From contig CBDCCI010000001.1 of assembly GCA_965214705.1 (NCBI GenBank), forward strand, positions 643,104 through 707,103: a stretch of 64,000 nucleotides of DNA, written 5' to 3'. The notes under the pieces were generated by a model. The model made no database searches. It was not told the origin of the DNA and saw nothing but the letters and a program-made list of their open reading frames with translations. The stretch comes from Alphaproteobacteria bacterium. GTDB lineage: Bacteria > Pseudomonadota > Alphaproteobacteria > UBA828. Positions 1-64,000 of this stretch are shown here, piece by piece. Positions within the stretch are counted from its first letter, which is position 1. Every line of letters starts with the position of its first letter. The translations under genes and the position numbers were made by a program.

Positions 1-61
1 ACATTGTCCCCAGAACCGAGTTCACGAAAATTGCTCCTGCTTATACACGCAATTCCTGTTG

Positions 62-190
62 TGAAGCCGCTCCGCAGAGTAAGCGGCGTAGAACTCGTTC
101 ATTTCAGAGACGTCGCGGGTGCTGATGTCCTGTGCGTTCGTTCCAGATTGCGTCGGATGGCGCACCGCCCGCCAGGTAGCAGATCCGGCC
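62..190 (+). mobile_element. Diverged remnant of the IS91-like element left end
   Basis: gaagccgctccgcagagtaagcggcgtagaactcgttcatttcagagacgtcgcgggtgc aligns colinearly, with substitutions, to the left end at 863-990; no integrase ORF follows. Confidence 0.7.
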
Positions 191-659
191 TGGTGATGAC
201 CGCTCGAGGAACGTGGTCCCGACCGCCCGTTACCGGCCGCCCACATTCGCGGCCCCCGTTCTCTGAAGCGTCTCGACCGCGCCGCGCAGATATCCGGGCA
301 GGAAAAACGCATGGGCGTCGCAACGCACGATCACACACCCCGTCGCGACCCGCAGCGCTGTGAGGATGCCGGAGAGGTGAAGATGGTCGGGGTTGGGAAT
401 CAATCGCACCGACGGGTACAGCCTCGAACTATCTCGGCGGTTGCAGGAGTGGCGGAACCGTCGGCGACAATCACCTCTACCGGGCCCGCGTAATCCTGGG
501 AAAGGCTTATCCCCTTACATCCGGCTTCTCCATATGTGGGGTGCCGGATCGCTGGGCACTTTACGGGCAACCCATTGAGACACGGAAGGAACTGCGACCG
601 TGTCGGATACCGCCGCCGAGGTGGCCGGTACAACATGTTGGGGAACCGGAGCCAGAGGG

Positions 660-784
660 ATAAGCCTTTCCTGGGATATCACCGAATCGAGACACTCCGC
701 GATGGTCGCTTCAGCGTTGCGGGCCGGTATGATAACCGACACTGTGGGAAGGCGATTGGCGACGGCTGCGACTGGCTGCTTCAT
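660..784 (-). pseudogene. Family 2 glycosyltransferase N-terminal fragment
   Basis: PTVSVIIPARNAEATIAECLDSVISQ is the classic GT2 N-terminus; similarity is lost after about 40 aa. Confidence 0.75.
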
Positions 785-1087
785 GGGATGATTTTGCACA
801 TGCCCTCTCGACTTGTCGCGCCTCCCCGCTTCATGTAGGGCGCGTACCAAAATGTCTTGAACGAAGCCGCTACGCGGAGTTAGCGGCGTAGAGTTCATTC
901 ATTTCCGAGGCGTCGCGGGTGCCGTTTGTTCTGTGCGTTCGCTTCCCGGTTGCGTCAGTGGCGCTCCGCCCGTCGGGTGGCGGATCCCCAGCAGCCTCCC
1001 GATCACCAGTGGTTAGTATCGACCCCTGCGACGGACCGTCGCCGGATCGGTCCGGCGGCGCGCCGTCGCGATCCAGGGAGATCGATA

Positions 1088-1966
1088 ATGACCGGGACCG
1101 CGTGCGACACGAACACCGTCACCCCTCTTCGCCAGCGCATGGAGGAGCAGCTCCGCATCGCCAATCTGGCCGCGAGCACGTCCAAGGCCTACATCTGCGA
1201 GATCAAGAACCTGGCCAGGTACTACGACGCCTCGCCGGACGAGCTCGACGCCGAGCAGGTGCGCCAGTGGTACCTGGGGCGGATCGACAAGGGGCTCAGT
1301 CCGGGCACGACCAACGTCTCCTTCGCCGCGCTGAACTTCCTCTACATCGACACACTCGGCTGGCCTGACCATGTCGCCGGCCTGCGCTCCCGCAAGAAGC
1401 CCGGCAAGCTGCCGCGCTACATGTCGGAGCAGGAGGTCGAGCACCTCATCCTTGCGACACCCGACCTCCGCCACCGTGCTGCCATTGTCACCGGCTATGG
1501 CGGCGGGCTCCGCATCTCCGAGACCTTGGCCATCAAGGTCGGCGACATCCTGTCGGAGAAGAAGCTGCTGCACATCCCCTCCGGCAAAGGCGGCACCGAG
1601 AGAATGGCACCGTTGCCGGACATCGTCATCCACTACTTGCGCGTCTACTACAGGAACATCTGGCCGCGTCCGACGAACTGGCTCTTCTACGGCGTCTCGC
1701 TCGACAGGCCCATCGCAACGGAGACCTTGCAGGCCGCCTTCAGGAGGGCGCGCGACATTGCCGAGCTCGACCGCAGCTACACCTTCCATTGCCTGCGCCA
1801 TTCGGCGGCGACCCATCTCCTCGAGCGCGGCGGCGATATCGAGGTGATCCGGGACATGCTCGGCCATCGAAGCGCGAACACGACCCGTCACTACGCCCGC
1901 GTCACCGGCAAGATGTTCGAGGGCCTCGACCACCCGATCTCAGGCTTCGCAGCGTTGCGCAACTGA
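1088..1966 (+). CDS. Tyrosine recombinase/integrase (N-terminal SAM-like + catalytic domain)
   Basis: GLRISE, HCLRHSAATHLLE, LGH, TTRHY motifs; ATG at 1088 preceded by AGGGAG. Confidence 0.93.
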   Translation: MTGTACDTNTVTPLRQRMEEQLRIANLAASTSKAYICEIKNLARYYDASPDELDAEQVRQWYLGRIDKGLSPGTTNVSFAALNFLYIDTLGWPDHVAGLRSRKKPGKLPRYMSEQEVEHLILATPDLRHRAAIVTGYGGGLRISETLAIKVGDILSEKKLLHIPSGKGGTERMAPLPDIVIHYLRVYYRNIWPRPTNWLFYGVSLDRPIATETLQAAFRRARDIAELDRSYTFHCLRHSAATHLLERGGDIEVIRDMLGHRSANTTRHYARVTGKMFEGLDHPISGFAALRN

Positions 1967-1972
1967 CGGCGC

Positions 1973-3214
1973 GTGGAGGCCGAACGCGCGGGCGTGGCGG
2001 AGATCTTCCGCCGCGCCGGCGCCGCTTTCCGTGAGCGCCACAAAGGGCGCATCGACGCCGCCCGGCTCAAGGTCATGGGCGCCATCGAGGCGTGCCGCAC
2101 CGCCGTGCTCGGCGGCCACATGTACGCCTGCGAGGGCTGCGGGCGCGAGCATCCGCTCTTCAACTCCTGCCGCAACCGCCACTGCCCCACCTGCCAGGGT
2201 CTCGCCGCCAACCTCTGGAGCGAGGAGCGCGCCGGGGACATCCTGCCGGTGCCCTACTTCCATGTGGTCTTCACCCTGCCCAAGGAGGTTGCCGCCATTG
2301 CCTTCTGCAACCGCAGGGTGGTGTTCGACATCCTCTTCCGGGCCGTCGCCGAGACCCTGCGCACCATCGCCGCCGATCCCCGCCACGGCGGCATGCGCAT
2401 CGGCGGCACCGCGGTCCTCCATACCTGGGATCAGAAGCTCCGCTTCCACCCGCACCTGCACGTGGTCGTGCCCAACGCGGGCTTCGACGTAGACAGTGGC
2501 GAGTGGAAGACGGGGAGCACCACCTTCCTCGCCCCCGTCAAGGTCCTCGGCAGCCTGTTCCGCCGCCTCTTCCTCGAGGAGCTCGCCCGCGCCCACGGCC
2601 GGGGGGACCTGGAGTTCCACGGCACCCTCGCCCACCTCGCCAATCCCGGCGAGTTCCACGCCACGCTTGCCGCCGCCCGGGCCAGGGACTGGGTGGTCTA
2701 CGCCAAGCGGCCCTTCCGCGGGCCTGAGCAGGTCTTCCGGTACCTCTCGCACTACACGCACAGGATCGCCATCTCCGACAGCCGCATCGTCTCCTTCGAC
2801 GGCGAGACGGTCTCCTTCCGCCACCGAAAGCCCAAGGCGCCGGGGCAGAGAAAGCCGCGCTACGGCATCGCCACCGTGAGCGCCGACGAGTTCATCCGCC
2901 GCTTCCTGAGGCACGTCCTGCCGGACGGCATGCACCGCATTCGCTACTTCGGCATCCTCGCCAACGGCTGCCGCGCCAGCACGCTGGAGAGAGCACGCCA
3001 GGCTCTCGGCGCCCTCGGCTGCGCCGCCCCCGAGGGAAGCGTGGACGGCGCTCGGGCCGAGCCCGACGAAGAGCCCGAGATCGGCACCGCGCCCGTGGCC
3101 TGCCCCCACTGCGGCGGCGTCATGCGCCTCGTCCGCGAAATCCGCCGCCGCCATGAGCCCCGCTCGACGCGCGGCCCGCCGGCGCTGCCGCCGACCCACA
3201 GGGGGAAACCGTGA
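1973..3214 (+). CDS. IS91-family HUH (Y2) transposase
   Basis: Zn-binding C..C..SCRNRHCPTC, HPHLH HUH motif, YLSHY (YxxxY), HRIRYFG. Confidence 0.95.
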   Translation: MEAERAGVAEIFRRAGAAFRERHKGRIDAARLKVMGAIEACRTAVLGGHMYACEGCGREHPLFNSCRNRHCPTCQGLAANLWSEERAGDILPVPYFHVVFTLPKEVAAIAFCNRRVVFDILFRAVAETLRTIAADPRHGGMRIGGTAVLHTWDQKLRFHPHLHVVVPNAGFDVDSGEWKTGSTTFLAPVKVLGSLFRRLFLEELARAHGRGDLEFHGTLAHLANPGEFHATLAAARARDWVVYAKRPFRGPEQVFRYLSHYTHRIAISDSRIVSFDGETVSFRHRKPKAPGQRKPRYGIATVSADEFIRRFLRHVLPDGMHRIRYFGILANGCRASTLERARQALGALGCAAPEGSVDGARAEPDEEPEIGTAPVACPHCGGVMRLVREIRRRHEPRSTRGPPALPPTHRGKP

Positions 3215-3462
3215 GACGCCCGCTCGCTTCGGCCCCGCGCAACGGCGCCAAAGCGCCGACGCACGACCGAACCTGTCTCCGCTTGAGCCGGGCTGACAGC
3301 CCTCGGCTCACACCCCGCTCAGTCCTCGCAGCGTGCGCCCGCATGCCTGCCGAAAGACCGGCGCGAGCGTCGATTTTATGCGCAACTCTGCTGCCGGTGG
3401 ATGCCGCCTGACGCTGACATCAGCGCACTTTCCACATAGCTCAACTTCGCCTCTCGTGGCCC

Positions 3463-3540
3463 GCGGCTTCGTTCAAGGTTAAGGGTTGGGCAGGCTCTCT
3501 CTCGAGAGCCTGCCCAACCCTTAACCTTGAACGAAGCCGC
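3463..3540. repeat. Perfect 37-bp inverted repeat with 4-nt loop at the copy 1/copy 2 junction
   Basis: 3463-3499 is the exact reverse complement of 3504-3540; loop tctc. Confidence 0.95.
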
Positions 3541-6192
3541 TACGCGGAGTTAGCGGCGTAGAGTTCATTCATTTCCGAGGCGTCGCGGGTGCCGTTTGTT
3601 CTGTGCGTTCGCTTCCCGGTTGCGTCAGTGGCGCTCCGCCCGTCGGGTGGCGGATCCCCAGCAGCCTCCCGATCACCAGTGGTTAGCATCGACCCCTGCG
3701 ACGGACCGTCGCCGGATCGGTCCGGCGGCGCGCCGTCGCGATCCAGGGAGATCGATAATGACCGGGACCGCGTGCGACACGAACACCGTCACCCCTCTTC
3801 GCCAGCGCATGGAGGAGCAGCTCCGCATCGCCAATCTGGCCGCGAGCACGTCCAAGGCCTACATCTGCGAGATCAAGAACCTGGCCAGGTACTACGACGC
3901 CTCGCCGGACGAGCTCGACGCCGAGCAGGTGCGCCAGTGGTACCTGGGGCGGATCGACAAGGGGCTCAGTCCGGGCACGACCAACGTCTCCTTCGCCGCG
4001 CTGAACTTCCTCTACATCGACACACTCGGCTGGCCTGACCATGTCGCCGGCCTGCGCTCCCGCAAGAAGCCCGGCAAGCTGCCGCGCTACATGTCGGAGC
4101 AGGAGGTCGAGCACCTCATCCTTGCGACACCCGACCTCCGCCACCGTGCTGCCATTGTCACCGGCTATGGCGGCGGGCTCCGCATCTCCGAGACCTTGGC
4201 CATCAAGGTCGGCGACATCCTGTCGGAGAAGAAGCTGCTGCACATCCCCTCCGGCAAAGGCGGCACCGAGAGAATGGCACCGTTGCCGGACATCGTCATC
4301 CACTACTTGCGCGTCTACTACAGGAACATCTGGCCGCGTCCGACGAACTGGCTCTTCTACGGCGTCTCGCTCGACAGGCCCATCGCAACGGAGACCTTGC
4401 AGGCCGCCTTCAGGAGGGCGCGCGACATTGCCGAGCTCGACCGCAGCTACACCTTCCATTGCCTGCGCCATTCGGCGGCGACCCATCTCCTCGAGCGCGG
4501 CGGCGATATCGAGGTGATCCGGGACATGCTCGGCCATCGAAGCGCGAACACGACCCGTCACTACGCCCGCGTCACCGGCAAGATGTTCGAGGGCCTCGAC
4601 CACCCGATCTCAGGCTTCGCAGCGTTGCGCAACTGACGGCGCGTGGAGGCCGAACGCGCGGGCGTGGCGGAGATCTTCCGCCGCGCCGGCGCCGCTTTCC
4701 GTGAGCGCCACAAAGGGCGCATCGACGCCGCCCGGCTCAAGGTCATGGGCGCCATCGAGGCGTGCCGCACCGCCGTGCTCGGCGGCCACATGTACGCCTG
4801 CGAGGGCTGCGGGCGCGAGCATCCGCTCTTCAACTCCTGCCGCAACCGCCACTGCCCCACCTGCCAGGGTCTCGCCGCCAACCTCTGGAGCGAGGAGCGC
4901 GCCGGGGACATCCTGCCGGTGCCCTACTTCCATGTGGTCTTCACCCTGCCCAAGGAGGTTGCCGCCATTGCCTTCTGCAACCGCAGGGTGGTGTTCGACA
5001 TCCTCTTCCGGGCCGTCGCCGAGACCCTGCGCACCATCGCCGCCGATCCCCGCCACGGCGGCATGCGCATCGGCGGCACCGCGGTCCTCCATACCTGGGA
5101 TCAGAAGCTCCGCTTCCACCCGCACCTGCACGTGGTCGTGCCCAACGCGGGCTTCGACGTAGACAGTGGCGAGTGGAAGACGGGGAGCACCACCTTCCTC
5201 GCCCCCGTCAAGGTCCTCGGCAGCCTGTTCCGCCGCCTCTTCCTCAAGGAGCTCGCCCGCGCCCACGGCCGGGGGGACCTGGAGTTCCACGGCACCCTCG
5301 CCCACCTCGCCAATCCCGGCGAGTTCCACGCCACGCTTGCCGCCGCCCGGGCCAGGGACTGGGTGGTCTACGCCAAGCGGCCCTTCCGCGGGCCTGAGCA
5401 GGTCTTCCGGTACCTCTCGCACTACACGCACAGGATCGCCATCTCCGACAGCCGCATCGTCTCCTTCGACGGCGAGACGGTCTCCTTCCGCCACCGAAAG
5501 CCCAAGGCGCCGGGGCAGAGAAAGCCGCGCTACGGCATCGCCACCGTGAGCGCCGACGAGTTCATCCGCCGCTTCCTGAGGCACGTCCTGCCGGACGGCA
5601 TGCACCGCATTCGCTACTTCGGCATCCTCGCCAACGGCTGCCGCGCCAGCACGCTGGAGAGAGCACGCCAGGCTCTCGGCGCCCTCGGCTGCGCCGCCCC
5701 CGAGGGAAGCGTGGACGGCGCTCAGGCCGAGCCCGACGAAGAGCCCGAGATCGGCACCGCGCCCGTGGCCTGCCCCCACTGCGGCGGCGTCATGCGCCTC
5801 GTCCGCGAAATCCGCCGCCGCCATGAGCCCCGCTCGACGCGCGGCCCGCCGGCGCTGCCGCCGACCCACAGGGGGAAACCGTGAGACGCCCGCTCGCTTC
5901 GGCCCCGCGCAACGGCGCCAAAGCGCCGACGCACGACCGAACCTGTCTCCGCTTGAGCCGGGCTGACAGCCCTCGGCTCACACCCCGCTCAGTCCTCGCA
6001 GCGTGCGCCCGCATGCCTGCCGAAAGACCGGCGCGAGCGTCGATTTTATGCGCAACTCTGCTGCCGGTGGATGCCGCCTGACGCTGACATCAGCGCACTT
6101 TCCACATAGCTCAACTTCGCCTCTCGTGGCCCGCGGCTTCGTTCAAAAGGGTTGGGCAGGCTCTCGAGAGAGAGCCTGCCCAACCCTTAACC
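3527..6192 (+). mobile_element. IS91-family element copy 2 (integrase 3758-4636, transposase 4643-5884)
   Basis: Near-identical to copy 1; ends aagggttgggcaggctctc-gaga-gagagcctgcccaaccctt-aacc. Confidence 0.95.
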
Positions 6193-6222
6193 ATTTCGCC
6201 GGAGTGCCCCGCGCCGTTCGCG

Positions 6223-7419
6223 TCACGTTCTAGACCGGCGCGCTCCTTCGCCCCTTCCGGGGGGGGGGGGATATTCACCGCAGCCGTCACGACCGTCGAG
6301 TGAGACGTGCCGGACCGGCGTCGAGAGGCCCGGACGCCGCTTTGCGAAGGCGGCGCCGTGTGGACGCAACCGGGCCACTGTTCGGTATACCAAGGTGTAG
6401 AGTGCAAACAGCAATGCCAAGGCGACAAGCAACCACTCTCGATCATGCGGAACGAGCACGACCGCAGCCAAGCTCGCCAACGACCCTCCCCACATCAGCG
6501 CGCCGGTCACGGGATTGGCAAGCCGCTCATTCCCGGCCGCCCGGGCGAGCCTCCTTCCGAGGCGCCGGTAAACCAACATATGCAGATGCAGTCGGTCCGG
6601 TCGGAAAGGGCTGCCGCCTCTGCGGATCTTTCGGGTAACCGAGAACGCGGTCTCCAGCAGGGGATAGGCCAGTATGACCACGCTAACCCACGGGGAGACA
6701 TCGGGATTTCGCATGGGAACCATGACGGCCACGGAAGCGATCATGAAGCCGAGCAAATAGGCTCCTCCATCTCCCAGGAAAATATAGCCAAACGGAAAAT
6801 TCACCAACAAGAACCCCAACAGAACACCAACAATAACGAAACAGAACGACGCCATGTCGTGATCGCCCACCCCGAGGGAAACGACGGCGAATGCGACCAG
6901 CATGATGATCGTGGTTCCCGTCGCCAGACCGTTGAAACCGTCAATGATGTTCACCGCGTGCGTCAAACCGGCCATCGCGAAGGCGGTGAAGGCTATTGCA
7001 ATGAAAGGAAGTGCCATCGCATGATCGACGAAAGGTATGTCCACGCGCGTCACGGCGTAGCCGGTCAAAAGGCAAAAGACGAGGCCCGAAAGCATCGGTG
7101 CAACGAGCCGCAATGTGATCCCACCGGTCTTGGTGAAATCTTCGACCATACCCGCCAGAAAGGCGAAGGCGGCGCTGGCGCCGACGGCAAACAGGAGATC
7201 ACGCACCGGCGGCGGCGATGCGCTCGCCGCCGCCCAATATCCTGCGTACACGGCAAGACCGCCGATCCTAGGGGTGGGCGTCGCATGAAACTTATGCGGC
7301 CCCACCGCATGATCGTGACTGAGAGCGCCGTGCCAGCGCCTGGTCATTACCAACACGGCGCCAATAACAACGGTGACCGCGAGGCCGAGGAGGGATGAGT
7401 AGATGAAGTTTGGGGGCAT
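6223..7419 (-). CDS. MraY/WecA-like glycosyltransferase family 4 (undecaprenyl-phosphate sugar-phosphate transferase)
   Basis: KFHATPTPRIGG, NIIDGFNGL, IFLGDGGAY, PDRLHLH motifs; multiple TM segments; the C-terminus crosses a 12-G tract so the end is uncertain. Confidence 0.88.
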   Translation of the reverse strand: MPPNFIYSSLLGLAVTVVIGAVLVMTRRWHGALSHDHAVGPHKFHATPTPRIGGLAVYAGYWAAASASPPPVRDLLFAVGASAAFAFLAGMVEDFTKTGGITLRLVAPMLSGLVFCLLTGYAVTRVDIPFVDHAMALPFIAIAFTAFAMAGLTHAVNIIDGFNGLATGTTIIMLVAFAVVSLGVGDHDMASFCFVIVGVLLGFLLVNFPFGYIFLGDGGAYLLGFMIASVAVMVPMRNPDVSPWVSVVILAYPLLETAFSVTRKIRRGGSPFRPDRLHLHMLVYRRLGRRLARAAGNERLANPVTGALMWGGSLASLAAVVLVPHDREWLLVALALLFALYTLVYRTVARLRPHGAAFAKRRPGLSTPVRHVSLDGRDGCGEYPPPPGRGEGARRSRT

Positions 7420-7791
7420 TGGGGGTCGGATACTCTCGTTGAGGGCGCTAACCGTCACCCGGTGCGATGCCGCGCTCGTCCCGCTGTTCGATCATGATCT
7501 CCGCGCTCCCGAGAACCCCGCAGCGCTGCTCCCTCGTCCCGATCGCAACACGCCGGGAAGGGGTACGCGTAGGTCACTGCGGCAACCTACCCCGGGAAGT
7601 CCGTTGCTTCAATCCATGGCCTCTCGGGCGACCCCCGCGCAGCGCTGGGATTGTCACCCGCAGGGCGATCCTCTCTCTCAATTCGCTCATCCTCGCGGTC
7701 TACAAGGGTTTTGCGCAATCCAGCCCACGTCCAACTGCCGCTTTGGGATCATACTCGCCGAGGATCGCCGGATCGAGCGCGCGCGCCCTGC

Positions 7792-9150
7792 TCATCGCGG
7801 GCCCGCAGGGGCCGTATCCTCGCCCGGCCCCGTCGCCGGCCGGCCGACACTCACGGAGCGAAAGCCGACGGCGGCCAGCTCGGCCGGATCGTAGATGTTG
7901 CGGAGATCGACGATCAGCGGCGTCCTCAGCAAGCCCCTGACGCGCTCCAGGTCGAGCGCCCTGAACTCGTTCCACTCGGTGAGGACGAGCAGCGCATCCG
8001 CGCCCGCCATCGCATCGTAGGAATCGCGGCACCAGACCACGCCATCGAGAACGCGCCGCGCCTCGTCCATGCCGGCGGGGTCGAAGGCGCGGACCGTCGC
8101 TCCCCTCTCCATGAGGCCGCGCAGGATGACGAGGCTCGGGCTTTCCCGCACGTCGTCGGTGTTGGGCTTGAAGGTGACGCCGAGCGCCGCGACGGTCTTG
8201 CCCGAGACTGTGCCGCCGCAGGCCTGCACGATCTTTTCGATCATCCTGGCCTTGCGCTCGCCGTTGCTGCGCAGCACCGTCTCGACGATGCCGCATGGCG
8301 CACCGGCTTCCTCGGCGATGCGGGCGAAGGCCGCCGTGTCCTTGGGGAAGCAGGAGCCACCGAAGCCAGGCCCTGCGTGCAGGAAATACCGCCCAATGCG
8401 ATTGTCGAGCCCGATTCCCTTGGCAACGTCCTGGACATCGGCGCCCACGCGTTCACAGAGATCGGCGATCTCGTTGATGAAGGCGATCTTGGTCGCGAGG
8501 AAGCAATTGGCGGCATACTTGATGAGTTCCGCCGCCTCGAGCGTGGTGAACAGCACCGGTGTCTCAATGAGAAACAGCGGCCGATACAGCGCCCGCATGA
8601 CCTCCCGCGCCCGCGCGGACTCGACCCCGACAACGACCCGGTCGGGCCGCATGAAGTCGCCGACCGCGGAACCTTCACGCAGGAACTCGGGATTGGAGAC
8701 GATATCGAACGCGGCGTCCGGCCGCCGGTGCCGGATGATGTCGGCGATTTCGCGGCCGGTGCCGACGGGCACTGTCGATTTGGTCGCGACGACGGTATAG
8801 ACGTCGAGCGCATCGGCAACCTGGCAGGCGGCCTTGCGGATAAAGGAAAGGTCCGCATGGCCGTCGCCGCGGCGGCTCGGCGTGCCGACCGCCAGCATCA
8901 CCAAGTCGGCTCCCGGCACGGCGTCGGCGACATCGCCGGTGAAGGAGAGGCGCCTGGCCTCGATATTGGACGCGAACAGCCCGTCGAGCCCCGGCTCGTA
9001 GAACGGCACCCGTCCCGCCCGCAGCGTCTCGATCCTCTCCGGTTCGGCATCGACGCAGGTGACAGCGAATCCGAATTCGGAAAAGCAGGCGGCCGATACG
9101 AGGCCAACATAGCCGGCGCCTATCATTGCGATGCGCATTGCAGTGCTCAC
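7792..9150 (-). CDS. ugd: UDP-glucose 6-dehydrogenase
   Basis: GAGYVG, KSTVPVGT, NPEFLREG, GFGGSCFPKD, FKPNTDDVRES. Confidence 0.95.
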   Translation of the reverse strand: MSTAMRIAMIGAGYVGLVSAACFSEFGFAVTCVDAEPERIETLRAGRVPFYEPGLDGLFASNIEARRLSFTGDVADAVPGADLVMLAVGTPSRRGDGHADLSFIRKAACQVADALDVYTVVATKSTVPVGTGREIADIIRHRRPDAAFDIVSNPEFLREGSAVGDFMRPDRVVVGVESARAREVMRALYRPLFLIETPVLFTTLEAAELIKYAANCFLATKIAFINEIADLCERVGADVQDVAKGIGLDNRIGRYFLHAGPGFGGSCFPKDTAAFARIAEEAGAPCGIVETVLRSNGERKARMIEKIVQACGGTVSGKTVAALGVTFKPNTDDVRESPSLVILRGLMERGATVRAFDPAGMDEARRVLDGVVWCRDSYDAMAGADALLVLTEWNEFRALDLERVRGLLRTPLIVDLRNIYDPAELAAVGFRSVSVGRPATGPGEDTAPAGPR

Positions 9151-9180
9151 CCGATCAACGACTCTGTACGCTGAACCGTT

Positions 9181-9872
9181 CTACGGCGACGGCGCGATCC
9201 GACGCAGGAAGGATAGCAGTTCCTTCCTCAGCGCCGGATTCTCCAGGGCGCAGGCGACGGTTGCCTGAATGAATCCGGCCGGGCTCCCGCAATCGAAGCG
9301 CTGGCCGGCAAAACGCACGCCCGTAAGGTAAGGGGCGCATCCTGCTCCATCGCCGCCATGACATCGGTGAGCTGAATCTCGCCGCTGGCGTGGCGCCGGG
9401 CGACTGCGCCGCAAGCCGCGCGAAGACACCGGGCAGCAGGACGTAGCGGCTCGTGAGCGCAAGCCGCTACGACGTCGCGACCGGACCGGGCTTCTCCACC
9501 ATGCCGGAGAGCGCGACGGTTCGCGCCTCCTCGGGCGTGACCTCGACAATCCCATAGCAGCCGGTCTCGCCCTCCGGCACCTCGGCGAGCGCCAGCGCCG
9601 CTTCGTCCCCGAGCGCCGCAAATACCCAACGAGTTCCTCGTCGCGATCGAAATGTTCTTCGATCGCCGCCTTACCCGGCCGGTAACGAAGATGAGCCGGT
9701 GGCGAAGATGAACTGCTTGATTTCGGCAGCTCGCGCCTCCTCCACCACATACTGGGTGAGCGGCTTGTCGACCAGAGGCAGCATCTCCTTGGGCACCAGC
9801 CTTCCTCGCGGGTCGAAAGCGCGAGCCCAGGCCAGCGACCGGGAGCACCGCCTTCCTCACGGGTTTCGCCAT
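9181..9872 (-). pseudogene. galU: UTP--glucose-1-phosphate uridylyltransferase, multiply frameshifted
   Basis: [36 protein letters not shown] motifs spread over different frames, with deletions. Confidence 0.88.
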
Positions 9873-10274
9873 TCCATAAGCCTCGCTTCGCTGATCGGCG
9901 TCGATCACGGCGGACATATGCCACGCCGGACGCAGCCCAGCAAGCGGGGCGGCCGGCGTGATGGTGTGAGCGTGCGAGCGTGCGCAACGATAGAAGCGGC
10001 CCTTTCCACCTGCTAATCTCCCGAACCGCTTATGCACAATGCTCCGGTGAAACGCACATGTAGCGTCTGGCGAGCCTGGAACAGTCGACATTGGTGGCAG
10101 CATCGTGTGCCACCGGAGCCAAGTGCATAAGCGGTTCTCCCGAATCTGAAGCTCGCCACACAAGGAAGCTTTGTCGGCCACCTCATGGCGGGTCGCCCGG
10201 TCGCGGCTGACGAGAGTCCCGACAGCAGGCGGGTGGAGGATGAACGAGACATCACGACGGACACGAGAAGGCCG

Positions 10275-10400
10275 ATGAAACGTCGCAACCGGATATTGGT
10301 GACCGGCGGTGCCGGATTTCTCGGCTCTCACTTGTGTGAACGGTTGCTCGCGGAAGACAACGAAGTCATTTGCGTCGACAACTACTACACCGGATCCCGA
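10275..10400 (+). pseudogene. UDP-glucuronate decarboxylase / NAD-dependent epimerase N-terminal fragment
   Basis: [36 protein letters not shown], then unrelated sequence. Confidence 0.85.
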
Positions 10401-12465
10401 CCGGAGACGGAACCGCCGCTGCCGCCTCGCTTGGTGCTTGACAAGGCGGAGAAGCGCGCTCTTCACGATCATGTGATCGCCATTGCGGAGCGCACGGTGC
10501 CGGCCGGAACGGATGAGGCGGTGATGGCAAGATGCCGTAATGGGGCCCGGCACCGATCGGCACCGTTGGAGCCTGTCGCGATGGCCGCAAATCGGGTGTC
10601 GTTGCCCTTACACGCTGAGCATGTCCACGGGGTCTTCCGACGTCTCAACGGTGCGCTCCGAAGGCGCCGGCGATACCGCTGTCGCCATCCGTTGCACCGA
10701 AGGTGCCGGCAACACCCGTCGGATGCTCGCTCGGGTTGGCTCCGTTACCGAAGAACGCCGCGCCCCACTCTCCTTGCCACCGGGCATCCGACCCGCCTCC
10801 GGAGACCTCCCCCCTCCACACTGACCAGTCCGATATGAACGCTGTCTCGAAACGCAGCTCCGTCGGAATGGACGCCGCACCATTTGCGGGGACGAAGTCA
10901 AAAATCACACCGTCCAATCTGCCATCGTCCATACTCGTCCCGAAGTCGGCCGTCAGTTCCACGTCAGCCTCGAAAGAGCCCACATCCGAGTCGTTCGACG
11001 ATCCGCCCGTATAGTACATCCCGATTGCATCGCCGACGTATATGGCGGTGCCGGTTAGCCTCTGCATGTGAGCCGGTTCGAACGGATCTCCGCCACCGGC
11101 AAGGACGCCGAAGTCGACCGGATCGAAGCTCGTAGCATCGTCCGGCAAATAGAGCCAGTATCCGAGGCTCAGATAATCGGCGGTCGGTACTTCGGCAGAA
11201 AAGGTCGGACGAAGTACTACTTCGTCACTGCCTGAGGCGGCAGGCGTGAACACGACATTGCCACCGTATGGATAATAGTACCCTTTCGGCTGGGCGAGTT
11301 CGAGCCAGCACGGTGATCCGCTGTCGCATGTGAACGTCCCCGATATGCCGTCCAACGTCCCGTCCAAGCCGTCGTCCGGTATCCGAACGCCTTGCCAGTC
11401 GTGACCCGGAAGAAGGTCTGGAATGTCGGCCAGAACGATGGTTCGGTCCGTCTCGCCGTAGCCAACCCAGGGTGCGCCCAATGTGTCGGAGTCGTCCGCA
11501 TCGGTCGCGAGAGTGACTTCAAGCGTGCCGCCACTGATGTACTCTTTCCTTCCCTGGAATACCTGCCAGCCATCCCCCAGACCGTGAACTCCGGCTATTT
11601 CAGACGTCGTGATGCTCCGTCCTTGCCAATCCACGAGCGGATCAGACGGCAGAGCCGCGCTTGTGTGCGAAGTCAGGAATTCCAGGGCATTTGCGTCGTT
11701 GCGGTAAGGAATGGCATTAGCGTACCGCAACGGCGAGGTCTGCACGACAATCGAGTGCCCGGAGCCGGAGATAGGGCTCTCAATACGCCAAATGTTGGTG
11801 TGGCCATCCGCCACACTGACGACCTCGGCTATGGCGTCCGCGGCGGAGGGCTCCTGCCGATCATCGCTTGCTCCGAACGCACCCGTGATGCCGTCGCGGT
11901 CGAAGACGCCGCCGACCTCCTGGTGCAACGGACCGTAGAACATGCCGCTGATCGTGGGATCCACTCCGTCGTTGAAGGCCCCGTTCGTAAGGGAAAGATC
12001 GTTCCAGAGCATGTCGGGGCGTGCGGTCCCCGCCGCCACATCATGGATGCCGGTGAACGAGACATCGATGTCGGGCTCGGAAAGATCGTCTACGTCGACC
12101 GTGGCGTCGCCGAGGATCAGGCGGGTGGTTCCGGGCTCGTAGCGCGTCACATCCAAGCCGACCATGACGCCTGTCCATGTGGCGGAGCCCAGGCCAGTCG
12201 GGTTCGTGCCCGTGTATCGGCCAAACGATACGCCGTCGGTGCTAAGTGTCCGGCCCGAAATGAATTGAGTGATTTCAGTGTGTTATGCTTCACTGGTTGT
12301 GTCCAAACAATCAGCGAGGCACAAGATGTGGACTGAAATCACTCGACCGAAGTATGACCGCACGGGGCTGCGTTACGCAAGCGATGGAGTGGACGCCCCT
12401 CCCGGCGGCATCGCGATGTGCCATGTTGGCGGTGGTGTTAACGCCAAGAGAGGAAAGGGGCGTCC

Positions 12466-13488
12466 ATGGACCAAGCTACCATGATCGGGATCGATCTTGC
12501 GAAGAACAGCTTTCAACTGCACGGCGCGGGCAGCGACGGGTCGGTCGTATTCCGCAAGAAGCTGAGCCGAGGGAAAGTGCTGGAGTTTCTGGCTTCCCAG
12601 CCGAGTTGCCAGGTGGCGATGGAGGCCTGCGCCGGCGCTCATTACTGGGGCCGGGAGATCGGCGATCTGGGTCACACGGTGAGGTTGATCCCACCCCAAT
12701 ATGTCAAGCCTTACGTCAAGCGTGGGAAGAACGACGCCGCGGATGCAGAGGCGATCTGCGAGGCGTCGTCGCGTCCGACGATGAGTTTCGTGGCGGTCAA
12801 GACGGCGGAACAGCAGGGTCGGGTGATGCTGTTCCGGACCCGCGATCTGCTGGTGCGCCAGCGCACCCAGACCATCAACGCGCTACGCGGCCATCTGGCG
12901 GAGTTCGGCGTTGTTGCGGCCCAGGGCCCCGCTCATGTCGCCCGCTTGGCGTCGGCGCTCGAGGATCCGGACTCGGGCCTGCCGGATGCGGTCCGCGAGT
13001 TGGGCAGCCTCCTGTTCGAACAGGTCGCCGGCCTCACCGAGAAGATCGACGGCCTGGAGAAGGACATCCATGCGAGCGCGCGGCAGGATGCGGAAGCGCA
13101 GCGCCTGATGAGCGTGCCGGGGATCGGCCCGATCACGGCGATGGCGATCCAGGCTTTCGCGCCGCCGATGGAGGGCTTCCGGCGCGGCCGGGACTTCGCC
13201 GCCTGGCTCGGCCTGGTGCCGCGCCAGCACTCGACCGGCGGCAAGCCGCGGCTAGGCAAGATATCGAAGATGGGCCAGCGCGATCTCAGGCGACTGCTGA
13301 TCACGGGCGCAATGGCGGTCGTCCGCTGGGCTGTTCGGCGGGGCCGGACGAGCGACCCGTGGCTCGCCAGGATGCTGATGCGCAAGCCGCGCATGCTGGT
13401 CGCCGTGGCGCTGGCCAACCGGATGGCGCGCATCGTGTGGGCGCTGATGACGAAGAAGGAGCGTTATCGGGCTCCCGCAGCCGCCTGA
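12466..13488 (+). CDS. IS110-family transposase (DEDD recombinase)
   Basis: IGIDLAK, MEAC, KNDAADAEAI, GLVPRQHSTGG. Confidence 0.95.
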   Translation: MDQATMIGIDLAKNSFQLHGAGSDGSVVFRKKLSRGKVLEFLASQPSCQVAMEACAGAHYWGREIGDLGHTVRLIPPQYVKPYVKRGKNDAADAEAICEASSRPTMSFVAVKTAEQQGRVMLFRTRDLLVRQRTQTINALRGHLAEFGVVAAQGPAHVARLASALEDPDSGLPDAVRELGSLLFEQVAGLTEKIDGLEKDIHASARQDAEAQRLMSVPGIGPITAMAIQAFAPPMEGFRRGRDFAAWLGLVPRQHSTGGKPRLGKISKMGQRDLRRLLITGAMAVVRWAVRRGRTSDPWLARMLMRKPRMLVAVALANRMARIVWALMTKKERYRAPAAA

Positions 13489-13800
13489 GAGGCGTCAAAG
13501 CGGGTAGTTGTCGGGGACGCGGGCAGGTCTGAGGAAAGGCAAGGGCAAACGGTCAATCGAGACGGGGTCGGGAAAACCAGCTTTCGGATGCAGAGCCTTC
13601 GAGCTCGCGTCGACCGTGGCGTCGCCGATCAGGCGGGTGGTTCCGCTCGAAGCGGTCACATCCAAGCCGAAGCGATATGGACCCGATCCGCGCATCTCCA
13701 TGAGGGCCCGCGGCGTGTGACGTGCCGCATTGAGAGGCCGGACACACGACAGCACCTGACCGCATGCGCTGAGCCGACCGAAGAAAATGCTTGCGTCAAA
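13489..13800 (+). ncRNA. Putative bridge/seek RNA region of the IS1111-type element
   Basis: Non-coding right end with the usual IS1111-like layout; contains cgc..aagcgat matching the target flank; exact RNA ends unknown. Confidence 0.6.
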
Positions 13801-16800
13801 CGGGGCGTCCACACACGATCTGAGCGATGCCGAATGGCGCGTGATCGAACCCCATATGCCGGCGCCGAATGCCCTGGGCCGGCCGAGGACGACGGACCTG
13901 CGGGAGGTGGCGAACGCCATCCTGTATGTCTTGCGCTCGGGCTGCCCCTGGCGGTTGCTGCCGAAGGACTTTCCGCCGCGTTCGACGGTGCAGCGCTATT
14001 TCGCCGCGTGGCGGGACGACGAGCTGTGGGCGCGCATCAATCACCATCTCCTGATGGCGGCCCGCGAGGCCGAGGGGCGCGAGGCCAGCCCATCGGCCGG
14101 CGTCATCGACAGCCAGTCGGTCAAGACCACGGAAAGCGGCGGCCCACGGGGCTTTGACGCGGGCAAGAAGATCAAGGGCCGCAAACGCCACATCCTCACC
14201 GACACCGGCGGCCTGCTGGTTGCCGCTCAGGTCCACGCCGCCAACATCCAGGATCGCGACGGCGCCCCCTCGGTGCTCGCGTCCATCCGCCACGCCTTCC
14301 CCTGGCTCCGTCATGTCTTCGCCGACGGCGCCTATGCCGGCCCCAAGCTCGAGGCAGCTTTGCAGCGGATCGGTCAGTGGACCCTGGAGATTGTCAAACG
14401 CCCGCACGGCGCACGAGGTTTCGACGTCCTGCCGCGTCGATGGGTGGTCGAACGCACACTGGCGTGGTTGAACCGCAATCGACGGCTCGCCAAGGACTTC
14501 GAGGCCACCGTCGCCACCGCCCAAGCGTGGCTCTTCATCGCCAGCGTTCAGCTCCTCACCAGAAGACTGGCAAGACATTGAAAATCAACACCTTATTATG
14601 GGCCGGACACTAAGGCTGGACGACGCCGGCAACATGCTTTCATCGCAGGAAGTAACACTTGGTCCCCTACATTGGAGGTGCTCTTGTACAATAAAGCTAC
14701 TGTACTCAGAATGCCCAACGTATACCTCGAAGCTGTCCCAGTTATCATCGTCAATACTATAGATAGAATCACCTTTGAATTGGGACATATTTACGCCGTT
14801 GTGTTCCAATATGGGCTTGACGGTGTAACCCTCCGGCAAGGAGTCAAGCGTCAGCCAATTCGTAGACCTAGGTTCCTGATCTATGGGCTGGCCTAATGGC
14901 TTCCATTCTCCGGTGTCCACCTGGTAATGACGGCCTTCAACCTCATGGGTGGTTTGCCGTGCCGTTCTGTTATAGAGGTTAAGGACTTGACCCTCCGACA
15001 GATCGAGCGTCGGGTTGCCGTCAGCGAAGCTCTGCCACTTCTCCAATAGCGGTGTCTCGGTGCCGCTGCCGTCGTCCGGCATTGGAAGGCGGGCTCCGAA
15101 GCTGCCTGTGATTTCCGCCGCGTTGTGGTGGAACGTGCCCGCGGCTTCCTCGTGGCCGGAGCCGAGAAAGGCTCCGTTTAGAATTCCAGCGGCGCCGTCC
15201 TCGAAGGTCCCGTCGGCCTGTGTCCGAAGATCCTCGAAGCCGAAGTCGGGTAGGGCACGCCGGCCGTCACGGCTCGCGACTTCCGAAAACGCCACGTCCA
15301 CGAGACTGGTGGGGAGGTGGAAGTCGACAGTGGTGCGCCCCTCGACGAATGGATTATCGAGGGGATCGTGGCTGTACTGGTATCCCAGCATCGGGCCGGA
15401 CCACTGCGCGCTTTCGTCCGGAAGGCGGCCCGCCACCGTCCCCTGGACGCCGGTCCACACCTCGAAGAGACCTGCAGGTGTGCCGAGCGTGTCGGTCCAC
15501 GCATCGCTGTACTTCTGAAAACCCGTCCCGAACGCGCCGTGCTCCATCGTCCCCATGTAACCATCGACGACATGGCGTCCCTGGCGGCCGTCGGTGGACG
15601 CAGCCGACTGCCGTTCGATCCGCACTAAGCCGATATCCTCGACGAGTCTCGCCGTATCTCTCCCGTCCCATCCGGCCGTTGACGCGAGCACGTCATCGCG
15701 CGTCGTCGCGGTCCAGTCGTTCCATTGACCCGCAGAAGCATTTCGCATCTCGCACGAGGATCCGGTGTCGCACCGATACCGGTGCCAGCCGTTGTCGACA
15801 GGATCCGCCGCTCCAATCCGATGGGACAAGCCCGCCAGGTGGTCGGCGGTGGCGATCGCCTCCTCGCGGCGGGGCCGGTCGTCGTGCGTAGCGCCAAAGC
15901 TCGCGAGCAGTCCGGCGCGAGGGTCGTGAAGCGTTCCCGCGACCTCCTCATGCTCCGGTCCGTAGAAATTCGCCGAGAGCGTCGAATTCTCGTCCGTTCC
16001 GACAATGGCGTTCTCCGTGAGCGCGAACGGGTAGTATAGAGCGCCGTCGGCAAATGCCTCGGGGTCTCCATCGGAATAGACCGCGAGCGAGGTGAAACTC
16101 GCGGTGCCGTCCAGGGTGCCGAGATCGACCGCCAGGTTGGCGTCTCCGGTGACCGGCGGCATCCAGTCGTAATCGATTGCCGCCCCGATCAAGCCACCCG
16201 CATAGCAGACCTTCCCGAACGAGTCCTCCAGCGGGTAGGACATGCCGAAGTCCCCGGTGCTTCGGTAGCCGAATGCGTCGGCGCCCACCTGCAGAAGATC
16301 GGTTACCTCGAGGGCATGCCAGCGATTGGCTGCGCCATCGTAGTGCGGTTGCGGGTCGGCCAGGTCAATCTGAAGATCGCGGGATACGCTGAGCGTGAAA
16401 CCGGCATGGTCTGTCCAGCCCGCGAGCCCGTAGGTCTCGGGCCGCCCGCTCTCCTCCGTCACGGTCATGCCGAGATCCGCGAGGAACGCGAAGTCGACGG
16501 CATGCGGCAGAAATGGCCGCAACGCCGCGTCCTGACTGCAGTACGCCATGACGGAGGCGCAGACGCCGCTGTGGCCGAAATCATATACGGTCGCCTCGGG
16601 GTCCCGCTCGCCCTCGACCCAGGCATGTGTGTCGGAGGCGTCCTGGAAAGGCGCGGGGCCGCCATGGAGGGCAACGACGTTGGGTCCCGTCCGGGTGCCG
16701 GATTCCGTGTCGGTGTAGGGTGTGTGGGGCACCGGCTCCGTGTGACCCCACCATGCGCCCAGCACATGCCCGATCTCGTGGGTGAGCGTTGCGAACAATC

Positions 16801-18049
16801 CGGCCTCGCCGGCCTCGTGCAGATATCCTCTGTCGATCGCCACCGATCCGAAATGGGGTTCCCAATCGCCGGGCGGCTGAATCCCCGGAATCGCCGAGCC
16901 GGCCACACGCAGGTCATTGTCCCGGACAGCGATCTCAAGCCCGGTGCTGACCTCGCCTCCGGCCCCGACGTAAACCTGAACAGGGGGACCGGGATAGTTG
17001 TTCAACCAGCCCTTGAGTTCGCCTTGTTCCCGCTCCCACGTGGACCATGTGTCGGCAATCCGGCGGCTCCAGGCCTTGCCGGCGCGTTCGAGCATGGCAC
17101 GGAACGCCGGATCGTCTTTCATCGACGGCCCGGCGCTCGAGAGGTCGAATGCGATCGAGAGCGTGTCGGCCGGTCCGCCTGTCCAGCGTCCATAGGTCAC
17201 ACCATGGCGGGTCCCAAGTACCCGAACCTCGTCGCCATCCTGAAGATCCGGGGCCGCCGGTGCGTCGTCGGAACTCCGAGCCGCCGCTTTGAGCGCCGTA
17301 AGGTCGGCCGCATCGGCGTCCGATGCTGACGTGCTCAGCGAAAGACCATCCGCGATGCTCCGAGTGCGCCGGTGCCCCCAATGATCGAGCAGGTCAGCCG
17401 CGGTCAGGTTGTTGCGGGGACGCTCGGCCAGACGCACACTGCCCGGGCGGGTCAGTTCGGGTGCGGGGGGGGGACGAGAAAAGAGTGTCTACCCCGGAGC
17501 GACCGCTTGAATCGGCTGGCTCGAAAGCCATGCCCACGTCGCTCGCTACGCCGTTCGTATCCGCCGTCGTTGCCGTTCCAGACGGAGCACCGCTTGTCAC
17601 AACTGTGGAATCGCCGGACGACTGTGCGCCGCTCTCCGTCTCCGTTGAAGGGAGCCCCCGCATGTCGGCGCTGGGTTGTTCGCCCGCGATGATGGTTTCA
17701 CTGCCAACAGATTCCGGGCGCTCCCAGCTCGTCACGGGTCGATCCGTGCCGGATCCCTGGCAGGCCGCGAGCGAGAGTGAGGCAACTGCCATGACAGGAA
17801 GGGGAGAGAGTCGCAAGGCGGGATTCGCGCGCACCATGTCATTTCCTCATCCGACAGATGTTAATCTGAACTTCCGGGGCGGGTATTGGACGGAGCTAAG
17901 TGCTTGCCAAAGCTGCCTGAGCCGACGTTTCGGGCGGTTGCGTACCGGGAATGCTACAGGCTCACGCCGAGCAGGTCGAGGACGTTGTTGGCGCTGTTAT
18001 CTGTGTCGGTTCGGTCAATTTCCGGTTCAGAACACACTGATCAACAGTC

Positions 18050-18399
18050 TTAGCGGGCCACACTACAATCCAATGTCCGCCCGACAGCCGTGCCGATGCG
18101 TTCCGCCGCCGCCTCGGTCTCCCGGTCGCCGACATGTGCGTAGTGCAGCGTCATGCTCGGCCGCCTGTGACCAAGCAGGCGGGAGACGACCGGCAACGGG
18201 ATGCCCCGCAGCACGGCGTGGCTGGCAAACGTGTGACGAAGGTCATGCAGGCGCACGTCTTCGATCCCGGCCTCCTTGCGCACCGAAGGCCAAAGCGGAA
18301 GATCGCGCGAGAACGGCCGCCCGGGGTTCGACGGCGAGGGGAAGACGTAAGGGCACCCGGATCGCGGCTGCCGCTCCAGAATGGCGCGGGCCGTGTTAG
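18050..18399 (-). pseudogene. Tyrosine integrase C-terminal fragment
   Basis: VRLHDLRHTFASHA, LLGH, TLHY; truncated at the IS1634 end. Confidence 0.85.
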
Positions 18400-20105
18400 C
18401 CCGACTTCCGCAACTCGGGGGTTATGAGGGTGCTAACCCATTGATTCTCCGTGATCGGACCCCCAAAGGTCGGCACTACAGAGCGCCGAACGGAGGGGCG
18501 GTCCGTGCGCAGTCAGGCGGAGAACCGCGGCCCGGGCTGTTGCGGCAGGGTCATGCCGATACCCGGAACAAGTCCGGGCAGGTGTAGCAGTAGCTCGTGC
18601 TCCTTGTTCGGCCGGGTGTGGCGCGGCAGGACCAAGTGCCGGCCGTCGGTGGTCGGCAGGTGGACGTCCACCATCTGGATGGTGGCGAACGCCTTGATGA
18701 TGGCGCGGGGCGTCAGCCCGTTGGCGCGCGGGCGGGCGAGGTTCTTCAGCGTGACCAGCAGGCAGTAGGCAATGAAGGAGACGAAGATGTGCGCCTCGAT
18801 CCGCTTCTCGCGCTGATGGAAGATGGGACGGATGGCGAGGTCGTGCTTGAGCTCCTTGAACGCCTGCTCGATCTCGATCAACTGCATGGACAGGTGCCAG
18901 AGCGTGGCGGGGTCTTCGGCGGTCATGTTGGATCGCAAGAGGTAGCGGCCCTCTCGGCGGCGCACGCGGCGTAGCCGGTCGCGCCGCAGGCGGAATGAGA
19001 AGCCGTCGGCGGCGAGTTCCTTGTCGGTCTCGGGCACGCGGATGCCGACCAGGTTCCAGGCCCGGCCCGCCTCCTTCCTGGCGGCGCCGAGCTTGAGCAT
19101 CAGTTGATCTCGGCTGTTGGACTGCCCTTGCAGCTCGTGCAACCGGTGCCACAGCTTCTTGAGCCGGCGCCGGCGCATGCCGCGTTCCTTCAGCTGCCGC
19201 CCCTCGCTGCGCACCAGGACGTAGAGTTCGCCGTCTTCGACCAGCAGCTTGACGTTCACGGACTGGCGCACCTCCTGCCAGGGCAGATCCAGGAATGCCT
19301 TCTCCAGCCGCGTCAGCCGCCCCTTCGGCGTGCCCACCAGATAGCGCACCGGCGCCTCACCCGCGCGCATTGCCGCCAGCGTCTCCTCGGTAGGGATGCC
19401 ACGGTCCATGATCCAGATCCGGTCGGAGCGGCCGTATTGCCGTTCGATCTTCTCGAGGAACCCCGCCAGCGTGGTCTGGTCGGCGGTATTCCCCGGCATC
19501 ACTTCGTAGGCCAGCGGGAAGCCCTCGGGCGTCACGATCAGCGCGATCACCACCTGCACGCAGTCAGGCCGCTTGTCCCGGCTGTAGCCGAAGCGGCGCT
19601 TGTCCTCGAACGGCGGGTCGCTCTCGAAGTACGTGCTGGTCAGATCGTACAGCAGGACATCGAAGCGCGCGTCGAACAGCGCCGCCCAGCGGCCGCGCAG
19701 GAACGAGAAGAAGTCCTGCTTGTGCTCCAGCAGCTTGTCGAGGCAGCGATACAGTGTGTCGTCGGCGACCGCCCGGTCGCTGCCCAGCAGATCGCGCAAC
19801 GCGCTGTGCTCGTACCAGTGACGGTGAAGACGCCACTCGCTGCCCGGATCGATCAGCCGGTAGCAGGCCAGGATCTTCAGGATGTCCAGCCATCGTGTGC
19901 CTTGCCGGCTCGGCGGCAGGCGCGGACCCCAGAAGCGGTCCAGATCAAGACGGTCCCACAACGCCAAGGCCAGCCAGCACGCCCCCCACTGGCGCGGGTC
20001 GTGAAGCGCCACCTCCGAGACGTTGATCTTGACCACTTCGCAGTTCAGCGCCGGCGCCTCCCGATCCTCGGGAAAGAGCGCCATCTGACGCGACCCCGAC
20101 TTGCC
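18400..20105 (-). mobile_element. IS1634-family element, 5'-truncated
   Basis: YDLTSTYFE, FGYSRDKRPDC, IMDRG, IEQAFKELK, RPIFHQ; N-terminus replaced by ExeA-like sequence. Confidence 0.85.
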
Positions 20106-20267
20106 CAGCTCCACCCGGGCCTCTACCGCATCCACTACGTCTCGCTGACCACCGGCAACGTGCTCGACATGTACAAAGTAAGCGGTATCGGGCCCCCATA
20201 CTTCCAGCGGATCTGATTTCGGGGCTGACTCTCCGCCTTGACCACGAGCCACACAGGAGAGATCGCG

Positions 20268-20693
20268 ATGACAGATTCGATTTTGGCATCTGGCGACGGT
20301 GTCGCTGTTGCTTCGGTTGAGATCCCAGCTTCTGAGGGAGCCGCCCCGGCTCCGTCTGAGCCGGCCCCCATGCGACGCTGGCCGGACGATGAGAAGGCGC
20401 GGATTGTCTCGGAGAGCTTTGAGCCGGGCTCTTCGGTTGCGGCGGTCGCGCGCCGCCATGGCGTCAGCGATACGACCCTGACCAAGTGGCGGCGGCGCGC
20501 GCGGGAGGGAACTCTTCCGGGCGCTCGGATTGGTGGCTCTGCACCGCCATTTGTTCCCGTGGTGGTTGATAGCGTGACGTCCGAGCGGACGGTGGCGATC
20601 GAGGCGCTAGGCGTGGTCGTTCGCCTTCCGGTGGAGAGCGCGGTCGATCGGATTGTTGCGGTGGCCTCGGGCCTGGGCCGGGCGTCGTCATGA
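20268..20693 (+). CDS. tnpA: IS66 TnpA (HTH)
   Basis: RRWPDDEKARIVSES..VAAVARRHGV. Confidence 0.88.
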   Translation: MTDSILASGDGVAVASVEIPASEGAAPAPSEPAPMRRWPDDEKARIVSESFEPGSSVAAVARRHGVSDTTLTKWRRRAREGTLPGARIGGSAPPFVPVVVDSVTSERTVAIEALGVVVRLPVESAVDRIVAVASGLGRASS

Positions 20694-21040
20694 TCGCGGC
20701 CCCCTCGCTTCGCATCGTGTTGGCGACGCGGCCGGTTGATTTTCGTCGCGGCCACGACGCGCTTGCGGCGACGGCGGCGGGGGAGCTGGACCTCGATATC
20801 TATTCCGGGGTGATCGTGATCTTCCGCTCGCGCCGCGGCGACAGGCTCAAGCTCCTTGCGTGGGACGGCAGCGGTCTGGTGATGACCTACAAGCGTCTGG
20901 AGCAGGGCCGCTTCGCCTGGCCTCGGATCGAGGATGGTGTGATGCGCCTTACGAAGGGCCAGTTCGAGGCCCTCTTCGAGGGTCTGGACTGGCGCCGGGT
21001 GAAGGCCCGCCCGGTTCGCCGCCCGCTGGCGGCGGAGTGA
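20690..21040 (+). CDS. tnpB: IS66 accessory protein TnpB
   Basis: PVDFRRG, DRLKLLAWDGSG, KRLEQGRFAWP. Confidence 0.92.
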   Translation: MIAAPSLRIVLATRPVDFRRGHDALAATAAGELDLDIYSGVIVIFRSRRGDRLKLLAWDGSGLVMTYKRLEQGRFAWPRIEDGVMRLTKGQFEALFEGLDWRRVKARPVRRPLAAE

Positions 21041-21133
21041 GGCGGCACGCAGGCGGGGCCGCAGATTTCGGTCGCGGTCCCGCCTGCACTTTTCCCTGGT
21101 CATGCATTGGCGAATCGGATTAAGGGGTGGCCC

Positions 21134-22849
21134 ATGCCGAAGGTCACGCCCTCACCCCTCAGCAGCGCCGGTTCGCCGTCGCCTGCGGTGGTTTCGGCGG
21201 CGCTGGCGGCCCTGCATGCGGAGCTTGACGACGAGCGCGCGGCGCGCCGGGCGACGGAAGCAGCCCTATGCGAAGCGGAGCAGGCACGCGGCGCGGCGGA
21301 GGCGGCGAGGCAGACGGCGGAAGCGCGGGCGGCACGGCTGGAGGCCGAGAACGCGCAGAGCGCGGAGCAGATCAGCCGGCTTGAGCATCTCAACAAGGAG
21401 CTCAGGAAGGCGCTGTTCGGTCCGCGCTCCGAGAAGCTCGGCGAGGACGAGCGCCAGCTTACGTTCGAGGAGTTTTGGGCGGCGATCGCTGAAGCCGGCG
21501 GTCGGCCCGAGGCAGATGACCAGGAGCAGGACGAGGGGGCTGGCGGCAAGCGCCGGCGGCGCTCTTCCCGGGGGTCGCGCAGCGGGGTGCGCTTCGGGCC
21601 CCAGGTCGACCGGCGCGAGGAGGTGATCGAGCCGGACACGATCATGTGCCCCTGCGGCTGCGGCGAGATGACGAAGATCGGCGAGGACCGCAGCGAGCGG
21701 CTGGACTATGAGCCGGCGAAGTTCACCGTCATCGAGACCGTGCGCCCCCGCTACGCCTGCAACAAGTGCAAGGGGGGCGGGGTGGTGCAGTCGCCGGCGC
21801 CGGCCGCTCTGGTCGAGGGCGGCCTTCCCACCGAGGCTCTTCTGGCGCAGGTGCTGATCGCGAAGTACGGCGATCATTGCCCGCTCTATCGCCAGTCGCA
21901 GATCTACGAGCGCTCGGGGATCGAGGTTCACCGTGCGACGCTGGCGACGTGGGTGGGCCAGGCGTCGTTTCACCTGCGCCCCGTGGTCGCTTGCCTGGAG
22001 GATGAGCTGAAGAAGTCGGATCACCTGGGTCTGGACGAGACCACGATCCGCGTTCTCGACCCGGGCCGGGGCAAGACGAAGACGGGCTACATGTGGACCC
22101 TTGTGCGTGACGAGCGCCACTGGAGCGGCACGGACCCGCCGGGCGTCGTCTATCGCTATGCGCCCGGCCGCGGCGGCAAGTATGGCGCCGAGCTTATGGA
22201 GGGCTTTTCGGGGACGGTGCAGCTCGACGGCTACTCGGGCCACAACATCCTGGCGCGGCCGGACCGGGCGGAAGGCCCTGTGACGCGGGCCCTCTGTTGG
22301 GCGCATGTAAGACGGAAGCTGAAAGAGGTATACGACTCGAGCGCATCGCCGATCGCGCTGGCCGGTCTGAATCGGATCGCGAAGCTCTATGCGATCGAGA
22401 AGAAGATCCGGGGCAAGCCGCCGGCGGAGCGCCGCGCGATCCGTTGGGAGGAGTCGGCGCCGATCGTGAACACCTTCGGTGTCTGGCTCGACGAGCAGCG
22501 CTCGCGCGTCTCACCGCGCTCGCGTCTCGGCGAGAAGCTGACCTATATCGCCAACCAGTGGGACGGGCTGCTGGAGTTCCTGCACGACGGTCGTGTCGAG
22601 ATCGACTCGAACCTGGTGGAAAACCGAATCCGGCCGCTGAAGCTCACCGCCAAGAACGCGCTCTTCGCCGGCAACGACGAGGGTGCGCAAGCCTGGGCCC
22701 GCATCGCCTCGCTGATCGAGACCTGCAAGATGAACGGCGTCGAGCCCTACGCCTGGATGCGGAGCACGCTCGAGAAGATCGCCAAGGGCCACCCGCAGTC
22801 GGGCATCCAGGAGCTTCTGCCGTGGAACTTCCAGCCCGAGGCAAAATGA
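21134..22849 (+). CDS. tnpC: IS66 transposase TnpC
   Basis: FGPRSEK, LDET, CWAHVRRK, ELLPW. Confidence 0.94.
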   Translation: MPKVTPSPLSSAGSPSPAVVSAALAALHAELDDERAARRATEAALCEAEQARGAAEAARQTAEARAARLEAENAQSAEQISRLEHLNKELRKALFGPRSEKLGEDERQLTFEEFWAAIAEAGGRPEADDQEQDEGAGGKRRRRSSRGSRSGVRFGPQVDRREEVIEPDTIMCPCGCGEMTKIGEDRSERLDYEPAKFTVIETVRPRYACNKCKGGGVVQSPAPAALVEGGLPTEALLAQVLIAKYGDHCPLYRQSQIYERSGIEVHRATLATWVGQASFHLRPVVACLEDELKKSDHLGLDETTIRVLDPGRGKTKTGYMWTLVRDERHWSGTDPPGVVYRYAPGRGGKYGAELMEGFSGTVQLDGYSGHNILARPDRAEGPVTRALCWAHVRRKLKEVYDSSASPIALAGLNRIAKLYAIEKKIRGKPPAERRAIRWEESAPIVNTFGVWLDEQRSRVSPRSRLGEKLTYIANQWDGLLEFLHDGRVEIDSNLVENRIRPLKLTAKNALFAGNDEGAQAWARIASLIETCKMNGVEPYAWMRSTLEKIAKGHPQSGIQELLPWNFQPEAK

Positions 22850-23677
22850 CTCGCGCGCTCACGGCGCTCCTCAAGAAATCCCCGTCGTAGTCAAGCCAGA
22901 TTCCGGTATGGGGTCTGCGTACCGCTTACTGTACAAATCCATCGCATGGGAGATCGGCATCGCCGTCGAGCGCTCGCGATCCTCGGCCCACCATGCGATC
23001 AGGACCGAGATCACCCGGCTTGCGAACGAGGCCAAGCAGCTGCCCGTCCTCGTCGTCGACGAGGCCCACCACCTGCGCAACGACGTGCTTGAGGACCTCC
23101 GCCTGCTCACCAACTTCGCCATGGACGCGGAGCAGCGCATGTGCCTCATCCTCGTCGGCCTGACCGAGCTCAGGCGCAGGCTGTCCATGGCGGTGCACGA
23201 ATCCCTCAGCCAGCGCCTCGTCGTCCGTCACCACCTCACCGGCCTCGATCGAGAGGAGGTCGACGCCTATCTCACGCACCGCCTCCGTCTTGCAGGGTGC
23301 GAGTTGCCGCTCTTCGAGGCGCCGGCCGTCGAGGCCCTGTTCCAGAGTGCGCGCGGACTGCCGCGCCAGATCAACCGCATCGCGCACTACGCGCTGGCCG
23401 CCGCCGCCCTCGACAAGGCAAGAACCGTCAACGCCGACCACCTCCAGCACGCCCTCGACGAGCTCAGGCCATGAGCATCGTCATCGACCTGCCCGACGAG
23501 ATCAGCGACGAGACCGCCGCCAGGATCCGCGACGTCCTCCATGAACTCGGCGACGCCTTCTACCAACTCGGCGGGGCAGTCGAAACCAGGTACGCCGGCC
23601 AGATCAGGCGATGTCGGGTCGGAGGAGGCGCCCCGCGAGGCTAGCCTCCGTCCGCCGCTCAAACGGCCCGTACGGTT

Positions 23678-26343
23678 TTGAACGAAGCCGCTACGCGGAG
23701 TTAGCGGCGTAGAGTTCATTCATTTCCGAGGCGTCGCGGGTGCCGTTTGTTCTGTGCGTTCGCTTCCCGGTTGCGTCAGTGGCGCTCCGCCCGTCGGGTG
23801 GCGGATCCCCAGCAGCCTCCCGATCACCAGTGGTTAGCATCGACCCCTGCGACGGACCGTCGCCGGATCGGTCCGGCGGCGCGCCGTCGCGATCCAGGGA
23901 GATCGATAATGACCGGGACCGCGTGCGACACGAACACCGTCACCCCTCTTCGCCAGCGCATGGAGGAGCAGCTCCGCATCGCCAATCTGGCCGCGAGCAC
24001 GTCCAAGGCCTACATCTGCGAGATCAAGAACCTGGCCAGGTACTACGACGCCTCGCCGGACGAGCTCGACGCCGAGCAGGTGCGCCAGTGGTACCTGGGG
24101 CGGATCGACAAGGGGCTCAGTCCGGGCACGACCAACGTCTCCTTCGCCGCGCTGAACTTCCTCTACATCGACACACTCGGCTGGCCTGACCATGTCGCCG
24201 GCCTGCGCTCCCGCAAGAAGCCCGGCAAGCTGCCGCGCTACATGTCGGAGCAGGAGGTCGAGCACCTCATCCTTGCGACACCCGACCTCCGCCACCGTGC
24301 TGCCATTGTCACCGGCTATGGCGGCGGGCTCCGCATCTCCGAGACCTTGGCCATCAAGGTCGGCGACATCCTGTCGGAGAAGAAGCTGCTGCACATCCCC
24401 TCCGGCAAAGGCGGCACCGAGAGAATGGCACCGTTGCCGGACATCGTCATCCACTACTTGCGCGTCTACTACAGGAACATCTGGCCGCGTCCGACGAGCT
24501 GGCTCTTCTACGGCGTCTCGCTCGACAGGCCCATCGCAACGGAGACCTTGCAGGCCGCCTTCAGGAGGGCGCGCGACATTGCCGAGCTCGACCGCAGCTA
24601 CACCTTCCATTGCCTGCGCCATTCGGCGGCGACCCATCTCCTCGAGCGCGGCGGCGATATCGAGGTGATCCGGGACATGCTCGGCCATCGAAGCGCGAAC
24701 ACGACCCGTCACTACGCCCGCGTCACCGGCAAGATGTTCGAGGGCCTCGACCACCCGATCTCAGGCTTCGCAGCGTTGCGCAACTGACGGCGCGTGGAGG
24801 CCGAACGCGCGGGCGTGGCGGAGATCTTCCGCCGCGCCGGCGCCGCTTTCCGTGAGCGCCACAAAGGGCGCATCGACGCCGCCCGGCTCAAGGTCATGGG
24901 CGCCATCGAGGCGTGCCGCACCGCCGTGCTCGGCGGCCACATGTACGCCTGCGAGGGCTGCGGGCGCGAGCATCCGCTCTTCAACTCCTGCCGCAACCGC
25001 CACTGCCCCACCTGCCAGGGTCTCGCCGCCAACCTCTGGAGCGAGGAGCGCGCCGGGGACATCCTGCCGGTGCCCTACTTCCATGTGGTCTTCACCCTGC
25101 CCAAGGAGGTTGCCGCCATTGCCTTCTGCAACCGCAGGGTGGTGTTCGACATCCTCTTCCGGGCCGTCGCCGAGACCCTGCGCACCATCGCCGCCGATCC
25201 CCGCCACGGCGGCATGCGCATCGGCGGCACCGCGGTCCTCCATACCTGGGATCAGAAGCTCCGCTTCCACCCGCACCTGCACGTGGTCGTGCCCAACGCG
25301 GGCTTCGACGTAGACAGTGGCGAGTGGAAGACGGGGAGCACCACCTTCCTCGCCCCCGTCAAGGTCCTCGGCAGCCTGTTCCGCCGCCTCTTCCTCAAGG
25401 AGCTCGCCCGCGCCCACGGCCGGGGGGACCTGGAGTTCCACGGCACCCTCGCCCACCTCGCCAATCCCGGCGAGTTCCACGCCACGCTTGCCGCCGCCCG
25501 GGCCAGGGACTGGGTGGTCTACGCCAAGCGGCCCTTCCGCGGGCCTGAGCAGGTCTTCCGGTACCTCTCGCACTACACGCACAGGATCGCCATCTCCGAC
25601 AGCCGCATCGTCTCCTTCGACGGCGAGACGGTCTCCTTCCGCCACCGAAAGCCCAAGGCGCCGGGGCAGAGAAAGCCGCGCTACGGCATCGCCACCGTGA
25701 GCGCCGACGAGTTCATCCGCCGCTTCCTGAGGCACGTCCTGCCGGACGGCATGCACCGCATTCGCTACTTTGGCATCCTCGCCAACGGCTGCCGCGCCAG
25801 CACGCTGGAGAGAGCACGCCAGGCTCTCGGCGCCCTCGGCTGCGCCGCCCCCGAGGGAAGCGTGGACGGCGCTCAGGCCGAGCCCGACGAAGAGCCCGAG
25901 ATCGGCACCGCGCCCGTGGCCTGCCCCCACTGCGGCGGCGTCATGCGCCTCGTCCGCGAAATCCGCCGCCGCCATGAGCCCCGCTCGACGCGCGGCCCGC
26001 CGGCGCTGCCGCCGACCCACAGGGGGAAACCGTGAGACGCCCGCTCGCTTCGGCCCCGCGCAACGGCGCCAAAGCGCCGACGCACGACCGAACCTGTCTC
26101 CGCTTGAGCCGGGCTGACAGCCCTCGGCTCACACCCCGCTCAGTCCTCGCAGCGTGCGCCCGCATGCCTGCCGAAAGACCGGCGCGAGCGTCGATTTTAT
26201 GCGCAACTCTGCTGCCGGTGGATGCCGCCTGACGCTGACATCAGCGCACTTTCCACATAGCTCAACTTCGCCTCTCGTGGCCCGCGGCTTCGTTCAAAAG
26301 GGTTGGGCAGGCTCTCGAGAGAGAGCCTGCCCAACCCTTAACC
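23678..26343 (+). mobile_element. IS91-family element copy 3 (integrase 23909-24787, transposase 24794-26035)
   Basis: Same termini and ORFs; inserted in the DV loop of intron 1. Confidence 0.95.
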
Positions 26344-26372
26344 TTCCCGTAAGCCGCTTTCACAAAGGTGTC

Positions 26373-27683
26373 TCAACGAAGGTTCAAGGACGGAACCAGT
26401 GAGATCAGGCGAACAAGCCCGTATTCGTCGATCAGCTTGCGCTCCGGCAACTGTTTCCAGCCAGCGTTGCGCCAGCGCTTGCGACGATGCGACCAGAGCC
26501 GCCGCACGATCCAGCCGTCAAGCTGGTGGAAGAGCCCGCGGACGTGGGCCTTGCAATAGTATTGGCCCCATCCCCGAATGATCGGGTTGATCTCGTCAAT
26601 CAGCTCCTGCGTGCTGACAGGAGCCTTGCGCCGGGTACGCTGGCGAATCTGGTCCTTGAAGTGCCGGATGGATTTCTCACGCGGAACCGCGTAGCGCGCT
26701 CCCCCGCGAACCCCGCTCTTGATCTTGGAGGACGACAGCCGGAGAGGCCGCTCGCCCTGCTTGATCTTGTAGCCGAGGAACTCAAACCCGTGCCTGACAT
26801 GGACAATGCGGGTCTTCCCGGCGTTGAGGGACACACCCAGCTTTGCCAGAATCCGCCTGGCCGTCTCCAGTGCTGCGCGGGCTTCCCCGCGTGTGCGGCA
26901 CGTGATCAGCCAATCATCGGCGTATCGCGTTAGTCGATAGCCGCGACGACGCATTTCCCAATCGAACGGGGTCAGCAAGATATTGCTGAGCAGCGGTGAA
27001 ACGATGCCGCCCTGCGGAGTGCCCTGTTCGGTCGGCAGCCTCTTACCGTCGGCCACCACCCCGGCCGTGAGCATCTGCCTGAGCAGACCTAATACCCGGC
27101 CATCCGAGACTCGCTGGTTGACGAGTTCGAGGAGCTTTTCGTGGTCCACGGACCCGAAAAAGTCTTTCAAATCCGCATCGAGAACCCACTCGTTGCCCTC
27201 GTCCAGTTCCCTCCATATCTTGCGTAACGCTCCATGGGCAGACCTTCCTTGCCGGTACCCGTAGTTGGCATCGTCGAACACCGGCTCGAAGATCGGTTCC
27301 AGCCGGTTCAGCAGCGCCTGCTGGCACACCCGGTCGTAGATTGTCGGGATGCCGAGCGGGCGGAACTTCCCCGGCTGGCCCGCCTTGGGGATCAGGCATT
27401 GGAGAACCGGCTGCGGGTGATACTCACCGTCCCGCAACTCCCGGTGCAGGCGATCGAGATTTGCATCCAGCGATGCCTCGAACGCCGCTAAATCCTCTCC
27501 GTCCACGCCACCGGCACCCCGGTTGCGCTTCACCTTTTCCCAGGCCACCTCAAGGTTCTTCCGCTTGTACACCTTGTCCACCAGTGAGTGGACCTTCCTG
27601 TCACCCGCCGGGTTGATCCAGTCGATGAGTCTCCTCGGGCCATGATGTCCGGGTCTTTCGCTCAAGGAACTTGTCCGCGTCAT
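26373..27683 (-). CDS. ltrA: Group II intron reverse transcriptase/maturase (no endonuclease domain)
   Basis: RPLGIPTIYDR, GTPQGG, RYADD, INPIIRGW. Confidence 0.95.
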   Translation of the reverse strand: MTRTSSLSERPGHHGPRRLIDWINPAGDRKVHSLVDKVYKRKNLEVAWEKVKRNRGAGGVDGEDLAAFEASLDANLDRLHRELRDGEYHPQPVLQCLIPKAGQPGKFRPLGIPTIYDRVCQQALLNRLEPIFEPVFDDANYGYRQGRSAHGALRKIWRELDEGNEWVLDADLKDFFGSVDHEKLLELVNQRVSDGRVLGLLRQMLTAGVVADGKRLPTEQGTPQGGIVSPLLSNILLTPFDWEMRRRGYRLTRYADDWLITCRTRGEARAALETARRILAKLGVSLNAGKTRIVHVRHGFEFLGYKIKQGERPLRLSSSKIKSGVRGGARYAVPREKSIRHFKDQIRQRTRRKAPVSTQELIDEINPIIRGWGQYYCKAHVRGLFHQLDGWIVRRLWSHRRKRWRNAGWKQLPERKLIDEYGLVRLISLVPSLNLR

Positions 27684-28639
27684 GGTCCTTACTCACTCAT
27701 CGCTGTCTCTCGCCGACCACCTCTGCCAACCGCCTTCCCCGGCCCACACGGCCGCCGCTCGCGCGGTCACCCGGCTTTCGCCGGGCTTCAGGTACTATTC
27801 GGTTGTCCGATTGCTCGCCGCGCATCCTTTCCCATTTCGCCTTTCGGCTTATAGGGTCCGTTATCCCGGTGCCACCCGGGAACGCGGCGAGCCCTCCTGG
27901 GGTCACGTCCAGATCTTCCGTACCGTGCCGCTCGCAAACACCTTGGTGCGACGGGTGGGTAAGAACGCCTTCGCCGCCATAGTGCCGGCTCGACCTTGCC
28001 CCGTCTTTGGCCGACCGATTCATCATGGGGTGGCCCCCTCGATTACGGCCCGGTACTTCTCCGCAAGCCCTTCAGATTCCACCTCGCGGTGGACACCCTG
28101 CCTTCCGGTTGTCTTTCGACAGTGGACCAACTTAGCTCCTCCCTTGGCTGTCTCCGCCGTTTCCGGCTTCGTGCCCGTTTAGAGTTTCGCTTATCGGCTC
28201 ACTCCGGCCAGTGAGGAATTACCCCCACTTTTGGATATGGCGCCCCTTACCCGAGCGCCAGTGGGACTTGAACCCACCTGATCTGGGCGCTGCCCAGCAC
28301 ACACTACGAGCCCGACTGCCCGCCGCCCCTCGACGACGGGGAACAACTGCCGCTGTTCCCGGAGTTGGATACCCCGTTCTGAGACGCCCGCGCGGCCGAG
28401 TGCGCAGCAGTGGCCGGCACCGACCATGGTGCCGCCACCGCTCGTTCCCGTTCCCTGAAGCCCCTGAGCGTCGCGGGCAGCCTCGTCCCAACCAGCAGGA
28501 CCAAACCATCCGTTCAACCCTCAAGGGGCGAACGGATATGCGTCGTCGCAGCTTGCTCATCGATCCGGAAAAGCCGGATCTATCCGAGAAATCCGCGCCT
28601 CCGGCGCTCAAATCAATCCGGCAAAGCCGTCGTCATATT

Positions 28640-30400
28640 GCGTGCGAAACAACACCTCGGCTCGCGGGTTCTGGGGCTTTGCGCGCGGCGGCTTGCACGC
28701 GACTGGCCGGCCCGCTTCGGCCATCCTCTCCTGATGCTGGAGACCTTCGTAGATTCGACGAGGTTCCGGGGCACGGTCTACCGCTCGGCAGGCTGGCTCG
28801 CGGTGGGCCAGACCCGCGGCTTCCGGCGCTACCGCAGTGGCTATGTCGCCGGCTCGACGCCGAAGCTTGTGTTCCTGCGCCCGCTTGTTGCCGACGCCTG
28901 CCGCCGGCTGTCCGCCGCCAGGCTGGATCCGGAACTGTGGAAGAAAGGAGTTCCGAGAACCATGATCAGTGCCGCTCAGCAAGAGTCTCTCTATGCCTTC
29001 TTCAAGGACATCGACGACCCGCGCACGCGCAAGGGGCGGCGGCATTCGTTGCCCAGCGTACTGGCACTTGCGAGTGGCGCGACGCTCTGCGGGATGCGTG
29101 GCTGGAAGGCGATCTCCGAGTGGGTCGACGATCTCGGTGAGAAGGCGCTGGCGCGCTTCGGCGTGCGGCTGCGCGACGGGGTGCGCCTGCCGCCTTCCAT
29201 GTCGACGATCCGCAACGTGGTGATCCGGGTGGACCCGGGCCAGCTGGATGAGGCATTGCGCAAGTGGCACGAGGCCCACGGCGGCGACGACGGGGCACTG
29301 GCCATCGACGGCAAGACGCTGAAGGGTGCCATCGACGAGGACGGTGTGATGGCGCACATCATGAGCGCGGTCGGGCACGACACGACGGCCACGGTCGCGC
29401 AAAAAAAGTCGGCTTGAAGGCGGGGGCCGACGACGAGACGAAGCGCACCAACGAGATCGGCACCGTGGAGGCGCTGATGGATTTGATCCCGGACATCTGC
29501 TCCAAGACGGTCACGGCGGACGCACTGTTGACCCAACGCAAGTTCGCCCGCTACCTCCTCGGGCGCGGAGCGCACTACGTGTTCATCGTCAAGGGCAACC
29601 AGAAGACCCTGCTCGACGACGTGACGCTGGCCTTCGAAACGGCGCCGGCACGTGAGCCCGACTTCGAGGAGGAGGCCTCGCTGGCGCACGGACGCATCGA
29701 GCAGCGGGCGATCTGGACGACGACGGCGTTGAACGACTATCTGAACTTCCCGGGGGTCGGCCAAACCTTCATGATCGAGCGCTCCCGGCAGGACAAGAAG
29801 AGCGGCGAGATCGGCACCGAAATCGCCTACGGGCTGACCAGCCACACGCCCGACAGCGCCAAGCGCGCAGAGCCTGCTCGCCCTCAACCGAGGCCACTGG
29901 TGCATCGAGAACTCCTCGCACCACTGCCTGGACTGGACCTGGGATGAGGACCGAAGCCGCATCCGCTCAGGCTTCGGCCCCGAGAACATGACCCGCCTGC
30001 GCCGCTTCGCCATCGGCCTGATCAAGGGACGCGGGCTCGAGGTCGCCCCGACCGTGCGCAGGCTCGCCCGCAATGTTCGCGCCGTCCTCGACCTCCTCAA
30101 GATGACCGGAAACACCCGGCCGAGGACCTCAAAGCCCGCAGCGCCAGCCTGAGCCGTAGCGCCCGGCGAGCCGGGCCGCCACGATCATGGCCGTCCCCGC
30201 TTCCGACCCCGCCGGCGGCGCGATCCGTCATGAAGGGGGGCCGGAACATCACGCCGGCGACGCCCACAGGATGCTGCGAGAAACCGCCGCCCCGAGCCGG
30301 ATCTGCGCCGAAGCGCCTGCAAATGCCGCACGAAACGAGACCCGCACGCCCCTTACCGAAAACTCAGCAGCCTACCAACCCCATGGACGAATTTGCCCTG
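28640..30400 (+). mobile_element. DUF4338-ISAs1 fusion transposase element, 5'-truncated and frameshifted (ORF ends 30152)
   Basis: LETFVD..GTVYRSAGW..GQTRG fused to DDPR..RHSL, IDGKTL, TADALLTQ, HWCIEN; A7G at 29401; ends ..gccctg. Confidence 0.8.
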
Positions 30401-30669
30401 ATGCACTCGCTGATAACACGCACAAAAGCCGCGCAAGCTCGGGGGTCTGCGGCGCGGCGAAGGGCTCGCATCCGAGTGTGCGGGCCGTCCATGCAGTCGC
30501 CGGGTCAGATCCAAACGAGACCGTCCTTGCCTTTCCGATCTCGCCTCGTGGTCTCCGGCCGCGACGGCGCGGGCGACGCCGCGCCGTGCTTTGCGCCCGA
30601 CCCCAACCAATTGCCGCTCGGCGTGTGCCTCGCGCGGCACGTCCCATGGATCGAGAACGGCGCGCCCAT

Positions 30670-30769
30670 GTCGTCACCTCCATGAACCGCCCTGGCTGCT
30701 ACCAACCGGAGCGACAGTTGTTGGGCGGGATTCGCACCCGCTGAAAGAGAGCGCCTTTCCACGGCGCAC
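30670..30769 (-). mobile_element. 5' fragment (domain I start) of a third group II intron
   Basis: GTGCGCCGTGGAAAGGCGC..GGGTGCGAATCCC..GGTAGCA..GGAGGTGACGA. Confidence 0.7.
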
Positions 30770-30820
30770 TGCCAACTTGGGTTGAGTTCGGTGTCGAGTT
30801 CGTTGGGGTATCCGTCGCTC

Positions 30821-33055
30821 TCAGCCTGCGGCTCGATGGCGGCCGGCGGGAACGAAGTCAGGGTCATTCGGTGTCGTTGGGAGGGTGCGTCCATTCCATC
30901 GGATCTGGGATGACCATTCCTGCCAGGCGCTGCAGTCCCCCGAGTGGCGGCAGGCCCTGATGCGGTATCGGAAGGGTCCGGCGGGGACGATCAAGGTGCT
31001 CTGGCCGGTGTCATAGGCGTAGAGGATGGTGCGCCAAGCGTTCGGCGTGGCTAACTGCGCAATTTGGTGGTAGCCGGCGCCGGGCGAGGTGCGCCAGCGG
31101 AGCTCCAGGCGGCCGTCGGCAAGCCGCTGAGCAGCAAGGGCGTCCGGCGGCGCGAGCGGTTCGGCAAACACCGGCCGGCCGGGGGCAAGCGCGCGAGCCC
31201 GCGTGAAATGGCGGCTGGCACGCTCTTCGTAGTTCGGATCGGTCGCCGCGGTGGCGCGGTAGAGCCGCGCGAGTTCGCGTGCGATGACCCAATTCGAAGG
31301 CTCGGTGCGCACGGCCTCTTCGGCCATGTGTTCCACCCGTTTGTGCAGGGCCGCCGCGAGCGCGGGATTGCGGGCGTGCAACTCCGGCCAGATTCGGGCG
31401 AGTTCCGCGATGAGGTGCTGGCGGTAGGTGTTGGCAAGGGGGGGGAAGCCCCTGATGCCGGCCAATGTGGCCACTAAAGGGGCATGCGGGGCGATGCGGT
31501 AGGCATCGGCCGCGCCAAGGATGGACTGGTTAACCCATATCCCTGAGAACGCGAGGGCGACGGCGGTGGCGGCGAAGACGCCGCGCGCCTTGCGGCAGGC
31601 GAGCAGTGCTGCGCTACGCGCAATCTGCACCGACAGTCCGTGCGGCAGACGGGGACGCCAGCCATGCGGCAGGGCCGCCTCCTCGAGCCGGACCGCAAAG
31701 GCGAGGAGGACAGTGCTGAGCAGCGAGCCGGCGGCGGTGTCGAACAGGGTCTGAATCTGCACGAGGTATCCAAAGAGCGCAGCGGCGGCAAACACTGTTT
31801 GCCTGCAATCCGGCGGCTCCATGGCAAAGGCGGCGCGCAGCAGCACCACCAGCGCAAGGCCCCAGAGCGCGAGCCACACCACCAGCCCGGCGGCGCCTGT
31901 GGTCGCTGCCGCTTCGAACACCTTGCCGTGAGCATAGTCGTGGGGCTGGCCGGTTGCCGCGAAGCCGGAAGCGAATCGGCCGAACACGGCCAGGAAATTC
32001 TCCGGGCCCCAACCGAGCAGCGGGCGCTCCGCGAAGCCCTCGATCGCCGCTTCCCAGGCACCGAGCCGGCTCTGCACGTTCGGTTGCTGGAGGTGAACCC
32101 CGACCACGTGGCTCAAGGCTCCGGCGGCGTTCGAATGCTCGGCCGCGGCGGGGTTCCACGAGACCACTTCAGTGCGTTCGGCATCGAAGAAGCGCTGACC
32201 GAGCACCATGACGGCGACCACCATCACCGCGATCACTGCGATGGCGGCAAGGCGGCGCCACCCGCGGGCTATCCAGGCGAAGGCCAGCGCCGCGAAACCG
32301 GCGGCGGAGCCCAGGCCGGAGAAGGCGCCGGCCGAGCCCGCGAGGACGAGCGCCGCGAGATGCGCTGCCGCGGCGGCCGCCCATGCGGCCGCCGCCCAAC
32401 AGCGCCACTGCACGGGAGCGGCGTCGATTGCCGGGGTCAGGGCACGGGCGGCCAAGCCCACCGCGAGCATCAGGTTAGCGAGCAGGTGCACGCCGAGAAT
32501 AAGCGGGTTGCCGAGCGGGCCGCCCAGGCGCGGCGAGTGCGACTCGGGCAACCGCCCGAAGAACGGAACCTCGAGATCGAGAGCGCGGGCGATGACCAAG
32601 CACGCCATCGCCGCTCCCGAAACGACGCTCGCCGCCAGCAGCGTCCGCCACTCGTGGGGCGAGCGCAGCAGCGACGTAAGCACCACCGCGAGCGCCGCCC
32701 AGTGGGCTTGGTCGAGGACGCCCTGCATGCGCTCGTAGGTAGACCAGAGGCTGCGCTGCGGGCTGACCCCGCACGAAGCAGAGAGAAGTAGGACGCCGAT
32801 CCAAACACCCAGCAGCAGCAGCAGCCACGACTGCGGAGGGCGATAGCCGCGGCGCGTGAGAGCCAACACCGCCCACAGGGCGAATGCGATCTCGATCAGC
32901 GAGCGCGACCACAGCGCCTTGCCGACGACGAACGGGTACACCGTGCCGGGGGTGACCACGAAGGGGGTGAGGAGCAGTAGTCCGAGCGCGCAGAAGAGCG
33001 CACCACGCAGTCCCCGCTCCCAGCCGGTAGCGGACGAGTCGGCGGACCTCTTCAC
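30821..33055 (-). CDS. O-antigen ligase (Wzy_C) family membrane protein with helical and FN3-like C-terminal domains
   Basis: GPLGNP, RPLLGWGPENF, HDYAH; C-terminal LELRW..G.GY..YRIRAC..CSAW. Confidence 0.8.
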   Translation of the reverse strand: MKRSADSSATGWERGLRGALFCALGLLLLTPFVVTPGTVYPFVVGKALWSRSLIEIAFALWAVLALTRRGYRPPQSWLLLLLGVWIGVLLLSASCGVSPQRSLWSTYERMQGVLDQAHWAALAVVLTSLLRSPHEWRTLLAASVVSGAAMACLVIARALDLEVPFFGRLPESHSPRLGGPLGNPLILGVHLLANLMLAVGLAARALTPAIDAAPVQWRCWAAAAWAAAAAAHLAALVLAGSAGAFSGLGSAAGFAALAFAWIARGWRRLAAIAVIAVMVVAVMVLGQRFFDAERTEVVSWNPAAAEHSNAAGALSHVVGVHLQQPNVQSRLGAWEAAIEGFAERPLLGWGPENFLAVFGRFASGFAATGQPHDYAHGKVFEAAATTGAAGLVVWLALWGLALVVLLRAAFAMEPPDCRQTVFAAAALFGYLVQIQTLFDTAAGSLLSTVLLAFAVRLEEAALPHGWRPRLPHGLSVQIARSAALLACRKARGVFAATAVALAFSGIWVNQSILGAADAYRIAPHAPLVATLAGIRGFPPLANTYRQHLIAELARIWPELHARNPALAAALHKRVEHMAEEAVRTEPSNWVIARELARLYRATAATDPNYEERASRHFTRARALAPGRPVFAEPLAPPDALAAQRLADGRLELRWRTSPGAGYHQIAQLATPNAWRTILYAYDTGQSTLIVPAGPFRYRIRACRHSGDCSAWQEWSSQIRWNGRTLPTTPNDPDFVPAGRHRAAG

Positions 33056-33120
33056 GGAAGCGGGCGTGGCCCGGCCGGCGGCGGAGAAGCCGGTGCGGGA
33101 TCCCCGCTCAGTCTAGAAAA

Positions 33121-33178
33121 GTAACTGCCCAGGTTGTCTGGTTTTCCACTTGTGGTCAGTGGGTTGATGCGCGCCTCG
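33121..33178 (+). repeat. Left arm of a 58-bp imperfect inverted repeat (partner 41208-41265)
   Basis: 46/58 identity by manual alignment, outer 14 bp perfect. Confidence 0.8.
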
Positions 33179-33366
33179 TTGTGAACTGGCGCGAGGGGGT
33201 TGACGGGCATTTCGGGACATGACTCGTAACTACCCAGGTACCCCGATCCTGAGTTGACGCCGGTGATTATAGCGGTGGCGGTGGTCTGGTTCTGGCACCG
33301 TGATTGGCTCTTGACCTTATAGAGTTGCGGGACTATGGACTGCCTCTCGCGTGACGGGAGCAGTCG

Positions 33367-34031
33367 ATGGGGTGTTTCGGTTCGAAGGCGACGGCTGGTC
33401 TGTGCCAGGCGCTGATTGCGCTGATGCCGCCGCACTCCGTCTACATCGAAAGCCACTTGGGGGCGGGGCGCTGATGAAGCGCAAGCCGGCGGCCGTGCGC
33501 TCGATCGGCATCGACCGCGATGCGCAGGCGCTTGAGGCCTTCGTCTGCGATTACCCGGTCGATCTGGTGCACGGCTGTGCCCATGAGTTCCTGGCCTCGT
33601 TCCCGTTCCTGGGCCCGGAGCTGGTTTACAGCGATCCACCCTATCTGCACGCGACCCGCCGCTCCTCGCAGCGCTACCGCTTCGAGTACGAGGAGGCCGA
33701 CCACGTCGCGCTTCTCAAACTGCTCAAGGCTCTGCCCTGCCAGGTCATGATCTCGGGCCATCCGTCGGCGCTCTATGACGAGGTGCTGGCGGGATGGCGC
33801 CGGCTGGCGCTGCAGGTCACGACCCAGGGTCTGGTGCGGACCGAGGTCGTCTGGTTCAACTTCGCCCCCGACCGGGTGCATTGGGCCAGCCACGCAGGCC
33901 GGAACTTCACCGACCGCCAGCGCATCAAGCGCAAGGCAGCCAACTGGGGCCGACGCTACCGGGCCTTGCCGCCGGGCGAACGCCTCGCCGTGCTCGCCGC
34001 CATGATGGCCGTCGAGGCCGAAAACACGTGA
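33367..34031 (+). pseudogene. Dam-like (D12 class) DNA adenine methyltransferase, 1-nt frameshift in a G run near 33459
   Basis: GSKA..LIALMPPHSVYIESHLG|GALMKRK, YSDPPY, ISG. Confidence 0.82.
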
Positions 34032-34088
34032 CGGTGTCGCACTGGCACGAGGACCTCGCCGCCCGTGACGAGGCCTTCTCTGCTTGAA

Positions 34089-34160
34089 GAGGCCTCGCCT
34101 GAGGCCTCGCCTGAGGCCTCGCCTGAGGCCTCGCCTGAGGCCTCGCCTGAGGCCTCGCTT
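34089..34160. repeat. 12-bp tandem repeat (gaggcctcgcct) x6
   Basis: Five perfect units plus one with a mismatch; each holds the palindrome gaggcctc. Confidence 0.95.
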
Positions 34161-35126
34161 GGTTCAACTTTTCCGGCCATCAACGTACTCGACGACTCGG
34201 GTCATGTCCATAGTCCATAAACTTCACCACACTGGCACCCGCTTGTCCACATCGGAGTTGCGACAAAGCAGGCCTCCGCCGCGACGAACCATGGAACGAT
34301 CCCTAGGCATCCCGGGGTCTCCGCCCCCTCTGCGCTGCAGCCTCCCTGCACACCCGAGCGGCGTCCTCCGTGCCGACCAGCGTGCCATGCCGAATTCTCG
34401 CCACATTTCCGCGGCCTTTGCAAGCCTTAAATCGGCCCGACCATACAAGGGGTTAGACATCCTCCCGTCCGCGCATTCTACCGCTGGCGGCCCGCCACCC
34501 ACGACACTCTGCAGTTGGCACACGGGTTCCTCGCCGGCCGCACCCCCACCGGGAGCCGAGGCCGCCCATCGTCATCGCACGCTCCGGGGCGCCGCCAAAT
34601 CGGAGGAGCGCAGACACATACAGGCGTCGCAGGATCGGCCGCGTGCGCCGGATCCGACGCTCGTCCTTCTTGGCCGGAGGCGTGTGTTGCGGCCACGTCG
34701 ATTGATTTGGGCGCGATTAAGCGGGTCCGGCGAGAGCCCGTTCAATCGCGGGACATTGTCGGCCAAAGGACCACTTTTCTGTCCTCCGGCTTCCGCTTTG
34801 ATGTCGGTGATTCCGGCGATTCCGAGGCCGCGACGGCAATGACCGCCATGAGCGCGCGCCACGGCGCGGCGCACGGCACAATTGGATAGGGCCGGCATTC
34901 GTCGTGCACCATGCCGATGGCTCCGCCGGGCGCGTCTGCCACCGCCATGACCCGCCTGCGTTGGTGTGGGCTGCGCGGTGCGGGCTGCGCGGTGCGTGCC
35001 GCGCTCTGCCGACCCCGCCGTCCCGGTCTGTCGCACGGCACGGCTTTCTGGCATGCCGCTCAGCCCTCCGCTACCATCCCGGCGACGGCGGCACCGCCGG
35101 TGCGGCCGCCCGCAGTGGAGGCGGCC

Positions 35127-37849
35127 ATGCGTCACGACGAAGTCTACAAATCCATCTTCTGCCACAGGATCTCCGTCGAGCATCTGCTCCGCTTCATCGC
35201 CGGCATGATCGACGACGGCCCGGACTGGCTTTCGGCCTTCGACCCGGAGACCCTGGAGCCGGTGCCGACCGAGCGCATCGACGAGACCCTGCACCGCCAC
35301 CTGAGCGACCTGGTCTGGCGCGTGCGCCTGCGCGACGGCGGCGAGGAGGACTGGGTCTACCTGTTCGTGCTGATCGAGTTCCAGTCTTCCGTGGACCATC
35401 TGATGGCGCTGCGGGTCAGCACCTACGTCAATCTGCTGTACCGGGGACTTTGGGCCGGACGGCACTTCGGGGCCTCGGACCGTTTGCCGCCGGTGCTGCC
35501 TGTGGTGCTCTACAACGGCGCCTCGCCGTGGACGGCGGCGGCGAGCGTCGAGGAGCTGGTTGCGCCGCAGGCCCGCCCCTCCGGCGCCATGGCCCCCGTG
35601 CCGGTCTATGCTGGCTCGGGCTACGTGACGCTTGACGTCGGCCGGGTTCGAGGCGGAGACTCCCCGCCGGACGATGTCGTTTCTCTCGTGATCGGCATCG
35701 AGCGGATGTCGTCGCTTGAGGAGGGTTACGCGACGCTGCTTGAGGCATTCTCCGTTCTTCGGGGTTCCGAGCACCGTGGGTTGCGTCGGGTATTCCATGA
35801 ACCTAAATCCCGCAGTTGGTTTCGGGGCCGATCACGAAAAAGCCTTGTAGGCTAGGGGCATGAGCGAATCGAAACAGGCCCTTGAGGCTCACCCTGCGGG
35901 TGATGGTCCCAGCACTGCGCGGGAGCTCGCCCGAGAGGCCGTGAAGGTGGACACCTTCGGCGGCACCGTCCACGTCGAATGGGACCCGGATGCGGCGGCC
36001 ACACCGCTGGGTCATCTGGTGTTCTTCGCCGAATACCTGAAAGTCAGCGGCCGCTTCGACGCGCTGGTGGCGGACTGCCCGCTGCACTACACGAGCCCGA
36101 ACGCGCCCTCGAAGCGGGACGTGCTGGGGACGGTGATGCTGTCGGCCCTCGCAGGACACTGGCGCTACGCGCACATCACGGCGCTGCGCGGCGACGGCGT
36201 CAATCCGTCGCTGTTGGGCATGACCAAGGTGGCGAGCGAGGACTCGGTTCGGCGCGGCCTGGGACGGATCGACGCGGAGGACGGCGCTTCCTGGCTGCAC
36301 GGCCATCTCGACGACACGGCGCGGCCCTTGCTGAGCGAGCCGTGGGTTCTGGATTGCGACACAACGATCAAGCCGCTCTACGGCCACCAGGAGGGGGCTG
36401 TGGTGAGCTACAACCCGAAGAAGCCGGGCCGTCCGTCGCATGCCTACCATGCGTTCCTGATGGCGGGCACGCGCCTTGTTCTGGACGTCGATGTCGCGCC
36501 CGGGAACCGTCACCACTCGAAGAACGCGGCGCCTTCGCTGTGGGCCTTGCTCGACCGCCTCGGCCGTGAGAACTGGCCGCGGCTCGTACGGGGCGACAAG
36601 GACTGGGGCAACGAGGGCAACATGGCGTCGTGCGAGGGGGCGGGTCTCGACTATCTGTTCAAGCTGCGCCTGACCAAGGGCGCGCGCCGGCTTGCCGAGT
36701 GCCTGATGACGCGGGACGAGTGGACGGACGCGGGCCCGGGCTGGTCGGGGATCGAGGCCGAGCTTCGCTTGCATGGCTGGAGCCGGACGCGTCGCGTGGT
36801 GGTGCTGCGCCGTCGGCTTCCCGGGACGGTGGCGCTGACGCGCGCAGACGACGGTCAGGGCGATCTCTTCTGGGCCGACGCGCAGCCTGGCACCAAGGTG
36901 TGGGAGTTTGCGGTTCTGGCGACGTCTCTGGATCTGGAGGTTCTCTCGATCGCCCAGCTCTACCGGGATCGGGCGGACGCGGAGAACGGCTTCGACGAGT
37001 TGAAGAACCAGTGGGGCTGGGGCGGCTTCACCACGCGAGACCTGAAGCGCTGCCAGCACATGGCCCGGCTGATCGCGCTCATTTACAATTGGTGGAGCCT
37101 GTTCGTGCGCTTGGCGGACCCCGATCACCACCGCGAGGCGATCACCAGCCGACCGCTCCTGCTGCATGGGGTTGCCCGCCAGACCCATCACGCCGGTCAA
37201 ACCCGGCTGACGGTGACGTCGAGCCACGGGCGGCGGGGGGCCGTGGTCGCGGCGTTGCGGCGGATCACCGGCTTCTTCCAGACTCTGCTGACAAGTGCGG
37301 AGCAGTTGAGCGCTGAGGATCGCTGGCGCCGGATCCTGGCGGAAGCGCTGAAGAAGTACCTCCGGGGCCGCCAGCCGGGTCGCCAGCCCTGGATTCCACC
37401 GCCTCGGCCTGCGCTGGCAGGCTGAAATTGAGCCCGGAAATCGACCGATCATCGCCCCCAACTGCGGGATTTAGGATGAATGGTTCACGTTGCTTGCCGG
37501 GCAGGGCGCCGGAGGCGCCGCGATCGAGGGGTTCGAGGAGATGGAGCGACTGGAGGAAGCGGGCGAGTTGCGGACGCCGGTCCAGGATCGGGTCCGCGCA
37601 TGGCAGGAGGCGGAACGCGAGCAGGGCCGCGCCGAGGGCGTCGAGCAGGGCCGTGCGGAGGGCGTCGAGCAGGAGCGGGCGCTGCTGCTGCGCCTCGCCG
37701 AGCGGAAGTTCGGCGCGGACACCGCCGGGCGCCTTGCGCCCCTGCTGGGCGGGATCGGGGAGCCGAAGCGGCTGGCCGATGTCGGCGACTGGATCATCGA
37801 CTGCGCTACGGGCGACGAACTCATCGCGCGGCTGGAGGGCGCCGCCTAG
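35127..37849 (+). pseudogene. Rpn family (YhgA-like PD-(D/E)xK) nuclease split by IS1380
   Basis: HDEVYK, SDLVWRV, IEFQS, MALR, PVVLYNG; C-terminal EQGRAEG repeats; frame restored across the TSD. Confidence 0.88.
35802..37475 (+). mobile_element. IS1380-family element (transposase 35860-37425)
   Basis: 18-bp perfect TIR cctaaatcccgcagttgg, TSD atgaa; LDCDTT..YGHQEG, RGD, YRDRADAEN. Confidence 0.92.
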
Positions 37850-37951
37850 CGCATGCCGCCTTGCCCTCGCGGGACACCGCGAGGAGCTGGCACCGTGCCG
37901 TGATCGGCAGCGTCCGCGACAACGGGGAGATCGGCCGCCCACGCGGCGCAA

Positions 37952-38479
37952 TCATCGCCCATCGCACTTTGGCTCCTCGCCCTTGGACACGAAGCCGCGC
38001 CACCGCCGGTCGACCGCGTCCGGCAGATCGTCCTCCACGGCGAGCGTCGCCTCGGGCGGCGGGGGCACGAACGCATACAGGCGCTTCGCCAGATCCCGAG
38101 GGATGAACGGCTTCGCGCCCACGTGACTGCCGCTGAAGTGGAGGAAGAATCGAAGGGGCAATGCGTCGGGAGCGCCGGGCCGATCGAAGCCTGCGGGCAG
38201 AGCGTCGTACTTGGCCTCGAACCGGTCCGGCTCGAAGCCCTCCGCATCGTGCGGCGCCTCGCCCACCGCCAGTCGCCGAACCTCATCGAGACCGTCCCAC
38301 AGGCGGCGGAGGGAGGCGTCGGCGAGACGACTCTCGATGGCCGCGATCATGTCGGCCTTGCGCATGGGTCGCGGCTTCGCCACCGAAAGCCAGTTCACCA
38401 TGACCCGCAGGTCGTCATTGTTCAGCCAAGCCAGAACCCTCGGCAGGGTGGGGGGCCAGTCATCGGCGATACGCGCCAT
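37952..38479 (-). CDS. Hypothetical protein, probably 3'-truncated
   Basis: Coding-like composition directly downstream of the integrases; no motif recognised. Confidence 0.5.
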   Translation of the reverse strand: MARIADDWPPTLPRVLAWLNNDDLRVMVNWLSVAKPRPMRKADMIAAIESRLADASLRRLWDGLDEVRRLAVGEAPHDAEGFEPDRFEAKYDALPAGFDRPGAPDALPLRFFLHFSGSHVGAKPFIPRDLAKRLYAFVPPPPEATLAVEDDLPDAVDRRWRGFVSKGEEPKCDGR

Positions 38480-38533
38480 CGGTCAATCCCCTCGTTGGTG
38501 CCGATGCGGCCGTGACGGTCGGCACGGCCACGC

Positions 38534-39703
38534 TTACGGCATGATGTCCGCGGCGATGCTGCCGGCCACCAGCGCCGCAGACTCCTTCACCGAATCCCGC
38601 GCCAGGTGCGCATACCGCGCGGTGGTCTGAATCTTCTTATGACCGAGAAGCCGGCCGATCATCGTGAGGTCCTGGCCCAGGGCCAGGGCGCGCGAGGCGA
38701 AGCTGTGACGCAGGTCATGCAGCCGCACATCGTCGAGACCGGCGCGCTCCCTCACCTGGTACCAGTAGTAGGCCAGTTGCATCTGCCGCCCACCCGGCTG
38801 CCGGCCCGCGATCACCCAGGGATTGCCGGCAAGACGCGGCACCCCGGCAAGAACCCGCGCCGCCGCAGGCGACAGCGGAACCATCCGGGGGCCGGTCTTG
38901 CTGTCGCGCAGCCTGACCTCGTTCCGCTCCAGCGCCACGTCCTCCCAGCGCAGCGTCAGCACCTCGGCGGAGCGGCACCCGGTCAGCGTCAGGAGCCTGA
39001 TCGCCGCCGCAGCGTGAACCGGGACACGGCCCCCGGCCTCGAGATCGTCGAGAGCCTCCCCGAGACGCCGGAACTCGTCTTCCGTCAGGAAGCGCTCCAG
39101 GCGCCGCGTCCGGTAGCGCGTCACGAAGCGGCAGGGGTTGCTGCCGGCCGGCACCAAGCCCCAGGCCTCGGCGCGGTTCAGCATCCGCGACAACGCGCCC
39201 ACCGTGTCGTTGGCGGCAACCGGCGTCCTGCGCAGACGGTAGTGAAGCTCGGCAACGTGCGTGCGATCGAGCGCCCCGACGGGCATCTTCCCCAGCTTCG
39301 GCAGGATGTGCTTGCGAATCGCCTAGCGGTAGCCCTTCACCGTGTTCGGCTTGCAGCGTACCGCAACGTGCTCGCGCAGATACCGCTCCGCCAGCTCCGC
39401 CACCGTCAGGCCGCCCTCCGGGTCCGGCGCCGCCTCCGGCTCCTCGCCGGCCTCCATGCGGGTGAGCAGCGCAGCCCCTTGGCGCCGCGCCTCGTCCGCC
39501 GAGATCGCGCCATGCCGGCCCACCGCCACCCGCTTCGTGCCGCGCAGAACCCGGCGCTGCACCAGGTAGGTCTTGGCACCGCTGGGATAGACCCTCACCC
39601 CGAAGCCCGGCAGGTCCCGATCCCAGTAGATCGCCTCCCTCTCTCCGACGGGCAGCTCGTCGACCACGCGGTTCGACAGCGACCTCCGTTCCACTCCCGA
39701 CAT
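38534..39703 (-). pseudogene. Arm-binding-domain tyrosine integrase with one in-frame TAG at 39323-39325
   Basis: WDRDLPGFGVRV, TGCR, HDLRHSFAS, LGH, TARY; both halves in the same frame. Confidence 0.88.
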
Positions 39704-39723
39704 TGTCCCGGCTCCCCCGTCCC

Positions 39724-40875
39724 CTACGCCTGCGCCGGCCCGCCCACGGGCGAGACCGCCTCCAGGCGCAGGATGTCGTCCTCGATGCTGTCCCCCACGC
39801 GCGCCGCCGCGACCTTCTCCGCGTCCTGCGACAGGTGGGCATAACGCGCGGTACTGCTCACGTCCGTGTGGCCGAGCAACCGGCCGATCATCGGAAGCGG
39901 CAGGCCCAGGGCCAGGGCACGCGAGGCGAAGCTGTGACGCAGGTCGTGGATGCGCACGTCCTCGACCTCTGCCCGCTCGCGCACCCGGTGCCAGTACTTC
40001 GTCAGCGTCGCCAGGTGGCGATCCGGCCTGCCCCCCGTGATTACCCACGGGCTGCGCCTGACCCGCTTGATCCCCGCTAGAACCTGCAACGCCGCAGGCG
40101 TCAGGGGCACCATGCGCGCCCCCATCTTCGCGTCGCGCAAGCGCAACTCTCCGGCCTTGCGGTCGATGTCGCTCCACCTGAGGGTCAGTATCTCCCCGCT
40201 CCGGCACCCGGTCAGCATCAGCAGGCGCAGCGCCGCCGCAGCCCGCGCCCGCACCGGGCCCTCGGCCTCGAGCGCGCACAGCGCGCGACCCACCCGCCGG
40301 TACTCGTCCTCCGTCAGGAAGCGCTCGCGCCGGCCCTCCTTGTAGCGCAGCACGAAGCGGCACGGGTTGCCACCTCCCGGCGCCAGGCCCCAGGCCTCCG
40401 CCAGCGAGAAGATCTTCGACAGCACCATCAGCGCCCGATTGGCGGCACGCGGGGTCTCGCGCAGGCGGTAGTGCAGTGCCGCCACCTCGGCGCGCCCCAC
40501 CGAGGCCACAGGCATTTCACCGAGCGCGGGCAGGATGTGGTTCCTCAGAGAGTCCTTGTAGATCCTCTGCGTGTGCGCGTTGCAGCGCACCTTGACGTGG
40601 GCCTGGAGGTAGCGTTCGGCCAGCTCGGCGACGGTGAGCGGACGCGCGGCCGGCCGCAGCACCGGGTCCTCGCCCTTTCTGATGCGGGCGATGGCGGCGC
40701 TGGCCTTCTTGCGCGCCTGCTCGGGTGTGATCGCGCCGTGGCGACCGAGGGAGGTGCGCCTGAGGCCGGCCGGCCCGCGGCACTGCACGAGGTAGAACTT
40801 GGAGCCCGAGGGATAGACCCTGACGCCGAAGCCGGGGAGGTCGCGGTCCCAGAAGGTGGAGTCCCTGCCCCCGGT
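39724..40875 (-). CDS. Paralogous arm-binding-domain tyrosine integrase, N-terminus clipped
   Basis: Same motifs as the downstream integrase; start replaced by an IS remnant. Confidence 0.82.
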   Translation of the reverse strand, partial: TGGRDSTFWDRDLPGFGVRVYPSGSKFYLVQCRGPAGLRRTSLGRHGAITPEQARKKASAAIARIRKGEDPVLRPAARPLTVAELAERYLQAHVKVRCNAHTQRIYKDSLRNHILPALGEMPVASVGRAEVAALHYRLRETPRAANRALMVLSKIFSLAEAWGLAPGGGNPCRFVLRYKEGRRERFLTEDEYRRVGRALCALEAEGPVRARAAAALRLLMLTGCRSGEILTLRWSDIDRKAGELRLRDAKMGARMVPLTPAALQVLAGIKRVRRSPWVITGGRPDRHLATLTKYWHRVRERAEVEDVRIHDLRHSFASRALALGLPLPMIGRLLGHTDVSSTARYAHLSQDAEKVAAARVGDSIEDDILRLEAVSPVGGPAQA

Positions 40876-41187
40876 TCATTGCCACCTGATGTTCGGCATC
40901 CTGGTGCTGACGGTCGACCAGCTGATGCGCCTCCTGGCCTGAGCGGCGCCTCCGTCCCTGTCACGCCGGCACGCCTCCCTCGGCGGAGGCGCAAAAAGCC
41001 ACGTCCGCATCGCGACGGCGGGTCCAAAATGCGCCCGCATGGGCATCGGTTTGCGGCGAATCGGCGACCCGGCGGCAGCCAGCGACGTCCGCTCGTCCCG
41101 ATGTTCATGTTACGTTCCGGCCGTCAATGTCTTCACGACGGGCTCTCGGGAAAAGCAGACCGCGCCTGGGAGTTTTGCAAGTGGCTC
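40873..41187 (+). mobile_element. 3' remnant of a DDE transposase IS
   Basis: HCHLMFGILVLTVDQLMRLLA* followed by a terminal-like ttttgcaagtggctc. Confidence 0.55.
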
Positions 41188-41265
41188 CCCTTTACGCCAA
41201 TTCCGACCGAGACACGCCTCAACTCACTGGCCCAAAATGACAAATCAGACGACCTGGGCAGTTAC

Positions 41266-41536
41266 CATCCTTCATGGTCTCGGCGTCTTCGGAAAGGTCC
41301 GGCACGAGATAGCGGAAGGCGTTTCAATGCACGCGCGGGTTGGTGGGGCGGTCATGAAGATCGAAGCGTCGGCCTTCGGGGTCTCGACGTCAGACACAGG
41401 CGAGGGCCTGGCCTACGGGGCAGGCGGAGAGGTCCGTCTGAGCGAGTGGGCGAGCCTGCGGGTGGACTGGACTCAATACCGCGAGGACGGCGAGACGGCC
41501 GATGCAGTGTCGCTCGCCGCCGTCACCCGCTTCTGA
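41266..41536 (+). pseudogene. Outer-membrane beta-barrel (OmpA-like) C-terminal half
   Basis: LAYGAGGEVRL..LRVDWTQY..terminal F; begins abruptly at the inverted repeat. Confidence 0.7.
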
Positions 41537-42877
41537 CAACTGATCCACCCTGCCCCTGTCAACGGGCCGTGGCACATTTGCGCGAAATACGCGCGGCCCA
41601 GTAGCGACAACACTACGCGTCGCATTTTGGTGGCATGGACGATTCGATTTTCGATATCAAGCGGTTATTCCGTCACCCGAAACAGGGACGTGTTCCCAGG
41701 GTGTCGAGGGCACTATTAAACGTAGGTTTGGCGCAAATTAACACGTCAAATCTACGCGCAACTACGCGGTGCTACGCAGGCGTATGACGGATTACAGCCC
41801 TGCACCATCGGTGAGTCGGGTGTGACGGGTACAAGCGCCCTCAGGGCGTAGGACAGGTCCAATGATCCGGAGAAAAGCGTTTCCGCCCAGCCACTTAGGT
41901 GGCGCAGGATGCTTGGTGAGGCCAGGAATCCGGGAATTCGGGCGTGTTTGCCGGAGAACACGGGAATTTCCTATGGCACGCTTGCATAGAAACACAAGCT
42001 GCGACTTGTGTTGTCCGTGTGTGGCGATGCCGGAGCGCTCGGCACGGCTCAGGATGCACTCGGGGATCGATCTGCCGAGCTCGTGCAGGGGCATGTTCTC
42101 GCAGACGTGGCGGCGTTCGGAGATGCGGCGGAAATGAGGCAAGCGACGATGGTCGGCACCGGTGACCGAACAGGATTGTTTTCGCGAGTGACGGGCGGGG
42201 AGAGCACATGGCGGACCAGTGTTGCCGGCATGACTGACCGGCAAGCGGTCGGGGCGATCATCGGAGCTGCCGACGGCAGGCGCGAGGCACGCGATCATGG
42301 TCGGCGCAGTTGACGGATCACTTCTGTCGATGGTCGTGCTGAGGGGAGCGACGGATGAAGGATCGAAACCGCGGCATCGGCGATCGGGCTGGTGACGCGC
42401 GAGGCATCGGCACTGACGACGGCACGGGCACGGGCACCGGACAGAGGTGGTCGCACTCGTGCTCGCGCTGGTGCGGCGCCTGGTGATGCCCATGCCGCAG
42501 GTGCGGGATTTCCGGACGACGCTCATCGTCGGCACGGTCTGCTCGCGGCGATGACGATCATCACGATGGCGGAGTCGCGCGCGCTCGCGACGAAGGCCGT
42601 TCGGGTTTCGCAGCGACAGCGGCCGGCGATGGCGCGCACGCGCCGAGTCGGATGCACGGCGGCGGAGAGAAGGCGGGGAAGCACGGTCGCTGTAGCGGCC
42701 GCGAGCGGCGCCGGCGCGAAGCGCGGCGTCGCCGGCCATCGCGCGCGCACTCGAGTTGGCGGTGCGCGGTCCGACGAGCGGGCGCACCGGACTGCGCACA
42801 TGCCGCCCGTCGTGAAACATGACGAAGCGGCCGATCCCGCATCGGGGATCGGCCGTTGTCGAGGAAGCGCGCGCCGT

Positions 42878-43795
42878 TTACGGGGCCTTGACCTCGAGGA
42901 CGGGTATGCCGAGCTGCTTCGACTTGTCGACGAGGTTGCCGGTGATGCCGCTGCCGGGGAATGCGATGACGCCCTTGGGCAGCAGGTTGAGCAGGTCGTC
43001 GTTGCGGCGGAAGGGCGCGGCCTTGCCGTGCGCGTTCCAGTCGGGGCGGCAGACGACCTGGTTGACGCCTCTGGCCTCGGCCCAGCTTGCCGCGATCTTC
43101 TCGACGCCGGGGCCGCCGCCGTGCACCAGCACCATGTCGCCGTGCTTCGCGCGCGCCATGTCGAGCGTGCTCCAGACCGCGTCGGCATCGGCGACGGTCT
43201 TGCCGCCGGTGATCGCGACCAGGGTGCCCTCGGGCAGGTGCGCGCGGGTCTCGCGGTCCTTGCGCGCTCTGCGGAAGTCGCGGGCATCGATGGCGGCAGA
43301 GGTGAGCGTTCCGGTGCGGCTCGTGTGCGAGCCGTGGCGCGGGCGCCATGTGTCGCCGGTCTCAGCACGGTAGGCATCGGCTGCGATGTCGCGCATCTTC
43401 TCGAAGGCGTCGCGGCGGTCGCCGAGGCTCTGCGCCCGGTCGGTCATGGTCTGCAGCTCCCACGCCTTCACCTCCGATCCATCCTGCGCCTTCTCGAGGT
43501 CGCGCATCTCGGGAGTGATGCGGTCGACGGCACGGTCGAGCCTCTGCACCTGGCTGTGCAGCATGTTGGTGAAGCCCCACATGAGGGGCTCGCGCTCGTC
43601 GGCCATCTGTGTGCCGTCGACGGTGATGCCGTCCACGATGACGCGGATGGCCTCGCTCAGCGCATCGATGGCGTCGTCCTCGTCCCAGACGACCCTGCTG
43701 TCGAGCTCGCCGCGCTCAGGTGCGGCACCGTAGAGGGCCATGCTCTCGCAAACGGTTGCAGTTGCAGAAGCGGTAGCGCTTGTGGTGTCGATCAT
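42878..43795 (-). CDS. DUF2493 / YspA-SLOG domain protein
   Basis: VAITGG, LVHGG..GVE.IAASWA, AAPFRRND, AFPGSG. Confidence 0.85.
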   Translation of the reverse strand: MIDTTSATASATATVCESMALYGAAPERGELDSRVVWDEDDAIDALSEAIRVIVDGITVDGTQMADEREPLMWGFTNMLHSQVQRLDRAVDRITPEMRDLEKAQDGSEVKAWELQTMTDRAQSLGDRRDAFEKMRDIAADAYRAETGDTWRPRHGSHTSRTGTLTSAAIDARDFRRARKDRETRAHLPEGTLVAITGGKTVADADAVWSTLDMARAKHGDMVLVHGGGPGVEKIAASWAEARGVNQVVCRPDWNAHGKAAPFRRNDDLLNLLPKGVIAFPGSGITGNLVDKSKQLGIPVLEVKAP

Positions 43796-46468
43796 GACGA
43801 TCTCCCTTGTTCATACACCGGGACCCTGTGCCCCGTCGTGGTGTCCTCCTTCTTCACGCGCGCGCAGTGGCAGCACCTGGCCTTAGGAACTCTTGGGCGG
43901 GAGTCGGTGCGGAAGTTCGGCGATGTTGGTGCGGAAGATGGCGCCGCCGTGCCGGTGGGAACGGTGCTCCGCAGCAAATCCATTCCAGTGGTCATTACGG
44001 CGCCGGGCCGGGCGGGTCCGCTTGGGCCTGCCCGGCGTCTAGGCGCCGCGACGAATGGTTCCGCGAATGGATTTGATGCGGTGCAGCGTGACGCGGCGGC
44101 CCCGCGTCAGGGGCCGGCGCGCTGTGAGACGAGGCGGTTGGTGATTACACGTGAGCCATCTTCACGGTCGCCGAACTTCACGGCCCGCCCTAGAGTTCCT
44201 TAGGCCAGGCCGTAGGGAGCGGAGCGACCGGAGGACCCGCAGGGTTGCTGCTGCGAGCACGCGTGACAGGATGGGAGGACACGACGGAAGAGGATTCCAT
44301 TTCAGCACGCACGGCCTCCTCTTTTTCTCTGGTTGACTTCAGGCGCCGCCGGGTTGGTGCCGATCAGGGGCGCGATGCGTGCGGCCAGGGCCTGCGGACC
44401 GAGGATCACCAGATCCTCGTTCAAATCGGCGGTCGCGGCGACGACGAGGGCGCACTCGATACCCAGCGTGGTGCAACGCCGGCGCAGGCGAAGCGCGGCG
44501 CGCTCTCCCGCCTCGTCGTTATCGCAGGCCACGACGATGCGGGCGATGCCCGGCGGCGGCGTGAACGAGCCCAGGCCACCGGCCGAGAGCGCGGCAGCGG
44601 CGACGGCCTCCGGCAATGCGGTGACGACGGAGAGCATCGTCTCGATGCCCTCCCCCACCAGCAGCGTACCGGCGTCGGGGTGGCCGAAGCGGACGGCATG
44701 GCCGCGGACACGGCCGAGCGTCTTGCGCGGGAAGGACACGGCCGCCTTCGCGGGATGCCGGGGATCGAGCCAGGTCCGGTGGACGCCGACGATGGCGCCG
44801 TGAGTAGACTGCTCGCCTGGACCGGAGCGGTCCTCCAGTCCGGGGTGTTTCCCCGGACCGGAGCGTTCCTCCGGACCGGGGTGTTCCCCTGCGTCGGCGG
44901 TGACCGCGGCGACCAATGCCGGCAGGCGGCGCACGCCGCCGCCGTCGCGGTAGAAGAGTTCCGGGTGGAGAGCGCTGTGAAGACCAAGAGGAGGAAAACA
45001 TGCAGTAATCCAGTCACTTGGTCATGCTGATGATCGACCGGTGGCTGAGACGCCACCTCTCCCAGCGAAGGGTGTTGGGGGAAAGGGGGTCGCTAAGTTC
45101 CGCCGTTTTCCGGCGGTGGGGCGAAAACGCTGCGACCTGAACTGGACCGGACGCGGGCCGTCGCCTGCGGGCCGGGCTACCACAGGATCTATGGCGAGCT
45201 AGAGCGAAGCATGCGACGGAAGCCTCCTTATTTAGGACTGGACCCTCAATGGCCCGACGGGGCGGAGGGACTGCGGACCGAGCCGGATGGTCTTTCATCT
45301 GCCTTCTGGCGGGTGCGCCACGCGCACCCGGGCACGGGTCAACCCTTCTATCCCGGGTCCCTGAACCGCAAGGGGTATAGCGTGCCGCCTAAGGGTCTCA
45401 GGTTGGTTATCGGAACACAGGAACCTGTGCTGTCCGCCCGGTACGGAGCCGGGCTAGCTGCGGAGAACGGAGATGGGCCGCATAGGGGCGGAGCCCTCGT
45501 AGTAGTCCGAGTGTGGGAAAGCCGCATACATGGCGAAGGGGGGCAGAAGGCGGATCAACGTACGCATGACGGAGGGACTATCCGTGGACTCGGATAATCA
45601 GGCCGATAAGGCTTGGCTCCTCAACGTGCAGCGGAAGTTGTATCGGTGGAGTAAGGAGACGCCCGAGGGCGCCTACGGCGATGTGTGGAACTGGGTAACC
45701 GATCCGCGCAATCTTCGCTGTGCTTGGCATTCGATTGCCCAGAACAAGGGCAGGCGGACGCCGGGTGTCGACGGGTTGACGGTGGCGAGCATTGCCGCTG
45801 GTGACGGAGGCGTACCGCTCTTTCTGGCCGAGCTTCGGGAGACGCTGCGGAATGGCAGCTACCGACCGTCGCCCGCCAGACGCAAGTGGATTCCGAAGCC
45901 GGGCAGACCGGGGAAGTTCCGACCCCTTGGTATCCCCACCGTTGCTGATCGCGTAGTGCAAGGCGCGGTCAAGAATATCTTGGAGCCGATCTTCGAGGCG
46001 CGATTCTGGCAAGTGTCCTACGGGTTCCGGCCCGGTCGGGGCTGCCATGGCGCACTCGAACATATCCGGCAGACCATTCGGCCCCGACGCGACGGGCCGG
46101 ATGGAATGCGCCGTGACACTCCCTATCAATGGGTGATCGAAGGCGACATTGAGGGCTGCTTCGATAACATCGGCCACCATCACTTGATGGAGCGCGTGCG
46201 GAAATCCTGCGCGGACCGGAAGGTGAACCGGCTGATCGTGCGGTTCCTCAAGGCCGGGGTGCTGGAGGACTTCATTTACAGTCCGACGGCTACCGGCACG
46301 CCTCAAGGGGGCGTCCTGTCACCGCTGCTGGCCAACATCGCGCTGGGCGCGATCGAGGAGCGGTACTGGTGGTGGGTCAAGCACCCGCATGATCCCAAGC
46401 TCCGCAGAGACGGGGTGAGAAGGGCCTCGGACCGGCGACACCGGGACAGGGAGGCCGGGCGACCGGTC

Positions 46469-49133
46469 TTGAACGAAGCCGCTACGCGGAGTTAGCGGCG
46501 TAGAGTTCATTCATTTCCGAGGCGTCGCGGGTGCCGTTTGTTCTGTGCGTTCGCTTCCCGGTTGCGTCAGTGGCGCTCCGCCCGTCGGGTGGCGGATCCC
46601 CAGCAGCCTCCCGATCACCAGTGGTTAGTATCGACCCCTGCGACGGACCGTCGCCGGATCGGTCCGGCGGCGCGCCGTCGCGATCCAGGGAGATCGATAA
46701 TGACCGGGACCGCGTGCGACACGAACACCGTCACCCCTCTTCGCCAGCGCATGGAGGAGCAGCTCCGCATCGCCAATCTGGCCGCGAGCACGTCCAAGGC
46801 CTACATCTGCGAGATCAAGAACCTGGCCAGGTACTACGACGCCTCGCCGGACGAGCTCGACGCCGAGCAGGTGCGCCAGTGGTACCTGGGGCGGATCGAC
46901 AAGGGGCTCAGTCCGGGCACGACCAACGTCTCCTTCGCCGCGCTGAACTTCCTCTACATCGACACACTCGGCTGGCCTGACCATGTCGCCGGCCTGCGCT
47001 CCCGCAAGAAGCCCGGCAAGCTGCCGCGCTACATGTCGGAGCAGGAGGTCGAGCACCTCATCCTTGCGACACCCGACCTCCGCCACCGTGCTGCCATTGT
47101 CACCGGCTATGGCGGCGGGCTCCGCATCTCCGAGACCTTGGCCATCAAGGTCGGCGACATCCTGTCGGAGAAGAAGCTGCTGCACATCCCCTCCGGCAAA
47201 GGCGGCACCGAGAGAATGGCACCGTTGCCGGACATCGTCATCCACTACTTGCGCGTCTACTACAGGAACATCTGGCCGCGTCCGACGAGCTGGCTCTTCT
47301 ACGGCGTCTCGCTCGACAGGCCCATCGCAACGGAGACCTTGCAGGCCGCCTTCAGGAGGGCGCGCGACATTGCCGAGCTCGACCGCAGCTACACCTTCCA
47401 TTGCCTGCGCCATTCGGCGGCGACCCATCTCCTCGAGCGCGGCGGCGATATCGAGGTGATCCGGGACATGCTCGGCCATCGAAGCGCGAACACGACCCGT
47501 CACTACGCCCGCGTCACCGGCAAGATGTTCGAGGGCCTCGACCACCCGATCTCAGGCTTCGCAGCGTTGCGCAACTGACGGCGCGTGGAGGCCGAACGCG
47601 CGGGCGTGGCGGAGATCTTCCGCCGCGCCGGCGCCGCTTTCCGTGAGCGCCACAAAGGGCGCATCGACGCCGCCCGGCTCAAGGTCATGGGCGCCATCGA
47701 GGCGTGCCGCACCGCCGTGCTCGGCGGCCACATGTACGCCTGCGAGGGCTGCGGGCGCGAGCATCCGCTCTTCAACTCCTGCCGCAACCGCCACTGCCCC
47801 ACCTGCCAGGGTCTCGCCGCCAACCTCTGGAGCGAGGAGCGCGCCGGGGACATCCTGCCGGTGCCCTACTTCCATGTGGTCTTCACCCTGCCCAAGGAGG
47901 TTGCCGCCATTGCCTTCTGCAACCGCAGGGTGGTGTTCGACATCCTCTTCCGGGCCGTCGCCGAGACCCTGCGCACCATCGCCGCCGATCCCCGCCACGG
48001 CGGCATGCGCATCGGCGGCACCGCGGTCCTCCATACCTGGGATCAGAAGCTCCGCTTCCACCCGCACCTGCACGTGGTCGTGCCCAACGCGGGCTTCGAC
48101 GTAGACAGTGGCGAGTGGAAGACGGGGAGCACCACCTTCCTCGCCCCCGTCAAGGTCCTCGGCAGCCTGTTCCGCCGCCTCTTCCTCGAGGAGCTCGCCC
48201 GCGCCCACGGCCGGGGGGACCTGGAGTTCCACGGCACCCTCGCCCACCTCGCCAATCCCGGCGAGTTCCACGCCACGCTTGCCGCCGCCCGGGCCAGGGA
48301 CTGGGTGGTCTACGCCAAGCGGCCCTTCCGCGGGCCTGAGCAGGTCTTCCGGTACCTCTCGCACTACACGCACAGGATCGCCATCTCCGACAGCCGCATC
48401 GTCTCCTTCGACGGCGAGACGGTCTCCTTCCGCCACCGAAAGCCCAAGGCGCCGGGGCAGAGAAAGCCGCGCTACGGCATCGCCACCGTGAGCGCCGACG
48501 AGTTCATCCGCCGCTTCCTGAGGCACGTCCTGCCGGACGGCATGCACCGCATTCGCTACTTCGGCATCCTCGCCAACGGCTGCCGCGCCAGCACGCTGGA
48601 GAGAGCACGCCAGGCTCTCGGCGCCCTCGGCTGCGCCGCCCCCGAGGGAAGCGTGGACGGCGCTCAGGCCGAGCCCGACGAAGAGCCCGAGATCGGCACC
48701 GCGCCCGTGGCCTGCCCCCACTGCGGCGGCGTCATGCGCCTCGTCCGCGAAATCCGCCGCCGCCATGAGCCCCGCTCGACGCGCGGCCCGCCGGCGCTGC
48801 CGCCGACCCACAGGGGGAAACCGTGAGACGCCCGCTCGCTTCGGCCCCGCGCAACGGCGCCAAAGCGCCGACGCACGACCGAACCTGTCTCCGCTTGAGC
48901 CGGGCTGACAGCCCTCGGCTCACACCCCGCTCAGTCCTCGCAGCGTGCGCCCGCATGCCTGCCGAAAGACCGGCGCGAGCGTCGATTTTATGCGCAACTC
49001 TGCTGCCGGTGGATGCCGCCTGACGCTGACATCAGCGCACTTTCCACATAGCTCAACTTCGCCTCTCGTGGCCCGCGGCTTCGTTCAAAAGGGTTGGGCA
49101 GGCTCTCGAGAGAGAGCCTGCCCAACCCTTAAC
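46469..49133 (+). mobile_element. IS91-family element copy 4 (integrase 46700-47578, transposase 47585-48826)
   Basis: Same termini; last base displaced by IS1634. Confidence 0.95.
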
Positions 49134-51225
49134 CCGAACTTCCGTTAGCATCTGATTGCCGATCTGGCCGGATTTTGCCTGTTTCCGCCCTTTCTGCGCA
49201 GTTTAGCGCCCGGTTTGGCGCGAAATTCCCGAAATGATCGCCGAAACCGCCGCGATTCGGCGCTCCAGCGCTGGATCACGCCGTCCCGGCGCATCCACCA
49301 AAACCTGAATACTAGTCAGTAGATAGTTTTCTCGTTACGATAATTGCTCCGCATTCCCAAGCCTTTCCGATATGATTGCCGCGATTCGCTAGGCAGATCG
49401 ATATGCACATCGAAACCACCCGGTCCGGAAACTCCCGCTGCCACCTCCTCAGACAGTCCTACTGGCAGGACGGAAAACCCAAGAAGCGCACCCTGTGCAA
49501 CCTCTCCGCCCTCCCGGAACACGCCATCGAAGCCCTCAAACGCGCCCTCAAGCGCGGACCCGCCCTCAATCCCGACAGCGCCGACGTCGAACTGCGCGCC
49601 AGCCGGGCGCACGGCGCCGTCAGCGCCGTTCTCGGCACCCTTCGCGACATCGGCCTCGACCGCGTCATCTTCCACCGGCCCGATCGCCGCAGGGCCCTCG
49701 TCATCGCCATGATCGTCGCCCGCCTGATCCGGCCCGGCGCCAAGCTGCGCGTCGAGCGCGAACTGGGAGCGGCCGGCACAACCACCCTCGCCGCCCTGCT
49801 CGGCGTCGAAGGCGTCAGCGTCGACGAACTCTACGCCGCCATGGACTGGCTGGGCGCGCGACAGGGCGCGATCGAGCGCAAGCTCGCCCGGCGCCATCTC
49901 GGAGAGGACGATCTCGTCCTCTACGACGTGTCCTCGAGCTACATGGAGGGCAACGCCTGCCCCATGGCGAAGCGCGGCTATTCGAGGGATCGCCGGGGCG
50001 ACCGCCCGCAGATCGTCTACGGCCTCCTCTGCACCCGCGATGGCTGTCCGGTCTCGATCGAGGCCTTCGCCGGCAACACCGGCGACCCGATGACTCTGGC
50101 CAGCCAGGTGCGCAAGGTCCGCGACAGCTTCGGCATCCGGCGGGTGGTGTTGGTGGGGGACCGCGGCATGATCGCGCAGACCCGCATCGACCGCGACCTC
50201 GCGCCCAACGGCATCGACTGGATCACGGCGCTGCGCGCATCCTCGATCCGCAAGCTCGTCGACCGGGGGCATGTCACGCCCGGCCTGTTCGACACCTGGG
50301 GCCTCGCGCGGGTGACCACGCCGGACTATCCCGGCGAGAGGCTGATCGTCTGCTACAACCCGGTTCTGGCGGCCGAGCGCAAGCGCAACCGCGACGGGCT
50401 GCTCAATGCGACCGAGACGGACGCGCGCGATTTCGCCGCGCGCCACGCCGCCGGCGACATCGACCGCGACGAGTTGAACCGTCGGCTGGGAACCTTGCGC
50501 CGCCGCAAGATGGCCAAGCACTTCCGCTTCGAATTCGACGAGGGCAGCGGCACCTTCAGTTGCGAACGCGACCGGGCGTCGATCGACGCCGAGGCCGCCC
50601 TCGACGGTCTCTACGTCATACGCACCAACGTGGACGAGGACGAGATCGAGGACGTCGAGGCGGTCCGCGTCTACAAGAGCCTGTCACGCGTCGAGCGCGC
50701 CTTCCGCTCGCTCAAGACGGTGTCGTTGCGGATCCGCCCGATCTTCCACTGGCGCGACGACCGAGTACGGGCGCATCTTCTGATCTGCATGCTGGCTTGG
50801 TATGTCGAGTGGCACATGCGCCGCAGGCTGGCGCCGCTGCTGTTCGCCGAGGAGGACGGAGCGCCGCTGTCCGCGAACCCGGTGGCGCCGCCGGAACGCT
50901 CGGAAAAGGCCCGGCGCAAGGACAAGCGCCGAAAGACGGATGATGGACTTGCGGTGTGCGACTTCCGCGATCTCCTCGGCCATCTCGGCACGCTTGCTGC
51001 CACTGAGATCGCCACCGGAACCGACTTCGCCGTGCCCGCCCTGACCAAGCCGACCGAACTGCAGGAAAGGGCGTTCGCATTGCTCGGGCTGCGGCCCCAT
51101 CCTGCGCCCGCGCTCACCGAAAAGGGGATGACCACCGCCAAACCTGTCCAGTAATCGTCGCTTCGAAACTCGCCGAAACCCCTGCCGCACAACGGTTCTT
51201 TGACTATCCCACACTGGAAGTTCGG
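49134..51225 (+). mobile_element. IS1634-family element A, copy 1 (transposase ~49403-51154)
   Basis: TIR ccgaacttcc, TSD cttaac; YDVSSSY, GYSRD, VGDRG, VERAFR. Confidence 0.93.
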
Positions 51226-51681
51226 CTTAACCTTCTACCCGGTCCGGTATGCCGACGACTTCCTGATCTTTGTGGCGGGCGGGTACGACGATGCGGCTGC
51301 CGAGAGGCGGGCGCTCGCGGACTGGCTGCGCGAGGAGATGGGGCTGACGCTATCGGAAGAGAAGACGCGGATCACCGAACTGACGGAAGGGTTCCGGTTC
51401 CTAGGCTGCCGGGTTCGCCTCAAATGGGACGACCGGTATGGCTACGGGTGTCGGATCGAAATCCCGAAGGAGGTGGTCAACGACTTCCGCTGGCGGATCA
51501 AGAAGGTGCTGAGGCGGCAAACGCAAGTTCGGTCGTTGGAAAGCATGCTCCGGGAAATCAATCCGATCCTCCGGGGATGGTCCGGCTACTACCGCTACTG
51601 CATAGGGGCCAAGCGCATCCTGTCCACCTTGGATTGGTATGCGAGTTATAGGCTCTGGCTGTGGCTGCGGGGCAAGCATAA

Positions 51682-53841
51682 CCCAAGTTGGCACTTTTCC
51701 GCTGCCTGTGTTCCCTATTGGTTTGATTCAACGCGATATTTTTCTCGGTCGATTCCAACATGGCCCCACATTTTGTGAGATTCTGTCAGCTCATCAGACG
51801 GGTCCTCGTGCGGTGGATGGCGGGGTCCACGCCCGCCGCCGAGGAGATTGCGGCAACCTCGGCGGCCGGGCGCGTGTCCTGGCGGTTGACGATCAAGGTG
51901 CCGTCGGTCTGGCGCAGGCGCGTGGTGATCCGCACCCAGGTCCGCATGCTCTCGCGGATCGACGCCCAGCACTTGTGGATGCCGCGCGCGGCCAGCCGGG
52001 TACGGATCAGATGCACGGCGTGGTAGGCCAGCACGGCGATCAGCAGGTGGGCCGCGATGCGCCGGTCGAGCTGGTGCCAGATCGGGCGAAGGCCGAGCTC
52101 GGATTTCAGGCTCCGGAATGTCGCCTCGATATCCGTGATCCGCCAGTACGTCCGCAGGACCGTCTCGATGTCCCAGTCGACGTGGCTGGTGCGCAGCACA
52201 TAGGCACCGGCGCCCTCATCGGCCTCGTCGTATCGCGGCCTGCGCTTGAAGCGCACGGCGGTGGCATTGGGGCCGGTTTTCGCCCTCTCGACCGTGATCT
52301 CGTAGTGCCTGGCGACGGCGGAGAAGCGCTGCTTGAGGCGGCCTATGCTCTCCAGCACCTTGTCGTAGCGCTTGAGGCGGCCCTTGACCGCAAGGCCGCC
52401 GTGGAGCCTTTCCAGCGCCGCCTCGAAGCGGTTCCGCCTCAGGCCGATGATCGCGTTCTCGGCCTTCTTCTTGCCCTCGCTGACGACGTAGAGCCGCGCC
52501 TCGCCGTCCTCGCTGGCAAGCCGCCAGGCCCGCACCTCGTGGCGCGCGCTGGTGATCAGCAGGGCCTCGGGTCCGCCCTCGGGCGGCGCAGGCCTGGCAC
52601 CGCGGCTGACCGCGATCCAGTCGTAGCCCTGCTCGCCCAGCCACGCGATGTTTTTCTCGGTGGCGATGCCCGCGTCCATGACCACCGTGGGCTTCGGCGC
52701 CGTGCCGCCGCACACCGCCTCGAGCCGCGCCAGCGCCTCGTGCAGCGTGCCCGGCTCGCTCACGTTGCCCGGCAGGATCTCGCAACTGCGCGGGAAGCCC
52801 GCGCCGTCGAGCGCCAGCGCCAGCGTGATGAGGGGACAGTCGTCGCGCTTCTGCTTGGAGCGCCCGAACCTGGGAAGCTCGCCGCCCGTGTGGCCGTGGT
52901 AGTGGACGTTGGTGAGATCGTAGAAGGCGATCGTCTCGGGCAGGTCGAGCAGTGCGCGCTCACGGTTGAACAGCTCCCGCTGGATGGCGGCGCGGTGGCG
53001 CCAGAGCAGGTCGCCGATGCGGTAGAGCGTCTTGCGCCGCAGCGCCTTGCGGTCGCCCTCCAGGCCCAGGAGCTCGGCGGCCGCGCTGTCGTGGCGGAGC
53101 CAGCGGCTGGTATCACGCTCGCTGGCGGGATGGACCATCCTGGCGACGATCAGCGCGCTGGCGATGCGCCCGTCGCGGCCCTTGATGTCGAGGCCGTGGA
53201 GGATTTCGGCGAAGCCGAGGGCGTCGAGGGCCTTGAGGCACAGGCGCTCGCAGCCGACCGTGCGCGGGTTCTCGTGCTCCAGGGTATCGAGGTCGACGGT
53301 GGCGATGTCGGGCTTGCGCGCCTCTTCCTGCATCGCCTCGACGCGGAACCCCCTGGCCCTGAGCTTGGCGACGATGTCCTCGGCTGCGGCCCGCACATCC
53401 GCCTCGCCCTCGAACAGCGGCGGCTTGCCGTGAAGCAGCGCCTCGGCGAGTTCGGTGACGGCCTTCCACTTCTCGCGCGGCACCGGATAGTCGGTGCCGA
53501 GATTGAGCAGCGTCCTGTGGCGCACCTTGTCGCCGACGCGCTGGGCGAGCACGAGGCGATGGCTTCGGACCGGCTGGCCGGCCTTGTCGGTGTGTGTCCT
53601 GGTTGCCTTGATGTACATGGCGGCGCCGTTTCTGCGATGCCTGTTTCGCATACACGGCGTTCGCGGCATCTGGCAAGAGGGATATCGACTCAACTCCAAA
53701 GTCCTGGCCCCACAATTGGCTTCCAGGACCACGAATGGCAAATGTGGGTCTCAGGTGTCCTCCAACCCCAACATCTAGTGGTTCAGCGCCGCAAAACTGG
53801 CTCGAACAGGCTCGGCTGGTCGGAAAAAGTGCCAACTTGGG
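51682..53841 (-). mobile_element. IS1634-family element B (transposase 51786-~53618)
   Basis: TIR cccaagttggcactttt, TSD ataa; YDLTN, GRSKQKR.DC, MDAG, LRPIWHQ. Confidence 0.92.
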
Positions 53842-54042
53842 ATAAGGGCGTCCCCGGCAGGAAGCTGTCCGCGGACTGGCGCAGGGCTAGCCGGGAACAT
53901 CCTGGCTACCAGGTCTGGGCCGAGGGTGGCACCGAGCAATACCTCATGGGCTACCGACAGGTTCGGAGGTTCGAGCTCAAATGGATGAGGTCTCCTGACT
54001 TTGCGAAAGCCTTTGGAGAGCCGGATGCATTACGAAAGGTGC

Positions 54043-56707
54043 TTGAACGAAGCCGCTACGCGGAGTTAGCGGCGTAGAGTTCATTCATTTCCGAGGCGTC
54101 GCGGGTGCCGTTTGTTCTGTGCGTTCGCTTCCCGGTTGCGTCAGTGGCGCTCCGCCCGTCGGGTGGCGGATCCCCAGCAGCCTCCCGATCACCAGTGGTT
54201 AGCATCGACCCCTGCGACGGACCGTCGCCGGATCGGTCCGGCGGCGCGCCGTCGCGATCCAGGGAGATCGATAATGACCGGGACCGCGTGCGACACGAAC
54301 ACCGTCACCCCTCTTCGCCAGCGCATGGAGGAGCAGCTCCGCATCGCCAATCTGGCCGCGAGCACGTCCAAGGCCTACATCTGCGAGATCAAGAACCTGG
54401 CCAGGTACTACGACGCCTCGCCGGACGAGCTCGACGCCGAGCAGGTGCGCCAGTGGTACCTGGGGCGGATCGACAAGGGGCTCAGTCCGGGCACGACCAA
54501 CGTCTCCTTCGCCGCGCTGAACTTCCTCTACATCGACACACTCGGCTGGCCTGACCATGTCGCCGGCCTGCGCTCCCGCAAGAAGCCCGGCAAGCTGCCG
54601 CGCTACATGTCGGAGCAGGAGGTCGAGCACCTCATCCTTGCGACACCCGACCTCCGCCACCGTGCTGCCATTGTCACCGGCTATGGCGGCGGGCTCCGCA
54701 TCTCCGAGACCTTGGCCATCAAGGTCGGCGACATCCTGTCGGAGAAGAAGCTGCTGCACATCCCCTCCGGCAAAGGCGGCACCGAGAGAATGGCACCGTT
54801 GCCGGACATCGTCATCCACTACTTGCGCGTCTACTACAGGAACATCTGGCCGCGTCCGACGAACTGGCTCTTCTACGGCGTCTCGCTCGACAGGCCCATC
54901 GCAACGGAGACCTTGCAGGCCGCCTTCAGGAGGGCGCGCGACATTGCCGAGCTCGACCGCAGCTACACCTTCCATTGCCTGCGCCATTCGGCGGCGACCC
55001 ATCTCCTCGAGCGCGGCGGCGATATCGAGGTGATCCGGGACATGCTCGGCCATCGAAGCGCGAACACGACCCGTCACTACGCCCGCGTCACCGGCAAGAT
55101 GTTCGAGGGCCTCGACCACCCGATCTCAGGCTTCGCAGCGTTGCGCAACTGACGGCGCGTGGAGGCCGAACGCGCGGGCGTGGCGGAGATCTTCCGCCGC
55201 GCCGGCGCCGCTTTCCGTGAGCGCCACAAAGGGCGCATCGACGCCGCCCGGCTCAAGGTCATGGGCGCCATCGAGGCGTGCCGCACCGCCGTGCTCGGCG
55301 GCCACATGTACGCCTGCGAGGGCTGCGGGCGCGAGCATCCGCTCTTCAACTCCTGCCGCAACCGCCACTGCCCCACCTGCCAGGGTCTCGCCGCCAACCT
55401 CTGGAGCGAGGAGCGCGCCGGGGACATCCTGCCGGTGCCCTACTTCCATGTGGTCTTCACCCTGCCCAAGGAGGTTGCCGCCATTGCCTTCTGCAACCGC
55501 AGGGTGGTGTTCGACATCCTCTTCCGGGCCGTCGCCGAGACCCTGCGCACCATCGCCGCCGATCCCCGCCACGGCGGCATGCGCATCGGCGGCACCGCGG
55601 TCCTCCATACCTGGGATCAGAAGCTCCGCTTCCACCCGCACCTGCACGTGGTCGTGCCCAACGCGGGCTTCGACGTAGACAGTGGCGAGTGGAAGACGGG
55701 GAGCACCACCTTCCTCGCCCCCGTCAAGGTCCTCGGCAGCCTGTTCCGCCGCCTCTTCCTCAAGGAGCTCGCCCGCGCCCACGGCCGGGGGGACCTGGAG
55801 TTCCACGGCACCCTCGCCCACCTCGCCAATCCCGGCGAGTTCCACGCCACGCTTGCCGCCGCCCGGGCCAGGGACTGGGTGGTCTACGCCAAGCGGCCCT
55901 TCCGCGGGCCTGAGCAGGTCTTCCGGTACCTCTCGCACTACACGCACAGGATCGCCATCTCCGACAGCCGCATCGTCTCCTTCGACGGCGAGACGGTCTC
56001 CTTCCGCCACCGAAAGCCCAAGGCGCCGGGGCAGAGAAAGCCGCGCTACGGCATCGCCACCGTGAGCGCCGACGAGTTCATCCGCCGCTTCCTGAGGCAC
56101 GTCCTGCCGGACGGCATGCACCGCATTCGCTACTTCGGCATCCTCGCCAACGGCTGCCGCGCCAGCACGCTGGAGAGAGCACGCCAGGCTCTCGGCGCCC
56201 TCGGCTGCGCCGCCCCCGAGGGAAGCGTGGACGGCGCTCAGGCCGAGCCCGACGAAGAGCCCGAGATCGGCACCGCGCCCGTGGCCTGCCCCCACTGCGG
56301 CGGCGTCATGCGCCTCGTCCGCGAAATCCGCCGCCGCCATGAGCCCCGCTCGACGCGCGGCCCGCCGGCGCTGCCGCCGACCCACAGGGGGAAACCGTGA
56401 GACGCCCGCTCGCTTCGGCCCCGCGCAACGGCGCCAAAGCGCCGACGCACGACCGAACCTGTCTCCGCTTGAGCCGGGCTGACAGCCCTCGGCTCACACC
56501 CCGCTCAGTCCTCGCAGCGTGCGCCCGCATGCCTGCCGAAAGACCGGCGCGAGCGTCGATTTTATGCGCAACTCTGCTGCCGGTGGATGCCGCCTGACGC
56601 TGACATCAGCGCACTTTCCACATAGCTCAACTTCGCCTCTCGTGGCCCGCGGCTTCGTTCAAAAGGGTTGGGCAGGCTCTCGAGAGAGAGCCTGCCCAAC
56701 CCTTAAC
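54043..56707 (+). mobile_element. IS91-family element copy 5 (integrase 54274-55152, transposase 55159-56400)
   Basis: Same termini; inserted in DV of intron 2. Confidence 0.95.
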
Positions 56708-58799
56708 CCGAACTTCCAGTGTGGGATAGTCAAAGAACCGTTGTGCGGCAGGGGTTTCGGCGAGTTTCGAAGCGACGATTACTGGACAGGTTTGGCGGTG
56801 GTCATCCCCTTTTCGGTGAGCGCGGGCGCAGGATGGGGCCGCAGCCCGAGCAATGCGAACGCCCTTTCCTGCAGTTCGGTCGGCTTGGTCAGGGCGGGCA
56901 CGGCGAAGTCGGTTCCGGTGGCGATCTCAGTGGCAGCAAGCGTGCCGAGATGGCCGAGGAGATCGCGGAAGTCGCACACCGCAAGTCCATCATCCGTCTT
57001 TCGGCGCTTGTCCTTGCGCCGGGCCTTTTCCGAGCGTTCCGGCGGCGCCACCGGGTTCGCGGACAGCGGCGCTCCGTCCTCCTCGGCGAACAGCAGCGGC
57101 GCCAGCCTGCGGCGCATGTGCCACTCGACATACCAAGCCAGCATGCAGATCAGAAGATGCGCCCGTACTCGGTCGTCGCGCCAGTGGAAGATCGGGCGGA
57201 TCCGCAACGACACCGTCTTGAGCGAGCGGAAGGCGCGCTCGACGCGTGACAGGCTCTTGTAGACGCGGACCGCCTCGACGTCCTCGATCTCGTCCTCGTC
57301 CACGTTGGTGCGTATGACGTAGAGACCGTCGAGGGCGGCCTCGGCGTCGATCGACGCCCGGTCGCGTTCGCAACTGAAGGTGCCGCTGCCCTCGTCGAAT
57401 TCGAAGCGGAAGTGCTTGGCCATCTTGCGGCGGCGCAAGGTTCCCAGCCGACGGTTCAACTCGTCGCGGTCGATGTCGCCGGCGGCGTGGCGCGCGGCGA
57501 AATCGCGCGCGTCCGTCTCGGTCGCATTGAGCAGCCCGTCGCGGTTGCGCTTGCGCTCGGCCGCCAGAACCGGGTTGTAGCAGACGATCAGCCTCTCGCC
57601 GGGATAGTCCGGCGTGGTCACCCGCGCGAGGCCCCAGGTGTCGAACAGGCCGGGCGTGACATGCCCCCGGTCGACGAGCTTGCGGATCGAGGATGCGCGC
57701 AGCGCCGTGATCCAGTCGATGCCGTTGGGCGCGAGGTCGCGGTCGATGCGGGTCTGCGCGATCATGCCGCGGTCCCCCACCAACACCACCCGCCGGATGC
57801 CGAAGCTGTCGCGGACCTTGCGCACCTGGCTGGCCAGAGTCATCGGGTCGCCGGTGTTGCCGGCGAAGGCCTCGATCGAGACCGGACAGCCATCGCGGGT
57901 GCAGAGGAGGCCGTAGACGATCTGCGGGCGGTCGCCCCGGCGATCCCTCGAATAGCCGCGCTTCGCCATGGGGCAGGCGTTGCCCTCCATGTAGCTCGAG
58001 GACACGTCGTAGAGGACGAGATCGTCCTCTCCGAGATGGCGCCGGGCGAGCTTGCGCTCGATCGCGCCCTGTCGCGCGCCCAGCCAGTCCATGGCGGCGT
58101 AGAGTTCGTCGACGCTGACGCCTTCGACGCCGAGCAGGGCGGCGAGGGTGGTTGTGCCGGCCGCTCCCAGTTCGCGCTCGACGCGCAGCTTGGCGCCGGG
58201 CCGGATCAGGCGGGCGACGATCATGGCGATGACGAGGGCCCTGCGGCGATCGGGCCGGTGGAAGATGACGCGGTCGAGGCCGATGTCGCGAAGGGTGCCG
58301 AGAACGGCGCTGACGGCGCCGTGCGCCCGGCTGGCGCGCAGTTCGACGTCGGCGCTGTCGGGATTGAGGGCGGGTCCGCGCTTGAGGGCGCGTTTGAGGG
58401 CTTCGATGGCGTGTTCCGGGAGGGCGGAGAGGTTGCACAGGGTGCGCTTCTTGGGTTTTCCGTCCTGCCAGTAGGACTGTCTGAGGAGGTGGCAGCGGGA
58501 GTTTCCGGACCGGGTGGTTTCGATGTGCATATCGATCTGCCTAGCGAATCGCGGCAATCATATCGGAAAGGCTTGGGAATGCGGAGCAATTATCGTAACG
58601 AGAAAACTATCTACTGACTAGTATTCAGGTTTTGGTGGATGCGCCGGGACGGCGTGATCCAGCGCTGGAGCGCCGAATCGCGGCGGTTTCGGCGATCATT
58701 TCGGGAATTTCGCGCCAAACCGGGCGCTAAACTGCGCAGAAAGGGCGGAAACAGGCAAAATCCGGCCAGATCGGCAATCAGATGCTAACGGAAGTTCGG
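56708..58799 (-). mobile_element. IS1634-family element A, copy 2 (inverted)
   Basis: Same 592-aa ORF, TIR ccgaacttcc, TSD cttaac. Confidence 0.93.
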
Positions 58800-59161
58800 C
58801 TTAACCATCCGGTTCGGAGAGAGGGCGCGAGAAACCTGCGACCCGTAAGGGCCGCAAGGCGCTTGCGTCCTACTCTACAGCGCAGCGCGGAGAAGCGGCA
58901 ACGATGGATGGCGCGGGCCTTGAGGTACGCTTCGGCGTGGGTGCCGTCGATGACGCGGCAACGCCGCCAGAGGCGGTGTGCCGCCTCGCTGGGATCGTAG
59001 GCCCCGCCCGACGCCGCTGCCGGCGTAGCCGGCAAGGCGAGGAAGGCACGGGCCTCGGCCATGGCGTCGCGCAGCGGGACGCCGCCCATGCGGTGGCGGA
59101 TGAGGTCGAGAAGATCGCCATGCGTGCCCTCGGCGGCATCGGTCTTATGTGCAGTTGAACA

Positions 59162-61913
59162 GTAAGCGGTACGCAGACCCCATACCGGAATCTGGCTTGA
59201 CTACGACGGGGATTTCTTGAGGAGCGCCGTGAGCGCGCGAGTCATTTTGCCTCGGGCTGGAAGTTCCACGGCAGAAGCTCCTGGATGCCCGACTGCGGGT
59301 GGCCCTTGGCGATCTTCTCGAGCGTGCTCCGCATCCAGGCGTAGGGCTCGACGCCGTTCATCTTGCAGGTCTCGATCAGCGAGGCGATGCGGGCCCAGGC
59401 TTGCGCACCCTCGTCGTTGCCGGCGAAGAGCGCGTTCTTGGCGGTGAGCTTCAGCGGCCGGATTCGGTTTTCCACCAGGTTCGAGTCGATCTCGACACGA
59501 CCGTCGTGCAGGAACTCCAGCAGCCCGTCCCACTGGTTGGCGATATAGGTCAGCTTCTCGCCGAGACGCGAGCGCGGTGAGACGCGCGAGCGCTGCTCGT
59601 CGAGCCAGACACCGAAGGTGTTCACGATCGGCGCCGACTCCTCCCAACGGATCGCGCGGCGCTCCGCCGGCGGCTTGCCCCGGATCTTCTTCTCGATCGC
59701 ATAGAGCTTCGCGATCCGATTCAGACCGGCCAGCGCGATCGGCGATGCGCTCGAGTCGTATACCTCTTTCAGCTTCCGTCTTACATGCGCCCAACAGAGG
59801 GCCCGCGTCACAGGGCCTTCCGCCCGGTCCGGCCGCGCCAGGATGTTGTGGCCCGAGTAGCCGTCGAGCTGCACCGTCCCCGAAAAGCCCTCCATAAGCT
59901 CGGCGCCATACTTGCCGCCGCGGCCGGGCGCATAGCGATAGACGACGCCCGGCGGGTCCGTGCCGCTCCAGTGGCGCTCGTCACGCACAAGGGTCCACAT
60001 GTAGCCCGTCTTCGTCTTGCCCCGGCCCGGGTCGAGAACGCGGATCGTGGTCTCGTCCAGACCCAGGTGATCCGACTTCTTCAGCTCATCCTCCAGGCAA
60101 GCGACCACGGGGCGCAGGTGAAACGACGCCTGGCCCACCCACGTCGCCAGCGTCGCACGGTGAACCTCGATCCCCGAGCGCTCGTAGATCTGCGACTGGC
60201 GATAGAGCGGGCAATGATCGCCGTACTTCGCGATCAGCACCTGCGCCAGAAGAGCCTCGGTGGGAAGGCCGCCCTCGACCAGAGCGGCCGGCGCCGGCGA
60301 CTGCACCACCCCGCCCCCCTTGCACTTGTTGCAGGCGTAGCGGGGGCGCACGGTCTCGATGACGGTGAACTTCGCCGGCTCATAGTCCAGCCGCTCGCTG
60401 CGGTCCTCGCCGATCTTCGTCATCTCGCCGCAGCCGCAGGGGCACATGATCGTGTCCGGCTCGATCACCTCCTCGCGCCGGTCGACCTGGGGCCCGAAGC
60501 GCACCCCGCTGCGCGACCCCCGGGAAGAGCGCCGCCGGCGCTTGCCGCCAGCCCCCTCGTCCTGCTCCTGGTCATCTGCCTCGGGCCGACCGCCGGCTTC
60601 AGCGATCGCCGCCCAAAACTCCTCGAACGTAAGCTGGCGCTCGTCCTCGCCGAGCTTCTCGGAGCGCGGACCGAACAGCGCCTTCCTGAGCTCCTTGTTG
60701 AGATGCTCAAGCCGGCTGATCTGCTCCGCGCTCTGCGCGTTCTCGGCCTCCAGCCGTGCCGCCCGCGCTTCCGCCGTCTGCCTCGCCGCCTCCGCCGCGC
60801 CGCGTGCCTGCTCCGCTTCGCATAGGGCTGCTTCCGTCGCCCGGCGCGCCGCGCGCTCGTCGTCAAGCTCCGCATGCAGGGCCGCCAGCGCCGCCGAAAC
60901 CACCGCAGGCGACGGCGAACCGGCGCTGCTGAGGGGTGAGGGCGTGACCTTCGGCATGGGCCACCCCTTAATCCGATTCGCCAATGCATGACCAGGGAAA
61001 AGTGCAGGCGGGACCGCGACCGAAATCTGCGGCCCCGCCTGCGTGCCGCCTCACTCCGCCGCCAGCGGGCGGCGAACCGGGCGGGCCTTCACCCGGCGCC
61101 AGTCCAGACCCTCGAAGAGGGCCTCGAACTGGCCCTTCGTAAGGCGCATCACACCATCCTCGATCCGAGGCCAGGCGAAGCGGCCCTGCTCCAGACGCTT
61201 GTAGGTCATCACCAGACCGCTGCCGTCCCACGCAAGGAGCTTGAGCCTGTCGCCGCGGCGCGAGCGGAAGATCACGATCACCCCGGAATAGATATCGAGG
61301 TCCAGCTCCCCCGCCGCCGTCGCCGCAAGCGCGTCGTGGCCGCGACGAAAATCAACCGGCCGCGTCGCCAACACGATGCGAAGCGAGGGGGCCGCGATCA
61401 TGACGACGCCCGGCCCAGGCCCGAGGCCACCGCAACAATCCGATCGACCGCGCTCTCCACCGGAAGGCGAACGACCACGCCTAGCGCCTCGATCGCCACC
61501 GTCCGCTCGGACGTCACGCTATCAACCACCACGGGAACAAATGGCGGTGCAGAGCCACCAATCCGAGCGCCCGGAAGAGTTCCCTCCCGCGCGCGCCGCC
61601 GCCACTTGGTCAGGGTCGTATCGCTGACGCCATGGCGGCGCGCGACCGCCGCAACCGAAGAGCCCGGCTCAAAGCTCTCCGAGACAATCCGCGCCTTCTC
61701 ATCGTCCGGCCAGCGTCGCATGGGGGCCGGCTCAGACGGAGCCGGGGCGGCTCCCTCAGAAGCTGGGATCTCAACCGAAGCAACAGCGACACCGTCGCCA
61801 GATGCCAAAATCGAATCTGTCATCGCGATCTCTCCTGTGTGGCTCGTGGTCAAGGCGGAGAGTCAGCCCCGAAATCAGATCCGCTGGAAGTATGGGGGCC
61901 CGATACCGCTTAC
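59162..61913 (-). mobile_element. IS66 copy 2 (tnpA 61398-61823, tnpB 61051-61401, tnpC 59242-60957)
   Basis: Same 2,752-bp length and proteins as copy 1; flanks are not duplicated. Confidence 0.95.
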
Positions 61914-61938
61914 TCTGGAGTCTGCCATCGGCCAACTG

Positions 61939-63597
61939 TCACACCTTCGCAGGACATCGGTCACCGGCGCTGCGCACCGCCCCTATCGCGACACTCAACC
62001 CGGCGAGAAACATGAACGCTTCCAATTTGAGTAGATGCTGGAAGGCCGTGCAGTACAAGGCGATGACGATGACCCAGGCTACGATCACATCCCGGGCAAG
62101 CGACTTCGGCGCGCCCCATTGCGCGCGCAGCAGCAGGACGATGGCGGACAGAAACAGCAGCAGAGGGACGATGCCCGCTTCGCCCAGCAACGTCAGGTAG
62201 AGATTGTGGGGGCCCAACGGCTTGCCGTGATGTCCGATGGGGGCGCCTTCCATATATGCCAACGTTCTCAGGCCGTGACCGAAGACGGGCGCCTCCATGG
62301 CCTTCTCGAATCCCAGTCTCCAAAGCAACGGTCTGCCCTTCGCCAGGGCAGTGCAGATGAAGCCGTCATCGATATCGTGGCTGCGCAGATCGCGCAGTTG
62401 CCACGGCATGCAGCCCTGGAAGTCGTTATCCGCGACGGCCAGGGAGAGACGCTTGATTCCGGCCAATTCGGGCGGGAGGGAACCGGTGAGACGGTTGTGG
62501 GCCAGCCACAATTGCCTGAGATTCGACAGATTGGCGATCTCCTGCGGGATGGGACCCATCAGGCGATTGCCGTCCAGCGACAGCATGGTCAGACGAGTCA
62601 GGTTTTCCAGTTCCGGTGGAATGGGGCCGGTGAGTCGGTTGCCGTCGAGCCGCAGCAGATGGAGATGGGCCAGCTCGCCCAGCTCCGGGGGGATCCGCCC
62701 GGTCAGGTTCATGTCCCGCAAGTCCAGTGCGATGATGCGACCCCCTCGACCGATGGTGACGCCCTGCCAGGACGCGACGGGGCGAGCGTAGCTCCAGTTC
62801 AGCGGCGCGTCGCCGGCCAGGGTGTCGCGCATGCGCATCAGACGCGCGCCGTCTTCGAACAGGCCCGGTTTGGTCCAGGGCGAAGGATCGCAGAGCAGAT
62901 CGGCGGAATCCAGATCGTTGTGCCGTACCTGCGCTGCTCGCGCCGTAGCCGGAAGGCAGTCGGCAAACGCGTTGCCGCCCAGACGGAGGACCGCAAGATG
63001 AGCCCACCGGTCGAGAGCCTCGGGGAGTGCTCCGTGCAAACGATTGTTCTCGAGCCGCAGCTCCTCCAGACGCGACAGGTTGCCAAACTGCGGATGGACG
63101 TTGCCCGTCAAGATGTTGTTCTCCAGCGCGAGCACCCGCAGACCGGTCAGTGTGGTCAGTCCCTGCGGGATGCCGCCAGTGAGTTCGTTGCCGCCAAGAC
63201 GCAACCAAACGAGTGCCTGCAACGCGCTCAGTTCCGGCGGGATCTCGCCGGTCAGCGCGTTGTTCTCCAGTACCAGCGTCCGCAGCCCGGTCAGGGCGCC
63301 CAGTTCCGGCGGGATCGGTCCCGCAAGCCGGTTGTTGCCAAGACGCAGAACGGCAAGGGCGTCCAGAGCCGACAGCTCTGCGGGAATCCGCCCGTTCAGT
63401 CCCACGTGCGACAGATCCAGGGCGATGACCCGCGGCCCTTCCGCGGCCTCGCCGGCGATGTTGGGCATCCCGACGGTGACACCCCGCCAATAGCCGATGG
63501 GGACCGCGTCGCTCCAGTTTAGTTGGACGTCGCCGGCCAGCACGTCCCGAGCGGCCAACAACGTGGCGCAGTCGTCATACAGGCGGGGCAGTGCTTC
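61939..63597 (-). pseudogene. LRR-containing O-antigen-ligase-like membrane protein, N-terminus cut by IS66
   Basis: Two blocks of LTGPIPPELxxLxxLxxLxLxxN repeats with W.GV caps, followed by PVFGHG..PHNLYL..EAG and TM helices. Confidence 0.85.
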
Positions 63598-64000
63598 GTA
63601 AGCGGTATCGGGCCCCCATACTTCCAGCGGATCTGATTTCGGGGCTGACTCTCCGCCTTGACCACGAGCCACACAGGAGAGATCGCGATGACAGATTCGA
63701 TTTTGGCATCTGGCGACGGTGTCGCTGTTGCTTCGGTTGAGATCCCAGCTTCTGAGGGAGCCGCCCCGGCTCCGTCTGAGCCGGCCCCCATGCGACGCTG
63801 GCCGGACGATGAGAAGGCGCGGATTGTCTCGGAGAGCTTTGAGCCGGGCTCTTCGGTTGCGGCGGTCGCGCGCCGCCATGGCGTCAGCGATACGACCCTG
63901 ACCAAGTGGCGGCGGCGCGCGCGGGAGGGAACTCTTCCGGGCGCTCGGATTGGTGGCTCTGCACCGCCATTTGTTCCCGTGGTGGTTGATAGCGTGACGT
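63598..64000 (+). mobile_element. IS66 copy 3, left end (runs off the window)
   Basis: Matches 20178 onward. Confidence 0.93.

Follow-up and report, generated by a model that had tools for sequence, protein, structure and literature searches.

How do two mobile elements that lie head to tail come to be joined by a perfect palindrome? In the window, by which we mean the whole 64,000-nucleotide stretch of alphaproteobacterial DNA that was analysed, two direct repeats spaced 2670 bp apart, both copies of an IS91-family element that we call IS-A, meet at a 78-nt palindrome (3463-3540) whose position is exactly their joint. Its arms (3463-3499 and 3504-3540, 37 nt each) are 100% complementary and enclose a TCTC centre (3500-3503), and the sequence runs, in order, gttcaa-GGTT-stem-TCTC-stem'-AACC-ttgaac. 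The joint is known from the assembly sequence, and its letters and arms agree with a preliminary description that had reported a perfect palindrome with 37-bp arms at the tandem junction. The palindrome consists of the following parts.

3463..3476, plus strand: right inverted repeat (GCGGCTTCGTTCAA) of copy 1, reverse-complementary to the 14-nt left end at every position
3477..3480, plus strand: extra GGTT, complementary to the terminal AACC and found at none of the 90 ordinary right ends
3481..3522, plus strand: subterminal hairpin at the oriIS end, with a 19-bp stem and the 4-nt loop TCTC (GAGA at 84 of the 90 ordinary ends)
3523..3526, plus strand: AACC, the final four bases of IS-A copy 1, element DNA and not target
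3527..3540, plus strand: left end (terIS side) of copy 2, TTGAACGAAGCCGC, which is also of the preferred target type C/TTG...

Chance is excluded as the source of this structure: it is the longest of the four perfect inverted repeats with arms of at least 25 nt and a spacer of at most 10 nt in the whole 7.9-Mb genome, and its 19-nt stem has 10 matches in the window as against 0 in 100 shuffles. As single-stranded DNA, the joint is predicted to fold at -52 kcal/mol (z = -14.3, 200 shuffles), and an ordinary right end at -27.9 kcal/mol (z = -7.8).

IS-A and its copies in the window

The tandem, its genes and the other IS-A ends in the window are located as follows.

857..3526, plus strand: IS-A copy 1 (IS91 family, C2_643960_+), 2670 bp, that is 2666 bp plus GGTT; haplotype 161T 821A, loop TCTC
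1088..1966, plus strand: tyrosine recombinase gene of copy 1 (PF00589, 2.8e-33; PF13495, 4.8e-12)
1973..3214, plus strand: IS91-family Y2-HUH transposase gene of copy 1 (PF04986, 3.8e-54; PF14319, 4.2e-30)
3527..6192, plus strand: IS-A copy 2, 2666 bp, with an ordinary right end; haplotype 821A 1720A 2198A
3758..4636, plus strand: the same tyrosine recombinase gene in copy 2
4643..5884, plus strand: the same IS91-family Y2-HUH transposase gene in copy 2
6133..6192, plus strand: ordinary right end of copy 2, comprising inverted repeat, hairpin with GAGA loop and AACC (-27.9 kcal/mol)
26298..26343, plus strand: right-end hairpin and AACC of another IS-A copy
49089..49134 and 56663..56708: right-end hairpins and AACC of two further IS-A copies

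IS-A is laid out as TTGAAC...GCGGCTTCGTTCAA, followed by the 19-bp hairpin and AACC, and its two 14-nt ends match exactly as inverted repeats. The four free right ends in the window (stems at 6147, 26298, 49089 and 56663) all read gttcaa-stem-GAGA-stem'-aacc, just as the preliminary description had given them. At the opposite, terIS end the predicted fold is weak (-13.5 kcal/mol, z = -1.4), and 21 of 200 shuffles fold as well or better. The transposase scores 382.8 bits against NF033538 (cut-off 125), and the motifs HPHLHVV and YLSHY (Y-x3-Y) can be read by eye in its translation. The best NCBIfam matches of the recombinase are Xer and integron-integrase models, all of them under the cut-offs.

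Two other features lie close to the tandem. Within the final codons of a minus-strand open reading frame (6223-7458), shortly after copy 2 ends, there are 12 consecutive G (6259-6270), a homopolymer of a type prone to length change. On the other side, at 56-200, there is a fragment that is 87% identical over 60 nt to the IS-A left end and starts TTGTGAAGCCGC, 2 nt short of TTGAACGAAGCCGC; it seems to be left over from a related IS91-type element.

IS-A hairpins across the genome and beyond

The 19-bp-stem hairpin occurs 92 times in the genome: at 90 ordinary right ends, at the tandem joint and in one solo module. The ordinary ends (n = 90) read GCGGCTTCGTTCAA-stem-loop-stem'-AACC, with GAGA as the loop at 84 and TCTC at 6. 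Terminal AACC is present at 89 of 89 IS-A ends, and TTGAAC opens 96 of 100 left ends, the other 4 differing in the first two bases. The preliminary description had singled out loop orientation and GGTT as the features to be counted at all ends, and the count separates them: the TCTC loop recurs at 6 of the 90 ordinary ends and GGTT at none.

Right ends of five other IS91-like families in this genome are laid out in the same way (..TCAA, hairpin, short tail), with stems that diverge through paired changes. Such covariation across sister families indicates that the hairpin is a conserved part of the oriIS end. The insertion-sequence load of the genome is extreme, with about 90 copies of IS-A, 13 of a second element (IS-B), several other IS91-like families and further repeats in 10 to 40 or more copies.

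Some IS-A copies are themselves interrupted. Seventeen are split at exactly position 1306 (for example at C1:39433-41081 in genome coordinates, outside the window) by an insert of about 1650 bp in most cases and larger in some, and a second cluster of breaks falls at positions 1293-1295. The one insert examined, on C1, encodes an IS110-family transposase (PF02371 and PF01548), and the position 1306 insert may be a site-specific insertion sequence that aims at one spot inside another.

Searches outside this genome covered related genomes, plasmids and metagenomes. The exact IS-A hairpin is absent from 40 relatives and has 0 matches in metagenome contigs; a looser stem pattern retrieved only five unrelated Chloroflexota or Tectomicrobia loci from species-representative genomes; and megablast of IS-A against 72,556 plasmids returned six records, none with more than 17% coverage. 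The pattern IRR-N36-66-IRL (right and left inverted repeats separated by 36 to 66 nt) was found at 18 metagenome loci. Several of these were inspected and are diverging left ends or other palindromes; one of the 18, L036, looks like the tandem joint of a related element, simple and uncorrected.

Borders and target of IS-A

Does the terminal AACC belong to IS-A or to its target? Many IS-A copies lie within other repeats, which makes their empty sites accessible, and 19 of these sites are informative. They define the inserted unit as TTGAAC...AACC, placed before TT(G), exactly in 14 cases and with an irregularity of 1-2 nt in 5. AACC is found in none of the 19, and hence it is the last tetranucleotide of IS-A, and hairpin and AACC are both part of the element. 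There is no target-site duplication, the 14 exact sites out of 19 being without duplicated bases. The three bases that follow AACC are most often T (67/89), T (78/89) and G (43/89), and immediately 5' of the left end stands C in 48 of 100 cases and T in 29. These counts identify the target as C/TTG (the slash marks the point of insertion), a tetranucleotide of the IS91 type.

A consequence is that IS-A offers its own left end as a target. TTGAAC conforms to the target rule, is a preferred site and is often used, which explains the head-to-tail arrangement. Similarly, a complete IS-A abuts the left end (TTGAACTGAG) of 2 of the 13 IS-B copies, and in one of these pairs IS-A was the later arrival, as is shown by an empty paralogue. 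Between the two tandem copies of IS-A there are differences at positions 161, 1720 and 2198, so that they represent two separate insertions, not one read-through or duplication. The outer flanks of the tandem (...aaaatgtc and atttcg...) place copy 2 at a non-consensus site. Judging from these flanks, we infer that copy 2 would have settled there first and that copy 1 would then have landed at its ideal C/TTGAAC.

A probable route from a simple joint to a perfect palindrome

How might such an insertion give rise to the observed sequence? Built from the ends of IS-A, a simple joint reads IRR-stem-GAGA-stem'-AACC-IRL; it is 74 nt long and leaves AACC unpaired. Relative to this, the observed 78-mer carries GGTT opposite AACC and an inverted loop, and nothing else has changed. 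The preliminary description was therefore right that a simple head-to-tail joint, at 74 nt as against 78, cannot give the observed sequence. GGTT is the reverse complement of AACC.

Two candidate sources of the difference were rejected. If the segment between the 14-bp repeats were simply inverted, the product would be 74 nt long and lack AACC, as against the 78 nt observed. Nor can GGTT stem from tandem duplication or slippage, since the adjoining tetranucleotides, TCAA and AAGG, both differ from it.

We favour, with a probability of roughly 0.6, an origin in which self-targeted insertion made the joint and a quasipalindrome template switch, a known class of mutation, subsequently corrected it. 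We envision that IS-A inserted 5' of the TTGAAC of a resident copy and so created an IRR-hairpin-AACC-IRL joint, a 74-bp quasi-palindrome whose only flaws would be the 4-nt loop and the unpaired AACC. In later DNA synthesis, the growing strand would transiently copy the opposite arm of this quasi-palindrome. This might happen by either of two routes. In the first, a single cross-strand excursion would take the nascent strand onto the other parental strand, where it would copy IRR, AACC, stem and loop before returning. In the second, the incoming copy would already carry a TCTC loop, and the nascent bottom strand would fold back on its own stem and copy GGTT and IRR. Either route would write GGTT opposite AACC and leave a perfect 78-bp palindrome with a TCTC loop.

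When computed on the sequence, both the two-switch cross-strand copy and the fold-back of the nascent strand on a flipped-loop copy yield the observed 78-mer exactly. Template switching at a quasi-palindrome, the third of the mechanisms put forward in the preliminary description, is thus the one that we retain, as two routes reproduce the joint letter for letter. Both aspects of the change have precedents: quasipalindrome template switches in E. coli are described as perfecting imperfect repeats, standard reporters scoring the correction of a 4-bp difference (PMC7202029), and template switches are described as inverting hairpin loops, typically of 4 nt (PMC8794818), the inversion of a spacer by template switch being likewise stated in PMC8604942. 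AZT and fluoroquinolones are described as raising the frequency of quasipalindrome switches (PMC7202029).

Template switching also accounts for where the palindrome lies. The return switch needs the 14-nt IRL, and hence only an IS-A/IS-A joint can supply the substrate; the IS-A/IS-A joint is the sole place where a GGTT scar lies beside an IS-A right inverted repeat. Against this reading stands that, of the three tandem joints, only one is corrected, and both IS-A/IS-B joints retain the AACC bulge. From these sequence relationships we infer the order of events, and also that replication, rather than the enzymes of IS-A, made the switch. The reading of the joint as an undescribed transposition intermediate is conceivable but not needed.

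Conceivably, the tyrosine recombinase of IS-A could have inverted the hairpin cassette, with the palindrome serving as its recombination site. The enzyme is Xer- or integron-integrase-like, the hairpin consists of two inverted arms around an asymmetric centre, and enzymes of this kind are able to act on folded hairpins. A conservative inversion, however, keeps length, and the joint has gained 4 nt; synapsis of 19-bp arms that are only 4 bp apart cannot invert the spacer between them; and the genome contains no tail-to-tail (IRR-hairpin-IRR') reciprocal products. We regard a recombinase origin as extremely improbable. Inversion of the cassette, which the preliminary description had listed as a second mechanism, predicts a 74-mer without AACC, and the joint has 78 nt.

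Loop orientation and the transposase

Among 61 aligned full-length IS-A copies, 7 have the TCTC loop. The variant 161T occurs in 5 of these 7 flipped copies as against 16 of 54 unflipped ones, and two flipped copies lie 4.6 kb apart. Both observations suggest that a flipped copy went on transposing and that the flipped state is probably inherited as a lineage. Copy 1 may accordingly have arrived at the tandem with its loop already flipped. If flipped copies did keep transposing, the loop sequence would not be essential, which suggests that the transposase reads the oriIS stem and not the loop. Loop flips are found at 2 of 3 joints followed by TTGAAC and at 5 of 87 others (Fisher p = 0.015), a post hoc comparison of small numbers that shifts to p = 0.046 under a wider definition and to p = 0.24 without the junction itself. 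A link between loop flip and palindromic context is thus weak.

A further small hairpin is seen past the IS-B tail CAATTC, where ATTATGT-N8-ACATAAG occurs (for example in the C1:3503300 and C3:1790800 regions) with its 8-nt loop in both orientations among IS-B copies, TCAACTGC and GCAGTTGA. This may only reflect insertion, either way round, into a palindromic target repeat.

Might the transposase itself have made the joint, by cutting or joining the wrong strand or by a rolling-hairpin step, with the palindrome as a by-product or an intermediate? On the top strand, the right inverted repeat is identical to the terIS cut site (14/14 nt), and GTTCAA/GGTT-hairpin(TCTC) matches the ter-ori junction expected of a bottom-strand circle over 60 nt. 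Nevertheless, the single cut-and-join schemes that we wrote out give a 74-nt inversion or an inverted copy and never the 78-mer, which needs 4 nt of templated synthesis, and a ratio of 84 GAGA to 6 TCTC loops speaks against an obligatory hairpin-transfer step. Mobilisation by the top strand, moreover, predicted an IS-B without a hairpin of its own at the locus of the solo module, and the right end of IS-B is normal there. Taken together, we consider an aberrant act of the transposase very unlikely. The same ratio of loop orientations at ordinary ends, 84:6 and not about 1:1, tells against the parvovirus-like rolling hairpin that the preliminary description had invoked, as do the subterminal position of the hairpin and the movement of the family as a single-stranded DNA circle.

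A related idea is that the perfected joint is not a passive mutation and serves the transposase on either strand, as a mirror-image ter-ori junction. We hold this to be quite improbable. If it were true, the transposase could nick the two strands at the same point, and breaks or hairpin ends would be concentrated at the joint; alternatively, the downstream copy could be mobilised by the "wrong" strand. Strand switching of this kind would then have left its traces in the flipped loops (7%) and in the solo GGTT-hairpin-AACC module.

The solo module and a possible inverted insertion

The solo module (C1:3505984-3506041, outside the window) reads GGTT-stem-GAGA-stem'-AACC and has no IS-A adjoining it. 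It forms a perfect palindrome with 27-bp arms and lies between an IS-B left end and unique DNA, in the context (IS-B left end, reversed)-GGTT-stem-GAGA-stem'-AACC-TTGAGC. When this locus is aligned with an IS-A/IS-B tandem locus, the match extends across IS-B up to the far edge of the hairpin and no further. Carriage of the module with IS-B from the perfected joint, by top-strand mobilisation, was considered and rejected, IS-B keeping its normal right end at this locus. From its sequence, the module probably arose when two IS-A right ends in opposite orientation were fused at their hairpins: the hairpins are palindromes and therefore direct repeats of one another, and simple deletion between them would leave just such a module. 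A second GGTT-hairpin-AACC structure without an adjoining IS-A implies that there are other routes to it in this genome.

One such route can be imagined for the tandem joint. A third IS-A might have inserted in inverted orientation at the IRR/hairpin boundary of copy 1; the resulting 2.6-kb palindrome would be unstable, and deletion between the palindromic hairpins, as direct repeats, would later leave GGTT-hairpin-AACC. The boundary reads T/TTGAACGAAGCCGC on the bottom strand, a very good target, and under the target rule an IRR on the opposite strand is as good as a left end. The solo module, best read as a hairpin fusion of two opposed IS-A ends, is consistent with this course of events as well. 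It does, however, call for two events, and no intermediate survives; no IS-A hairpin in the genome is preceded by a reversed left end. Above all, such a scar could have formed at any of about 90 copies, and its presence at the sole IS-A/IS-A joint would be a coincidence of about 1 in 90, whereas template switching predicts the site. We thus find an inverted insertion followed by deletion rather improbable.

Is the palindrome an artefact of assembly?

Finally, the true joint could be a simple one, and wrongly oriented reads could have "corrected" the near-palindrome during assembly or polishing. A near-palindrome within a 90-copy repeat is indeed hard for polishers. A search found 12 sequencing runs, and in the Logan contigs of the four that were examined the repeat is collapsed; no listed piece bridges 3470-3500 with GGTT on the IS-A inverted repeat. 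Yet the change is exact and templated, consisting of 4 added nt and a clean loop inversion, and does not resemble noise. The flanks outside the 14-nt repeats are non-palindromic, so reads that span the joint orient unambiguously, and the resolution of about 90 copies in three contigs suggests that long reads were used. In addition, the solo GGTT-hairpin beside IS-B recurs in sequence data of another study, in a contig of run X6 with a loose end, CGCCCCGCCGCGGAA, before position 3462. Recovery of this IS-B-end/GGTT-hairpin context there indicates that the solo module is not peculiar to the present assembly and that the organism does carry modules of this type. We accordingly judge an artefact to be unlikely.

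Implications

In the best reading, IS-A is a new element and its tandem joint is an instance of a known mutation class. As such, the joint would represent a clean natural case in which two mobile-element ends create a long quasi-palindrome that is then perfected by the replication of the cell. Independently of how the joint arose, the borders of a highly successful IS91-type element (about 90 copies) with an Xer-like recombinase are now defined: AACC is its own, and C/TTG is its target. A corollary for annotation is that a new mechanism need not be invoked for every hairpin flip or GGTT/AACC "scar" at an IS91 end.

Comparison with known systems

How does IS-A relate to described members of its family? 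IS91-family elements are described as inserting without target duplication at CTTG, GTTC or GTCC beside oriIS, and as carrying subterminal palindromes at both ends (PMC13181058). Like them, IS-A encodes a Y2-HUH transposase with a zinc-binding N-terminus and makes no target duplication; its target abuts the oriIS end, as in IS91, IS801 and IS1294, and is C/TTG where theirs is CTTG or GTTC (PMC13181058). It shares the subterminal palindrome at oriIS and a terIS end with GTTC on the transferred strand. The tyrosines of the IS91 transposase are given as Y249 and Y253 (PMC5714925). Some members of the family carry an extra open reading frame of the phage-integrase family, and with its integrase-like gene IS-A resembles this subgroup (PMC8496243). 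For IS91 itself, a bottom-strand single-stranded circle is described as the active intermediate, and we assume by analogy that IS-A forms one too (PMC13181058). Unlike IS91, which PMC5714925 describes without inverted repeats, IS-A has a perfect 14-bp terminal inverted repeat and a perfect 19-bp stem. A further distinction from IS91 is its presence in about 90 copies in one genome.

Parvovirus and AAV termini offer the most obvious parallel to the hairpin, since they too occur in two orientations, flip and flop, that differ only in the unpaired part, and are likewise HUH-driven. In contrast to these termini, the IS-A hairpin is chromosomal and subterminal, its element moves as a circle, its orientations stand at 84:6 and not at about 1:1, and no hairpin-transfer product fits the 78-mer. 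On the top strand, the hairpin is followed by the unpaired AACC; on the bottom strand, which is the one transferred, it occupies the 5' end, from where it cannot prime synthesis. The joint also differs from a site-specific inversion switch in that its length has changed, with 78 nt observed and 74 nt predicted.

The closest match is quasipalindrome mutation, as in the Ripley model and the lacZ reporters QP5 and QP6 of E. coli, where an imperfect repeat is perfected from its other arm over a 4-bp difference (PMC7202029) and where inversion of the loop or spacer is described as a companion outcome (PMC8794818, PMC8604942). Unlike the lacZ reporters, the quasi-palindrome considered here would have been built from two mobile-element ends by an event that we reconstruct from its product, and its arms are longer, growing from 33 bp to 37 bp.

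Follow-up and report, generated by a model that had tools for sequence, protein, structure and literature searches.

An IS1111-type insertion sequence in the DNA examined here (a window of 64,000 nucleotides) carries a 59-nt block copied from the lipoprotein gene that adjoins it, and the block lies inside the segment that is predicted to guide the element to its target. Most probably the insert is either an isolated lesion or an error of assembly, rather than a novel means of redirecting the guide. At present it amounts to one unverified lesion in a single copy, and nothing points to a function. If real, it would show a guide loop of the seekRNA or bridge-RNA type disrupted in nature by a templated insertion, the affected copy having only recently moved to a near-cognate site. 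It would then bear both on how much change such loops tolerate and on how guides change in nature. A by-product of the comparison is a well-supported guide map for this lineage of insertion sequences, in which six guide words track the flanking DNA.

A nested IS1111-type element

The setting of the insert is a large surface lipoprotein gene of the TbpB_B_D type on the minus strand (10645-17437), which has been split by an IS5-family element. Its two open reading frames (14585-17437 and 10645-12165, both on the minus strand) each carry a PF01298 domain according to Pfam. They read as the halves of a single gene of about 1470 codons, the interrupter being an IS5 element with a TAA duplication, and arithmetic on the coordinates of the reading frames places both in one frame once the element and one TAA are removed. 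The IS5-family element (12246-14610, plus strand; DUF4096 and DDE_Tnp_1 in Pfam) is flanked by this 3-bp duplication at 12243-12245 and 14611-14613, and holds the IS1111-type element within its transposase gene. Of the IS5 element, the assembly contains one copy at 100% and another at 95%. In an uninterrupted copy (G000:C3:1735967-1736904), window position 12385 directly abuts 13820, which fixes the borders of the inner element.

The inner element (12386-13819, plus strand) is 1434 bp long, or 1375 bp without the insert. Its transposase gene (12466-13488, plus strand) encodes 340 amino acids with DEDD_Tnp_IS110 and Transposase_20 domains (PF01548, 2.1e-14; PF02371, 1e-24), and the translation contains the motif GLVPRQHSTG. 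Subterminal inverted repeats of 11 nt, each the reverse complement of the other, lie 3 nt from the left end (12389-12399) and 7 nt from the right end (13802-13812). Downstream of the transposase gene is a non-coding region (13489-13819) that amounts to 272 nt without the insert. Insertion is site-specific and leaves no long target duplication, with AAGCGAT preceding all three copies in the genome. In a description of the IS1111 family (PMC11187229), the family is marked by a GL-P----S(t)G motif in a transposase of 330-350 aa, by subterminal inverted repeats and by a long non-coding region downstream of the transposase gene. By its domains, motif, repeats, non-coding region and mode of insertion, the inner element is a member of this family.

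Some further observations concern the ends of the element. The left junction reads GAT in every copy, unlike the right junction, where the final two or three bases vary (GAT, GTT, AT, GTC and others) among identical or nearly identical copies (window 13817-13819, L002, L003 and other loci). These varying bases are possibly a trace of mismatched cores at strand exchange. Within the non-coding region, 8 nt (13742-13749) are identical to the right terminus of the element (13811-13818), and in the distant copy on contig C1 the non-coding segment and the right terminus have changed together, with ATAGACG in both. The segment at 13742-13749 looks like a candidate donor-end guide in a second loop. 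A fourth relative of the element in the same genome (G000:C1:1390819-1396505), which is 74-79% identical, has an interruption of about 4.3 kb between element positions 1008 and 1014.

Guide segments and landing site

The block falls within a module of the non-coding region that resembles the target-binding part of a seekRNA or bridge RNA (13559-13698, plus strand). In a consensus fold of 11 relatives, a long stem (13559-13572 with 13682-13698) and a CCA/UGG pairing (13577-13579 with 13678-13680) enclose a single loop. This loop contains two variable segments and, between them, a small conserved hairpin, GAGC...GCUC (13593-13606, plus strand; fold columns 44-47 with 54-57). Covariation is seen in one of the 31 pairs, the other 30 being without compensatory change, and the single-sequence fold has a z-score of -1.06. 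The predicted fold appears compatible with the form of a seekRNA, but is unproven as one because nearly all of its pairs are invariant. A search of 12200-14700 against Rfam gave no matching family, the sole hit being a chance snoRNA match (E = 0.86).

The guide segments themselves can be read from the comparison of relatives. For 11 other elements, the end of the left flank was set by eye beside the segment that stands 5' of a conserved (A/T/G)TGGACCC. Six guide words occur in these elements (GTAAGCGAT, AAGTCCG.T, CTGTTGAT, GCG.CGAT, AAGTGCGAT and CCA.CGAT), and the word of each element agrees with its own left flank, over identical runs of 7-10 nt in nine of the 11 and over eight positions with one mismatch in the remaining two. 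This correspondence gives good support for reading the segment before (A/T/G)TGGACCC as the bottom-strand (B) guide. An RNA with the sequence of the top strand, as this segment has, would pair with the bottom strand. In the window copy, sibling alignment and flank comparison indicate that the insert has severed the first two bases of this 9-nt guide (GT, 13609-13610) from the other seven (AAGCGAT, 13670-13676), which are the same as the stretch of IS5 DNA that adjoins the element on the left (12379-12385). The block splits GT|AAGCGAT between positions -8 and -7. The sequence-only reading had placed it within the target guide of the IS110 guide RNA, and the manner in which this segment tracks the left flank among relatives bears that placement out for a guide RNA of the IS110/IS1111 type.

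A second variable segment lies 5' of the B guide. In 10 elements, 5-7 nt of its reverse complement can be matched by eye to the core and right flank. In the window element, the candidate top-strand (T) guide is the variable 5' part of the loop (13580-13592, plus strand). Its reverse complement contains ATCCGA, which by eye matches the core and right flank of the sibling copies. The putative top-strand match stands 5' of the bottom-strand match, an order of guides that has been reported for the seekRNAs of IS1111-type elements (PMC11187229). The window element is also like the IS1111 family, as its seekRNAs are described in that account (Siddiquee et al. 2024, PMC11187229), in having a DEDD transposase (340 aa here), subterminal inverted repeats, a long non-coding region downstream of the transposase gene and, by eye, two short target matches. 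It is unlike the described elements in the 59 nt of host DNA that lie within the bottom-strand match.

The bridge RNA of IS621/IS110 has an internal loop that presents one guide for each strand of the target. The predicted loop of the window element, with its two variable segments, resembles it, and a further likeness is found in the segment at 13742-13749, with its match to the element's own end. The RNA of IS621 is located upstream of the recombinase gene, with its guides in the opposite order to those of IS1111 (PMC11187229). The window element differs from IS621 in both respects, having its guide region downstream of the transposase gene and its candidate T guide 5' of its B guide.

The position of the window copy within the IS5 element can be compared with its predicted guides. 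It had been proposed that excising 13609-13669 restores an exact target match, cgc|aagcgat, but the sequence that results is absent from every sibling copy, and the proposal does not hold. The insert-free sequence is CGCGT|AAGCGAT. This guide matches the left flanks of the copies on contigs C3 and C1 over 9-10 nt (CGTAAGCGAT); with its own flank, cgcAAGCGAT, it agrees over 7 contiguous nt, the single mismatch being at -8. On the right side, the window target ATCTGA is by eye one base off ATCCGA, the complement of the 5' guide. With one mismatch in each guide, the window copy, to judge from these matches, sits in a near-cognate site inside the IS5 transposase gene, and would represent a natural off-target insertion.

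These matches also bear on the idea that the block has a use, local DNA having been captured into the guide loop either to re-aim the seekRNA or to provide an antisense RNA against the lipoprotein mRNA. The block does lie exactly at the edge of the guide in the target-binding loop, and its plus strand is antisense to the host gene. However, the new bases 5' of AAGCGAT match neither the element's own flank nor that of any sibling, so that guide reprogramming, as earlier suggested, is not supported. The guide is 7-10 nt long, not 59 nt, and none of the 37 other copies that span the site has an insertion there. A useful antisense RNA, the other suggestion, fares no better, as the host gene has already been broken by IS5 and offers no target worth silencing. 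Functional capture of either kind is regarded as very unlikely.

A related idea draws on the replacement of guides between related IS1111-type elements. Such change is limited to the guide part while the stems are kept, and the same holds for the 11 relatives with their six words. The block might be a snapshot of this natural turnover, in which guide DNA that resembles half a target breaks or stalls replication, is patched from nearby and is later trimmed to a new word. If true, this would explain the clean guide replacements between related elements. Those replacements yield guides of normal length that match the new target, unlike the 59-nt insertion in the window, which matches no flank. 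We consider turnover of this kind very improbable.

Origin of the inserted block

The original observation is borne out by alignment: on the same strand, the 63 nt of 13608-13670 reproduce the 69 nt of 12093-12161, with 6 nt missing and one substitution. The two sequences share identical blocks of 21/21, 17/17 and 16/16 nt. The six source nucleotides that the copy lacks are missing in three places (3+2+1), and the sole substitution is T at 12140 in the source and A at 13650 in the copy. No other such match exists in the 7.9-Mb genome (E = 8e-18, with the runner-up at E = 0.007), which upholds the derivation of the block from the adjoining lipoprotein gene. The source proper (12096-12160, plus strand) lies 1.5 kb from the block on the same strand, and is antisense to codons ~2-24 of the 506-aa reading frame that forms the downstream part of the split gene.

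The insert had been described as 61 nt long (13609-13669). The insertion itself stands, but comparison with other copies of the element moves its borders to 13611-13669 (59 nt, plus strand). In the sibling alignment, ...GAGCTCGCGT is followed directly by AAGCGATATGG..., and because the siblings run straight from 13610 to 13670, the CGT and the A at the edges belong to the insertion sequence. These bases form the junction homology, which consists of CGT on the left (13608-13610; 12093-12095) and a single A on the right (13670; 12161). The insertion is clean, with not one base of the element lost or duplicated, as 13610 and 13670 are adjacent in the siblings. Beyond CGT and A, no flanking homology was found between the element's site and the host site, since 46 of 500 and 287 of 500 shuffles reached the observed local scores. 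Gene conversion via flanking homology is rejected on these scores. A recombinase pseudo-site was also considered and dropped; by eye, the ends of the source resemble the target weakly (AAGC plus CC).

The block is private to the window copy. Element positions 1-1225 and 1285-1432 have an identity of 100% with the sibling on contig C3, and of 91% and 99%, respectively, with the sibling on C1, and in both siblings the two stretches are contiguous. When 49 genomes of the order were searched with the insert-free non-coding region, the insertion point was found to be spanned unbroken by 37 other matches, three in the same genome (G000) and 34 in 11 other genomes. Each of these aligns as a single segment over a subject length that differs from the query length by no more than 8 nt, and the window copy alone is split. 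In three of the genomes (G027, G028 and G041), several matches to the non-coding region start at query 171-178, just 3' of the bottom-strand guide, and the sequence upstream of the guide in these copies is different or missing.

The explanation that we favour, while judging it about evenly balanced between right and wrong, is a private, non-adaptive lesion, made by a real templated insertion in one recently transposed IS1111-type copy. A polymerase end at ...GCTCGCGT would have come off its template and found a new one 1.5 kb upstream by annealing through CGT. Some 65 nt of host DNA would then have been copied from an allele with A at 12140, before a return to AAGCGAT through the single A. Such an event would be a microhomology-mediated templated insertion with two template switches. 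It would have placed 59 nt between -8 and -7 of the 9-nt bottom-strand guide, on the 3' side of the target-binding loop. The seekRNA of the window copy would be expected to be weakened or dead, and the copy might still be mobile in trans, with intact RNA from its identical counterpart on C3. As for the three small deletions, they would be either slips during copying or uncorrected consensus errors in a patch beyond the reach of short-read polishing; they may be consensus errors even in some scenarios of a real insertion.

Templated insertion agrees with the uniqueness of the block among matches that are otherwise unbroken at the site, and with a junction homology of merely 3 nt and 1 nt, without flanking homology, to a source nearby on the same strand. 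That nothing was lost or duplicated is what a template switch would give, and a ligation chimera would not. The identity of the guide, which tracks the left flank in 11 relatives with six words, also speaks for it. Insertions of the FoSTeS/MMBIR type are short copies of nearby DNA that share 1-3 nt with their source at the junctions and have small slips close by, and are documented mostly in eukaryotes. The window block is like them as a nearby copy with 3 + 1 nt of junction homology and small slips, and unlike them in that Ku is absent. A Ku gene was looked for in the genome and none was found, so Ku-dependent end joining was discarded as a route, and the unavailability of classical bacterial end joining counts against a real insertion. 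We know of no templated insertion of this kind shown in the IS1111/IS110 family.

The single substitution provides information on the template. At 12140 the lipoprotein pseudogene is polymorphic, with A in the public sequencing run X1 and T in the assembly and in runs X2, X17 and X19. The contig with A is the only one at that position in X1 (depth 21.7/21.7). Within the unique parts of the 2.7 kb compared, no difference from X1 other than that at position 12140 is listed, and this position coincides with the sole substitution of the insert. A encodes Phe, which is the residue of both protein homologues, and T encodes Tyr; A is thus taken as the older state. The chance that a random miscall would place exactly A at the equivalent position is estimated at ~1 in 200, which argues that the template most likely carried A at 12140. 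The substitution would then be a natural allele, that of X1, restoring Phe, and real DNA of the A allele would have served as template.

An A-carrying template does not fit a simple copy of the neighbour as it stands in the assembly, with T. Copying in situ therefore needs an extra event, and this weighs against templated insertion. One of three circumstances is required: that the source has since recombined or changed from A to T, that the insertion predates the A-to-T change and the IS copy was lost elsewhere, or that DNA of two close variants was mixed. The same difference between A at 13650 and T at 12140 also fits an artefact, in which the assembly was made from two slightly different DNA preparations.

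The deletions could be accounted for if the block had been faithfully copied from a diverged lipoprotein allele or paralogue in which frame-preserving differences occurred naturally. They total 6 nt and leave the minus-strand frame open throughout the block, and one difference, A at 12140, is indeed a natural allele. However, a source closer than the adjoining gene was found neither in the organism's own genome nor in 43 other genomes of the family. In the two public collections searched, genome_contigs and metagenome_contigs, the exact 25-mer across two of the deletions does not occur. A protein search with lipoprotein residues 1-80 gave two hits among 60 candidates (P0001 and P0002, at 72% and 63% identity). 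Neither of them has the indels, both being full length at both indel sites, which makes the deletions unlike natural allelic variation. The stretch TASSG, which arises from a 2-nt and a 1-nt deletion as a compensated shift, resembles no homologue. Of the explanations weighed here, a diverged allele is the least likely.

All three deletions lie at a loop or mismatch of two small hairpins, the second of which becomes perfect in the copy. The energies of these hairpins (-10.2 and -11.2 kcal/mol) are ordinary, and 173 of 200 and 75 of 200 shuffles, respectively, fold at least as well.

Public sequencing runs and a possible assembly error

Four public runs (X1, X2, X17 and X19, of 21 found) were examined as Logan contigs, for which the depths per bin are coarse. 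Among the contigs listed from these runs, none covers 13611-13669, and in all four a contig joins 13610 to 13670. Similarly, a contig that joins 12381 to 13816, and thus represents the IS5 element without the inner element, is present in every run. In X1, this contig is identical to the IS5 arm of the window and shares a k-1 overlap with the host contig. Also in X1, the listed contigs explain the full depth of bins 12364-12454, at the junction of the two elements, and 13638-13728, in the right half of the block. Relative to the IS body, the 13610-to-13670 contig is 1.6-2.5 times as deep across the four runs, which is what the insert-free C3 and C1 copies would give without a third. These depths, together with contig adjacency in X1, suggest that the runs lack the window copy of the insertion sequence altogether. 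The runs would thus neither support nor oppose the insert.

The main competitor of a real insertion is an assembly or consensus artefact, to which we give substantial weight, although short of even. The block would be absent from the organism's DNA, or present in one or a few long reads, and would have survived polishing because no short read maps to it. The kind of difference between copy and source is what such an error would produce. Deletions make up nearly all of the differences (3+2+1 nt in 65-69 nt, ~9%), and outside the block the element is 100% identical to the C3 copy. The loss of six of ~65 template bases, set against 1373 perfect flanking bases of the element, resembles raw long-read error and tells against templated insertion, as does the lack of read support in the four runs. 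The occurrence of the 13610-to-13670 contig in all four, and the lack of the exact 25-mer in either collection, are likewise in keeping with an artefact. However, contigs of that kind are expected anyway from the C3 and C1 copies, and with the window copy apparently missing from the runs they are uninformative on the insert.

The position of the block is harder to reconcile with an error of assembly. To our knowledge, no pipeline step places a 59-nt same-strand copy of sequence from 1.5 kb away exactly between two adjacent bases. Nor was any other such patch found in the 7.9 Mb. A scan of the genome for short local repeats with indels returned 10 clusters, and the other nine look like ordinary repeats or paralogues. 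This indicates that the assembly has no systematic artefact of this sort, and adds to the case for templated insertion.

Two further observations were made on the assembly and the runs. On contig C3 (G000:C3:2731196-2731403), an apparent short-chain dehydrogenase gene contains a 203-nt tandem duplication whose two units are distinguished by one 1-nt deletion; the duplication may be genuine, or this may be another doubtful spot in the assembly. The left arm of the IS5 element (bins 12273-12363) has a summed contig depth of about six times that of the host in X17 and X19, and about one times in X1, and the copy number of this element seems to differ between close strains.
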